64,000 bases of DNA from Protoeuglena noctilucae. Taxonomy: Eukaryota. The DNA is taken from assembly GCA_958009085.1 (NCBI GenBank), contig OY253670.1, positions 682,001-746,000 of the forward strand, in the 5' to 3' direction. A program made the position numbers and the translations under genes. The notes under the pieces were generated by a model that was given only the letters and a program-made list of their open reading frames with translations, was not told the origin of the DNA and searched no databases. Of this stretch, positions 1-64,000 are shown in pieces (position 1 is the first letter of the stretch; each line of letters starts with the position of its first letter).

Positions 1-221
1 GCAGACGACCATGCACATACCACGGACCCCCTGGGACCACTGCGGCCCCTTCGTGCGTAAATTTCCTAATTCAAGCGAGTCACTTAATTGGCGACGCGTA
101 AACTGCCTTCCTCGATGCGACTGGGGTGCAAACCCTGCTGCCAGATGGACGACTAGCCTAACTGAACTGGTAGTGGGAAAGAGCATAACGGAGTGGAAAC
201 ATGCGCACGCGACGACAGGTC

Positions 222-3200
222 CTAACCCTCCTTCCATGCGGATTTCTTCTGCGGGCCGGGCAACAGCACGAAATTTCGATGAGGGACGAGTGCGGCTTTG
301 TGCGCAGTGCCGCGGCTGATCCGAGCGGCCCCACTTGCCTGCGACGACCGCCCGAAGACCTGGGAGTAGTAGGAGTTGGCGGAGGTGAGCCCCGGCATGG
401 GCGCCACGCCGGGCTGTCCCGGCCGCCCGGACGGGATCGCAGCCAGCTCCATGACCCTCTTCTTCATGTCCGACAGCATGTTGAGGAACGCGTCCCTCTC
501 GCGCTCGTCCATCGCGGCGCCATCGTGAACGCTACTCTCCGCCGACCCGGGCCCTGCCGCCCTCCGGAACTCCTTGCAGATGTCGGGCACCAGTTGCTCC
601 AGATGCTGCAAGAACCGCGAAGACGCAGGCATGTCGGCAAGCGTCCGGTCGCCTGCGCACGCGGGGGCTGAGGTTTTGGACGCGGGCGCGACTCGCCTCG
701 ATCTGTTTGAGTGCTGCGTGGCCTTCGTCGAGGCTCCAGCGCCCCACGTCCCTGCGGCCCGCCGCGACGGCGTCCAGCAACGCTGTGCCAGCCCCCGCCC
801 GGGCCACCTCCTCGCTGGGCCCAGGTCCGTCGGAGACCTTTGGCGCTGCCTTGATCATGGCAGAGAGCAGACTGTGCTGGGACCGCTGCGAGTTGGCTCC
901 CTTCAGCGGGTCCGCTTCCCTGCCGACAGGATACAACGTGCCTGACCTCAGCCCCGCTCCAGCTCACTGCCACACGCGACGCAACGCCAAGCCATGGCCG
1001 ATCAGGTCGCCAGTCCCCACCTCAGCACCGCCAGACGCGCGTCCGCGATGCGGTCCATGTACGCCCTGCTCCCCGGGAACATCCGCATCATGTCCTCGAA
1101 GTCCGCCCTCCCCAGCTTGAACAGCTCGCACGGCTCCAGCGCATCGATGTCCGCCGCCCGCGGTGCGCTCTGCACACACAGCCACGACGCCGCCCTCAGG
1201 ACCGCCCTCTCTACCCCCCTGCCGCTCGCGTCGCCCCGGCCCCGACACCCCGGCCCCGCCCCCGCACGCGCCCCACCTTCAGCAGCGCGATCTCCCCAAA
1301 GTACGACCCCGTCCCTAGCACGCTCACGGGCCGCCCCCGAATCGACACCTGCACCAGCCCCATCTTGATAAAGTACATGTCCTCCCCCAGGTCCCCCATC
1401 TTGATGATCCGGTCCCCCGGCAGGTACACCTCCGGCTCCAGCTGCACCACAAGCCGAGCCGGGCACATGTGTCGGCCGTCGCAAGCCCTTGCTTCTCCAC
1501 CCCCCAGCCGCCGCGCCACTCTGCACGACCCTGCCCCGCTCACCTTCGTCACGATGGCGTTTACGAACCCCGGGTCCGCGTTCTGGAAAAACGGCACGCT
1601 CCCCACAATGTCCCGCGCGTTGTGCAGCGCCACCTCGTTCCTGTGGGCGCCAGCTGCCACACGCCATGTGTCACGTCTGCCGTCCGCGACTGATCGCGAC
1701 TGGGCCGTCAGCCCGCACCCTGGCTCCGTCTCTACGCCCCCAGCGACACCAGCTGCGCCGCCCTTGCCCCGCCCGCCTCGCTCGCCTCAGCGCCGTGGGC
1801 AGCATGTCCATCACGTCCTGCTCTTTCATGAACTTGCCGGCCGCCCACTTGAACTCGTAGTTCTCGCGGATGCGCGCCCGCAGGCTCAAAGGCAGGTTGC
1901 GCATCAGCATGTACTTGTTGAGCACCGCCAACTGTCTCCTGCAAGGCACGCCACCGTTTGGGAATGCCTCTTCCTCTGCCCAAAGCGATACCATGCGCCA
2001 ATCGCTCGCGGACATCGGAATCCTCGCCTGTACTCCGAGTCGAGCCCGTTCATCTGCACCAGCAGCGATACGATCATCCCCGTCATCAACACCCAGATGA
2101 GGGCCCCCAGGGTGAAGGAGACAATGAGGTTCCACGCCTCCGGGACCGTGAGGACGGCCTCTCCAGGAGACCCGTACCCAATGGAGAACATCTGTGCTAA
2201 GGCCCGGAAAAGGCTCCACGTGTACTGCTCAAACACCGACTTGTAAACGATGCCGGAGCGCACGGGCCAGCTCAGGTCGGGGAAGCCGAGCATGGACGGG
2301 ATGAGGAACTGGATGCAGGCGTTCCAGTGGTTGTAGAGCAGGATGACCGCCTGCATGGGGGCCGGGGATGGCGGACGTGGGTGGCGGCCGCACTTGACGG
2401 GGCGCCGTGCGCGAGCGAGCGTGGGCGCGCAGGGCTCACCACGTGGCTAAGGATACGGCTGACGAACGTGCTGAGGCTGGAGAAGAAGTTGTACTTGGTC
2501 AGGTACCGCGCCATCTTGGTCACTCGGAGGAGGCGGAGGAGGCGGGTGATTTTCAAAACGCGCAGGAGCTTCGGGAGCCTCCCCGCGGTGCTGGACCCGT
2601 TGCTGGTGGCGGAGATGAGGATGAGGTCGAAGGGGATGGAGGAGACGAGGTCGATGAAGAACCAGCCCTTGAGGTAAGTCCACGCGATGCGTCGTCGGTC
2701 CATCACCAGCACCTGGTCGAGGTCCTGGAAGTAGCCCGTGTTAAAGTTGAGGATGAGGTCGGCCATGAAGAAGAAGTCGATGACGATGTTGAGGACCAGG
2801 AAGCCGAGGCCGCCGTGGGCCAGGAGGGGGTCGTGCCAGTAGAAGGCGATCTTGACCAGCTGGACGACGATGTTCCATAGGATGAAGACGATGATGAGGA
2901 GGTCCCACCACTTGCGGAAGGACGAGAGAGGGTGGATGACCACCTCGTACCACCGGCTGATGGGCTTGTCCAGAGAGGGGTCCGCCTCATCCACCGTCAT
3001 GAACTTGTACTTGTTGGCGTACATGGCCGGCATCCCAAACACCCTGCGAACAGAGGCGCCCCGGGGCGTTCCGGTCGACGCCATTCTCAAACCGAGCCGC
3101 GGATCTCCATGGCCCCCGCTTCGGGCCCATGAGCCATACCATGATACGGTGAGCCGTTGGGTCTCACCGTATCATGAAGAGCTTCCAAGCCTCGGAGCGG

Positions 3201-4047
3201 TCGGGACCGAACAGGGAACCGGCTAGCTGCAGGGACGTCTGCCGAAAGAGCGACGGCCGGCGGTGGACGCTGCTGCCGTGCACGGAGCCCAGGTTTGGGG
3301 GGCTCCCGGGCCCTGCGTATGGTGCGGAGGGCCGCCTCGAGTCAAGGGTCACGCGTGGCGCCCCTGTGCCAGGGATGCAAGCAGGAGCCACCACTCACCT
3401 CGCGCGCTGTCGAGATTCGACATGTTCTCTGCGTCCGCCTGCACTGCCCGCTCAATGTCCTCCACGTTGCCCATATCAAGCACGCGCTGGGACAGCGCCC
3501 GGGACAGACTGAGCCTCCCCGGGGTGCTTGTTAGCGGGCTGACGGACAGCTCCATGCTCACGCGGGCCTTGGTCGGCGCCGTGAGCTCCTCGGAGGCGAC
3601 ACCCACTTCGGATGTGCGAGCCTTGATGCTCGACCGGCGGACCTGGCAGGAGCAAAGGGATAACCATGCTCGCACGACGCTCGGCGGGACGGCCATGCGG
3701 GCGTCTCACGCACGCTGCCTCACCAGGGTCTGGAACTGCTTGTCGAGCTGCCGGGCACGCCGCTTGCCCGTCAGGTCCCTCGGCGACATCCCCGGGCTCT
3801 GGGACCCGCTTGCGCTGAAACCGCCCGGCGACCCGGGTCCCGGACTGCCACCGCGGCTCATGGCGAACGGGGCCTCGGAAGGGCCTCGCGGGCTGCCCGC
3901 GGCAGAGCCCCGTTCGTCTTGCACAGGGATGCGCAGGTGCGTCGCGGAAGACAGCGGATGCATGTACTCGGTGCGCTCTCCGGCTCCGTCGATGCCGTCT
4001 TCGCCTGCCGCGCCATCCTCCGGCGGGGCACCCTCCGGCCTCCCCAT
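222..4047 (-). CDS. Multi-exon HCN/KCNH-like voltage-gated, cyclic-nucleotide-binding-domain cation channel (both ends uncertain)
   Basis: Spliced exons give S1 'VIHPLSSFRKWWDLLIIVFILWN', 'YLKGWFFIDLVSSIPFD', S4 'RLPKLLRVLKITRLLRLLRVTKMARY', S5 'HWNACIQFLIPSMLGFP', pore 'WSLFRALAQMFSIGYG', C-linker 'YMLMRNLPLSLRARIRENYE' and CNBD 'EVYLPGDRII...MYFIKMG...GSYFGEIALL...RAADIDA'. The low-complexity N-terminal exons (3100-4050, possibly further) and the last exon are uncertain. Confidence 0.88.
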
Positions 4048-4762
4048 CCCCCACCCTGCGCAAACACGACAAGGGCGGGACCGTCATCGCGACCCTGTCC
4101 GCGCCGCCGGCCACTGCACGCCATCAATCAAGGGTATGAGCGACGCTGGAGATACGTCGGGCCGCCCGATGGGCCGTCCGCGGGCCGCAGGAGCCCCGAG
4201 TGTGTTTGCCTTGAACAATCCTTGCCGCCGGGAGTTTTCCCCCCGAAAGCCAAAACGAATCCCGTGACCTTACATGAACCATTTTGCAACAGCGGCGTTA
4301 CTTGATCAAGGCCACCGGCCCTGAGGGACGAACACACATGCCAAACGCAGGCATCGAACCACTCACCGCTGCGGCCCGGCGGCAGCCTTCTTCAACCTCC
4401 AAGATATTGAGCGAACCTTGGGAACCGCAGCCGCCTTCGCCTTTGATCCCCCTCGCGCTAGGGCCCACCGAATCGCCGCCGAGCTCAATCGCGCGCCGAC
4501 CTGACGATGACCTACAGTCCTGACTGAAAATCTGCGGCACATCATCGAGGCATTTCGGAGAAGGACGGGCGAGATGGACCCTGAGCTGACTAAACCGGTA
4601 TGACCTTGGGGTCGCCGGGACTCCACTGGCGTCTCATCGCTGCAAGGGACCCTAGATTTGCTGAGGGCGCATGCGCATGCTAGCCGGTTTGGGTGTACGG
4701 GCTGGCTGCGGGCAGTGCGCAGGGGAACGCCACATGCGGGCCGGAGGAAGCCAGAAGCCGTG

Positions 4763-7700
4763 ATGCCGGGCCAGGCGATGCCCGATGGGGGCGGGGGCGG
4801 GGAGCCCCCGCTCCGGGTCTTCCCCCCCCGCATTGAGTACGCGAGCTTTGAGACGGGGACGGTGTACAGCACCGTTGTGACCATCAAGGTGACCGCGTGG
4901 GGAGCGTGCGTCGCGTGCATTGTAATCTGACGCCTACGAAGTATCAGCGAGCGCGTGCGCTGGGCCTCCGGACACGCCCGAGAGCAGGGATGCACAGCTG
5001 CATGTCGTCGCCCATCCCTGGCCGTGGCACGCGGCTGGCGCCCGTTGGCAGACTGGTCGCGATAATACTCGTCGTGTTGATTGTTGCCACGAGCTCGCGT
5101 CGTCCAACAGGTCACGAGGCTGCGCTCCTCGTCGCGTCTCATGCCCGGAAGTGGGCGCGACGACAAATGCGGGCCGTCTTGAGTCCCCGCAGAACGTCTC
5201 GAGCAGGGCCATGATGTATTGGATCAAGCCGCCGACGATGAAGCAGTGGACGGTGAACGGGAACCTCACCACGGTGAAGCTCGCCCCGGGCCTGGAGTCG
5301 CAAGTGACCGTCTCGTTCATGTCGCGCGACGAGAAGGACATCACGGACCGCCTGCTCGTCGCAACTGAGGTGACGCGTGGGTCTGGGCGTGTAGACCGCC
5401 GCGAGCACACGGAGGCGCCCCGCATCGACAAAAGGTACCGTTCATGCAGGGCCAAGTGATCGAAATTCCGCTGCGGGCGAGCGCCCCGACGCACAAGATC
5501 GTCGCAGAGGGAGACTTGGACATCGGCGTCATCGCTCAGGAGCAGGAGACGGTGCGGAAGGTGCTGCTGCGGAACGAAGGTCCCAGGGATGCGGGCCTGT
5601 CCATCAGCTACGACAAGTCCGTGCCCGGGCTGACAGGCGAGCCCCCGCGCGAGCTTTGCCGTGGTCAGTGCCCTGCGCCCGTGGCGTGTCAGCGTCCCAG
5701 CCCCCGGCTGCCCCCGCAGTCGAGCTGACCCGGGACACGCTTGCGCCCGCGGGCAGCGGCGAGGAGAGCACCGCGGAGGTGGTGGTCACGCTGCTACCGG
5801 AGCGCCCGGGTCTCGTCAACACGCCCGTGACGGTGATGTTCGCGGACAACACGCCGCCCATCCGGATGCAGCTGGTGGCGCAGGCCGTGGTTCATGCTGT
5901 CAAGGTGACGGACGAGGACGGCATCAAGATCGACAAGCTCGCGCTCGGCACGGCCTACCTGGGCCAGCCCCTGCGCAAGACCTTCCTGCTGGCCAACGAC
6001 GGGCCCAAGCAGCTGAGGTACCGGTGCCACGTGCTGGGCGCGGCCGACGTCAAGCACCACGTGGTGAACGGGGAGGTGATGGACGAGGGTGAGCTCAACA
6101 AGCTCGGGACCCCGCCCTCGGTCAAGATCGAGCCCCAGATGGGTGCCCTGATGCCCTTCGAGCGCCAGGCCATCACGGTCGAGTTCGTGACCGAGCCCTT
6201 CAACTCCCGCAAGGGCTTCCTCTCCACCCTCAACTCCGTCGACCAGGACTCCCGCAACGAGAACTCCATCTTTTTGATCAACTTCGGCCGCTCGGCGGGG
6301 GTGCACGTCCACCAGCTCCCGCTCACCGCCCGGGCCGTCCGGCCAGGGATCAAGCTCGAGCCCGCAGAGGTGAGGAGCTTGCAATTGGTGGTCATCGGGT
6401 CACTGGCTTGCGAAGGTCTTTCTGCGGTAGCATCCGTGACGTTCGGCCCACTTCACCGCCTCGCTCCGCCCCAGGTCATCTTCCCCGACGTCACTTCTGG
6501 CCAACACATGGAGGAGGTCGTCAAGGTCCTGAACCTCGACTCGGAGCTCCCGGCTGTTGTGCACGTGCCATCGAGCGCCTATTTCCACCCCGACCAGTCG
6601 ACCATCCACCTCCAGCCGGGGCAGACGGCCACCCTCGTCGTCAGCTACGTCCCTCGGAGCATGGGCCGCCACACCGCCCAGCTGTCCTGCCGCGTGACGA
6701 CGCCGCGGGGGGCGCAGCTGCAGGAATGCGCCCTCGCGCTGTCGGGCACGTGCTTGACCTACGAGGCCAGCATGGGAACCACGAGGGGCACCCTGGGCCG
6801 CCCGCCCCTGCCGGAGGACTTCGAGCGACCGCGGGTGAGCCAGCGATGGATGGAGATGGAGAGCGCTGCCGTGGATAGGCGACTCGCGTGCTAGAGCTGA
6901 GATGGCGCTGCCCGCGCTGCCCTCCGCAGGTGTTTGCCGCGCAGCAGGACGTGGCAGTCGCGCAGATGCGGATGACGAGCAGCGTGCGCCTGCCCTTGTG
7001 GGAGAAGGAGGCCGCGGCCCGGGAGTTCTTTGCTCTGCACAGGCGAGGGACGCACGCATCTGTGGGTCCCAAGCATCGCATGGCGTAGTGCCTCACGGCG
7101 CGTGCATGACATGCGGCAGGCGGTCTCAGACCGGGCCACTGAGCGCAAGCTCTCAGCCAACCATCGCTGCATCGGGGGGTGTGTGTGTCCTGAACCCCAC
7201 GGTTGCCCCCTCTTCCGCAGGACGGCCGAGACCGAGAACGCCTTTTCCCTGGAGCAGGCCATGGCGCGCGAGGCGCACCGGCAGATGTACACGGACCTGC
7301 TGCGGTCCGGGCACCGCCACCGCAAGCGGCTGGCGCAGCCCCTCCCGGCCCCCGACGACCCCGTCTCGCTGGGTCTGCAGCAGGCAGCGGGCCTCAAGGA
7401 GCCCAAGATCCGGCTTCCGTCTGCGAACGAGCCCCTGTGGCTGCAGGAGAAGATCGTCGTGAGGCCCAAGCACCGGTGCGTGGGCGTCGCAGCGACAGGT
7501 TGATGTTTCTATGAGATTGCAAGCCGAAGCATCGACTGCTGCAACGTGACGACGGGACCGATGTGCGCAGGGCCCCCATTCCCAACGACCCCCGCCTGGT
7601 CACCAAGTGCCGCTTCAAGAGCCGCCCCGAGACGGAGAAGGAGAAGGCCGATTGCAAAAGCACGCTGTTGGGACCCGACACGGCCAAGATCGCGGCCTGC

Positions 7701-10700
7701 CGTTTCCTGGACTACGGGCAGGTGGCGCTGGGGCAGTCGGAGGCGCAGAATTTCGCCGTCACCAATGGGCTGAGCCAGAACCTGTGGGTCGAGATCGACT
7801 TGACTGAGGAGGACTGCGAGGAGCTGGCGGACATCACGCCGCGGATGCAGGTGCGGCGGGGCCCGGGACAGCACGCAGCACCTCGGCACCTGCGTTTCAG
7901 GGCTGCCAGGACCGCGGTGTTCCTGGGAGCGTAGGCGCCACACCAAACGCGCTGACGTCCTGCATCTCACGCGTGCCGCAGGTCGTGCCCCCCCGGGCCA
8001 CGGCGGCTTTCACATGCCGCTTCACGGCGACCAACCCAGGGAGCTTCGAATTTGACGTCCCCTACACGATCAACGGGCAGCGGTACACGTTCCGCGCCAC
8101 GGCGGACGTGGTCCCCGTGCGCGTGGAGCTCAACTCAGAGAAGCTGCACTTCCAGTTCTCGCCAGAGAACTGGACGGGTCGGGTGGACCAGACCCTCGGG
8201 GTGGAGAACCCGTTCGACTTCCCCGTGGTGTTCACGATCGAGCCCAGCAACAAGGTCTTCAGCGTGGAGCCCGCGCGCGGGGTGCTCGACGCGCGGGGCA
8301 AGACGACTTGCCGCGTGCGGTGGTCGCCCGTGGCCAACGACACGGTGGGCGACAACAACGGCGTGCTCACGGTGCACGTGAAGGGGGAGCTGACGCCCAA
8401 GAAGGTCATGCTGCAGGGCGAGCTGCCCGAGGGCCGCCTGCAGCTGGTGGGCGACAAGGCGATCGACTTTGACGTGGCGGCCGTGGGCGTGCCCAAGTCC
8501 AAGGTGGTCGTCCTCCGCAACGCCGCGCCCCACGAGAGCCAGTTCCAGGTCATCGTCAACCACGAGGCCCTCCGGGCGAACCCAATGTTCGGCCGCGTGC
8601 CCGCCAAGGGCTCTCTGGAGCTCGACGTCTCGCTCGAGGCGGACGAGCCGTGCGCCATCGAAGACAACATCGTCATCGAGGTCCGAGGGGGGCGGAGCAT
8701 CAAGATTCCGGTCAAGGGGAAGGGTGAGGAAGGCTTCGCACCCGCAGGAGGGCCGCCTGCAAAGCAAAGCGCTGAGCCACCGAGGCTGCAGGGCGCCGCT
8801 GTCAGAATGGGCGCTGCGCGAGCCTTGTCTGATGAGGAAATCCTGCCCCTGCGCCGCCGCCCCGCAGTCGTGGTGCCGGACATCTACGTCGAGGAGGACA
8901 AGCTCGATTTCGGGGGCGTCATCGTGGGCGGAGCGGGGAAGCTGGACCTCACGCTGGTCAACAGCAGCCCCGTGCAGGGCGCGGTGGTTTTGGACCTGAT
9001 GAACTACAACGAGTTCAGTGTCGAGCTGAGCCGGGACGCGTGGAGCTCGGACGTCTACGAGCACTGCCCGGTGCAGGTGAGGGCCTGGCACTGCCACGAT
9101 GTGCGCGGTACGTGGCACAGGCTAACGACGCTACATGAGGGCCAGTGGTACATGGAACAAGCACCGGCGAGGATCGTCAAGAGACCGCGCGGTGTTTTCT
9201 CGGCGCAGGTGGTGTCCAGCAAGGGTACGGAGCGGTCGGCGGAGAGCGTGGGGTCGGAGCGTGGTGTGCGCCGCCGCTCCTCGGTGGTCAACCAGCTGTT
9301 CGCGGCGGGCAGCAAGTACCGCATCACGATCATGGGCCACTCCAAGCTGTGCATCGTGCTCGTCTACAAGCCCACGTCCGTCGGGGGCGCCGAGCTCACG
9401 CTGGGCCTCTCCGACGGCAAGGGCCTGACCCCGCCCGAGGGGTCCCTCATGGCCAAGCGCATCCCGATGACCATGACGGGACTCGAGCCCAAGCTCATCC
9501 TGAGCGAGACGGTCGTCGACTTCGGCAAGCGCGTCGTGGTGCGCGGCTCGAGCGTCAACCCCTACACCTACACGCTCCACCTCGCGAGCCGCACCTCCCA
9601 GCCCCTGCCCTTCCGCTTCGCCGTCTCCGAGCTCTGCCCGCCCGAGGACCTCGGCGTGTTCAGCTTCGAACCCCAGGAGGGCACCCTGAACCACGACACG
9701 CCCCTGGCGGTCCGTGTGCTCTTCTTGCCCCGGGAGTCCAAGACCTACTCCCTCCGAGTGCCGCTCTACGCCAACCACGACTTCGTCAACAAGTACCTCG
9801 AGCTCACGCTGAGCGGCACCGGATCCATGCCCAGGCGAGCGAGCGAGACGCGACTCACACTCTGTGCCATGACAGGCGCCCGTTCCATGTAGGCACTCTG
9901 ATTCCAAGATGCAAGCCCAAGCTCCACGCACCCTCTTTCCCTACCCAAGCCCTTCCGTGGCACAAGCCCCCGCGTAGCTCAGCCACGCCTGTATGCAACA
10001 CCGCTCCATCCCACGCACGCAGGCTGCTCTTCGATGTGGAGGAGGTCCTGCTGCCTCCCGTGCCCCTGGGCATCCGCGCGTCCGCGCAGGTCATGGTCAT
10101 CAACGACGGCTACGACAACCTCGATCTCAAGGTCAAGATGCCCGTGGATGAAGACAAGGTGCCCATCACGGTTGACTTCCCAGATGGCACGATGATCGGC
10201 GTCGCCAAGGAGCGCCTGGCCCTGGTCGTGTCCTTCGTAGCGTCCAAGCCGACGTCCTTTACGTCCAGCATCGAGCTCCTTGACTTTGAGGGCGCCAGGC
10301 GAGGGGCGCGGGGATCGCTGGCACACGATAACTTACATGCAGATGCCGACCCGGGACTCTGCAGACGCCGGCACCTACAGCTGTTACGTTCTGGGGCCAA
10401 GCTGTGCGCATCTGACCTCTCACACCCCTTCACGTGTGTCCTTGTGCAGGTACAAGCTTCCCATCAGTGGCGTGAGCGACAACAGCGTGTTGACGGCCGG
10501 CGAGTTCCTGCACGTCAACCACAAGGTCATCGGCGTGGCGAGGAAGACGCCCAGAGATCCCCCGAGGCTCGCCATGGCTGCGTTCGCGGACCTGGTGCTG
10601 GTGAGAGGGAGCGCGCGATGCCAAGGGGGTTGGTCGAAGAGCCATGCAAACGTGGCATGTCCATGGCCCTCAGCTGGGCCCAGCGGCCTAGCCGGGGCCG

Positions 10701-13700
10701 AAGCCCTTTTGCTGCGCATGGTGTCATTGGTAAACATCGCGAAAGCACCTCCTCTCTCCGCAGTCGGCCGACCTGAAGAACGTGGGCCCGCTGGAGCCAA
10801 ACCGGTTCCTGGCGTGCTTCATCAACGCCACGACCATGCTCGGGCCCTTCAACAATTTGCGAGAGGAGAGCTTGGCGTCCAAGGGCCGCATCCTCGTCGA
10901 AATCGTCGAGCTGCTGTCCGGGAAACCAGGTGCCATGCGCAGCGTGCATGGTGTCTCATGCCATGTGCACCTCCCCAGTGCCTCGCAAAGTGTCTTGCTT
11001 GCCGATGTGCATCTCCAGCACCTCGCAAGGTCTGCATTATCGCCAAGCATGCATCTGACAAACGAGACTGCCCCCCCGCAGTGCCCGGCAAGGCCGTGTC
11101 CCTCCCTGCGAGCCGCCGCGAGGCGATGATCGCGCTCCTGAGTCAGTACGAGAAACTCATCCAGTTCCTCGCCTCCCTGGGCGCCCTGCTCAACACCACC
11201 AAGCCAGAGTTCCTGCTAGACACGGATGACTTTGCGCGCCTGTTGTCGATGCGGGAGGTGCAGAGCGGGCAGGACCAGGAGTCGGCACGGGACGCGCGCG
11301 TGGGGCTCACCTTCTGGGAGCAAGTCGAGACCAGCTTCGGGATGGTGTCGGTGCGGGCGTGGAACGCCGTCTTCGCGCAGGTGGCCAAGGTCCTGGTGGT
11401 GTCACGCTGCACGCCCAAAGCCCTGCGCCAGATGGGCCTGCCCGTGACCAAGGAGTTGGAGAAGATGTGGTCCAGCAGCGACGTGTACAGGTGATTGCAA
11501 GCGAAGCTCCCTACCTCGTACCGGCTCGCGCGAACAGGCCATCGAGTGACCCGCCGCCATGCGCCTGCCAATGCCCTCGTCGATGTCCCCCACGCAGCCT
11601 CAACGAGATGGTCCTGCTGTACTGGGCCCAGCACTGGCTCTCTAAGACGTTCCCCGAGTCGAGCGAGATCTTGGGCAACTTCAACACCGACTTCCGCAAC
11701 GGCCGTGCCCTCTTCGCCATCCTCGCCTCCCACTGGCCGAGCCTTGGGGCCTTCCGCGACCGCCTCCTGCCGGACGACAACAACCACGAGACGCGGCTGC
11801 ACAACGCGCAGGTCCTGCTCGAGATGGTCCGGCAGCTGGAGCTGCCCATGACCTTCACGGCAACTGAGCTACTGGAGGCGAATGTGGACGAGGTCGTCTT
11901 GCTCCTCGCCTACCTGTTCCAGACGCTGCCGCAGCTGGCGCCCAGGACGACCATCGAGTTCTCCGCCAAGCTCGGGGAGGTCCAGACCAAGCACGTGGAG
12001 CTCCACAACCCCTCGCCCATGGCCGTGTCGTATTACGCCAGGCTCGAGGGCCACAGCGACTTCGCCCTCACCACCACCACCGTGTTCCTGGAGCCCAAGG
12101 CCACCGTGCACTTCCCCGTACAGTGCAAGAGCACGATTTCGAAGCCAGTCCAGGGATTCCTCGTCCTCTCCTCCCGAAGAAACGGCACAGGTGCGGCGCA
12201 CGCGTGGCTCGCCATCGCGCAAACGCAGGTGCCTGAGGAGTCTGTTGCGCCCCATGCGCCTCTCTTATCAGCCCTCCTTCCTGCGCTTTGCGTCACTTCT
12301 CCAACCACCATCTCGCCCTTCTCTTGCAGCCCATGGCGCCACCCTGGTCTTTGCTCTGGAGAGTCAAGTTAACACGACCATCCCCGTCCAAAAGGCTTCG
12401 GTCGAGGGCACGACGTACCAGATGGAGGTCGCGGAGGCGGAGATCCGCAACCCTTTCCCGGGAGACTGCGACTTCACCATCACACTGGAGCAGTACATGC
12501 AAACAGGTGAGGGTGCGCGGGGTGACATTGCACCAAAGCAGTACATGCAGAGCGGCGAGGGCCATGCGGGGTCAAGGTGTGCAGTCGCAGTGCGGCTGTG
12601 CCCCCTTGGACCAGCCATTGACGTGTCTGTTCGAGCTTTGCCCTCTACGCAGATGGCCGCCGCAAGAAGACCAAGAAGAGCAACCGCTTCGGGGGTGGGC
12701 GGGACGCGAACGGGGACGAAGGCAACGCCACGAGCGGGGCCGCAGCGGGAGGCATCCCGCCAGAAGCGAGCCCCTCGAGCAGCGCGACGCACCGGCTGTT
12801 CAACCCCGACGCACGCACTGTCATCGCCTCGGGCGTGCCCCTCTCGGTGGCGCCCGAGCGCTACCCGCACGCCTTCGGCTGCGAGCGGCAGCGTCTGCGC
12901 CTTCGCCAGGGCGCCGTGGACCGCCTGGACCTCGCCTTCCTGCCCTTTGTGCCTGGGGTGCACATCTGCCACATCGTCCTGGAGGACGCCACGTTTGGCA
13001 AGTTCCGCTGCGAGGTGGTCGGAAACGCCAAGCTCCCAATGCCCGTGGCCAAGCTGACGTACCAGTGCGACCAGGAGGGCTCGGTGGTGCAGGACATCTC
13101 GATCCCGTTCGCCAACACGCTGTGCGAGGGCGCTAAGCGACTCTTCCTGGAGCGCCACCCGTTGGCCAAGGACGACAAGCAGGCAGGGCGTTTGAAGGCC
13201 CTGGACGCCTTCAAGGGCGAGCCGCTGGTCTACACGGTCGAGCAGGCCAACCAGTTCGTGAACGTGCCGCGGGTGGTGGTGCTCAAGGGCGTGAAGCAGC
13301 CCGACAAGCAGCGGGGCGACGAGGAGGCCGCGTCCAGCTCCACCAACAGCATCCGCGTCGAGCTGAACCCCAAGGGCGCGGGCCTGTACCCGGTCCGCGT
13401 CAAGCTCACCTCGGTCAATGACGTCCGCGTTTACGACCTCACGTTCGAGGCCACCAAGGCCGGCATGGTGTCCAAGCTCGAGTTCGACTGCCCCGCGCGG
13501 CATCAGGTCCAGCAGGAGATCCCGCTCGTCAACCACAGCGACAAGCCCCTGCAAGTGCGCGCCAACATCCAGGGCGAGACGTTCTTCGGCCCCGCGCAGC
13601 TCACCATCGACCCAGGCCTCACGCTCATGTACCCGCTCTCCTGCCGCACCAACGCTCCCGGGAACTACTACGGCAAGCTCGAGCTGCAGGCGAGAGTCGG

Positions 13701-16700
13701 CTCGGCTTGGCTGGGGTGCCCTGCTGCAGGCGCTGCTGTGCGCGGCCCTCCGCGGTCCCCTTCCCAGGCCTGGGGCCGTTCGTTACCCACTATCTGCGCT
13801 CCCCGTGCACCGCAGATCCCGTCGACCGGCGAGCTCAACATCTACGAGCTCCGAGGGACGGCGACGGCGCCGTTGGCCGAGCAGCACATGGAGCTGACGT
13901 GCCAGGCGCGTACCGAGTCCAGCCTCCTGCTGACAGTGCCCAACATCAAGCAGACGGCCACGTCGTACCAGGTCCTCGCCGACCTCCCTTTCCTGACCGG
14001 GGACCCGGTGCTGGACGTCCCGGCGGGGAGCAAGGGGACGTATGAGCTCAAGATCCGGCCGCAGCGGTCCGGGAAGTACCTGGGCTCCGTCATGTTCTCG
14101 ATCGACAAGAACAACTACGTCTGGTTCACGATGGACATCACGGTCGAGACCCCGCCCGCCACGGACAGCATGGTGGTGGAGTGCGGCATGCGCGAGGCCG
14201 TGCAGCTCGAGATCCCGCTGGAGAATCCCGTCGATCGGAACATCACGTTCGCGGTCACGCTCGAGGGGGCCTCGCTGATTGGCCCCAAGGACATCCGCCT
14301 GCTGCCGAGCCAGAAGGCCTCGTACCGCCTCTACTGCTCCCCGTTGCTGGCGGGGTTCGAGGCGTGCAAGGTCCGCTTCAACAACGAGGAGCTCGGGGAG
14401 TTCTGGTACCACGTGGACGTGCAGGCCGCGCAGCCGCCGCCGACCAACGTGCCGATCGAGCGGTGCGAGCTGGGGCGCAGCCGGCGCATCGAGGTGCCCG
14501 TCTCCAACCCGCTGGACGCCGAGGTGACCTTCGCCGTCGCCGTCGACAACACGTCAGCGTTTGCGGTGGCCAGCCCCACGCTGACGCTGGGGCCCTTCGC
14601 GTCGGCGGTGGCGGCCGTCGACTACATCCCGAGCGCGCTGGGGGAGGTGGACGAGGGCGTGCTCCGCCTGACGCACAAGCGCGCCGGGATTTTCGAGTTC
14701 CGCATCGCGGGCGAGGGGACCAAGCCAGGGGACATGGGGGAGGTCGCGATCACATCCGTGGTCGGGCAGACGGGCACTGGCATGGTGGTGTGGAGCAACC
14801 CCTTCCGCATGCCAGGCGCGCTGGCGCCTCGCTTGACCCCAGCTGCTCGCTTGTGCGCGACCGGACGCGGCGGCGCTGGCAGCCTTGCCTGCCTGAGCTC
14901 ACACGCATCGCATCCTGCGACTTGCCCCATACGACGCCCTCGCTCGCTCCTTCCGCCCCCGCAGTGGCCGTGGACCTCGACTTGGTCGAGGAGGGCCAAG
15001 ACCCGTCGTTCAAGATCCTCCTGAAGCGCACCGAGTCCATCGTCGTGCACCCCGGGGCGCACCTGCAGATCCCGATCGCGTTCTCGCCTCTGGTGCACAC
15101 CGAGCACATCGGCGAGCTGCAGGTGGCCTACGACCCGGGGGAGAGCGACGAGGACGTGCTCATCTGGCGGTACCCGATCCACGGGCAGGCGGAGGTCCCG
15201 CACATGGGCACGCTCTTCCGCATCACCGGCAAGGCGCGCATTCCCATCGACGAGGAGATCCACCTGCAGCTGCCGGGCGTGGGCAGGATCGAAAAAGAAG
15301 AGCACTTCACGCCGCACCTGGAGATCGCGGGGGACGTGGGCGGCGCCCTCGCTTCGGCCATCAAGATCGTCCCGGTCGTGGCGACCCTACGCCAGCCCAC
15401 CGACCGCCTCGTGTATCGGGTGCAGCTCCTGCCGCAGGCCGCCGTGTCCAAGGCCGTCAACGTGATCCTGCAGAAGTCCACCGGGGGCCGCTGGCGCTTC
15501 GACATCCGGCTCGACGTGGCCCCTCCCGACGTCGTGGACACGATTGAGGTCGAGGCCACGGTGGGCACGGTCGGCGTCGCGCCCATCTGGCTCTTCAGCC
15601 CCAGCGCCGCGGAGGAGACGCCCTTCCTCGGTGAGTGGCGAGGAGACGCCGCATATGTTAGCGGAGGGGATTCACAGGGCTGGAAGCCATGCGCAATGCC
15701 CTTCACCCCAGCGCACATTGCGTTGCGTGTACAAAGGGTTGGGGAAGGGCACGCGGGCGAGTGCCTGGCCGCAACAGAAACCTCTTGTTGCCCTTTTCCC
15801 TCGCAGCCATGCTGTCCCACGACTCTGCAGCGGAGCTGTCCGTGGAGCCCGCGCAAGGGATGCTCCCGCTGCACCCCGCCGGCTTTGACCCGTCGCTACG
15901 CCCGACCAGCGAGGCTCCCATCCGCATCTCCTTCGCGCCGCTCATGTACGGGTCCAAGAAGACCGGCAAGCTGGTCGTCCAGGCCGGCGCGGACCAGTAC
16001 ACGTACCAGATCATTGGGAAGCTGGCGGTGGCAGAGACGCGGCGCACGCGGCTCAAGTCGACCTTCCAAACGAGTCTCCAGGACCTCCCGCCCGCCGTCA
16101 CGGCCCGTGTGTCGAAGGACAACGAGGCCATGCGGGAGGTCCCTGCCCGGAAGCCCAAGGTGAGCACCAGGCATGCAGGCTCGCCAGGCTCGCCTTGCTA
16201 CCTCGCGTGCCGTGATGTCTTGGGCGTGGGCGTGTTTTGGCCGTGCCGCCTGGCGCGCCGTGGCACGCTGTCGGCCTTCCTGCACATCTCTGCATGGCGC
16301 CCATGTCACCGCAGAACTTTGTGGCCTCGAACCTCCGCTCCGTCGCGCGGGCGTCCATTTTCGTGTCCGGGCCGCGGGGTTCCATCGGGGAGGAGCGCAA
16401 GAGCAAGCTGACCGGGAGGAACGACGAAGAGAAGGCGCACGCACGGGTGTCCAGTGAGTGGCGGAGCGCTGCTGTGCCTGGGGAGGCGCCATGCCATGGC
16501 GTGCATCTCATTTGGGCATGCGTCCACTGCACAAGCGCGAGAAGAGCTTGTCTCGATTTGCCCGCTTGCAGTCGAGGCGGACCTGGAGGAGCGGGGCATG
16601 CAGGATGCACGCGTGACGCGCCTGCCGACCCTGGCGCCCGGGGCACGGGTATCCAAGCCGGAGATCCGAAAGGAGCCCAGCCTTCTGCGAAGCACGACCA

Positions 16701-16861
16701 AGTTCCGTGGCGAGGCCGCGCCGGCAACGCCCGTCCCGCCATTGCCCAGGGACAAGCGCAAGGCAGGCCGTGTGGCGGAGGTCCGCGAGGAGGGCAAGCC
16801 CCAGGAGTTGACGGCCGTGGTGCTCATGCGGCAGAGAATGCAGACCGTTGGGTTCTTGTAG
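4763..16861 (+). CDS. CFAP47: Cilia- and flagella-associated protein 47 (CFAP47/FAP47)-like; tandem ASH/Ig-like domains plus a calponin-homology domain, many exons
   Basis: About 12 kb gene of repeated beta-sandwich ASH-type segments ('LDFGQVALG', 'IDFDVAAVG..K.VVLRN', 'VVDFGKRVV', 'LENP', 'VSNPL'). A CH-like segment 'LLYWAQHWL...LGNFNTDFRNGRALFAILASHWP...LHNAQVLLEMVRQLEL...LLLAYLFQTLPQ' lies at about 11600-11940. The exons join in frame at GT/GC-AG sites; ATG 4763, TAG 16859-16861. Confidence 0.8.
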
Positions 16862-17386
16862 CGTGGCTTCGGACTGAGACGACGTAGAGCTCTGTCGTAT
16901 TTTGTGCCGGTCCATTGTCGGCAAACTAGCCAGTCTTAGAGAGGGTGAACCACTCGACACTCGACACGTCTTGCGCGAGTATTTCTCCGTCTCCGAACGC
17001 GGGTGGCATCGTGCCGGCCCAAACCTGCGCGGTGCGGCAGCAGAGGGTGCACAACGTTGCCTCGTTCCGCCTTGTGGACCCAAGGCAGTGCCCCCATCGC
17101 ACACAGCACCGTTGAATGGTGTTCGCCAACAACCGCGAGTCCGTCTCGGACCAGGTGGGCGCGCTCCTCGCCATCCCTTCGGTGCACGCCGGGGGTTCGA
17201 ATGCGCTGGCTTCTGTTGCCGCGAAGCCCATGCGTAACGCGCCGGGCCGCAATCGTCGACGTGCAATAGCAACAGAGTCATGCACAAAGCACCGTTTTCC
17301 CTCGGCGAGCTTGTGTTTGCCACCCAGGCAGGCGCGACGGTGCTTTTTCTGCGTCCTGTCACCGCCACGCGCTGGCTGCCCGGCAT

Positions 17387-19852
17387 ATGCAGGTCGAACT
17401 TCTCTTCAACGAAGTCGCGTACAGCGTGGCCATCCATGTGAGCGACCAGCGATCCGCGGGCGAGGATGCGGGCACCTCGTCTCGAATCCTCACGGTGGAG
17501 GTGGAGCGGAGTTCCGATGGAGAACGTGAGTGGGCGCCAGCGCGGTCACTTTCAGCGGGGTGGGGTCGCGTCTGGGGCTGCGGCAGGCCCCAGGGGCCAA
17601 CGGGCAAACAGACGATCCACCACCTCGACGTTGATGTGCCGCTGTGAATTGCAGAGTGGCGTGAGGACTTCACCGAGTCCTGGATCGAGGACATCACGAG
17701 GAAATCCGGGTCTTACAAGAACTTCGAAGTATTTCTGCGAATGCTGCAGACGGGTTTGCGAGGGGAGTCTCAGACAGGTGCGAGCGAAAGCCTGAGACTG
17801 TTTGCTCCCCCGCTCTGTTCATCGCTTTCTGTGCGACCCACACACATGATTACCTGAGGCGCGTCCCACGCTGCCCATGCCGCCAAGCTCCCACCTTCAG
17901 TCGCGGTCGTTGAGACGGTGAAACCCCAGCGCCGTGGTCAGCCCCCGCCATCACCGCTCTCGCAGTGTCCGTGGAGTTGCTCACATATGCGGACTTGGAG
18001 ATGCTCCGGGAACGGATGGGTTCGGGGCGGGCAGCCTCTGGGCAGTCCCGCCCGCCCCCTCCGGCCGTGCAAAACAAGCGTTACTTGATCCTCACCTACA
18101 TGTCCGACTACGATCGGGTGCACTATCCCCTGCCGCTGCTCTACGACGCGAGTCCCGACCCCGCACGGCTCCGCGAGACTATCCGGCGCTTGCGGGCGGA
18201 GCTGGAGGCCGCCCGGGGGGGCGCGGGGCAGGGTGCGTGGCTGGCGTCGCGCAGCTGGGTCTCTGTCCGCCGCCGCGCCCGACGCGTCGCTCGCCGCGTG
18301 CGACGGCAGAGTGTTGCATTGTCTCTGCAGGGGCCCTGGGCACAAGTCGCATGGGCGAGGTTGTGGTGGAGCTGCGGCGCATGCGGGAGGAGAACACCAA
18401 CTTGCGGGCACAACTGCGGCGGTTCGATTCGGACGCCGAGGCGGCGAGGGGCGAAGCCGAGTCGCGGGTCCGGTCGGACCTGGAGGCGCTGGCACGGGAA
18501 CTGAGGGTGGTGCAGAGGGAGCGGGACTTGCTACGGTGGGTGCCGCGCCGCGCCCGCCGCCCGTGCGCTGCCTGGCACGGCCGGCGATACAGCACACGGC
18601 CAGCGGGCGTCGGGCGCAGGGATCGATGCGAGACGGCGGAGGCGGCGCTGGAGGAGGCGTCCCATCGCCTCAAGCGTACCGACGCCAGCAAGCGCAAGGC
18701 TGTGGAGAGAGCGACCGAGGACGTCACGTCGATGCGGGAGGCCTTACGTGAGGCACGCGCGCGCGCTCGGAGCCTGCAGGCCGAGGTCGACGCCCTGCTC
18801 AAGCCCCGAACGTCGAGCGCGCCCCGCTCGCGCGCCTCCCCGTCCGGCCGACCCGGGCGCGCCCCGCCATCCGCGGCCCGCCCCGCAGGCCCCGCCTCCT
18901 CCAGCCGTCCTGGCTCCGTGCCGCTCCGGTCCAGGGAGCCTCGCGACCCGCCCCGCCGGGAGCCGCCCCACCGCACCAGTGCCCGCAGCTCATCCTCCAA
19001 CCCCCGGTCCGCCCTCTCCCCCTTGGCTCTCGAGCGCATCCAGAACCGCTCCCGGCCCTGGGCGAACGCGACGCCCTCTGTGGGATCGAGGTCCCGCGAC
19101 TCGACACCGACCCGGGTGCGACCACGGCGCCGATGCCCGCCTGGCGCGGCTCTCTCGTTCCCGGCCAATCACGCTCACTTCTCGGAGCTCTGCGTGTGCG
19201 CAGAGTCCGCGGTTCGACCCCACTGCGTGGGTGCGGCAGCAGAGGGAGAAGGAGGACGAGTATCGACGGCGCGTGCAGCGGACGTTTACGCCCCCGAGCT
19301 CGCGTCCCGCCTCACGCGCGCCGTCGCGGTCCGCCACGCCGCCGCGGGATGCCAGCGCAGGGCGCGCGCGCCACGACGCTGCGCCTGCCCGGCGCGCATC
19401 GCGGGGCCCCTCGCCCACCGCGCCCCGCCCGGCAGCTGCGCCTGGTGCCAGGACATCGGCGCGGTCGGCGTCGGCGTCCCCCAGCCGGGCCGTGCAGGCG
19501 CTCAAGGACCGGCTGTCCAGCTACACCCGCGTGGCTGTGGCGGACGGGGCCGGGCATCGGGGCCATGGCGATGGGGTTGAGGCGGGCAGGGACGAGGGCG
19601 TCGGCGCGGCGGGGGCTGCTGTCGAGCCCGGAGATGGGGGCTCTGCTGTGCGTCCCAAGGTGAGACCGGGTGAGCAACGCTCACCCTTCCTGCTGGTGGC
19701 AATGTGCGTGAGGAATGAGGGTCCTTGGTTGAGCTGGCGCGCAGGCCAGCGACTTCTATCAGGACGTGGAGGACGCGAACGAGCGATTGGAGAAACTGCA
19801 GGCGTACATTCGGGAGGCCAAGCAGCGCGGGGAAGCCAAGAGGGATGGGTAG
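17387..19852 (+). CDS. CCDC61: CCDC61/VFL3 centriole/basal-body protein (SAS6-like head plus coiled coil)
   Basis: Spliced translation reads 'LTVEVE...WRGDFTESWIEDITRKSGSYKNFEVFLRML...VELLTYADLEMLR...NKRYLILTYMSDYDRVHYPLPL', the conserved CCDC61 head. It is followed by a coiled coil, 'RFDPTAWVRQQ' and C-terminal 'DANERLEKLQAYIR'; TAG at 19850-19852. Confidence 0.9.
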
Positions 19853-20364
19853 AGCCCCTGCTGTCAGCCTTTTGTTTTGGCATTCCAGACGCGATGCGAG
19901 GTGTTTGTACAGGAACACTCTGCCTTTCAAGGCGTAGGCGAATGAGGCGACCTCGCAATGCTGGTGAAAAGAATTTGGTTGTGACGCACACGGGGAGCTG
20001 GACGCTGCTCGCGACGGCGCAAAGGCAATTGTGATACGTTCGTGTTGACAGGTGAATCGGGGGACTGCCGGGCGAACTGTTGAGCAGCGGACGCGTGGTT
20101 TGGTCGGCACTGCATGTAGACGTGCATTCTCTCGACCCGCGGCTGTCTTCGGCCCTCCGAGGCTGACTGGAGGGGTCCGCATTACGATCAATAGACAGAT
20201 GCAGTCCATCAGTGGGTCTGCACGTGCAGAGCCTCTCATCTGCGCGCCCGAAGCACCCGAGCTGGATGTCGATATGTCACCACGAGCGTGAAGCCGGTCG
20301 CCAATAAGAGCCCGTCTTCCCTAACCATAGTTGCAGGTGCTACTGTGAAGGTGCTGCTGTGGAA

Positions 20365-23300
20365 ATGATGCTGGTGTCCGAGGCCCATGGGGCGGGGAGG
20401 GGCCGCACCAAGGCCGGAGGCCCTGCAGTGCAGCAACAGGGCAGCGCGAAGCCGGCCGACGAGCTCTTGAGCACCGTGCGCATGCGTCCGCTTTCGGCAG
20501 AGGGCTCGGTGAAGTCCAAAGACGCAGAGAGCTCGGGCAGGACCTCGCCTATGCCGTCCCCCGGCCGCCACACCGCACCGCCGGCCCAAGACACCCTTGA
20601 TGACGACAAAGACGCTGGACCGAATTCTGCGAGCAGCGACGTGATGCAGGACGACGACGTTGAGGGCCTGCTGAAGACCCTGGAGGCCTTTGGGAGCGGT
20701 GTTGAGGTGAAGGACGACGATGAGCTGCTCGCGACGACGCTTGCGGATGTCCTTTCGCGGCCTGCACAAGAGCTGGGGACGGCGAACAGCAGGGAGCCCT
20801 CGCGGCCAGGTCGCAAGGTGGCGAGCCAGCCAGAGACCATCCCGGCTTTCGAGGATGGCGTTCAGGAAGGTGAGGTGCAGCTGTTGCCGCGCTGCGTGGT
20901 GACAGAGCAAACCCTCGCATCCTGCAAGGTCTGCCATCCATTTCACTTTCTCAGAGTCCGAGCATGTTGCGGCTTCTCGGACGGCGTCCATGCCCCGGCA
21001 GGGCAGCACCCGCGTGGGCACCACGGTCGTGACGCACCGCGCGCGCGGCAGCACGTTCATGGACAGCGTGAACACCCTGGGGAGCACTCTGACGGGAGAG
21101 GACGAGCGGCGGCTCCTGAGGCACAGCAAGGGGCAGGGGGACGGCGGGATACGCGTGGCGAGGCACGCCTTCTTGGAGTCCAAACTGGGGCGATTCGAGA
21201 AACGGTCCCGGCGTCATTTGGGCACCGAAGCGAACCTGGATGTCGAGTGGGACGCAGGTATGCCCCAGGGGCCCATGATGAGGGCCGAGGTGGACACCAT
21301 CCTGAAGAACTGGAACCCGGTGGCCAACGTCTTTGAGCGCATCGCCATCGTGTCGCATCACGCCGACGGCAAGAGGCCCGGGGCGGCGAAGGCGGCGTCC
21401 AAGCAGGCAGGGCGACAGGAGGCAAAGGCGAGTGACCGAGTGGTCCTTGCATGACGTAGGCATTTGGCAGGTTGTTACTGTGGTGGGTGGCCGCGGGTTG
21501 CGACGGCCCAGTATTGCTATCGGCCCTGTGCCGCAGGGCGAGCACGGCATGGAGGAGCGCGTGAAGAACGCCCAACGGCGGTCGATCGGTCACTACCAGA
21601 AGCGCGCCGAGGGCGACTTGGCGTACCACCACCGGACGGCCCTGATGAGAGGGCCGGACGTGGCCACGCGCATCATGATGAGCGACCAGTCACACAAGGT
21701 CCCCAACATGGACTCTGGCACGTTCCAGGAGACCCTCTCTCAGTTCAAACAGGCCCGTGCGGATGACATCCAAGGCGGCGTGCGCTTTGCGACCAGGACG
21801 GCCTCGTCGCCATCGATCGAATCTCCCCGGCAACAGGTGAGAGCAGCGACATGACATGGTGCTAGCGAGCTAGCTGGAGCCCGAAGGCCGCACTGCTCGA
21901 TGCACATCTCTGTTGACCCTTGCGCCTCCTCAGGCCCCACCTGCGCCCCCCGGGGTGACGCGCATGTTGGTTCGACACGAGATTGGCGCCGGCGGTGTGG
22001 TGAGGGCCGTAACTGCACGTGCCAGGCCCGCGACTGCGAGCGCGGTGACGGCCGGGGATGTGCGGGCTGCCTCGGGCCCGACTGAGCCGCCAGCACTACC
22101 CTACTCTGGGGCAATGGTAGCGGCTCCCCAGCCTGGGAGCGAGGGGCGGCCCGCTGGCCCCTGGGAGCGGGGCTCACGTGCCGCTTGCGACTCAGGCGGC
22201 CGACTCAGGCGGCCGACCACCGCCAAGACAAGTGAGAGCGCAGCTGCTGCATGCACTGCTGCCCTGGCGAAGGACGCCCCAATGCATGCAGTGCCACCAC
22301 GCTGGGCCAGCCAGTCTCCCAAAGTCGAATGCTGCGCTCGTCTGCACCGGCGGCGCTGCCCACAGCCCCGCTGCCACCGGCAGCCCCCAGCACTTCCCCC
22401 CTGGACTCTCGGGCATCACTTTGCCCTCGCAGCCACATCTATGGCGACGACGGCGCACTCTGTGGATGTGACGCCCTATTCCGCGGAGCACCCGAGTGGG
22501 CGCAAGTTCTGGGCGTGCACGCTGGCGCAACACCCACGGGGGGCTCGCTTGCAGGGGATCGACAGTGCCCAAGCAACACCGTCCTGGTGTCCGCCGGGAT
22601 GCACGCCGGGCCTCGCTGGCAGGCCCCCTGCAGGTGGCGGGCAGTCACCCAATGCAATCACCCCGTCCGTGCGGCTGTGCTGCCTCGGTCACAGTCGGTT
22701 GTAGCGATGCGGGCCTTTGACCGCTGCTCCTCGCCGTCTCCCGCAGAACGCCCGGTCAGTCGGGACCGGGACTGGCGTCGCCACCACGTGCTCTCCACGG
22801 CGCGCACGGTGCCCGCGGCCAGTTACCGCATCGCGTGGGCCATCGAGACGCACAAGACGTGGCACGCCGGGAGCGACAGCAGCTCAGGTGAGTTTGCGAG
22901 TCCACTGTGCTGTGAGCATCTCTCCTTGGTACCCAAAGCCAAGCTAGAGTGTGAGCGACTCTGACGGCAAAGCGTGGTGTCGTCAAAGCGGTCGAAACCC
23001 ATTTCGTGCACAGACGACGGTGAAAGCGAGGACGAGGGCCAGGGCCAGGGCTACTTCCCCGAGAGGCCCCTGGGCTCCCAGCCGTCGTTACCGCAGGGCC
23101 CGGAGGCGGAGGCGCGGCTGCGCGCCGAGCGCAAGAAGCGGGCAGCGGCGATGCGCAAGGTGCCAGGGGACCACCTCTTGAGCCTCTTCGTGGGGTTTCG
23201 AACGGCCGACTCCCCCAAGGCGGAGGGCCGGGGCCGAGGACGGTCGCGGGACGGGGACGAGGGCCCGGGTGACCGACAGGAGAAGGAGATACGCGTGGAT

Positions 23301-23849
23301 CGCAAGATCCATCTGGAGGTGCAGGCGCGCACGTGGCAGCCGCCTCGCCCGGAGGGAAGGCCCAGCCGCGTCGTGAAGGGGCACGCTCGGGGAGCGGAGC
23401 GGGCACGGTCGCCGACTTCGCCGCTCCGAGAGCCCTACGTGGGCGGCAACGCGGCGGCGCCCGTGCTACCCTTCCAGCCCCGTCCGTCCAGGCCGGCGTC
23501 TGCCGCATCGGGGGCGGCGGCACTGGCAGCCCCCGCTGCCGATGCGGACGGGGCGCCGGCGGTGGCTTGGGAGGCGGGGCGCGCGAGCGGCGGCGCGGAG
23601 GGGACCGGGGCCGGGACTAGGACGGCGTCTGGGAGGCGGTCGCCTACGACGGCGTCGCGAGGCAGGGCGGGCAGCCCCTCTGGGCGTCGGTCGCCAACCC
23701 GGACGGAGAGCCGTGCGGATGACGAGGTGACGGTCGTAGAGGAGGACGAGGCGGCAGCGGGGGTCACGTTCAAGGGTGACGACCTGCACCGCCGTCTGAC
23801 GGCGCGGCTGGGCGTGGTGTTGGGGACGCCGCGCAAGGGGCGGCCCTGA
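20365..23849 (+). CDS. Uncharacterised multi-exon, largely low-complexity protein
   Basis: A chain of exon-like segments (about 20365-20869, 20956-21258, 21537-21835, 22747-22888, ending at TGA 23849) bounded by GT/AG sites. I recognised no family, and the exon model is tentative. Confidence 0.5.
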
Positions 23850-24072
23850 GCTGGGCAGCGGGGTTGTGACGGGGCCTAGGCAAAGCTTGAAAGCTTTGCT
23901 CTACGCCCCTTTATGCACTGTGGTCCTGTGCCGATCGCGCCGGGTCTTCTTGGCTCCCGATGCCCTGTGCGTCCTCAGACAACAGGCGAGGCCTTGCCGT
24001 CACACACTGCAAGTCAGGGATAAAGGTGCTTTTGTACAGTCCGGCTGGGTGCGTGGGTTATGCAGCTATGCG

Positions 24073-26214
24073 CTAGTTCTCGACAACAGCGCCCTCACCG
24101 ATGTACTTGAGGAGCATCCGGAGCTTCCGCCCCGCTCGCTTCTGCGCCCACACCTCCGGCGGCAGCTGCGTCGGCCTGTCACGGTCCTCGTCGTCGCTGT
24201 CCACATCTGCAACGACAACCACGTACACCCATCGCTTGAGGCACGCGGGGCTGTGCGAGCGAAGCCCCACAGATAGGCGCTGCGTGTGCACGAGACGTGG
24301 CAGCGTTCCCCTCGACGACCCACCGTCATCGTTGCCCGCCTTGGGCCCGAGCGGGGACGAGGTCCCTGCGTAGAGGGGGTCCAGAAACTGGACGATGCTG
24401 TGCGCCAGGTCCTTGTGCGAGCCCTTCACCGCACCGCCCGCGCTCTGGAAGCCGTCCAGCCCTGCCGACAGGATGCAGTCGTGCAGGCAGGCCCACACTT
24501 GCGGGAGCAGCCGGGGTCTGCGGGGGACAGGTGGGCATATGCACAGAGAGGCGAGTTGGAGTGTGGGGTGGGTTGCGTTTGAATCGAAGCGGCCCTGACG
24601 AGCCCAGCGAGGGGCGACATGGGCTGGGGACATGCATAGCCAGATGCAAGGTGGCACCATGCGCGCAGAGGCCACACCCGATCCGAGCCAGGTCGACCTG
24701 CGGCCAGGGCGCCTGCCTGGCGAGCACGGGGTGGGCGTCGCCGCGGCCCTCGCGGAGAGCCACGACACCGAGGGCCAGGGTCCCTGACACGCGGCACTGG
24801 CGCTGGAAGGTGGCGCCGGCGAGGCGCTCGATGGTGCCCGCCACGACCCCCCCGGGCCGCAGGGTGAGCGAAGCGCGCAGACCGCGGGCTTGGCACTCGA
24901 GCTCCAGGCTTCCCGACAGCGAGAGCTCGAAGAGCCCCCAGGACGGGGCCCCGGCGGGGCGCGTGAGGACGATGCGGGGCAGCGAGGTTGCGACGTGGGT
25001 TTCGCCGTGGCGAGCGAAGGTCACGGTGAGCTTGCCCTGAGAGAGGTCAGAGACTTCGGGCGAAGTGAGTGCCATGGGAAAAGAGAGGGACGAGCCTTGC
25101 ATGGGTGGCGCGTCACTCGCCCTCAGGTCGATCTCAATGACAGCAGGTTTGCTCTTCTGCGCGTCGGTGATCGTCGCGACTGGGTACATCTTCAGCTCGG
25201 CATCGGCCTGGGGAGGGCGGAGGGCGGAGGGCGGAGGCCTCGCTGCGTCGCTTGCAGGGCATCAACACAAGCAGCGTCACGACCACAGCAAAACATCCCC
25301 ATCGCACCATGTTGCGCTCCGGCGAGCAGCCGGCGGCGACGAAGTCATAGGGCTCCACTCCGTTGGCCACGCCCTCGAACGTGTCGCTGCCGGCATAGAA
25401 GCAGAGCCCCTGGTAGAACAGCGTGGCTGTGGGGACGCCCGGCAGCTCCCGCACGCCCGCCAGGTGCGTCCCGAGAGAGATGTGCGGGCACGCGTCGGCG
25501 CCCGCGCCGGCTCGCAACATGTCCAGAAGCACTGCAAGCGTGGGAAGGCGGGGTAGCCGCGCAAGCCAGCCATTGCGAGGGAGGTAGCCAGGACCCGCCG
25601 TGGGCGGCATCTCACTCGTAAGAGCAAGGGAGATTGTGCCGACGATGCGCTCGACGGACTCGTGCGCCTGGTCGGCCGCAACCAGCTGGCTGGCGTGTGA
25701 GACATAGACATCTAGTCGCTGCCGAATGGGGGCGGCGGGGGGGCGCCGGACCTTGGCCATCGGGATCCCTGGCTCCTTGTTCACTGCGGACGCCACCAAA
25801 GTCACTACCTCGACGCGCGGAGTCCCTGGGAGAGCGGGAAGTGCATCTGCGGCAAGCGCTGCCCAACTGGCCTCGGACGGCGTTCTTGGTCAGGCCCTTG
25901 CGCTCCCTGGCACGGCGGTCCTTTTCCACCTTCTCTGCCGCCCTGCAATGGGCGACGAGAGGCTTCCGAAGCGCGAGGCGGGCAGCAGATGACGGTTGAT
26001 GTCCCTTTGCTCCCCAATGCTCCCCACCTCTTCGCCGCCCGCGTGAGGAACTCCGAGATGTCATCTTTATCGTCCATCGCGCCTCGCTGTCCAGCGCAGG
26101 GCGCGGGTCGCGCAGATGCGGGAGCCAGCCAAACCCGTCAGCAGACAAGCCGGGCTTAGCGCCGCCTCTCCACCTGCTCTTCATCTGAAGGCTGTTATGA
26201 GCCTCGCGTGCCAT
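24073..26214 (-). CDS. Uncharacterised multi-exon protein
   Basis: Consecutive minus-strand frames 25134-25805, 24326-25189 and 24073-24490 contain globular-looking sequence ('RQRLDVYVSHASQLV...LFYQGLCFYAG', 'MYPVATITD...VIEIDLR', 'LRMLLKYIGEGAVVEN*') with intron-like breaks. The start is uncertain. Confidence 0.5.
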
Positions 26215-26381
26215 TGCATCGCGTCTGCCCTGGCGCCAGTCTGACTCACCCTAGCACGGCCAAATCTGGGGCCGCGGCCTGGCTCCCCTGAACATTCAAG
26301 CTTGGAGTTCCCTAGTCAGGACTCCCGTTAATCCCCTCCCCCTCCCCCGCCTCTCCTGCGCGGAGGGCACGAGCTGCCAAC

Positions 26382-29306
26382 ATGGCGAGCGTCGAGACCG
26401 CACAGCCCACCGCACAGCCCACTGCAACCGTCCACTTAAGTGTGGGTGAGCCAGGCCATGGACGAGGCTCTTGAGGCTGTTGGTCACCGTGGCAGTGGTG
26501 CAGAGCCTCTAGGGTAGCCCGCACGAGGATCCCTAAAAAGGGCACCCGGATCCGGCGCCCTTGTCCCGCCCGTGATCAAACGACATCTTTCGCGTCATGT
26601 GATGGGTTTGCGCCCATTGCGAGCGACTCGCACCGCTTCTCGCCGCGCAAGATTGTTCCGAAAAAGTTGCGGGGGGCACTGCGATTTCCGAGGGTCGTGG
26701 AGCTGTAGAGAACGCTCGCCGTAATCTAGAGACGCGGAAGAGGACGTAGGTTTCGTTTCATCCCTCCCGGCTCTCCCCTGGATCCGCTGCGAGTCTTTAA
26801 GCGCGCAACGTCAATCAAAATCGTCCCAGGCCGCGTCGATCGCGGTGGTGTCGTCAAGATCGCACCCATCGTTGTCGCTTTTTGCCGCGCTCGCAGTCTC
26901 GAAGGGCCAGAGCTACAAGGAGGGGACGGATTCGTCCATGGCGACACGCGAGGCCATGGACAAATTCCGCGCGCAGAAGTCGCCGATCGAGAAGTATCTG
27001 TGGCTCCGACAGGTGACTCGACTCTCGAGCAACGGCTGGACCGTTGTCTGCGCCCACGCCTTTGCGCAGAGGACCGACTGCACATTGGCGCACGCAATGA
27101 TGAGATGTCGACTCGACAACTCATCATCACGCGGACTTGCCCTCACAACTCGCGCAGCTGTGCCGGGACAACTACGACCTACACTTTAAGCTCCTCCTGG
27201 ACCACACGGAGGAGATCCTTCCCTTCATCTACACGCCGACGGTGGGCGAGGCATGCCGCCGCTACGGCGAGCTGGGCATCCAAACCCGGGGTCTCTACCT
27301 GCGCCCCAACGACCGGGGACACATCCTGGAAAAGCTGCGCCAGTGGCCCTGGCAGGACATCCGCGTCATCGTGGTCACGGACGGGGAACGCATCCTGGGG
27401 TTAGGAGACCTGGGTGCTGGTGGCATGGTGAGAGACCGCGCTTTTGTCAACTGCCGCAGCAGAGGCTTGGCAGCTGGCGCCATTGTCCCGATCGTCGACC
27501 CACGCGCGCTCACCTCGGCTGAGGACGCTGGCCGTGCTTTCGCTCTCCCAGGGCATCAGCGAGGGTAAGATCACCCTTTACACGGCGGCGGCGGGCGTCA
27601 ACCCGCACCAGTGCCTGCCCGTGTGCCTGGACGTGGGCACCAACAACGACGTGTACCTCAACGACCCGTCCTACCCGGGCCTGCGCCAGAAGCGCCTTTC
27701 GGGCGACGACTACTACTCGTTCGTCGATGAGTTCTTCTCTGCCGTCCGGGAATGGAGGCCCCACGTGCTCGTCCAGTGCGAGGACTTCGCCAACCACTCG
27801 GCGTTCGACATCCTGGACAAGTACCGGGACGTGCAGCCGGTCTTCAACGACGACATACAGGTGCGCATGGGGGTGGGAGTGGGGGTGGGGGTGGGAATTT
27901 GGGGGGTAGGAGTGGGCGCAGATGACGGGGGCACGTTTGCCACAACAGCTGCACTGCGACCAGCCCACCGCGACCAGGCCGGGGTGGCTGAATTAGGCTA
28001 CAAGCACCACACCCGTCACCACCTGGGACTTGCCTGTCTCGCACGCAGGGCACGGCGTGCGTCGCGCTCGCGGGGCTCCTGGCCGCCTTGCGCATCTCGG
28101 GCAAGTCCCTCGGGGAGCAGAAGATCCTGTTCCACGGTGCGGGCGAGGCCGGCATCGGCATTGGCGACCTCATCGCCCTCAGCATCTCCCGCAACACGGG
28201 CATCCCCATTCACGAGGCACGCACCCGGTGCATCTTCATGGACTCTAAGGTGAGATGATGGTTCGAGAGCAAGCGAGGTATGGTTTGAGCAGAATTGAGG
28301 TATGTTTCAAGCGAGAGCGAGGTGCTTTGAGCGCAACGCGCCTCCCATACGCCGCCGCTGCCTCCTATCCCCGACGCCCGCCTCCACCGCCCCCGCCCAC
28401 CCAGGGCTTGATCTGCAAGGAGCGGTTGAACCCCTCGGATCCCAAACTGAAGCTCCAGGAGCACAAGAAGTCGGTGGCGCACGACATGCCGTTCATCAAG
28501 GACCTCGCCACGGCCGTCAAGGAGCTGCGGCCCACGGCGCTGGTCGGGGTCAGCACGCAGGGCGGCGCCTTCACCCCGGAGATCCTGCGCCTGATGGCGG
28601 AGATCAATGAGCACCCAATCATCTTCCCGCTGTCCAACCCCACGGACCTGGCCGAGTGCACCTTCCGCGACGCGGTGGAGCACACGGACGGGCGCCTGGC
28701 GTTTGCGTCCGGGTCGCCGTTCGATCCCCTGGATTGGCACGGCCAGACGCTGTACCTCGCCCAGGCCAACAACGCCTACATCTTCCCAGCCGTCGGGCAC
28801 GCGGCCATCCTGACGCAGTGCAAGCAGATCCCCGACAGCATCTTCCTCACGGCCGCCGAGGCGCTCGCCCACCTCTCCTCGGACGACGAGCTCAAGCAGG
28901 CGCGTGCTGGGCGGCCCCCGATGTGCGCAGTTTATGCCGTGGGGGCGGCATGGGTGCAGCGGGGCCAGCCATGCATGCAGGTCTTGCCAACACGTGCTTG
29001 TGAGGTCTCCCACGCAGGGCATGCTGTTCCCGAGGTTCCGGGACATCCTCAAAGTGTCTTCGCGGCTGATTGCCGAGGTGGCGGAGGAGATGGTGCGGGA
29101 GGGGCTGGGCAAGGAGCCAGAGGACTTCACCGGTGAGTGCACGCTGAGTGTGCGCCGCCCTTAACCCTCCCAGCATGCGGTTGCGACTGCGACTTGTCGA
29201 CGGCCTTGATGCCTATGGACCCATTGCGTCCGTCGCTGCTGCAGGAAACTGGGAGTCCTACGCCCGCTCCAAGATGTGGTACCCCAGCAACAACTCCAAG
29301 CTCTAG
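26382..29306 (+). CDS. NAD(P)-dependent malic enzyme with C-terminal -SKL (PTS1)
   Basis: Motifs '[13 protein letters not shown]', '[30 protein letters not shown]', '[11 protein letters not shown]', '[11 protein letters not shown]', '[19 protein letters not shown]', '[10 protein letters not shown]', '[10 protein letters not shown]', '[10 protein letters not shown]'. Exon 1 (26382-26445) joins 26897 in frame. The last exon reads '[20 protein letters not shown]'. Confidence 0.95.
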
Positions 29307-29506
29307 GCAGCGGTCACCTGCCATGCCAACGGTCTATGTGCGCTGTGGACTAGCACACCCCGGCCCATCACCCAGCACCCGAGCTCAACGAACGGGTTGC
29401 GAGTTCCCCTAACGCATTTGCAAGCGCATGTCACACTTTCTGTTGTACCCTCGCCTCGGCCCGATTGCAACTGCACGCTTACGAGGCATTGAAGGCCAAG
29501 CCTCCG

Positions 29507-30355
29507 TCACTGCTCCGCACCCTGACCCCGCCTCCGCTCAATCTCCTGCGCCCACGCCTTCCCCGTCTCGGTGAGGAAGCGACCTCGCGTCGAGTCAAAG
29601 AACTCGGACAGGTCCATGGATTGGGACTGCTCGTACTCCATCGCCTGCAATAGCGCATGAGATGGGCTGCCGTGATGGACTGCCACCCTCCGCCCCTCCT
29701 GAGCCCCTCTCGCCAGTGCTTTCACGCTGCTCTCACCTGCAATATCATCTCCAACTTGTCCAGATCTTTCACAAAATGGCTCTCTGCGGTCTTCTGGTCC
29801 TCGTACTCCTGCCACAAGCGCTGCACCTCCTCAGCCGCCTCGTTGCGCCCACCCAGCATCGTTCTGATCTCCGACATGGCCTCCTGCTCTGCATGGGCCG
29901 TCGCCGAGCGGGCCATTACGCCCCGGCGCGGGCGGAGGGGGCGGCACGCGGAGCGCTCCCTCGACACGCATGGCTCGCCTCTCCGATACTTCTCCTCCTT
30001 GCTGACGGGGTCGTCGGGAGTGATGTCCCCCACGATCGCTTCCGCGAGATCGTGCGCGAGCGCCACCTTCATCGCGTGCGTGGTGTCAATCCCGCTGTCC
30101 TTGGCCACCATCGCCATCATCGCTGGGAGGGCAGCCGGGCGAGCACCGCCGGTCCATGCCAGCGCATGTTGGCACATCATAGAGCGTGTCTCACTAAGCA
30201 TCCTCCTCACCCATGCGGTACATGTGATCAGCGATGCTCTCCGGGCCCTTGACCCCACGGCGCACCCATCCCGTCCTCTTCGTCGCCTTGAGCTTGAAGA
30301 TGAGGTGGAAGAAGTCGATCGCTTGCACGGCATTGGGACCTCGCGTGGTGGCCAT
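29507..30355 (-). CDS. HDDC2: HD-domain 5'-deoxynucleotidase, HDDC2/YfbR family
   Basis: '[28 protein letters not shown]', '[18 protein letters not shown]', 'EEKYRREQEAM', 'LWQEYE...[18 protein letters not shown]'; four exons. Confidence 0.92.
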
Positions 30356-30757
30356 GCCTGAGCAGTGCGTGAAAGTCCTTGCCGAGGGCGCACGACGCAG
30401 CGGTCGCTGAAAGGGCTGGCAGTGAAGCGCGATGCGTTCTTCAGACATCTGGTTGCAAGACCATGTGGTAATGGCGGCCGTGGGGTGCGCAGGGCGATGA
30501 ATTAAGCGTCTCCCGCTTGACGCGCGAGAATGCACAGCACGTCTGGCGGTGTCGGAGTTCGCGATGCTAAACACGCGCCCACACACGCTCCTCCGTTCTC
30601 TCTGATCGACGTGAGTTGCGGACGTTGCGACCATGGTCGCCGGATGCACGTTGCGCGCAGGGCCACCTCTTTGAGGGCGTGCGGCTGGTTGCTACCGTCT
30701 GCCGGTGGCTTGGCGGCCCCGTCATGCTACCCTAAGCGATCACTGCTGCTGGCTGCG

Positions 30758-33700
30758 ATGAAGAGCGCTTGTTTCGGGCCCGCTTGGAGGGTGCCGAGGA
30801 ACGGGCAGTCTACAACTTTGCTGCGGAGATTTCAGCCGGTTTCGCGGCGTCCAGTCGCCAATATCGGATGCCGATCGTTTGCAACTGCCCGAGGGCGCGG
30901 CGGCGAGGTGGCGGATCTCGCGGCGGCCCGGCCGAAGGGCGACTCGCCCGACCTCTTGCCGGACCTTGCGCTGGGCCGACCCAAAAGCGAGGCGCCGTGG
31001 TCGGACGTCCTCAGCTGGGTCGTCTTTTCGGACCTCCATCTCAGCAAGAGGAGCCTGCCCGTATGTCTCGAAATTCTCCGCCTCGTCCACGCCACAGCGC
31101 GCGAGAGAGGAGCAGGTGCGCTGGGGTCGTCGTCTCACAGTGCGCTTTCCGACTGCAGAGTCCCCTCTCTGATCTCTGTGCACATTACTGCCCCACCATG
31201 TTTCCCCTCCCCACGCAGGAGTAATCTTTCTGGGCGACCTGTGGCACGAGCGCGGCGCACTGCCGGTCGAGCCGCTGAATGCGGTGCTGGATGAGGTCGC
31301 GTCCTGGCAGGTGCCGAGCCTGTGGCTCGTCGGCAACCACGATCAGGTGTGCAGCAGACACGCCAGTGCAGCAAGGAGCAAAGACCGACTGCCATGCTAC
31401 GTGACGCGCCCCACCAAGTGCTCACCCCACCCGCAGGTCACGCTGTCGGGGGAGCAGCACGCGCTCCTCCCGCTGCACCTCTGCAGCGATCGCGTGCACG
31501 TCTTTTCCAGGCCGGCAATCTTCCTGGGTGATGCTCGTTGCGCCATAGCTTTGGTCGGTCATCGATGTCGTCCCTTGCAGTCACCCCCGCAGATGTGAGA
31601 ACGCCACACCCTTCGGTGCCCTGCAGATGCCCTGTGGCTGCCGTACCGCAAGGACGCCTCGGAGCTTCAGCAGGCGATCGAGGCCGCCCGGCTCAGCGGC
31701 ACCAGTCTTCGTGCCGTCATGGCTCACGTCGACGTCACGGGGGCTGCCTATAACGACACCTGCCAGGCTCGGGTGGGTTGCGGTCTGCCAGCCGAGCTAG
31801 CTCTGGCCAGCCGTCCATCCGCTCATCCGTGCTCGCTCGCTAATCGCCCACGCCCTTCTCCGATTGCAGGGCGGCCTGCCACCCTCCCTCTTCCCTCGGG
31901 ACATCCCCCTCTACACGGGCCACTACCACAAGCCCCACAGCGTCCCCGGATCGGACCACATCGTGTACGTGGGGTCGCCGTACCAGGTCACCAGAAGCGA
32001 GGCGGGGCAGCAGAAGCGGTTCCTGCTGCTGGACCGACACTTCCAGCGCAGCGGTGACGTGTCCATTGACGTGGGGCCGCGGCACTTTCGCGTGCGCGTC
32101 CCCGCAATGGACGCTGGCGCGGATGGGGACGCCGGCGCTGGGCTGGCGTCGGCGCTGGCGGCGCTGGGGCCCAAAGGAGGGGCCCTGCGTGCCGGTGACC
32201 GTGTGCGGGTTGAGCTACCCGAGGCCCCGGACAGGGAGGCGGCCCGCACGCTGCAGGCGGCTCAGAAGCGGGGTGTGTTTGTGGAAGTGGCCGTCGACCC
32301 GCGGGAGTTGCGCCCACGCATCCAAGAAGCCGAGGTGACGGCGGTGGGGCCTCGCATGCAACGGCGTTTCTGGCAAGAATGCCGGGAGTCAGATGGGCAG
32401 GAGAGGCCCAGGGTGGGCGGCCGTCGTGATGCCGCGCATGTTGCGCCACCCTCGCAGTGCATGCTTCCCGAGCAGCTCCTGAGTGAGTTTGCCGCCCAGG
32501 GTGGGATGTCTGCGCCGGCGCTCCGCTTGGCCCGCGAGATACTGGCGGACAGCGTGGCGGCGCGAGGCACGTCGAACCATGACCCGGTGGACTTGGACCT
32601 CTACAGCGTCGAGATGGAGGGGTTTGGGCCATTCCTGCAGCCGACGAGGTACAGCTTCCGACTCGGTGGGCTGCGGATGGTGTCGGGAGACAACCGGGAC
32701 GACCTGCAAGCAGAGAGGTGCCAGCGGCAGCCACATATGCTCCCTGCTGCTGGCGCTCGCAGTCATTTGAGGAGTGGATTAAACTTGTTCCTTCCTGTTT
32801 CCTGCTTGCAGCAACGGTGCGGGGAAGAGCACGCTGGCCCTGGCGGCCCTGTGGGCCTTCACGGGTTCCACCGACGCCCGGGACACGCTCACACGGGACC
32901 TGCAGCGCGCCGAGGTGGTGCACGACGCGGCGAGCGGGGCGGCCGTCGTGGTCGAGGGCACCGTCAACGGGGTGGCCTTCTGTGTGCGCCGGGAGAGCCG
33001 TGCCCGGGGATCCAAGGATGGCGGGCCCAGGAAGAGTGCGGGTGAGTGGAGGCGTGGGATCGCTGTAGGCTGTGACGCTGTAAAGCTCAATAGGCGGGAC
33101 GTGGCTGGTTGGTTTGCATACGGCCAGGGCTCGGTCTACCGTGGAGTAAGCTTGCTAGATGATCGTGCTGCGTGCGTGTTTGCAGGATCGGGGTTGACGC
33201 TGGAGCTGGGCGGCGAGGACAGGACGCAGGCCACACAGCAGCTCACACAGGCCCTCATCGACGCGACGTTCGGGACGGCGTACCTCCCCGGGGCGGTCTT
33301 CATGACGCACGGCTCGGTGCAGTTGCTGCTGCAGGCGACCGACAAGGAGTTCCGGTGCGGCGGGGATTTCTGACTCGCATAGTTTGTACATGAAAGGCGG
33401 CGCTGGCTTCATGAGCCCCACTGGGCGTGCCATCGTGCTTTGCAGGGACGCGCTGGGCCTGGTGGTGCAGCTGGACCTCTGGGACTCTGCAAAGGCAGTA
33501 GCACGAAAGCGTCTGCAGGCGGCAGAGCGTGAGCTGGCTGCCCAGGCGGCCCGCGAGGAGCAGGCGGCGGCGGGGGCGGCGCGTCTAAGGTCGCTCGTCG
33601 ACCGGGAGAGAGAGCTCAGGTGGGCTTGAGGTCAAACGCCAGCGGTGGATGCCCATCAGAGCACGTTCGCAGCCTAGTCGGCGAGTGCTCGTCTGTTGGC

Positions 33701-36182
33701 GCCAGCGCCAGAGTCCCACCTCTGCAGCTGAGCTGATGCGGGTCTTTGGTCGCAGGGACGAGTGGGGTGCGCGGCACCGTCGGCAGCGCGCACAGCAGCT
33801 GGAAAGGGCGGAGGCAGTGGCTGAGTGTGCACTGGACGCTGTGCGGTCGTGCGGGGAGAGGCATGCGGCCCTTGCAGCGACGTTGGAGGGGCTTGCGGCA
33901 GACCTGGAGAGGGTCGCACAGAGCGCCGCGTCGGTCGCGAACACGGCGGCTCTGGGCGGACCGGCAACTGCGGAGGAGGGCCTGCTGGACTCGTACCAGC
34001 AGACCGTGGCGCCCCTGCGAGAGCGGCTGGCCCAAGCAACCGAGGCGGCGAGGGAGGCAAGGGCGCGGTGGGCAGAGGCGGCGTCTGTGGCAGACGTGCG
34101 CCGCGGGGCGCTGCTGGCGCTTCGGAGAAGGCTGCAGGAGTACGTGAGCCTGGGCCAGGCTGCGAACGGCGAGGCAGTGACGACGGGTGCGGGCGTGGGG
34201 CGCCGGGACGGGCATTCGGTGGCTGCTGGACGACAAGCGAGCGAGGTTCTCACTGCCGAGGGCAGGGAGGCTACGAGTTCTGCCGTGCGGGACCACGAGC
34301 ACGGGGACGCGTGGGTGTGCGACCGCTGTCTCCAGCCCATCGACGAAGAGATGTACTCGGCGACTATTGCCGACTTGCGTGCCGAGGTTGCTGCGGAGGA
34401 GGCGCGGATGCAGGAGGCAGAGGTGCGTGTCGCTGTGCGCTGTGTGCCACCCTGGCTGCCTCAGAGTCATGTGCACTAAGCGAGGGTGGAGGGTTCACAA
34501 GTAACGCGTCCAGAGTGCGTCTGCTGGGCTGCAGGGCATAGCCACGGCGCTCAAGCGAGAGTGGACGGAGAGGGAGGGCCAGGTGCAGGCGGCAGAGGCC
34601 GAGCTGGCACGTAGAGACGAGGAGCTCGGGAGGCAGGTCGCTGCGGCTCGTCGAGCGCGGGAGGAGGAACAGCGCAGGGCGGAGGAAGCGCGGAGGGCTG
34701 CGGGGCAGGCACACGCTACGGCGTCGCGTGCTGTGTCCGGGGCGTGGGCCGAGGGCCGCCGGTCGGGCCGAGCAGCGGCGGAGTTGGGAGCCATGGCGGT
34801 GGAGCTGTGCCATCGCGTGCGGGAGCTGACTGCGCCTGGCCGCCCGGGGACGCAAGGGGAGGACGTCGCGTTGCTGGAGACCCTGCTGGCGAAGGTGGCA
34901 GAGGCGGCGCCGAGGGATGGCGAGCTGGGCCTCGAGGAGGGTTTAAACTTTACCAGCGGCGTCAGGGACCCGTGGGACAAGGCGCCGTCAGCGGCGTCAA
35001 AGGCCCAGCCAGACGGTCGACAGATGCCGGCGGACCTGGGCGCGTTGGAGGAGGAAGCGCAGCGCGTGGCGCAGCGGGCAGCGGGCGTGCAGGGTCAGGC
35101 GCGCCTGGCAGCAGAGGAGTCGACCCGAGCCCTCAAGTATTTGGGAGAGGTGTCCGATTGCGTGCGGCAGCTCGCCGCGGTGGTGGACCATAACCCTCAC
35201 GGCCCCGTGGTGGAAGCATATGAGCGGCAGCTGGACGACGTGGAGGGCAGCTTGCAGGAGTTGCAGCGGGCGTGCGACGCGCTTCAGGCTGACGTGGGCC
35301 TGCTCCGGTGAGCTCTCCCTGTGATATCAGTGCCGCTGTGAGTCGATGTCGGGAGACCTGGCGTCGACCACGGCTCTTAGCCCCGATTCGTCGCCCTTCG
35401 CAGGGAGGTGGACGGAGCCTTCTCGAGGAAAGGCGTGCAGGCGTATCTGATGGAGTCCGCAGTGGCGGAGCTTCAGGACACGACACAGGGGTACCTGAGT
35501 CGGCTCAGCGGGAGGCTGTCAATCCGACTCACGACCGTCAGGTGACGCCCTGCGCTGCTCGTCGGCTTGGCGGCACTCTCACCCGCGCCTGCCTGGACGC
35601 CCGCGCCGTGCCACCACGCAGCGAGCGCAAGACCCCGCGGCGGGGGGCTGTCCGAGGCGAAGAGGACGGGGCGGAGATGGTGGAGCGTGTCGAGAAGGCC
35701 GTGACGTTCTGCCCGCCCTCGTCGACCTCCGGGGCGACGGTCACGCGATCCGTGGCGCAGCTCAGCGGTGGCGAGCGCATGCGCGTCGCGCTGTGCCTCT
35801 CCCTCGGCATGATGGATCTCTTGAGGTGCGTTGGCAGGGTGCGTGGCGTGGGATGACAGGCATTCCGTTGCTGGGTGGTCTCAGCCCCTTGCCGCTTGCA
35901 TCCAGCCGCACCACGGCTGGCCGACGCCTGGCACCGTGCAGGTGTCGGAGCCGGCTGGCCTGCAACGTCCTGGTGATGGACGAGGTGCTGCAGAGGATGG
36001 ACGCGGAAGGCGTTTCGCAGGCTTTGACGCTTCTCCGCAGCGTTGGCAAGGAGACGGTCCTTCTCGTGGGGCAGCCGGGTGGCTTTGGTTCAGAGGTGGA
36101 TGCGGTCGACACGGTCGTCAAAGAGGGAGGCTCTTCCTGGGTTGTCGTGGGGTCTAGATTTGAATCCGTTCTATCTCTTTGA
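30758..36182 (+). CDS. Fused SbcD/Mre11-type metallophosphoesterase nuclease plus SbcC/Rad50-type SMC ATPase, with N-terminal presequence
   Basis: Nuclease motifs 'VVFSDLH', 'IFLGDLWH', 'LVGNHD', 'VMAH', 'YTGHYHKPH', 'YVGSPYQ..SEAGQQK'. These are followed by 'SVEMEGFGPF', Walker A 'SNGAGKST', a long coiled coil with central 'CDRC' zinc hook, ABC signature 'LSGGERMR' and Walker B 'VLVMDEVLQRMDAEG'; TGA ends at 36182. Confidence 0.88.
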
Positions 36183-36302
36183 ATAGTATAGTCAATCATC
36201 ATGAATGCGGGAATGTCTGGGCCCAAATGGGGGGCAAATGGACAATGTCTGCGTCATGGGGTGAGGGAAGGTTGGAAGGCTCGCTATCTTCGGCAGGGAG
36301 CT

Positions 36303-38498
36303 TCACGTCCCCGCGTGTGCTGCAAGCGCCGCGTGTGCGTCTGCGTCGTCGGTCCCTGCGGCCTTGACCCTTCGGTTGGCGGCGTTCATGCGCACGAACA
36401 GCGCCCGCAGCACGCGCTCTCTCTGCTCCCACGACAGGTCGGCGAAGTCCACGCCCCCTGCGAGCACAACTCTATGCGAAGTCTCAGATCGCCAGGCAGG
36501 CCATAGACAAGAGCTTGCAATGACCTGCAGTGACGAGCTCAAGTCTTTGGGCGGTGGCATTCACCTCCCACGGCCTGTGCGGGCTTGGACGCCGCGACTC
36601 CGGGTGCGGACGTCTGACTGCTCGACCGCGACGCCCACCCCGTGACCTGCACCCGGGACGCCCCGCCTGCCCCGTCCCCCTTCTGCGCCTCCGTCTCCGC
36701 TTGCCCCTGTGCCTCGCGGATGGCGGCGATGAGGAACTTCTCCACATCGGAGCGCTGCTTGAGGACCTCCAAGGCCAAGGCGCGGATGGTACGGGCGTCC
36801 GCCTCTGCCGCCTGCGCACCACGGGCACAACACACAGTGCATCCTCAGATCACGTCGCCCGGCGTCCAGCGACCGCGTGACGACAGCGCAGCGCGACGAC
36901 AGCGCAGTGAGTGGTCAGTCACCTCGGCGCGCTCGGACAGGGCGCGGTTCTCGTCGATGAGGGCCTGCTCAGCCCGGATGCGGTCGCGGCGGCCCTCCTG
37001 CCGCAGCACGTCGACCTCCTCCGACAGCGCCAGCAGCTCCCGCTCCAGCTCGTGCATGCGGTCCCGCGCCCGCGCCAGCTCCTTGCCCTGCCGCACCCGC
37101 ACCTCCCGCTCCATGCGCTGCTGGTCCACCCGCAGCGTTCCCACCACCTGCGCCTGGGCCACCGTGCCCTGCAGCTCCCGCGCCCGCGCCCGCAGCGTCT
37201 CCAGATCCCCCTTCAGTTCCGCGTTCTCCTTCACAAGCCGCTCATTCTGTGCCAGGATACCGTGGATGCGGGCGGGCAGGCGCTCGTCCAACTCCACCTC
37301 CAGCTGCCCCACTGCGCGCGAGGACGACCGCGCCCACGTCTCACGATCAGCTCGAGCCCCATCGCTGCCGAAGGGCCCGCAGGCAAGCGTGCGGCGCTGT
37401 CGTTTCTGGCACACTCGCCTGCCTCCTGGACCTTGGCCTTCAAGTCGTCCCGCATCTTCAAGCTCTGCTTGATGTACTTGCGTTCCAAACGCATGCCCTG
37501 AGGTCGAAGTGGGACCGCGCGATCGTCACGGCTGCGGCACTGCCTGCGCTGCCTGGCCAGCGAGCGTGGGTGGCTGTCTGCCGCACCTGCGCCATCTTTT
37601 CCAGCTTCAGCGCCTCGAAATCGCCCCGCATCCGAGCCAGCTCCGTCTCGAGCCGTTCCTTGTCCTGTTTGAAGGTCTCCAGCTCCGCAATCGTGTCCTG
37701 GAGACTCCGAATGTGGCTCTGCAAGGGCGGGCGGGCGAGCGCTAGGTTTGGCCCGCTCCACAACGGCCCCCGCGCTCCCCGCGTCTCGCTCCCGCCACCC
37801 GACGTCATCTCACCTGCAAATCCTGCTCCCTGCGCTGGAACGCCCGCTTCAGCTGGTCCTCGTGCTCCGCAAAGCCCGTCTCCAGCTCCTTCACCTTTTT
37901 CCCCAGCTGGTCCTCCTTGCGTTGGAGCTGCTTCTGCACGGAGAAGCGGGAGCGCACACGTCACCCATCATAGCAACCATGTGCGCGTCCACGGGCCGAC
38001 TCCGCGGCTGCTGCGCGCCTGCAGCTCCTCAATCTCCTCGGCCTTGCGCTGGTTGTCCCAGTGGAGATACTCCAGCGCTTGATACTGCTCGTCGAGGTCC
38101 TTCTGATGGTTTTCTTGCAGCTGCTGATGCTCCTTCGCGACCTTAAAGAGCTCCGCCTTGGCCCGCGCGAGGGCCATGCGCTTGCGCTGGTTCTCGGCGA
38201 GAATGTGGATTTGCGTCGTGGTGAAACGGCCGGCGGCAACCACATCGGGATCCAACGGATTAGCCCCTGCGAAGCGGCGAGGTGCTCGAGGCCATATCTT
38301 CACTGGACGAAACACTGCGCGCACCGGCATGCTCGGGCACGAGCGCGTGCTGGTCGGGAGCCCTGCGGCCCTGCAGCGCAGCGCATCACCTTCCACATCG
38401 AACTGAGTAAGCTTGGATGGCTTCTTCTTCTTCTTTTTCGTGGAGTTCGCCGACATGGGCTTGGGAGGAAGGATGCCCTGGATGTCCACCGCCGCCAT
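36303..38498 (-). CDS. BBOF1: Basal body orientation factor 1 (BBOF1/CCDC176)-like coiled-coil protein
   Basis: Lys-rich N-terminus 'PPKP...KKKKKK', long coiled coil, 'LALEVLKQRSDVEKFLIAAI' and C-terminal 'VDFADLSWEQRERVLRALFVRMN', which resembles the BBOF1 terminal motif as I recall it. Confidence 0.72.
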
Positions 38499-38890
38499 CG
38501 GCGGGGGGAAGAGGCGTGCGCTCGTCATTCGCAACGACTCGTCGACATGCTGGAGCCAGGCCCTGCCGCGGGGCTGACAAGGCGCCTCCTGCTGGCTGGA
38601 CGAACACGTGCACGCACAGCACGGACCCTGGGGTGCAGAAGGAATGCGTTGCCGTGCGCGATCGAGGATGGGAAGTACAACGGAACTCGGAGGCACGACT
38701 GCCACTCACCAGGTGAGCTGTGCCAGGCACGCTTTCCTGCATGCGTGCGTCAGCAAACCAAGTTATTTTCAACCCAATCCAATCGCTGCCATCCCAACAA
38801 TGTGCGTGTCGGCCTAGTTCCTCCAACTCTCTAACCTGGGGCAGCGAGCATACTTGAAAAAGCTCAGCCTCAGACTCAGGGAGGGCAGCC

Positions 38891-40280
38891 ATGGTGGCGG
38901 CGGAGGCGGGAGCCCGCGAGTCGGCGGAGGAGCTGCGGCAGCAGGGCAATGCGGCTTACCGCGACAAGCAGTATTTGAGGGCAGCTGCCATTTACTCCCA
39001 AGCGATCAAAATTGATGCCAACGACGCCGTTCTGTACAGGTGCATATTTTTGTTTTCGGGCGGCAGCTCCGATCAAAGCGGGTCAGACGCAATCACACGC
39101 ATGTTCCACGTGTAATGAGCTGCCATCAACCGCCTCTGCGTGCCCCGACGCCGCTGCGATGCGGCAACCGAGCTCAGCGTTTGTCCCCAGCTTGTCCTGA
39201 ATCGCAGCAACCGTTGCGTAGCGCTCTTGAGGCTCAAGAAGGTGACGAAGGCCCTTGCTGACGCCGAGAAAGCATGCGAGCTCCGGCCGGACTGGGAGAA
39301 GGCGCACTTCCGCCGCGGCTTAGCGCTGGAGGAGCTCGAGCGGCACGAGGAGGCCCTGGCGGCGTACATCCGCGCTGACGAGCTCGAAAGCAACGGGGAG
39401 GTGAGGGTTGAGCGCACTTTTGCGCAGCAGCTTGATCCAGGCGGTGCTCCCAAAGACCGAACAGCGCAGGGACAACTGAGCGGCGCTCATTGCCGCAGAT
39501 CAAGGAGAAGATCAAGAATCTGAAGGCGCTTGTGCGCAAGGCCGTCTCGGCGCCGGCACGGCCGCACGCCATCCGCAATGTCGAGGAGTATCGTTCCGCC
39601 CAGGAACAGGCGATGGACAAGGCGACAGAGGGCACGGTGCAGCCAGTCGAGCTGTCGCACGACCGGGTGATGGCGTTCGCGAAGGACGTGCTGGGCGGGA
39701 CTCTCGAATCCCTGCGGCGCGGGGAGGGCGTGGAGCCGGCCGTTGTGTTCCTGCCAGGGTGGCGCACCCAGGAGGGCGAGGAGCCTCGGGGCCACGTGGC
39801 GTTGAAGAGCACTTTCGACAGCCCCGACACGCTGGCCGAGTGCGTGGACTTCCTCCGGTGAGCCGCGGCTGGGCGTGGAGGGTGGAGGCACCGCTCGCTG
39901 CGATACCTTTGCAGGCTCAGGCATCGAGGTGTTGTTCGCGGTTGCAGGAAGTACACGGTCGACTACCGAGCTCACGCGGCGGTACTGGTGGTGATGCGTA
40001 GCGAGGTGGCGTACCCACAGACGTGGAAGCAGAACGGTTGGGTGCACGGGAACATGAGGGGCTGCTTCGTGCAGTTGGACTCGCAGCTGGCGCGGAGGAT
40101 GTGGTTCATCCCGCTTCCCAAGGTGCGGCGATTGTGAGGCTGCCTGTTGCACCTGCTACTCTCTGGCGGTCAGAAGCGACACGCAGCGTGCGCACTGGCG
40201 TGCAGGGCAAGCCCGCCGAGAACCCCATCGAGCTGGAGGACGAGGAGAAGTGGCGAATGCTGCCGCGTCTCTTCTCGTAA
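38891..40280 (+). CDS. TPR-repeat protein (STI1/HOP-type TPR co-chaperone domain plus C-terminal domain)
   Basis: 'AEELRQQGNAAYRDKQYLRAAAIYSQAIKID...LYSNRCVALLRL...ALADAEKACELRPDWEKAHFRRGLALEELERHEEALAAY' forms three TPRs; the protein ends 'MLPRLFS*' at 40280. Confidence 0.88.
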
Positions 40281-40350
40281 ATAGATGGCTTCACGGGGAC
40301 CCCACGGGGACTCTTGCTTACTTCATTCGACAGGCGCAGCTCGCGGGTGC

Positions 40351-41823
40351 CTATGCGGTGCGGTTAAACTCGGTGCTCCACATCAGGATCTCGTCAATGT
40401 CCTCCTTCGTCATCTTGTACGAGTCTTTGCAGAACTCACAAGTCACCTCGATAAACCCCTCCTGCTCCAGGATGTTCCGAACCTCAACCTGCGGTTGCGG
40501 GGCCGTCCGATCTCGCCAACGTGCCCCCGCTTGGCGCCCACACGCCCAGTCACTCAGCGGCGATGCGCAAGCAAAAGCGTCACCTCGCCGAGCGTGGCCA
40601 CCGCCCGCTTCATGCGCTGCTTGAGGTCGTCGGCGCCGCAGGGGCCATACGACAGCGGCAGGGTCCCGAGCTCCTTCAGCCCAAGGCTGCCGACGATCTG
40701 ACGGGCGATGTCCGAGGCGCCCATGCCGCCGTCGATGAGCTCGCTGACGCTGCGCATGTTGCTCAGGGTGCGCTCCAGCTCCGCGATCGTGTCCTCCTCC
40801 GCGAAGGGGAGCACGGTCACCAGGAAGCCGCCAGCCGCGCGGACCAGGGCGTTGCGATCGAGCGAGACCCCGAGGCCCAGAGCGCTCTGGGTCTGCTCCG
40901 AGTCCGCCAGGTAGACCGCCAGGTCCTCGGCCACCTCGCCGGAGTGGATGGGGACCACGCCTGTGTAGGGCTCCTTCATGAGCGGATGGCTGCGCACGAC
41001 GCTCAGCACACCGCTGCCCACCGCGGCACCCACGTCAAGCTTGCCGTCCGGACGCAACGGCGGGTCGGCTGCAGGGTTGGCCACGAACGCCCGCGCCTGG
41101 CCCCTCGTGTCGGCGATGGCCGTCAGCGTGCCCAGCGGTCCCCGGCCGTTGAAGGAGATCTGCACCGACTCGTCGTCCTTCCTGAAAGCCCCCATGAGGA
41201 GGGCCCCGGTGAGGGCCCTGCCCAGCGCTGCAGTTGCTGTCGGCGCCGTGCCGTGGCGCGACTGAGCGTCCTGGACCATGCGGGTCGTTTGGGCGACCAT
41301 GACGGACACCTGCGGGACAGAATCTGGCTCCCCTTTCGCGTCTGTGGCTCAAACTCGTGCAACAAAAGTCGGGGCGCCGTCGTTTTCCGAGGGCCGTGCT
41401 GGCTTCGCGCTTCTCTCAGCCGGTGACGAGATCGTGGTGGCGCCTCACCTGCCCGTTCTCCGTCAGCCCGCGCAGTAACACGTCCGATGCCCCCGATGCC
41501 TGAGCGCTTATCATTCTCCTCATCTGCCTCCCGACCCTCCCGATAGCGGCCAGCCGCCCCATCGCTGGCATCGCCGGCTGCACCGCACACGACGGACTCG
41601 CGCCAGAGGAGGTCGCCGCTCTCATCGCTTGCGCCCTCATGAGACGGCTCTGCGCGATGATAATGCGCCAGGCGAGCAGACCGAGGCACCGGCGGAGCAG
41701 CAGCCAAGAACAACGGGAATGACAGAGACAGGGCGGCAACGCACGAGAGGAAGTTCCCTTCCACACAGAGCTTGCGCTTGAACTGGTGTGAGGGCCTGGT
41801 GTTCTCCCGGATGGATGGGGCAT
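40351..41823 (-). CDS. HSP33: Hsp33 (HslO-family) redox-regulated chaperone, probably plastid-targeted (start uncertain)
   Basis: 'DVLLRGL...VQDAQSRHGTAPTATAALGRALTGALLM', 'KLDVGAAVGSGVL', 'PYTGVVPIHSGEVAEDLAVYLADSEQTQSALGLGV', 'AAGGFLVTVLP', 'IEVTCEFCKDSY'; stop TAG at 40351-40353. Confidence 0.93.
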
Positions 41824-41966
41824 CTACTGACATCTCGCCGCCAGCCCCCGCTGCCAGCATGCCCGCCGCCAAGCGTATCCTGATGGCTCCAGCACCACCC
41901 CTGTTTTGCTCAGGGCTTGCTGGTGTCAGAATATACCAGTGGTTCCGGCGCCGAGCCTAAGCCGTG

Positions 41967-43939
41967 ATGTCCAAGCCCACCTCTCTGCCCGAGGTAGGCT
42001 CCATCGCTCCGCTGTCGCATTCGAAGGACAAGCAGGGGCGGACGCAGAAGCGGGAGGGGCTGCTGAACGTGTCGAAGGACGACTTCGTCATCATCGACGG
42101 CCTCCGGTGCGCAGCGTTGTGCGCGTGCCCGCTGGCCGCCCGCGCGGTTCGCTGCGCCGGCGCGCCGGCTGAGGGGAAGCTCCACGGCGTGCTTTTCTCC
42201 TCAGGATTGTCAAGCCTTACTGGTTCGACTTCATCTCCCACGTCAAGCAGCGGTGGTGCGGCCGGAGGCTGCTGGACCACTTTTGCACGGAGTTCCCCAC
42301 CCTCTCGCGCGAGTACTACGACTGGGCCATCAAGACCGGGCGCGTGCGCATCGAGGGTCTCGTGGTCGGCGAGAATCACGTTCTGAAGGACTCGCAGAGG
42401 ATCCGGTGACTCGCTGACACAAAAGGCGCATGCACCCCATCATGAGTTCGCAGCAGTCATCACGCCTGGTGAAACCATTTTGGTCCCTTAACTTCCTCCC
42501 AGGCACCTCGTGCACCGGCACGAGCCCGCCTGCGGGGAGGGGGACGTCGAGGTCCATCATGTGTGCCCCGACTACGTAGTCGTCAGCAAACCGGCTGGAA
42601 TGCCGGTGCATCCGGCCGGGCAGCACCACAAGAACACAGGCAAGCGAAGACAGGATGCGGCGCGAGGGAGCCCCCCCCGCCTGCGGGCACACCCATTGTG
42701 ACCCTTCCGATTTCTGTATTGGCCGCAGTCCTGGGCGTCCTGCAAGCCACCCGGCCCGACCTGGGCGAGCTGTCTCCGCTGCATCGACTGGACAAGCCCG
42801 TCTCGGGCCTGCTGGTACGCCACGCGCTGCAAGGCTTCTTGCGTCACGCCCTGTCACCACCGCCTGCCCGCCCCTTGCCGAGGACCCGCGCTGCAACGCC
42901 CTGGCTGCAGGTGCTTGCACGCAACTCGGACGCCGCGCGGAAACTGACGCAGCAGATCACCGACAAGGAGGTGCGCAAGACGTACGTGGCGCGGGTGCTG
43001 GGCCGTTTCCCCGAGGGTGGCACCCACGTGGTCGACTGTCCGCTGTCGTGGGACGCCGCCGCGGGTACCGCGCACTGCTACCCTCGAGAGGAACAGCCTC
43101 ACTCTCGACTGGCCCCCGAACTGGTGCACGTTGACCGGGGTGACGTGGCGGCGGGCGCGGGTGGCGGGGAGGGGGCGAAGCGGGGGCGCGATCGCGGCGG
43201 AGGAGACCCGGCGCTTATTCCGAGGGAGGCCGTGACCGAGTTCGCGCTGCTCTGCGTCGAGGACCAGAAGGCGGAGGTCACGAGTTTGGTGGTGTGCCGC
43301 CCGTTGACAGGTGGGTGCACGGGGGGTGTGTAGCAGGCCCATGGGGCTTAGAACGCGCTCACGTAGGTTCTTCTTGGATTCTTGTTACTAGTGCGACCCA
43401 TGCGTTGGTCTGTGACACCCGCAGGGCGGACGCACCAGATCCGCGCACACCTGGGGCTCATGGGACACCCCATCGCCAACGATTTCATATACGGCGGCAC
43501 GCAGTCGACGCCACTGGGGCACTACGTGGCGATGGCCCGGAAGAGGAGAGCGGAGCAGAGCGGGACGGGGCCGGCGTCAAGTGAGGCCCCGGGCGGGTCC
43601 CTTGACGGTGCTGCGGGGTCCGAGCAAGCGTCCAAGCGTCCCCGGCACAGCGAGACGCCGGGGGATGGGGGCGCCGCATCGTCTTGGGGAGACAGGTCGG
43701 TGTTTGGGGATGAGGACCTGCTCGAGGACGAGTGGAGAAACTACCCCGGGGTCATGGGCCTGCGCGTGCCGGACGACGAGGTGGCCACGCGCTGCGCCAA
43801 CTGCCCCCGGTACCCGATTCGGGGGTTTCCCTTGTCGAGCGAAGCGCTTTGGCTGCACGCCCTGCGTTTCAAGGGCGATGGCTGGGAATACAGCGTCCCG
43901 CCGCCTGCTTGGGCGAATGGCGTGCAAGTGCCCGACTAG
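41967..43939 (+). CDS. RluA-family RNA pseudouridine synthase (RPUSD2/Pus8-Pus9-like)
   Basis: 'VKPYWFDFISHVKQRW', 'HRHEP', 'VVVSKPAGMPVHPAG', catalytic 'LHRLDKPVSGLLVLA', 'KTYVARVLG', '[27 protein letters not shown]', 'LWLHA'. Confidence 0.93.
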
Positions 43940-44081
43940 CTGCGTCGTGTGTCTCAGGTGTGCCTGGGTCGCTGCCGGCCGTTTGAGACCCACATGGGTT
44001 TTGGGGATGCCCACGCAGGCTCTTAAACGGGTTCACAGGAACCGTGTCAGGGCCTGACTCCACCCAGGTGAATACCCGATA

Positions 44082-44117
44082 GTGGATCATGTATTGTCAG
44101 TGGGTCATGTATTGTCG
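44082..44117. repeat. 18-nt direct repeat, two copies, intergenic
   Basis: gtggatcatgtattgtca / gtgggtcatgtattgtcg, followed by a partial ggtcat. Confidence 0.75.
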
Positions 44118-44335
44118 GGTCATCAGCCAGCCGGGGGCTGACCTTCTTGCGTAGGGTTCACTTTGTTCTGGCTGACAGGAGTGCCTTCGGGCTCTGCGCG
44201 TCGCGGACGCTGGCCTACGGACAAAGTGAAGCTATCTTGGCGAGCAGCAGCCTCATTTGCGAATCGTCAACCCGAGACCAGCGAGCCACACCTCTGCGAC
44301 ACGTCGTGCGCTGGTTTGATGGGAAGCTGGGGCAC

Positions 44336-45345
44336 ATGGCTACGACGACGAGCTCTCACGAGGCAACCATGCCTCCGTGTGCGCTCGTATGGACTCCTAT
44401 CCCATTCGTCACGTGGATTTTCCCTTTCGTCGGTCACGTCGGCATAACGTCGAGCCGCGGCAAGGTGATGAGCCCAGCAACTGCCGCGCGGCATCCAGTG
44501 CGAGCTTGAAGGCGCTGCAACGCAATCGGAGCTTTGCTTGTCCACAAAGAAAGTCGGAATCGACCGCTGCACGTCACATGTTGTTCAGGTTCGCGATTTC
44601 CTCGGCCCCTTCTTCGTGAATGACTCGGGATCGCTTGGGTTTGGTGCTCCTACGCGGACGCTACGGTTGGATCCCGCCTTGGTGACGAAGCGCCCCGCGA
44701 GCCCTCACGTGGCGACGGGCCGAGACGCCAACTCTCCACCTTCCACGTCCGATTTCGAGGCCTGGGACGCAGCCATGCTCCGTGCCACCAAGTGTTACGA
44801 GGCAAGCGCGAGCTCGCCGAGTCTGTGTGCGGACAGCATGCCTGCACGCCCACGGTCCTGAGCCTCTGCCAGCGCCGGGATGTCCGCAGAGGCAGTGGTA
44901 CAGGTTCCTCACCAACAACTGTCACTGCTACGTCGCGCACTGCCTCAACCAGATGGAGTACAAGGGTTCGTCGGATCACAACATGGCATCCATAGCGGCC
45001 ATGGTCGTTCTGCGAGCACGGCACGTGGGCGTCGTCGGCCTCCTGAAGACGTGGCTTCCCTGGGCTGTCATCATGGTCCTCTGCGGCTACTTCGGGACCT
45101 GGGTTTTTTTCCTCATCTGGGTCAGCTTGGCGGTGACACTAGGCCTGGGACTCACCATATACGCAGTCAGCCACGTCGAGCCGCCCCTACCCAAGGCGAG
45201 AGAGCTCAGGGTGCTGGGGCAACCAAGGCCGCACTCACGCCATAGGATGGGTCCCCAGGAGTCACCGTGCATCCCCCCGGCACGCCCGCAGGAGTGGGAG
45301 GCACGGCAATGGCTTCCTCAGCGGGGCCAGACCAGCGATGTTTAG
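44336..45345 (+). CDS. RTE1/RTH/TMEM222-like membrane protein (DUF778)
   Basis: 'PCALVWTPIPFVTWIFPFVGHVGI...VRDFLGPFFV...GFGAPTR', 'WDAAM', 'YRFLTNNCHCYVAHCLN', followed by two C-terminal hydrophobic segments. Confidence 0.88.
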
Positions 45346-45639
45346 AGCTTGTCCACTTGTACCCACTGCAAGTCAGAGAAGACCCACTTAGTAACTTAGT
45401 GCAAGGGGTCCCACCGGCGGCTGGCCTGTCCTGTAGCGAGGCTAAGACCCTCTTTGCGATGGATGCCGCCGGCCGCTGTTGAAACCTCGACTGTTACGAT
45501 CGACGCCGTGCGGAAAGCACGCCAGCCCCCGCACGGGACTGGCAGCGACGTGCCAGTTTTCCCCCGCTCTGCAGTGCACCGTTTCAGGCCGCCTGGGCGC
45601 CGTCTGCGCCCCATACGGGAGCTCTTCTCGTAAAGCACC

Positions 45640-48600
45640 ATGTCCGCCGTGCTGCAGGCTGCTTGCGCTCCCCTGCGTGCCGGCGTGACCTGCTCCAGGA
45701 GGGCTGCCGTCGCTCGTGCGCTCGGCCAGGCCTGCCGTCTCGCGAACACCCCCAGCCCCCTCTTCTGGCCGAAGCGTGTCGGGAGCAGTGTCGCGTGCGC
45801 CGCTCTACTCGCCGCAGACGGCCAAGTCAGGTGCGCCTTTGACTGGACTGGCCAGGGGTGCGGGAGTTCTCCCCCGGCCGCGGGACGCCCGCGAAGGGGC
45901 ACGCGGCGATGTCTTAATTCGTCCGTTTCCCGGCCCCCGGCGACGCCCGGGACCCGCAAGGACTGCCCCGGAGGACCCGGCGATGTTCGTTAGACATCTC
46001 TCGAGCCGCCCCGACTCTCCGCGCACTGCCGGGCGGCTGCGACGCGCGCCCTGTGAACGTGTCGCCAGCGAGCGGTCCTGCCCCGCGCCCGGGGCCCCCG
46101 CTCCCCGGCCGCACGCCGGAAACCAGCCCGGGGCCACGCCGGATCCGTGCGCTCGCCCCCGTCCCCGCGGCAGTCACCTGACCCTCGGCACCGCGCTTTC
46201 GCGCAGGGAGGTCAGCGCCAAGGTCGACATGAGCTTCATCGGCCTCGTGGGGCTGGCCGTCATGGGCCAGGTGGGCGATGGGGGGTTCGGGGGGCGTCCC
46301 GGCCGCCCTTTGCGACGCTGTTTTGCATGCGCTAGGCGTGCGAGGGCTGCGAGGCTCCAGGGCCGGGAGCAGGGGCTCCGAGCACCTCGGCCCTCCTAGC
46401 GCCCGGATCCGACCTCCGGGTCCCTCGCCTCGAGGATGGCGCACAGAGGATGGGTATTTGCGCCGGGTGGTCCGCCCGCGGCCCCGGCTCGCTCGGGTTA
46501 TGGCCCGCACTGCTTACGAGGGGCTGGCGCGCGGCCCTCGCGCCGATATACCCGTCGCACGGGCCCGACGCCGGACGCATTGCTACTTTTCTCGCTCGGC
46601 ACCGCCTCCCGCATCGCCCGCGCCCAGCCCTCGCGCCCCCGCGCGGTCTTGCCGTGTCCGTTCCTGTTCTGCCGAGATGCGCCGCTCTGGGGGCACCGCT
46701 TTGGCATCCGGGGATCGCACCGTTTTGTGTCATGTACAAAGGATCGCGTGGCGCTCCCGAGGAACCTCCAGCGCCCCCTCGGGCCGCGCGAGGGCGAGGC
46801 GCGTTGGGTGTCCCCTGGCCGCAGAACCTCGCGCTCAACATCGCGGACAAGGGGTTCTCAATCTCGGTCTACAACCGCACGTACTCCAAGACGGAGCTGG
46901 CGGTCAAGCGCGCAGCCAAGGAGGGCCTGAGGTGACGCTGCGGCATGCCCAAGCAAGTGCAGGACGGGCGTGCCATTGCGTGCAGGCGCGCTCACGGCTG
47001 CCGCGCCGCCACCCCGCACGCAGCGGTAAGCTGGTGGGGTTCGAGGACATGGCGGACTTTGTCAAGTCGCTCGAGCGGCCTCGCAAGGTCATCATCCTGG
47101 TGCAGGCGGGCAAGCCCGTCGACGAGACGATCGACAAGCTGCTGGAGCATATGGAGGAGGGCGACGTCATCATCGGTGAGGACTCACTGTCGTCGCGCGC
47201 CGGGTGGCGGACCGGACTGCGCGCATGGCACCCCAGCTGCCTCCCAGGCAACCCGTGACGGTGCGCCGTGGCTTGGCACGCAGACGGGGGCAACGAGTGG
47301 TACGAGAACACGGAGCGGCGGATGAAGATGTGCGCGACGCGGGGCGTGCTGTTCATGGGCATGGGGGTGTCGGGCGGGGAGGAGGGGGCGCGCCGGGGTC
47401 CCTCGCTGATGCCGGGCGGGCCGCGGGAGGCGTTCGACGCCATCGCGCCGGCGCTGCGCAAGGTGGCGGCGCAGGTGGACGGGCCGTGCACCACGTACGT
47501 GGGCCCGGGCGGCGCGGGCAACTACGTCAAGATGGTCCACAACGGCATCGAGTACGGGGACATGCAGCTCATCGCCGAGGCGTACGACCTGCTGTCCACC
47601 GTGGGGGGCCTGTCGACGGACGAGCTGGCGACCGTGTTCGACGAGTGGAACGCCGGGGAGCTCCAGTCTTTCCTGATCGAGATCACGGCGCAGATCTTCA
47701 AGACGCCGAACGACCGGGGGTCCGGCGCCCTGGTCGACTACATCCTGGACCAGACGGGCATGAAGGGCACGGGCAAGTGGACCGTGCAGCAGGCCGCGGA
47801 GCTCTCCGTCGCCGCCCCGACCATCGCGGCCGCTCTGGACGCCCGCTTCATCTCGGGGATTAAGCCCCAGCGCACGCAAGCGTCCGAGTTCTACGCGCGC
47901 ATGGGGTGCGCCCCCGCGGGCACGGACAGGCCCGCGGTGGACAAGAAGCAGCTGGTCGAGGACGTCCGCGCGGCCCTCTACGCCTCCAAGATCTGCTCGT
48001 ATGCCCAGGTGAGGACGGGCGTGGCAGCGACATCCGGGGTTACCATGGGCGGCCTCCAGCCGGGAGCTGGCACAGCTGAGGGCACCCGGGTGGGAGCTAG
48101 CACAGCCCACGGAGTGCATGGGGGTCTTGGTAATCCCATGGGGCGCACGCACGGCCTTGCTGCGACAGCCCTGCTGTCAGCGCCCATGCTCCGTCCTTTT
48201 GCGCAGGGGATGAACATTATCAAGGCCAAGTCTGCCGAGCAGGGGTGGGGCATCCAGCTCGGGGAGCTCGCGCGCATCTGGAAGGGCGGCTGCATCATCC
48301 GCGCCAAGTTCCTCGACCGCATCAAGTCCGCCTACGACCGCAATGCCGACCTCTCGTCGCTGCTGGTTGACGACGACTTCGCCAAGGAGCTCGTGGCGTG
48401 GCAGGCCGCGTGGCGCCGCGTGATCGCGATGGCCGTGCAGGCGGGCGTCGGCGTGCCCGGCATGATGAGCTCCCTGAGCTACTTCGACAGCTACCGCCGC
48501 GCTCGCCTCCCGGCCAACCTCGTCCAGGCCCAGCGTGACTACTTCGGGTCCCACACGTACCAGCGGACGGACGACGCCTCGGGCGAGTGGTTCCACACTG

Positions 48601-48656
48601 TTTGGTCCGAGGGCAACTCAGCGGACTCGATCACCACCAAGGGTTACATTGCCTAG
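45640..48656 (+). CDS. PGD: 6-phosphogluconate dehydrogenase (decarboxylating) with N-terminal transit peptide
   Basis: '[30 protein letters not shown]', 'IIDGGNEWYENTERR', 'GMGVSGGEEGARRGPSLMPGG', 'GAGNYVKMVHNGIEYGDMQLIAEAY', 'KGTGKWT', 'IWKGGCIIRA', 'LPANLVQAQRDYFGSHTY'. Exon 1 is Ala/Arg/Ser-rich. Confidence 0.97.
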
Positions 48657-48757
48657 GCCGCGAGTCGCGCGCGTTCTGCGGCGCTCCCGCTCCTCTCCTG
48701 GAGGCAAGCTGGCCCGCCACGGCGACTTTTTGAAGGCCCTGACGTGTTGTCTTCAAC

Positions 48758-48846
48758 GCTCACACGTCATGCGACAGGCTCAGCTTGGCCCTGCTCACAA
48801 GTCTTGGCCCTGCTCACAAGTCATACGACAGGCTCAGCTTGGCCCT
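48758..48846. repeat. Short imperfect tandem repeat (35 + 19 + 35 nt units)
   Basis: gctcacacgtcatgcgacaggctcagcttggccct | gctcacaagtcttggccct | gctcacaagtcatacgacaggctcagcttggccct, downstream of the PGD stop. Confidence 0.85.
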
Positions 48847-49057
48847 TCTGTCGTGGCGGAATTCGGCCCGAAGGGAGACGTTGTTCTCTCGGAGCTCCAA
48901 GAAGGGCCTCACGTCCACGGGATCGCGCAGCACGTACCGCCCGTTCGAGCTTTTCTGGAACGGGGCATCTGCCTCCAGGCCAGCTGCAGGCGACCGTAAC
49001 GTGCCATGCGTCTCGACTGCGTCGTGGCTCCATCGCGGCTGTGCTAGGCTGGCTGGT

Positions 49058-49948
49058 TCAGGCCTTACCTGAGATGCGAACGTCCTGGGATGGCGTGAAG
49101 CCGTAGCCCGTGGACACCACTTCCGCTGCGCCGGACACGAGGGCGTCCCCCGAGGGGACCTCCACTGCGCACGACCCCCGAAGGCTCAAGAAGGACACCC
49201 ACGCGGACCCACTGGTGGTCCCCAGGGCCACCTGCGTGGCGAGGTCACCGAGCGAGTTGCAAAAATGCAAACGATTGCTTTCAGAGGCCCCGAGGCAGAC
49301 GCACGTGCCCCGCACACATACCCGCTTGTGGACGTGCACGGCCGCTGTCTTCTCCTTGTCTCGTGGACCACTCAGGCGCACCGTGCCCTCGACGTCGACG
49401 CGCGTATCCGCTGTCGCGGGGGAGCCGCCAGACCAGCGGTCTGGGTACAGCGACTGCCGCAGCGTCGTGTCTATCGTGGGCGTCGTCCCGTCGATGGGGA
49501 GCCTGCCCATCACCTTCAGAGCCGTCCCCTGACCGCTAGCAACCGTTTGCTGAAGCTCCATTGCCCATTTCCTGCGCGACAAAGCGATGAGATGATGAGG
49601 GAGCGGAACCCAGCCGTCACGGCCCCCGCGCGCGAGGCCGCGCGTGCCTGGGACCCCGGCCGGTCTCGTCATAGCGAAGTCGAGCCTCCATGACGCCTCC
49701 TGTTCCCTGTCCTCGGTGACTGCGCCACTGCCGAGAGCGCACGGTCGTGTGACGGAACTCGCTGCCGCGCCGAGCACACGAGCTACGTGGGTCTGCACAG
49801 GAAGCTGATGCGAGTCGTTTGTGACAAGTGATGGGTCCCGAGACGAGGGCAGGCGAATCTCCAGTCCCCAATGCTCTGGCGTCGGCGCGCAAGGCTGGCG
49901 AGGGCGAGGCCACGCGATGCGCAGCACGTCATCGCTCTGAGGCTGCAT
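49058..49948 (-). CDS. Hypothetical protein (296-aa ORF), head-to-head with murD
   Basis: An ATG-initiated ORF filling the gap between PGD and murD, with composition that is not low-complexity. I recognised no motif. Confidence 0.35.
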   Translation of the reverse strand: MQPQSDDVLRIAWPRPRQPCAPTPEHWGLEIRLPSSRDPSLVTNDSHQLPVQTHVARVLGAAASSVTRPCALGSGAVTEDREQEASWRLDFAMTRPAGVPGTRGLARGGRDGWVPLPHHLIALSRRKWAMELQQTVASGQGTALKVMGRLPIDGTTPTIDTTLRQSLYPDRWSGGSPATADTRVDVEGTVRLSGPRDKEKTAAVHVHKRVCVRGTCVCLGASESNRLHFCNSLGDLATQVALGTTSGSAWVSFLSLRGSCAVEVPSGDALVSGAAEVVSTGYGFTPSQDVRISGKA

Positions 49949-49991
49949 TCCTGGCCTTCAAACGCGGATAGGGCCTCGGCATCACTCTCAA

Positions 49992-51840
49992 ATGCCGAAT
50001 CTGCCGCTGGCGCGTATTGAAAAGCACATTTCTTTATCAGGGCTGAAGCGTCCCACCGGAGCCCGGCCCGGCCAGCGGCGCGTGCTTGCTAGGAGCTATC
50101 TCAAAGGAGAGCATGTGACAGTGGTGGGCCTGGGCAAATCGGGCCGGGCGGCGGCCAAGGTGGCGCTCCTGGCCGGGGCCCGGGTGACGGGCTTCGACGC
50201 CAACTCGAAGCTGCGTCCCCTGGAGGCGGACGCCGAGACTGCCCCGCTCGCTCGATCGGGCGCGGGGTTGCGGACCGTGCTGGGCCCGCAGGAGGACCCG
50301 GCGCTGCTGCGCGGCTGCACGCGGGTCGTGGTTTCGCCCGGGGTGCCCCTGGACCGGCCGTTCCTCAGCGCAGCCCGCGAGGTGGGGTCCGCAATGCGTC
50401 GCTGCATTGCGCAATCGCTTAGATTGGGTGCGCCTTCACAAACCCGGCGTTCCATCCAACGCAGGCGGGCGTCGCCATTGACTCGGAATTGGGTTTCGCC
50501 CTGATGGCGCTTCGGAGCGGCCTTCCTGGCCCCCTGCCCCGCACCGTCGCGATCACGGGCACGAACGGCAAGTCGACGACGACCACCTTCTGCCACCAGC
50601 TCCTCTCAGCCGCGGGAGTGCCCTCGTGGGCCGGGGGCAACCTGGGCACTCCTCTGAGCGAGCTTGCGGCGACGGCCCTGACGCGAGGATCCTTAGGCGA
50701 GAGGCTTGGCATGCACCTGCGTTGACTGGCACTGGCACGTGGCACGCGCCAAGCGTAGGGTGCCCTTCCTTTCCAGAATTGGACGTGGTCGTGCTGGAGG
50801 TGTCCTCCTACCAGCTGATGCTCCCGGGAGACCTCGCGCCGTCGGCCGCGGTGATCCTGAACCTCACGCCGGACCACCTGGAGCGCCACGGCACTCTGGC
50901 CAACTACGCGGACGCCAAGTGCAACGTCGCGACCCACATGACCCACGCGGACCTGCTGCTGCTCCCCAGCAGCCGGGAGGACGGCAGCGAGATCTTGCAA
51001 GAGGCCATGAGCCGCAGGAGACACCGCTGCAGCGTGGGGACCCTGGGCGTCCAGCCAAGCGACGTGGTCTTCGTTGATGTGGGGAGGCGCCGTGTGCGCA
51101 TGCGACAACCGGCCCCTGGTGGCGCCGCGGGTGTGGAGGTGTCGCTGGCTCAGCTCCGGGCCATGGGCGCGCACAACGCCCTGAACGCTGCGGCAGCGCT
51201 GGGGCTGGCAGCGCATGTGGCGGGGCCCACCGCATGCCCCGCTCTGGAGGCGGCGGTGGGGAACCTGCGCCCTCCCCCGCACCGGCTGGAGACGTTCGGG
51301 GAAATAGACGGCGTTTTGTGGGTAAACGACAGCAAGGCGACGAATGTGGACGCAGCAATTGTTGGCGTTTGTGCCATGGACCGCCCGTCGTGGGTGCTTC
51401 TGGGGGGCCGAGGGAAGCGCGACGGGGCAGGCGCTCTCGGATTCGGACGCCTCGCGGAACACCTCGCGCGGCACCGGGGCGTCGTGTGCTTCGGAGAGGA
51501 CGGCCCCGTGATTGCCCAAGAGCTGCGGGTGAGCCTCACATGGGCTCATGAGCGGGCGATGCCGGGCAGCAGCACGTGGCGCCGCACGCGCTATCAGGAA
51601 GCGGCTTGATGCACGAAAAGGTAGTCGGCCTCTCGAACGCAGGCGTGTGGGGTGGAGTGCCGACTGGGAGCAACGATGGCAGACGCCGTTCGCGAGGCGG
51701 CCAGGCTGGCGGGACCCGGGGAGGCCGTGCTGCTCAGCCCCGGGTGCGCGAGCTTCGACGGGTTCCGCAATTTCGAGCACCGGGGGAATTCGTTCCGAGA
51801 GTTGGTGGCTGCCATGAGCCCTGGGGCAGGCGCGGCGTGA
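49992..51840 (+). CDS. murD: UDP-N-acetylmuramoyl-L-alanine:D-glutamate ligase (MurD), intron-containing
   Basis: '[14 protein letters not shown]', 'VVVSPGVP', P-loop '[12 protein letters not shown]', 'AGGNLGTP', 'VLEVSSYQL', '[11 protein letters not shown]...YADAK', '[12 protein letters not shown]', 'PHRLE', '[11 protein letters not shown]', 'LLGGRGK', '[20 protein letters not shown]'. Four exons; TGA ends at 51840. Confidence 0.95.
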
Positions 51841-51895
51841 CAGCAGCAGAGGGCACCAAAGCGGCCAAAGTGTGTTTCGATAGCTAGGGTTAAAG

Positions 51896-54562
51896 CTAGT
51901 TTCGCTGCGCCTCGAACCCGTGCCGCTTGGCCACCGTCTCCGCCTCCTCGATGCCCCGCTCGACCGGAGCCAGCAATCCCGATACTCGGTCACGCACCGT
52001 GCCCTGCAGCGACATCCGCAGCTGAACCATCCTCTCATACTCCTTGTCCAGCAACGTCAAATACTTGAGGATCTCCTGGCGAGCCTTGGCCGGCACCTGC
52101 ACCCCAGACGCGAGGCCGGCCGTGTCGTGTGCCATCCCTGTCTGCAATCGCCAGTCCCCGCAACCAGCACGCGTCGCATCTCGCCTCGACCTCGTCGCTC
52201 GTCGCCTTGAGCACGCCCGCCCGGCCCATCTGCTTCCACAGCATGCCCAGCACCCAGTGGACGGCGCATGCGACGTCGCGTGACCGGGACACCACCGCCT
52301 GGTCCTCCGCACTCGCAGCGTCCATGTCCCTCTGCACGCCGCCAGAAACAAAAATCGGTGCGTCCGTCACGAACAGCAATGTTGTGGTCACACCGCATCT
52401 GCGCCTGGCTACCCCGCATGCCATGCTGTCAGCCACACCGCGCCAGGACGCTGTCGCATCACGTTAGGCGTCACCTGCAGGCGGATCCGCTTGGCGGCGT
52501 CCGCAACCACCGCGCGGGCGGTGTCTGGGTCCAGGAGTCGCTTGGCGCAGCGCCCGAGGGCCCCACGCGGCCTCTCCACCGCGAAATCGCGGTCGACCTC
52601 TCCGGGGTCCAGCAACCGCACGTTCTGCCACTTGGGGCCCCGCGCGGACTTTAACGAGCGTCGCGTGGCGATCGTGCCGAGCGTAAAGCCAGACGTGCTC
52701 TGCCCCGTCGCCTGAGGCTCCTCCGCCACAGCAGCGTTCAGCAGCGGCTCGTCCCTGCCTCGGTCGGCTGCAGACGCAAGCTCTGCGAAAGCGCACCAGC
52801 AAACCCAGGATGTTGTGTATCCGAGTCACGCACAAGTCGCGAGCAGACTGAGAGTCTCAGTCCAAGAGAGACGGAAGGCGCGCCACGCTGACGAGTGCAT
52901 CTCGAGTGCACCGGTGTCACTGGCGACTGCGATACTTACCAAGGTATTGCGACGTGTCGTGGAAGGGAAGCTCTTCCGGAGGCGACGGGGACGGAGGCCG
53001 CACCAAGTCGTCCAGCTTGCGCCCGTCCCCATCGCGGTGCTTATTGCCCGGGACCGCCCCCGAGCTCATGGCCTGCGCCCGCGCACCCCCTTCCCGGTCC
53101 ATCCTGTCGAGCTGATCAACCAGATCATCCATCTGCAGGTCAAGGAACGCTTGTTGGCTCAACCAGTCCCGGGAAGTCGAAGTGAAAGCATTCAAACACA
53201 GCCGCCACACCGCCGTTTCCAAGCATGCATCGCGCTTACCTGGTTCGCCCTGCCCTTGGCCCTGGCCTGCCCGGTGGTCGTCAAGGAGGCTCCCCGCAGC
53301 TCCGCCGCGGCCCGCGCATTCAGCTCCACGGCCGCGCTCCCGGGCTGGTTGAGCAGCGCAAGCGTGGGGTCCCGCTCCCGCACCCCGAACCCCTCGTTGA
53401 GCCGGTCGAACCGATCCGCGGCCAGGTTCACGGCGCCGTCCAGCTGGCGAATGCGCTTGCTGCCCAACCTCTCCATCTCCTCCTTGTGCTGCACCAACAG
53501 GAGCGACAGCGGGGCTCACATGCCAATCTGCCATGCTGTCTGCCGCCGAGAGCCGCGGCTTTGGGACTACATCCATGCGAGCGATCTCCCCGCAATGAGC
53601 GGCGTACCTCGGTCTGGCACTTGAGGAAGAAGGCCAGGGCTTGATCGTCCGGGATGTCGTCCGCCACCTCGGCGCCCGCTCGCCTGCGCCGGAGGACGGC
53701 GCTCTGCTTCCGCCGGAACTCCGCGAACTTCTCCCAGAACTCTGCCACTGTGACGCCCTGCTCCCGCACGAGGTGGTGGCAGGCCCGGCGGAGCCAGGGG
53801 AACGACGCCAAGAGCTGCGCCTGCTTGCGTGCTCGCTGCTGCTGCTCCGACGCAGCCTCCGCGTCTGGGCCGGTCGCCGAGGGGTTCTCCGACGCGCGTC
53901 GGGCCTGAGCGACAGCGGTCTTGAGGGCCGCGGCGTTGATTTGCCAGAATTCCGCGTCCGTCACGGCTCCCTCCTGCACCAGCTCACGGTAGGCCCCCGC
54001 GAGGTCGGGCCGGTCCCTGAGCAATGCCTGCTTCGCCTCGTCATCATGAGCCTGCGTAGGTGAGTGTCCGTCGCTCCGCATGCCGCATCGCGCACCGCCG
54101 CGCGCGAGGCCGGCCCGACGAGTGCGCGGCTCGTACCGGCGTGGGCTTGGCCGCCTTCTGCTGCGCCCTGAGGTCGAGCAGGTGCGCCTTGACGGCGTCC
54201 CTGTCAGGCTCGCTCGAGAAGCGCAGGACGACGGCATCGACCCCGGGCGGGGTGACGCGGAGGAAGTACTGAGCGGGTTCGTTCCCCGCGGGCAGCTTGT
54301 TCGCCGACGCCACGCGGCACGCATCGGCGGCCAGCAGGCTCGCGACCAGCGATAGCCGAGACGCAGCCGAGGCCTCGGACGGCAGCCATTGGAGGCCCTC
54401 TGCGGCGAGGGTGGGCAGCCTGGCGTCGGTGCACAGGCTCAACGAGGCCATCCACGGTGCTGCGGGGACAGCCATCGCACCTTTGACGAGCTTCAGAGTG
54501 CCGGAAACGTATTCTGTCTTCGATATCTGCCGATCGCAGCTGCACTTGATGGCCGCGGCCAT
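51896..54562 (-). CDS. GTF2H1: TFIIH subunit p62/Tfb1 (GTF2H1)-like: PH domain plus two BSD domains
   Basis: N-terminal PH-like segment ('SGTLKL...LQWLP...FLRV...VLRFSSEPDRDAVK'), BSD1 'KQALLRDRPDLAGAYRELVQEGAVTDAEFWQ', BSD2 'QLLASFPWLRRACHHLV...VAEFWEKF' and a helical C-terminus. The sequence is divergent, and joining the 3' exons (51896-52730) to this gene is inferred. Confidence 0.7.
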
Positions 54563-54841
54563 CCTGTGCTCCGCCAGCAGTGATTAGAGGATTATTGCGG
54601 GGGCTGACGATTTCGCACCCCACAGCCGGATTCCGGAACGCTGTGAAAATGCAGTCGCTGCTTTGACGTCTTCAGACGCGCCTGCTGAGAGGTGCTGGAA
54701 ACTTACTGACACAGTCCGCCCCACGAACTCAGCAGCCTTACGCCACAGCAGCGCATCGGGGGCAAACATACGCTGGGTCGAGGCGTATCCTGCTTCCTTG
54801 ATAGCCCGGCCGTCGCCTCCCGCCCTCAAACGTGGGTCAAG

Positions 54842-56560
54842 ATGGCCGCGGACCCAGCGCGGCAAGTGGCCGAAATGTCCCGCAAGGTCGCGGAGCTGCA
54901 GGCGGCCATCAATGCGAAAGACGCCGAACTGGCTAGCCTGAGGCGAGAACGCGACAGGGCAATGCGTGGAATGGCTGTTCTTGCGCGCTCGACATGCATC
55001 GGCCTGGCTCACCGCCCTGTGGACCACGGATCCCTCTGCAAGTACGAACGACACATGCTTTGATGCCGCTTGCTTTGTCTGCGCAGGGAAGCGCTGAGCG
55101 CGTACGAGGAGTCGGGGCAGGGTGACCTGGAAAAGAAGAAGCTGATTGAGCTCGCAAAGAAGAACAAGAATCTGAATGGTGAGCTCTTTCTGTACTTCAC
55201 GCAAAGACTTTCTTCCATGCGCCGTGGCACCTCGTTCGCCCCAGCACCAGAGCGCCACGAAAGCCACGCTGTTCGGATGTGCGCAGTGCAACTGGAGCGG
55301 GAGCGGACCGAGGCCACCAAGGCAAAGAACGAGCTTGCGAGGATGAAGGCAGACCAGGGGAAATCACCGGGGAAGGATGCAGCTGCGGAGGCGGGAGCGT
55401 GGAAGAAGAAACACGACGACGCCGTCAGCAGGCTGGGGCAGCTGCAGCTGGAGGTCTCGAAGACGAAGGACAGGGTGAGGGCGCGATCACGACAAGATGC
55501 TGTCCAAGATCGCGAGAGCAAGGAACTGCTCTTTTTTCTGCATGTCTCACTTCATATGTCAATGCGGGTGCACGTCGTGCCGTGCCCTCCGCAGGTGGCC
55601 AAGCTGGAGCAATTGCTCAAACAGGAGCTGGGACCCGATGCCGATATTGACAAGCTGGTACGGGAGGGCGGGGCGGACCGGACGGGCCGGGTGCAGGAGT
55701 TGGAGCTGCTGCGGGCGCAGGTCCGGGAGCTGCGGCAGAAGGTGGGGGAGGCTGGGCGGACTCGGGAGGAGCGGACCATTCAGCAACAACAGAAGGAGAA
55801 CCGATTGAAGGAACAAAAGGTGAGGGCAGATGGCGGGATGGACTGGGATGCCCTCTGCTGGTGCTGTACGTCGCTTTATCCAACGCGTGCACCAATGCTC
55901 TCGCGAGTGCAGGAGAAGGAGGAGCTCCAGACCAAGGTGCAGCTGCTGGAGGCGGAGCTGAAGACCGCGACGGAGAAGAGCGCCGCGTCTGCGGGTCGGG
56001 CCCGGACGGTGTCGCGGCAGATCCAGGACTTGAAAGAGAAGCTGCAGGTGGTGCTGGAAAAGACGGCGAACGATGACAAGTACATCGCGGCGCTGCAGGG
56101 GCAGCTGCGGCGGATGCGGGTCGCGGGAGGCGACGTGTCCGGGGGGGCCGAGGAGGACGCGGAGGTGGCACACCTGCACGGCGTGGTGCAGGAGCGGGAG
56201 CAGCAGATCGACCGGCAGGAGAAGATCATCAAAGCGCTGCAGGCGCAGATGCAGGACCTGCAGATCCAGCTGCACCAGGGGAGGCGCGGGGAGGCGGGGC
56301 TGCAGTCGGAGCCCAGCGCGCGCAGTGGCGGGGCCGAGGTGTCCCAGGGTGGGTCGCAGGGGCGGGCGTGGGAGGAAGCAGAGGCAGGGGAAGGCGCGGG
56401 GGCAGTGGCGGGGGCGGGCGTCAACGAGGGTGCTCGTGCCTGGCATGCACTGCGTCAGGGGAGCATGCGTGCGGCTGTTGACGCTTCGCTGGACGATTCG
56501 GGATTAGACGCCCCTCCTGACGTCCCCGATGACATGACGGGGGGTGGCTACGAGGATTGA
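54842..56560 (+). CDS. CCDC13: CCDC13-like centriolar/ciliary coiled-coil protein
   Basis: 'KKLIELAKKNKNLN', 'LLKQELG.D.DIDKL...GRVQELELLRAQV', 'LKEKLQVVLEKTANDDKYIAAL' match the CCDC13 conserved blocks as I recall them. Confidence 0.72.
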
Positions 56561-56807
56561 CGGCGCAATAGCTGTTCAATGAAGTGTGCGGACTGTCTTG
56601 ACGAGATTATGGCTGGAATCCTGCAGCAGCAGATGCTGACAATGGCCCTGCACCAATGGCAAGCCTATGCAACACCTCGCGAGGCCTCGCGGGAGCGCCT
56701 CAGTCCCAAAGATCGGCGCCGCGACCGCTCGACCTGCGTGGGGGTGCGAGGAGTGCGACGTTATGCCAGGCTGCCGCCTTGCACCTGCTGCGCTTACGGT
56801 CGCTGCG

Positions 56808-59800
56808 CTACCAGTGCATGCCATGCAGCGCGACGCACCGGCGACCCTGGCCAGCGCGGGAGTCCTGGGCCCGAGATTGCACCGTTTCGATGGCGATCAT
56901 CCGGGGACCGTTGCTGGCGGGCGGGGCGTCCTCGTGACCTAAGCGCGGACCCCGAGAGGAGGACGACGGGCCCCTGCTTGCGACATCGACGGGGACGACA
57001 GGGTTGGCGTAAGCAGAGCCGCCACCGAGACTTCCCTCCCGAGAGTCGCTCTCGGGCCTCCGCCTGTCCTTGTGGGGGACAAAGGCCAGGGGAACGGCAG
57101 CGGCCCGCCGCGCAGGCATGTCCGCCACGGCCGCCGGCTCGGCCCGAGGGGCCTTGGGTGGCGCTCCTGCCGGCGGGCGCGGGTGGCGGTCACCGCCGCC
57201 CAGCGCGCCCCCGGACGGCCGCGGCCCCGGCGCCCTCGTCGCGTCCGCCGGGTGCTGGACGCCGTGGCCGTGTCCGTTGGCCGAACCCTGCCCCGGCCGC
57301 GCAGGCCCCGCAGCCCCAGTGTGTAGCGTCTCCTCTAAGAGCTGGCCCGGGTGCGGCATGGACGCCGGCACGGGCGTCACGGTGAGCGGCGGCGCGGCCT
57401 TGCTTTTGTCGGAGATGTGAGTGTAGCCCTTCTCGCGCGGGGCACTGGCCGGCTCGGGCACGGGAGCGGGGGACTTAGGGTTACCCTTGGGAGCGGCGGC
57501 GGCTGCCCAGGGCGACACGCCACCCCCGGCTCCGTGCTCCGCTTCGGGCATCGCGGTGCCGCTCGACTGGCGCCGCGAGGGCGGGACGACCGGCCCCGAC
57601 CACAGGCTGGGGTCCCCACCGGTGCCTGCGCCTGCGTTGGACGTCGGCGGAGCAGGGGCCCCCGACAGGAACGCCGACGGCCCGCCGAGGTGCCAGGACG
57701 TGACCATGGGGTTCCCCACAGCGAAGGGGCCCTGGGCCGACCAGCCCGAGTCGCCCATCCGGCCCCCGAAGCTCTGGCTCCCGGGAACCGACGCAGCATC
57801 GCCCATCAAGCTGCTGCTGCCGTCGGACACGGAAGCGTGGTGAGGCGCGGGATTCGCCCCCAGGCCGGGGACGCCAGGGCCCCCAGCGTGGGTCAGGTCG
57901 ATCGGCGCCCACACGGTCGCGTCCGGGGGCACGCTCCCCGTGAAGGGGGCCGAGGGGACGAAGGGGCTGGCCTGCGCGCCCAGGGGCTGAGGCTGGCCCC
58001 ACGGGAAAGCCCCGGCCCAGGCGTCGGCCTGCGGAGGCACGGCCCGGTCCGCGGGTGCTGGCGGCCGGCGTATGTCGCCCATGACGGACCCCGCCTCCCT
58101 GCTGTCGACGCTCCGGCGGGCCGGGCCCAGCGGCGGCGACGGCGTCGCGCGAGCGCCGGGGGCCAGGTTGGGCACCAGCCCTGCGCCAGTGCGGTCCGGA
58201 GTGCCGCCCAGGTGCGTGGCTCCAGGCACCCCCGGGCGGTCGCCCCCGGCAGGAGGCGCCGGCGGGGGAGCCGGGCGCCCCGGCAGGTGCTGCTGCTGCT
58301 TGAGCGCCGACTGCATCATGGCCTCGAAGTTGCTCCCTGCCGCCGGGACCCCACCGCGCGGCACCGCACGGTCGCCCGCCGGGGGTTGCGGGCCCAGGTG
58401 CCCATGAGGCCCGCCCGCCTTGCGCGCTGCAGCCCCGTCGGTGGAAGGAGCGTGCTCGAATCCCTTCCCGTAGTCGGTGGCGGGGGTCTGGAACGCAGGG
58501 TAGCCGGGCACTTGGCTTGGGACGTGACCTTGGTAGGGCATGGCGCCCCCGGAGTTGGGCGTGGCGCGCATGCCGGAGTTGGACCCGGTGAGGGAGGCAA
58601 AGGACGCCGGCGGCACCGGCACGGGGCTGCGGGAGGAAACCCACGGGCGGGGCATAACATGGAAGCACGGGCCATGCGTCGGAGACCAAACAGGGTGTGT
58701 GGGGAGAGGGAGGCGACGCCAATCGGCATCGATGACGCGGATAGTACAAGCAGAGCTTTGGGAGACTCAAAAGGCACGAACCTGTACCCCATGGCGTCTG
58801 CGCCCATGTGGCCCATGCCCGCGGCCCCCATCGCGTGACCATGCGCGAAGGCTCCGTTGTGGTTGAAGCCCTGGGGGTAGCCCGGCAGGACGGGGTGGCC
58901 GGAAGGCGGCGGCGGCGGGACACTGCGGGCGCGAGCGTGGGAGCGTCCTTGCATGTTGGTCACGTGGAGCTGGCATCGGCGTTACCTTGGAACAACCTGA
59001 GTTTCATTAGATTTGACCAGCACTGCCGGCTGAGGCGCACACCTGCTAACGGGCGGCTGGGGCAGCCACGCGGGCGGCCCGGGGAACGGCGCCGGCGGGG
59101 CCGCGGGTGCGGGTGGGGGTGGCGGGGCGTAGACGGTCGCGGCGAACGCCGACGACGCGACCTTGTTGATGATGGCCAGCATCGCAGCCGCCTCCTCGTT
59201 CTTGGACCCTGCCTCGTCCCCCACGCCCGCTCCCTCCGCAGCATCTGTGGGAGCGAGTGCAAAGTGAGGGTGTCTCGCACATCCACTCCCCTGCAACAGC
59301 GCCTGCTCTCACGAAACTGCAACGCGGCAAGCATTCCAAATTAAACGCATGGCGCCAGGCCGAACCGCGTCGCGCCACATCGCACCAGGTGTCTCTGGCG
59401 TGGTGGCACCCTCCTCTGCCGTGGGTCGGTTGCGGCCCCGGCCTCCCCGACCACGGCCCCTGCGGCTCGGCTTCTTCCCGCGCGGCTCACGCGCGTTCCC
59501 GAGCCCCACCGCCTCGCGCAGGAGCTGCAGCGCCTGCTGCCGGACCTCCGCGGCACGGTCGGCGTGCGTGGCGCCAGTCTGCGCCAGAGTCCACTGCCGG
59601 AAGAACCGGGCCAGGCCGTCCACGTCGTCCTCCAGGAGCACCACCGCGCTGCAGACGAGGGGTTACGATCATGTGCTCTGCGCCGTGGCACATGCGGGCT
59701 TTGCCCCCGCAGCGCATCCACGCACGATGACATGGCACGGGGCCCGCAGTGCCCGGCCGCGATGCAGCGTGTTCGGCATGTTGAACGAAAACGATTGCAA

Positions 59801-61251
59801 ATCATCTCATGCGCCCGTGTGTCCATGACTCATCGCTGCCTCACCTGTCCTTGACCTCCTCTGTCGTGCCCTCTGCGTCGCCCTGGGGAGGCTCCAGCGC
59901 CGTCGCACGCCGGCGCTCGTGCCCCTTGGCGTGCAGGTCGGAGGGCTCGAGGTCGAACAGGTTTCCGAAGTAGACGAGCATCGCCGCCACCTGCGCAGAC
60001 AGACGCGAACAGGGATGCCCGTCTCAGCAAGCACAAAGCACGCGCTGCTGCAGCGCTTCGAAAGGCATGCACTTTAACATGGACCATCGTTGGAAAGTCG
60101 CGTATCCAACCCAGCGAGTCCGTCGCGGTCGTCACCTCAGCGCTGCGCTGGAGGGCGTGGTCAAGGGTGCGGGTTAGGTGGTCCGCCGCCGAGCGCTTGG
60201 CTTCGGACAGCTGCTGCGCCGCGCGGGCCTTGGTCTTCTCGTGCGCCTCCTCGCTCGCCTTGGTCGCAAGCGCAGCCTGCGCCCGGAAGGGTGAACAGCG
60301 TGCCATGCATGTCCTGTGACTTCGCCAGCACAGCACGCGACGACCGACAAGCATGCGGAAGCCCGAAGCGAAAACGCACCTGGTGCGCCTCTTCCCGAGC
60401 GGCCGACACGTCTTTCTCCGCGGCTTCCCTCGCCGCCGAGAGAGCCTGCGCGCTCTCCTCCCGCACGCGCTGGATGTCCTGCTCCGCACGCGCCAGCGCC
60501 CGCTTCGCCTTGGCAAGCTCCGCCTCCGCCGCCTGCACGCGTGACTCGGCCGCGGACGCCCGCCGCTGCTCCTCCTCCAGGAACCGCATCGCCGTCCGCG
60601 AGGCCTCCTCCCGCTTGTTTGCCTCTTCCTCCCTGCAAGCCACCCCCAAACGTGCAGCGATGCCGGCGAGCCTCGCTCCTGCGCGGCTGGTCCGACGAAC
60701 CCATATTGCGCAAATGCCCTCACCTCACGCGCCTCGCCTCCGACTGCAGATCGTCCGCGAGGCACTCGCGCACGTGGTACAGCGTCTCCTCGTAGTCGTC
60801 CGCCAGCCGCTCCTCCCACGGCAGCTGCGCCACCGTCTGCCGCAGATTTTCGGGGACATCCTGCCCCTCCTTTATCTGCGGGGGCGCGGACGGCGGAGCG
60901 CGATGAGGGGGCCTACTGTGCTGCATGGTCAGCTGGTGAGCGTGGCATCGCTGCCCTCCCGTGCAATGCGCGAAGCTTGAGTTCGATGCATTTGCCGGCC
61001 GGGGAACAATCCCACGCGGCAAACAGCGGCCGGGCGCGCCGCGGCACGCATTTCCCGCACACGGGGGTTGCGGGCAGCCCGGTGCGCGCTGCAGGCGGAT
61101 CGGGAGCGGCCTGCGTCTTCCACCGTCCGCGCCCGCCTCGCACCTTGCGCGCGGTGCTCCTCACGCCGTCCCTCCGCTTCTGCTGCTTCTCCAGCCTGCC
61201 AAGCAAGTACAGCTCCGTGTGGTAGGGGCGCCGCTCCGGTTCCCCCGGCAT
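56808..61251 (-). CDS. Uncharacterised protein: N-terminal coiled coil and long Pro/Gly-rich disordered C-terminus
   Basis: Exons 'MPGEPERRPYHTELYLLGRLEKQQKRR', 'LPWEERLADDYEETLYHVRECL', a coiled coil at 60380-60635, 'LLEDDVDGLARFFRQW', then the 615-aa low-complexity frame 56808-58655. Confidence 0.55.
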
Positions 61252-61758
61252 CTTGGCACGCGGTGGCGCAGTAGAGCTCACTGCGCGCGGGGGGGGATCG
61301 GGAGCGAGGCTTCGCTGGCCTGGGGGACACAGCGTGCGTTGCGCAGGGAGAGGGAGCGCCCGGGGATCCAACTCCGCTGCGCGACAGCACGAGCGCGTCT
61401 GTCGTGATGCAAGGCGTTCAATGCGATCCCCAAGGCGGCCGCGAGGTACCAATTCAGAGCGATCCAAGAATATCAGTACCTGCGCGAAGTTCCGGCGCCA
61501 TGCGCGAGTGGCCGGCTATTGGCGCCCTGCTAAACGCGTAAAGATCTATGCCTGGGCGCGTGGAGGCGGTGGAAGGAAGAGGCCGCTGGTCGGCGTGAGT
61601 AAACTGTCAGACACCGGGGTGGGGCTCGACGCCGACCGGCCATTTGGCCCTTTCGCGTGGTCGGCAGGAAGACATGATGTTGATATTGCAGCGAGACGCA
61701 GACCCATCCCATTTGGTTGACCACCTTGCTCGTGGCTGCCATTGCTGCATTCACGGTG

Positions 61759-62682
61759 ATGTACCAACCTTTGCATGAGTCTCGTGGCCTGGCAGAGGTC
61801 GCCCGTGCAGTCCGGGAGAGCCAAGAAAGAGGCTTGTTGGAGCCGCGGGTCAGCGCCGCGACAGAGTGCGCAGCAGGCCCCAGCAAGCGTCAAGAAGAGA
61901 AGGGCGTGCCGCTCACGGAAGTGCTCAGACGGCGCAAGCGCGCTCAGGTCGTCGATGGACAGCGCCCGGCGCAGCCTGCGCCCTTGGACACCCCCGGGGC
62001 ACCTCACAATGTTGAGGCAATGCGAGTGCCGGACTTGCCGGGTCCCGACGTCCTCGGCACGTTCCCATCGACTGTCATGGAGGAATACACGTCGCGGGCA
62101 GGTGCCCTAGGGGAGACATGCGTGCAAGCCCTGTCGAAGCTCCTAGTCCACAGGTGAGTTGGGGCGCCGGTGCCCGTGCCAAGCAGCGTGACGGCTCAGA
62201 GCTTCCTGAGGCGCTCCCTGCCCTTGCGCACAGGACAACAGCGTTCTCGGCGCCCGGTGCGACTCGCCGACAAGGCCCGTCACCGGGCCAGTGCACGGTG
62301 AAGGCCATGCTGGCCCCACCACGGGCTGCACCACGAGGGGGCATGGGGAAAGGGAAACGGCAGGAGGTGGACTTGGCAGTGCGGCTCCGGGGACTGTGCC
62401 GGGCTGTGCTAGAGCGGGAACTAGAGGTGAAGCGATGTGCTGTCTGTGACCCAAGGTGGCTCGGGGCACGTGTCTTCGCACAGCACAGCCTGCAAAGCTG
62501 TGCTGTTCGCGCTTGCTTCGCAGTTGTGCGACCTCGCCCTCGGGGCCGCGGGGGTCAGGGAGGAGGCGGAGGAAGAGGGAGCGCACGAAGGAGCTCCGCA
62601 GGCGGCGGCAGAGGATCTGGGACGTGCTGTGCTGGCCCATCTCCAACGCATCCGCCATGGTGGCAGCGTGCAGCTCTCCTAA
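61759..62682 (+). CDS. Hypothetical protein (partial model)
   Basis: ATG-initiated frame 'MYQPLHESRGLAEVARAVRESQERGLL...LSKLLVHR' ending at a GTGAGT donor (about 62154). The downstream exons are uncertain. Confidence 0.35.
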
Positions 62683-62724
62683 GGCGTCAAGCCTAGGCTT
62701 CAACGCTTGGCAGCCACGGCGACG

Positions 62725-64000
62725 TCACCAAAAATCAGCGGCGCTCATCCCGAACCCGCCTGCCTGGTCTGCGCCAGGCGTGGCGCCCGCATGCCGTTCT
62801 GTGGCCTTCCGGTCCCCAGACCGGCGCTCCTGTCGGTCCTCCACCTCGTCGTCGAATTCCTGCAGCCATGAAGGCTTTCCAACAGCTTCAAAGCGCGTTC
62901 CTGCTTGCCGCATGAGCCCCTCACGGGGTCAGGGGCGCTGCCTCACCAGGGACTGGCCGGGCCGCATGGCCATGGAAACGTGCTTTGCCGAAGAGCTCGC
63001 GCTCGACGCCACGGCCGCGCCTCCTTTGATCCCGCCCGCCGCGTCCCCCAGCGCCCGGCTCAGGATGCCCCTGCGGGCGGGGTGGCACAGCACATTGAAT
63101 GCCGGGCCCCGTCAGGGCGCACGAGCTGCACATGGAAGACCGTGGCACGCACCCGAGGCGACTCTTCCCCAGGAACGCCGTGGGCGTGGTGGCCGGCTGC
63201 GGGGGATGCGGACTCCGCAACGCCTGCCGCACCGCGCCCGCATCCGCCCTGGGACTGGCCCGCGTCGCCCCCGCGCCACGCCCGCCGGCCCCAAAGTCCG
63301 ACCCGGAGTCTGACGCCGAGTCCGAGCTCTCGCTGGATTCCAGCATCTTCCGCACGTCCTCGGGAGGGCCCCCGGCATCGTCGGCAGGCGCGGCTCGCGC
63401 GACGCTTTGCGATGGCGCCGTGGATGGGCGCGCCGCCGGGGCCATGCCGAGGTCCTCCAGGTCCTCCTCGTCGAAGCCCGGGATGCTCGTCTCGGCGGCC
63501 GTCGGTGTCGAGGCGCCCGCGGCTTTCTGCGGGCGCGGGTGCAGCGAGGCGCTGTGGTGAGCAAGGGGCGGCATGGCGTTCCATGACGGTGTCGGTGATG
63601 TGCACGCGCTTCGTGAGCTTCGCAGTTGCGCAGCGGCCCGCACCTGCAGCGCAGCCAGCGCGGAGGGCGTGGCACGGCCGCGTGCGCTCGTCGGTCGCTT
63701 GGCCACCAGAACGGTGTCCTCGGCAGCGACACCTATGGGCGGCGCCACCAGGGCGTGGGGCGTCGCGGGCCCCGCTGAGCTCCGTCCGCTGCCCCTGGGC
63801 ATCCCGAAGCCCCTCACGAACGCCATGCCGCCCCCGAAGCCGAAAGGGTCCGCCACGCCAGGGGCCGGGCTCTCCGCGACGCTCCGAGGCGACGCGGGGG
63901 TCGACGGGCGCGAGGGGGTGGCCGGGCGCGGCGCCGGTGGCTGGCCCTGCAGCATGCGACGAGCGAGACAGCTTGACGCCAACGCCCGCGCATCCCCAGG
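62725..64000 (-). CDS. 3' part of a low-complexity hypothetical protein running off the window end
   Basis: Minus-strand frames 62921-63982 and 62725-62913 are Ser/Pro/Ala-rich with intron-like interruptions. Confidence 0.4.

Follow-up and report, generated by a model that had tools for sequence, protein, structure and literature searches.

Results

The window analysed here is a 64,000-nucleotide stretch of Protoeuglena noctilucae contig OY253670.1 (positions 682,001 to 746,000), and all coordinates below refer to it. On its plus strand lies a gene of 14 exons and 13 introns, the latter of 80-144 nt each and all GT...AG (Table 1). The exon borders were placed from the reading frame, the GT/AG ends and homology, and the structure is to be read as a predicted model. 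The spliced coding sequence of 4044 nt gives a 1347-residue protein, with a single, terminal stop codon; further in-frame ATGs are found upstream of the predicted start, at about 30530 and 30644. The GC content at codon positions 1, 2 and 3 is 0.74, 0.52 and 0.81, versus 0.64 in the introns. When compared with a family profile built from 67 members, this protein being left out, the spliced product scores 1063 bits, which is far above chance level, in one stretch covering profile positions 47-1160 and residues 59-1340. Judged from its sequence, the locus holds an intact green-algal nuclear gene for a single-chain Mre11/SbcD-Rad50/SbcC fusion. Every nuclease and ATPase motif named in the original prediction was indeed located, in one plus-strand frame.

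Table 1. Features of the fused gene and of its predicted product (window coordinates).
Feature	Residues	Position	Strand	Basis
Whole gene, start to stop codon		30758..36182	+	frame, GT/AG ends, homology
Exons 1-7		30758-31115, 31219-31346, 31437-31527, 31627-31772, 31870-32334, 32458-32717, 32812-33041	+	
Exons 8-14		33186-33354, 33446-33619, 33756-34422, 34535-35307, 35404-35541, 35622-35825, 35942-36182	+	
N-terminal extension, candidate organelle presequence	1-86	30758..31015	+	composition; predicted start codon
Mre11/SbcD-type phosphoesterase and capping domain	87-390	31016..32316	+	motifs, phage-type profile, relative's fold
Motif I, SDLH	91-94	31028-31039	+	
Motif II, GDLWH	125-129	31233-31247	+	
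Motif III, GNHD	158-161	31332-31343	+	
Motif IV, (A)H in MAHVD	224-228	31719-31733	+	
Motif V, GHYH	258-261	31918-31929	+	
YVGSPYQ	274-280	31966-31986	+	
Probable in-frame intron, 123 nt, within junction-spanning frame		32335-32457	+	GT...AG, homology gap, GC3
Two-helix segment between capping domain and ATPase	400-433	32467..32568	+	alignment to P0131 model
ATPase N-terminal lobe	441-625	32590..33473	+	motifs
GFGPF	451-455	32620-32634	+	
Walker A, SNGAGKST (Ser codon split by intron 32718-32811)	483-490	32716-32833	+	
Q-loop position, VFMTHG (His here)		33296-33313	+	
Predicted antiparallel coiled-coil arms	626-861 and 866-1150	33474..35296	+	composition and homology
Zinc-hook CxxC (CDRC), between arms	862-865	34318-34329	+	
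ATPase C-terminal lobe	1151-1347	35297..36179	+	motifs; P0004 aligned to solved Rad50 chains
Signature, LSGGE	1247-1251	35761-35775	+	
Walker B, LVMDE	1278-1282	35970-35984	+	
D-loop, QRMD		35991-36002	+	
H-loop region, LLVGQPGG		36060-36083	+	

The nuclease and ATPase halves meet within a stop-to-stop open frame at 31801-33045, which bears out the claim of a stop-free junction. The junction exon (31870-32717) translates into 282 residues without a stop and carries GHYH, YVGSPYQ and GFGPF. The 123-nt segment in this frame that we probably have to regard as an intron coincides with a 41-residue gap in the alignment to the closest relative, P0002, and is devoid of the coding GC3 bias (codon-position GC 0.78/0.61/0.68); with or without its splicing, the junction frame stays open.

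Could the fusion be an artefact of the gene model, two neighbouring genes being transcribed apart? A Pfam search of the junction exon alone gave zero matches, as such a reading would have it. However, GHYH and GFGPF are not separated by any stop, the family profile is matched as a single stretch, and relatives are fused in many annotated genomes, in full-length proteins with Metallophos, AAA_23, SbcC_Walker_B and SMC_N on one chain; in L020, from a related alga, the whole fusion is a single uninterrupted 4332-nt ORF. We therefore give the artefact hardly any credence, and the same evidence agrees with the single polypeptide proposed at the outset. The short exons of the present gene, searched singly, stay below the Pfam cut-offs (Metallophos 15.4 bits, AAA_23 18.4 bits).

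In an alignment of 31 family members the phosphoesterase motifs are invariant or near-invariant. The nuclease half scores 193.9 bits against a profile of unfused phage-type nucleases; family members reach 104 bits on phrog_100 and 170 bits on phrog_77, and lie far under the cut-offs of the cellular models for SbcD and SbcC, both from NCBIfam, and for Rad50. Together with the lack of a Mre11_DNA_bind match in the Pfam search, these scores favor the compact phage/bacterial-type nuclease of the original prediction over a nuclear Mre11. The nuclear Mre11-Rad50(-Nbs1) complex shares the superfamily fold and the zinc-hook principle with the fusion, but its structural matches rank lower.

The fold was examined on the AlphaFold model of a relative, P0131 (mean pLDDT 83.1), which is another protein than this one. 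Its top solved Foldseek match is E. coli SbcD in the SbcCD head complex (7yzp_B, E 3.9e-13), other top matches being Thermotoga and archaeal Mre11, among 174 matches with E <= 0.001. On the evidence of this model, the nuclease half shares the SbcD/Mre11 fold. The model also contains helices at 354-364 and 369-387, and the Foldseek alignments, of 381-397 columns, extend into the C-terminal part of the SbcD chains of SbcCD head complexes. The two-helix segment of our protein would thus be the counterpart of the helix-loop-helix by which Mre11/SbcD is anchored to the coiled coil of Rad50/SbcC. The first ATPase strand follows it after some 10 residues; for Mre11/Rad50 fusions, 9-12 linker residues have been argued to be sufficient (PMC3175470).

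In the ATPase half, Walker A, the signature, Walker B and the CxxC hook are conserved among the 31 aligned members, the hook (C-x-x-C-x-Q-x-I) being near-invariant across the family. The arms on either side of it, whose lengths derive from motif positions, are predicted to form a coiled coil. Both this protein and P0002 carry His in place of the Q-loop Gln (FHGQ to FMTH), and the H-loop region has the family-invariant Gln and no His. On these grounds, the ATPase may work by a different chemistry or only weakly. Such changes could even reflect a decayed ATPase in this lineage, leaving an ATP-independent nuclease, a DNA tether or an incipient pseudogene. We nevertheless regard decay as very unlikely, since the protein retains an intact Walker A, signature, Walker B, D-loop and hook as well as all its nuclease ligands, and the frame is open over all 14 exons with a high GC3. 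Furthermore, the Q-loop His is common to P0002, which is 51% identical overall, so that selection has kept the change, and T4 gp46, a working enzyme, carries Thr at this position in the same alignment.

Discussion

This gene groups in our trees with moss, prasinophyte and diatom members, and this placement assigns it to those Mre11/Rad50 fusions that were first reported in 2011 as the "moss-diatom-prasinophyte" group (Yoshida, Claverie and Ogata, Virol J 8:427, PMC3175470). The family is thus a known one, and the idea of an undescribed system does not hold against the text of that report. The resemblance extends to the nuclease, the capping and helix-loop-helix region, the short linker and the Rad50-like ATPase with its coiled coil, as well as to the position outside bacterial SbcCD and to the host range, given in that text as moss, diatom and small green algae; fusion-bearing organisms are described there as also retaining canonical Mre11 and Rad50. 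The Q-loop His sets our protein apart, as judged from alignments of members other than the four sequences of that paper. What is new here is the host, a high-GC, intron-rich green alga, the breadth of the green-lineage and stramenopile range, the separate trees of the two halves, and a basic N-terminal extension limited to the eukaryotic members. The closest relatives are P0002 and Chlamydomonas sp. UWO 241. The family is found in green algae, bryophytes and a lycophyte, and in brown algae, diatoms and chrysophytes; the Physcomitrium fused protein P0025 is among the matches. All organism-named matches come from plastid-bearing green-lineage or stramenopile algae or from non-seed land plants, with no seed plant among them.

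The nearest proteins outside the eukaryotes are themselves fused. In blastp searches, the nuclease half scores 127-173 bits (28-36% identity) against 14 fused giant-virus-type proteins, 92-99 bits against unfused phage nucleases (89 for Brochothrix phage A9 gp116), and 37 and 35 bits against E. coli SbcD and T4 gp47, respectively. The trees of the nuclease and ATPase halves were quick searches with SH-aLRT support only and a midpoint root, computed on a set that left out eukaryotic and archaeal Mre11/Rad50. Within these limits, both recover the eukaryotic fused group (SH-aLRT 94 and 97) and join it to the giant-virus-type fused proteins (95 and 95), the unfused phage pairs falling outside the fused clade. 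Since both halves pair with already-fused viral-type proteins, the fusion is probably older than the algal gene, which would have been fused already when it was transferred, whether from virus to alga or from alga to virus. The separate phylogenies thus speak against the proposed step in which a two-gene operon fused after its transfer, which is probably wrong.

The fused giant-virus-type proteins (L022, L023, L024 and clusters P0299-P0353; about 950-1050 residues) have the fused architecture, the CxxC hook and the phosphoesterase motifs in common with their algal sisters. Unlike these, they are devoid of introns, their motif II reads GDFFD instead of GDFWH, and they show a clear H-loop His (FITHE). 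In type they are akin to Mimivirus R555 of the 2011 report (PMC3175470), a sequence outside our comparison. Their viral status is read from IMG/VR membership, contigs of 310 and 372 kb, the Rpb2 gene that adjoins the fused gene in L024, and the completeness of L023 (80 kb, estimated at 13%), the proteins of clusters P0299-P0353 deriving from metagenome contigs.

Where would the algal protein act? Its first 50 residues are Arg-rich, with 10 R+K versus 1 D+E, and 28/31 eukaryotic members have at least 47 residues ahead of the first conserved motif, the remaining three having short extensions. The corresponding region of P0131 is modelled as disordered (pLDDT under 50, residues 1-49). In contrast, the nuclease domain begins at residue 1-12 in all 14 giant-virus-type proteins, and unfused phage nucleases likewise start directly at the domain. 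This restriction of a basic extension to the eukaryotic members leads us to propose organelle import; the extension may be a presequence, and the plastid is plausibly the favored destination. Thalassiosira P0201 and Ochromonas P0213 open with a core that is strongly hydrophobic and resembles a signal peptide, with F or L after it, the arrangement required for plastid import across the ER. Such clearly bipartite N-termini were seen in two of 11 stramenopile members, judged by composition and reading on models of which several are partial or doubtful at the start; the brown-algal ones are moderately hydrophobic.

An Arg-rich extension would also suit a mitochondrial or dual-targeted protein, algal plastid and mitochondrial presequences being similar, and plants commonly dual-target organelle DNA-maintenance proteins. 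We find this destination rather improbable, as the Thalassiosira and Ochromonas starts fit plastid and not mitochondrial import, and as the named members all come from plastid-bearing lineages. Less easily set aside, although still unlikely in our view, is an action of the same enzyme in the nucleus or cytosol, as a second break-processing or an anti-viral/anti-foreign-DNA nuclease of giant-virus origin, the extension being a disordered tail or an artefact of the gene model. The nearest fused relatives do sit on giant-virus-sized contigs, our literature searches found no localisation evidence for the fused protein, and the 2011 report accounts for the distribution of the fusions by virus-mediated transfer, organelles going unmentioned in its Results and Discussion (PMC3175470). 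However, a disordered tail or an artefact would hardly recur as a basic, acid-poor extension in so many members of distant lineages and be missing from every viral-type relative, and neither the plastid-bearing hosts nor the signal-peptide-like starts fit a nuclear or cytosolic site.

We thus lean, with some confidence, towards a viral-type single-chain fusion of the 2011 family that cuts DNA ends and is imported into an organelle, preferably the plastid. By analogy with SbcCD, Mre11-Rad50 and T4 gp46/gp47, from which its activity and dimerisation are inferred, two fused chains would pair via their nuclease domains and via the zinc hooks at the coiled-coil tips. ATP binding would bring the paired ATPase heads together on DNA; hairpins, blocked ends and double-strand-break ends would be cleaved by the di-metal nuclease and thereby readied for recombination. 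With the putative anchor so close to the ATPase, each nuclease would be tethered to its own ATPase. Inside the organelle, the protein could start RecA-dependent repair or recombination-dependent replication. E. coli SbcCD (6s6v, 7yzo, 7yzp), which cleaves hairpins and blocked ends in an ATP-dependent manner, is the presumed mechanistic model and the best solved match to the nuclease, capping and helix-loop-helix part of the P0131 model; it differs in being made of two chains, with a marginal SbcD match and an SbcC match that is not significant.

The unfused phage pairs (PHROG 100 and 77) share FSDLH, FLGDFWHxR, PGNHDQV, GHYHK and YVGSPYQ with the fusion, in the same gene order, but consist of two genes, with short coiled coils and an ATPase of 560-694 aa. 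They include L001 and L002, on complete 110-kb genomes, those of Herelleviridae such as Brochothrix phage A9 gp116/gp117, and the far more distant T4 gp47/gp46 (35 and 37 bits). Their genes lie in replication-recombination modules, together with a DNA polymerase and a UvsX-like recombinase.

One spliced gene for nuclease and ATPase

The locus is a real and intact gene and adds a member to a family of fusions that was published in 2011. Its reading frames are broken by short GT...AG interruptions, and exon borders drawn from the reading frame, the splice-site letters and tblastn against P0002, the closest relative (51% identity over 1247 aligned positions), give 14 exons separated by 13 introns of 80-144 nt, 13 out of 13 with GT...AG ends. 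Spliced according to this model, the CDS of 4044 nt has a single terminal stop and encodes a 1347-residue protein. The G+C content is 63-72% over the entire window; within the CDS it is 0.74, 0.52 and 0.81 at codon positions 1, 2 and 3, respectively, and in the introns 0.64.

The original prediction placed both enzymes in one spliced gene, and this is sustained by the open junction exon, by the 1347-aa model and by a single-stretch match of 1063 bits to a profile of 67 fused members from which the window protein had been excluded. Across the junction stretch, the frame runs without a stop from the last nuclease motifs (GHYH, YVGSPYQ) into the first ATPase motif (GFGPF). A segment of 123 nt inside it is probably an in-frame intron, read as such because P0002 has a 41-residue gap at this place and because the segment lacks the coding GC3 bias; the junction frame is open whether it is spliced or retained. 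When the junction exon was used as a query against longer proteins, it found 19 relatives, including the full-length proteins of Marchantia, Riccia, Closterium and Chlamydomonas sp. UWO 241, and in full-length relatives the Pfam domains Metallophos, AAA_23, SbcC_Walker_B and SMC_N lie on the same chain. Moreover, P0002 is encoded on a metagenome contig (L020) by one uninterrupted open frame of 4332 nt, and the fusion in that alga is therefore independent of any splicing model.

Some details of gene structure deserve mention. In the window gene, an intron interrupts the Ser codon with which the Walker A motif begins. In the L020 frame, the gene caller read through 87 nt with intron-like ends between WV and VFSDLH, and the intron load differs sharply between these fairly close algae, with 13 introns in the window gene and at most a few, in frame, in L020. 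In the protein of Chlamydomonas sp. UWO 241, the Walker B/D-loop segment and the next strand are repeated within the C-terminal 150 residues, with low-complexity His/Thr runs between the copies, which is probably an assembly or gene-model artefact.

Coordinates of the features discussed, on the window and on related contigs
Feature	Sequence	Position	Strand	Remark
HD_3-domain gene (YfbR/HDDC2-like 5'-deoxynucleotidase)	window	29725-30691	minus	Pfam 88.9 bits; upstream, head-to-head with the fusion gene
Fusion gene	window	30758-36182	plus
Junction stretch	window	31870-32717	plus
Probable in-frame intron	window	32335-32457	plus
Intron splitting the Walker A Ser codon	window	32718-32811	plus	Walker A SNGAGKST
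Antisense ORFs inside the fusion gene	window	31991-33154; 33588-34460	minus
Long Glu/Arg/Leu-rich coiled-coil frames	window	36848-37967	minus	downstream, tail-to-tail with the fusion gene; weak Cnn_1N match (17 bits, below cut-off) only
Open frame encoding P0002	L020	1420-5751
Neighbouring pair made up of fused gene and Rpb2 gene	L024	4025-7360 beside 8001-11147	minus; plus	372-kb viral contig
Replication-recombination module	L001	455-8933		phage genome
Replication-recombination module	L002	241-9585		phage genome

A compact nuclease of the phage type

We judged motif conservation in an alignment of 31 members, window protein included. The phosphoesterase motifs, the Walker A, signature and Walker B motifs and the hook C-x-x-C-x-Q vary little or not at all, and the window protein has every one of them. 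Its five phosphoesterase motifs (SDLH, GDLWH, GNHD, (A)H and GHYH) contain the Asp, His and Asn residues that bind metal and align with invariant columns of the family. The Pfam Metallophos profile, applied to a single 42-residue exon of the window gene, gave 15.4 bits against a cut-off of 21.5.

As the original prediction had it, the nuclease is of the compact bacterial/phage type rather than a nuclear Mre11. The Mre11 DNA-binding domain (PF04152), a feature of eukaryotic and archaeal Mre11 proper, found no match at E <= 0.1 either in the pieces of the window gene or among six full-length relatives, whereas phage profiles match both halves of the relatives (phrog_77, E 1e-27 to 3e-50; phrog_100, E 5e-21 to 2e-29). 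The Marchantia protein scores 170 and 104 bits on these two profiles, respectively, and the window nuclease half 193.9 bits on a profile built from 13 unfused phage-type nucleases. The models of canonical bacterial SbcCD are a poor match, the relatives scoring far below the curated NCBIfam cut-offs for both subunits (TIGR00618 sbcc, 24.8-41.2 bits against 478.5; TIGR00619 sbcd, 21.5-29.5 bits against 77.65).

The fold was modelled on a relative, P0131, from an alignment of 74 rows. Its 445 residues cover the presequence, the nuclease, the capping domain, two helices and the first ATPase strands (mean pLDDT 83.1; residues 1-49 disordered). For this relative, the model predicts the nuclease fold, the capping domain and the C-terminal helix-loop-helix. 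Among solved structures it is most similar to E. coli SbcD in SbcCD head complexes (7yzp_B, E 3.9e-13) and to the Mre11 proteins of Thermotoga and of archaea, with 330-397 aligned columns to the top SbcD/Mre11 chains; human and fungal Mre11 rank lower. Against a library of viral structures, phage recombination nucleases were best, and fused giant-virus proteins were also among the matches.

The ATPase half

The window protein has the Walker A motif SNGAGKST, the signature LSGGE, the Walker B motif LVMDE and the D-loop QRMD, and its relatives match AAA_23, SbcC_Walker_B and SMC_N. However, the window protein and P0002 both have a His in place of the Q-loop Gln that characterizes Rad50/SbcC ATPases; most family members read FHGQ and E. 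coli SbcC SQGQ, and T4 gp46 has a Thr aligned at this position. In the H-loop region, the family has an invariant Gln (Q1182 in its member P0004); the window sequence reads LLVGQPGG with no His nearby, and two alignments to solved Rad50 chains, which differ by two residues, place the canonical H-loop His either on the invariant Gln or two residues later. A putative zinc hook, CDRC, lies at residues 862-865 between predicted arms of about 236 and 285 residues. Its CxxC motif is nearly invariant across the family, and the Pfam hook domain found no match in the exon that carries it.

Kinship with giant-virus-type proteins and probable age of the fusion

A profile search of 1.84 billion representatives revealed a further fused set of about 950-1050 residues, in which the match starts at residue 2-7 and whose contigs reach 523 kb. 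Three relatives come from IMG/VR contigs, 310, 372 and 80 kb long, the last estimated to be 13% complete, and on the 372-kb contig the fused gene adjoins a gene for the eukaryote-type RNA polymerase subunit Rpb2, a giant-virus hallmark. From the IMG/VR membership, the contig sizes and the neighbouring Rpb2, we tentatively read this set as giant-virus proteins. It is also the set to which the window nuclease half is closest in blastp; the scores of the ATPase half do not tell the giant-virus-type, unfused phage and A9 groups apart.

Blastp scores of the window nuclease half against relatives
Group	Bits
Fused giant-virus-type proteins (14)	127-173
Unfused phage nucleases (L001, L002)	92-99
Brochothrix phage A9 gp116	89
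E. coli SbcD	37
T4 gp47	35

The unfused condition is represented by two complete 110-kb phage genomes (L001 and L002), in which a nuclease of 324 and 323 aa, respectively, is followed by an ATPase of 659 and 694 aa, beside a DNA polymerase and a UvsX-like recombinase. These phage nucleases carry the signature motifs of the family, but nuclease and ATPase are two separate genes. Both genomes have a module in common made of DNA polymerase, an unknown gene, UvsX-like recombinase, SbcD-like nuclease and SbcC-like ATPase; in L002 the last two are separated by a 185-aa ORF.

The separate phylogenies of each half envisaged in the original prediction were run as quick maximum-likelihood trees with SH-aLRT rather than bootstrap support, on a set without eukaryotic or archaeal Mre11/Rad50 and without the accessions of the 2011 paper, and the two topologies agree. 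The eukaryotic fused clade, which takes in Ceratodon, Marchantia, Ostreococcus and Nitzschia, has support of 94 for the nuclease half, 97 for the ATPase half and 99 in a further quick tree. It joins the giant-virus-type fused group with 95 in each half-tree, and the unfused phage pairs, A9 and T4 fall outside the algal and giant-virus-type groups in both. Among the eukaryotes, stramenopiles and the green lineage are sister groups, and the streptophytes come together in the ATPase tree (98). Since the half-trees agree, the simplest reading of these sequence relationships is a single fusion common to the viral and algal proteins, with a transfer that could have run in either direction. The origin first proposed, a transferred two-gene operon that fused afterwards, is right as to phage-type kinship and probably wrong in its second step, as the sister group is already fused in both half-trees and the unfused pairs lie outside.

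Two other origins were considered. A recent viral insertion into the host genome is ruled out by the 13 host-type introns, by the host-like GC and GC3 and by the grouping of the streptophytes in the family tree. For a cyanobacterial or endosymbiont origin, a scan of one genome per prokaryote species with two peptide patterns, built from the alignment of unfused phage-type nucleases and as such weak evidence of absence, gave 8 loci, 2 of them good and none cyanobacterial; both good loci are on contigs of uncultured bacteria.

Previous reports and host range

The locus was put forward as the best candidate for an undescribed system, and this cannot stand, the fusion having been in print since 2011. 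Yoshida, Claverie and Ogata (2011; PMC3175470) report Mre11/Rad50 fusions in Mimivirus, one phage, five bacteria and six eukaryotes, including a well-supported "moss-diatom-prasinophyte group"; they place the fused proteins outside the canonical clades, state that the hosts retain canonical Mre11 and Rad50, and propose viral origin and lateral transfer. Organelle targeting is not raised in the Results and Discussion of that paper. A search of the literature, outside supplements, on plastid or algal SbcCD or Mre11-Rad50 fusions found only this paper and those citing it for giant viruses. No functional or localisation study of the algal or plant fused proteins after 2011 was found there, a search that could miss a proteomic listing in supplements. 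The Rad50-like viral gene of a 2026 prasinovirus paper is a different one (PMC12906663).

To define the host range, the nuclease part of the Marchantia protein was searched against proteins of similar total length (226 matches, best 120 listed). Each match with a named organism among the best 120 is from a liverwort, a moss or a lycophyte, from a streptophyte or chlorophyte alga, or from a stramenopile alga (brown algae, a diatom and a chrysophyte); no seed plant is named among them. The lycophyte protein shares 65% identity with the query, and an angiosperm orthologue should therefore have ranked high.

N-terminal extensions

In 28 of the 31 eukaryotic members, 47-419 residues precede the first conserved motif, and in most of these the first 50 residues are basic and acid-poor. 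The window protein has 10 R+K and 1 D+E there, if the start at 30758 is assumed (in-frame ATGs also occur upstream). The domain begins at residue 1-12 in all 14 giant-virus-type proteins, and the L001 and L002 phage nucleases begin at the domain, without extension. Of stramenopile N-termini, 11 were inspected, several of them from partial models. The proteins of Thalassiosira and Ochromonas start with a core of strong hydrophobicity and then an F or L, as in proteins that enter the plastid by way of the ER; in the brown algae, hydrophobicity is only moderate. The recurring basic extension, its absence in the viral types and the hydrophobic starts of Thalassiosira and Ochromonas favour organelle targeting, to the plastid in particular, as judged by reading N-terminal sequences rather than from predictor output. 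For the window protein itself, the organelle address originally suggested is plausible.

The stramenopile members also have an extra small module between presequence and nuclease (G-x-x-V-x-L...G-x-V...GGW[WYF]-x-V), located at about residues 165-195 in Ectocarpus (P0115), 84-120 in Nitzschia (P0106), 66-105 in Thalassiosira (P0201) and 45-85 in P0078. Pfam gives no match for this module, which resembles a small beta-barrel domain of the kind that binds DNA or protein.

Possible function

By analogy, the window protein would most likely act as a dimer, a nuclease of viral ancestry that cuts ends and hairpins under the control of ATP. We tentatively go one step further and consider it possible, though less than probable, that this virus-derived single-chain Mre11-Rad50 is the missing DNA-end and hairpin nuclease of plastids, and possibly of mitochondria, which starts RecA-dependent repair of organelle DNA, as well as its recombination-dependent replication, in algae and non-seed plants; it would have been captured already fused from giant viruses, or shared with them, early in algal evolution, given a transit peptide, and lost toward seed plants. 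If so, organelles would have in it a further viral recruit, alongside their phage-type RNA polymerase, primase-helicase and DNA polymerase. Organelle targeting, if shown, would matter, as the proteins that resect double-strand-break ends in plant organelles "have not yet been identified", in the words of a passage of a 2020 review (PMC6981420). A conserved and probably organelle-addressed Mre11-Rad50 of the viral type would be a concrete candidate for end resection in algae, bryophytes and the lycophyte, and the absence of seed plants among the named matches (best 120 of 226) would raise the question of what replaces it there. Structural biologists have to assemble this complex from two proteins; the family also offers it, naturally, as a single chain.

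Genomic neighbourhood

Nothing in the neighbourhood of the fusion gene in the window bears on function. Two antisense ORFs inside the gene were rejected as genes; they have no Pfam match and we read them as high-GC chance frames. The likely start codons of the HD_3-domain gene and the fusion gene are about 350-400 nt apart, which suggests that the two share a bidirectional promoter.
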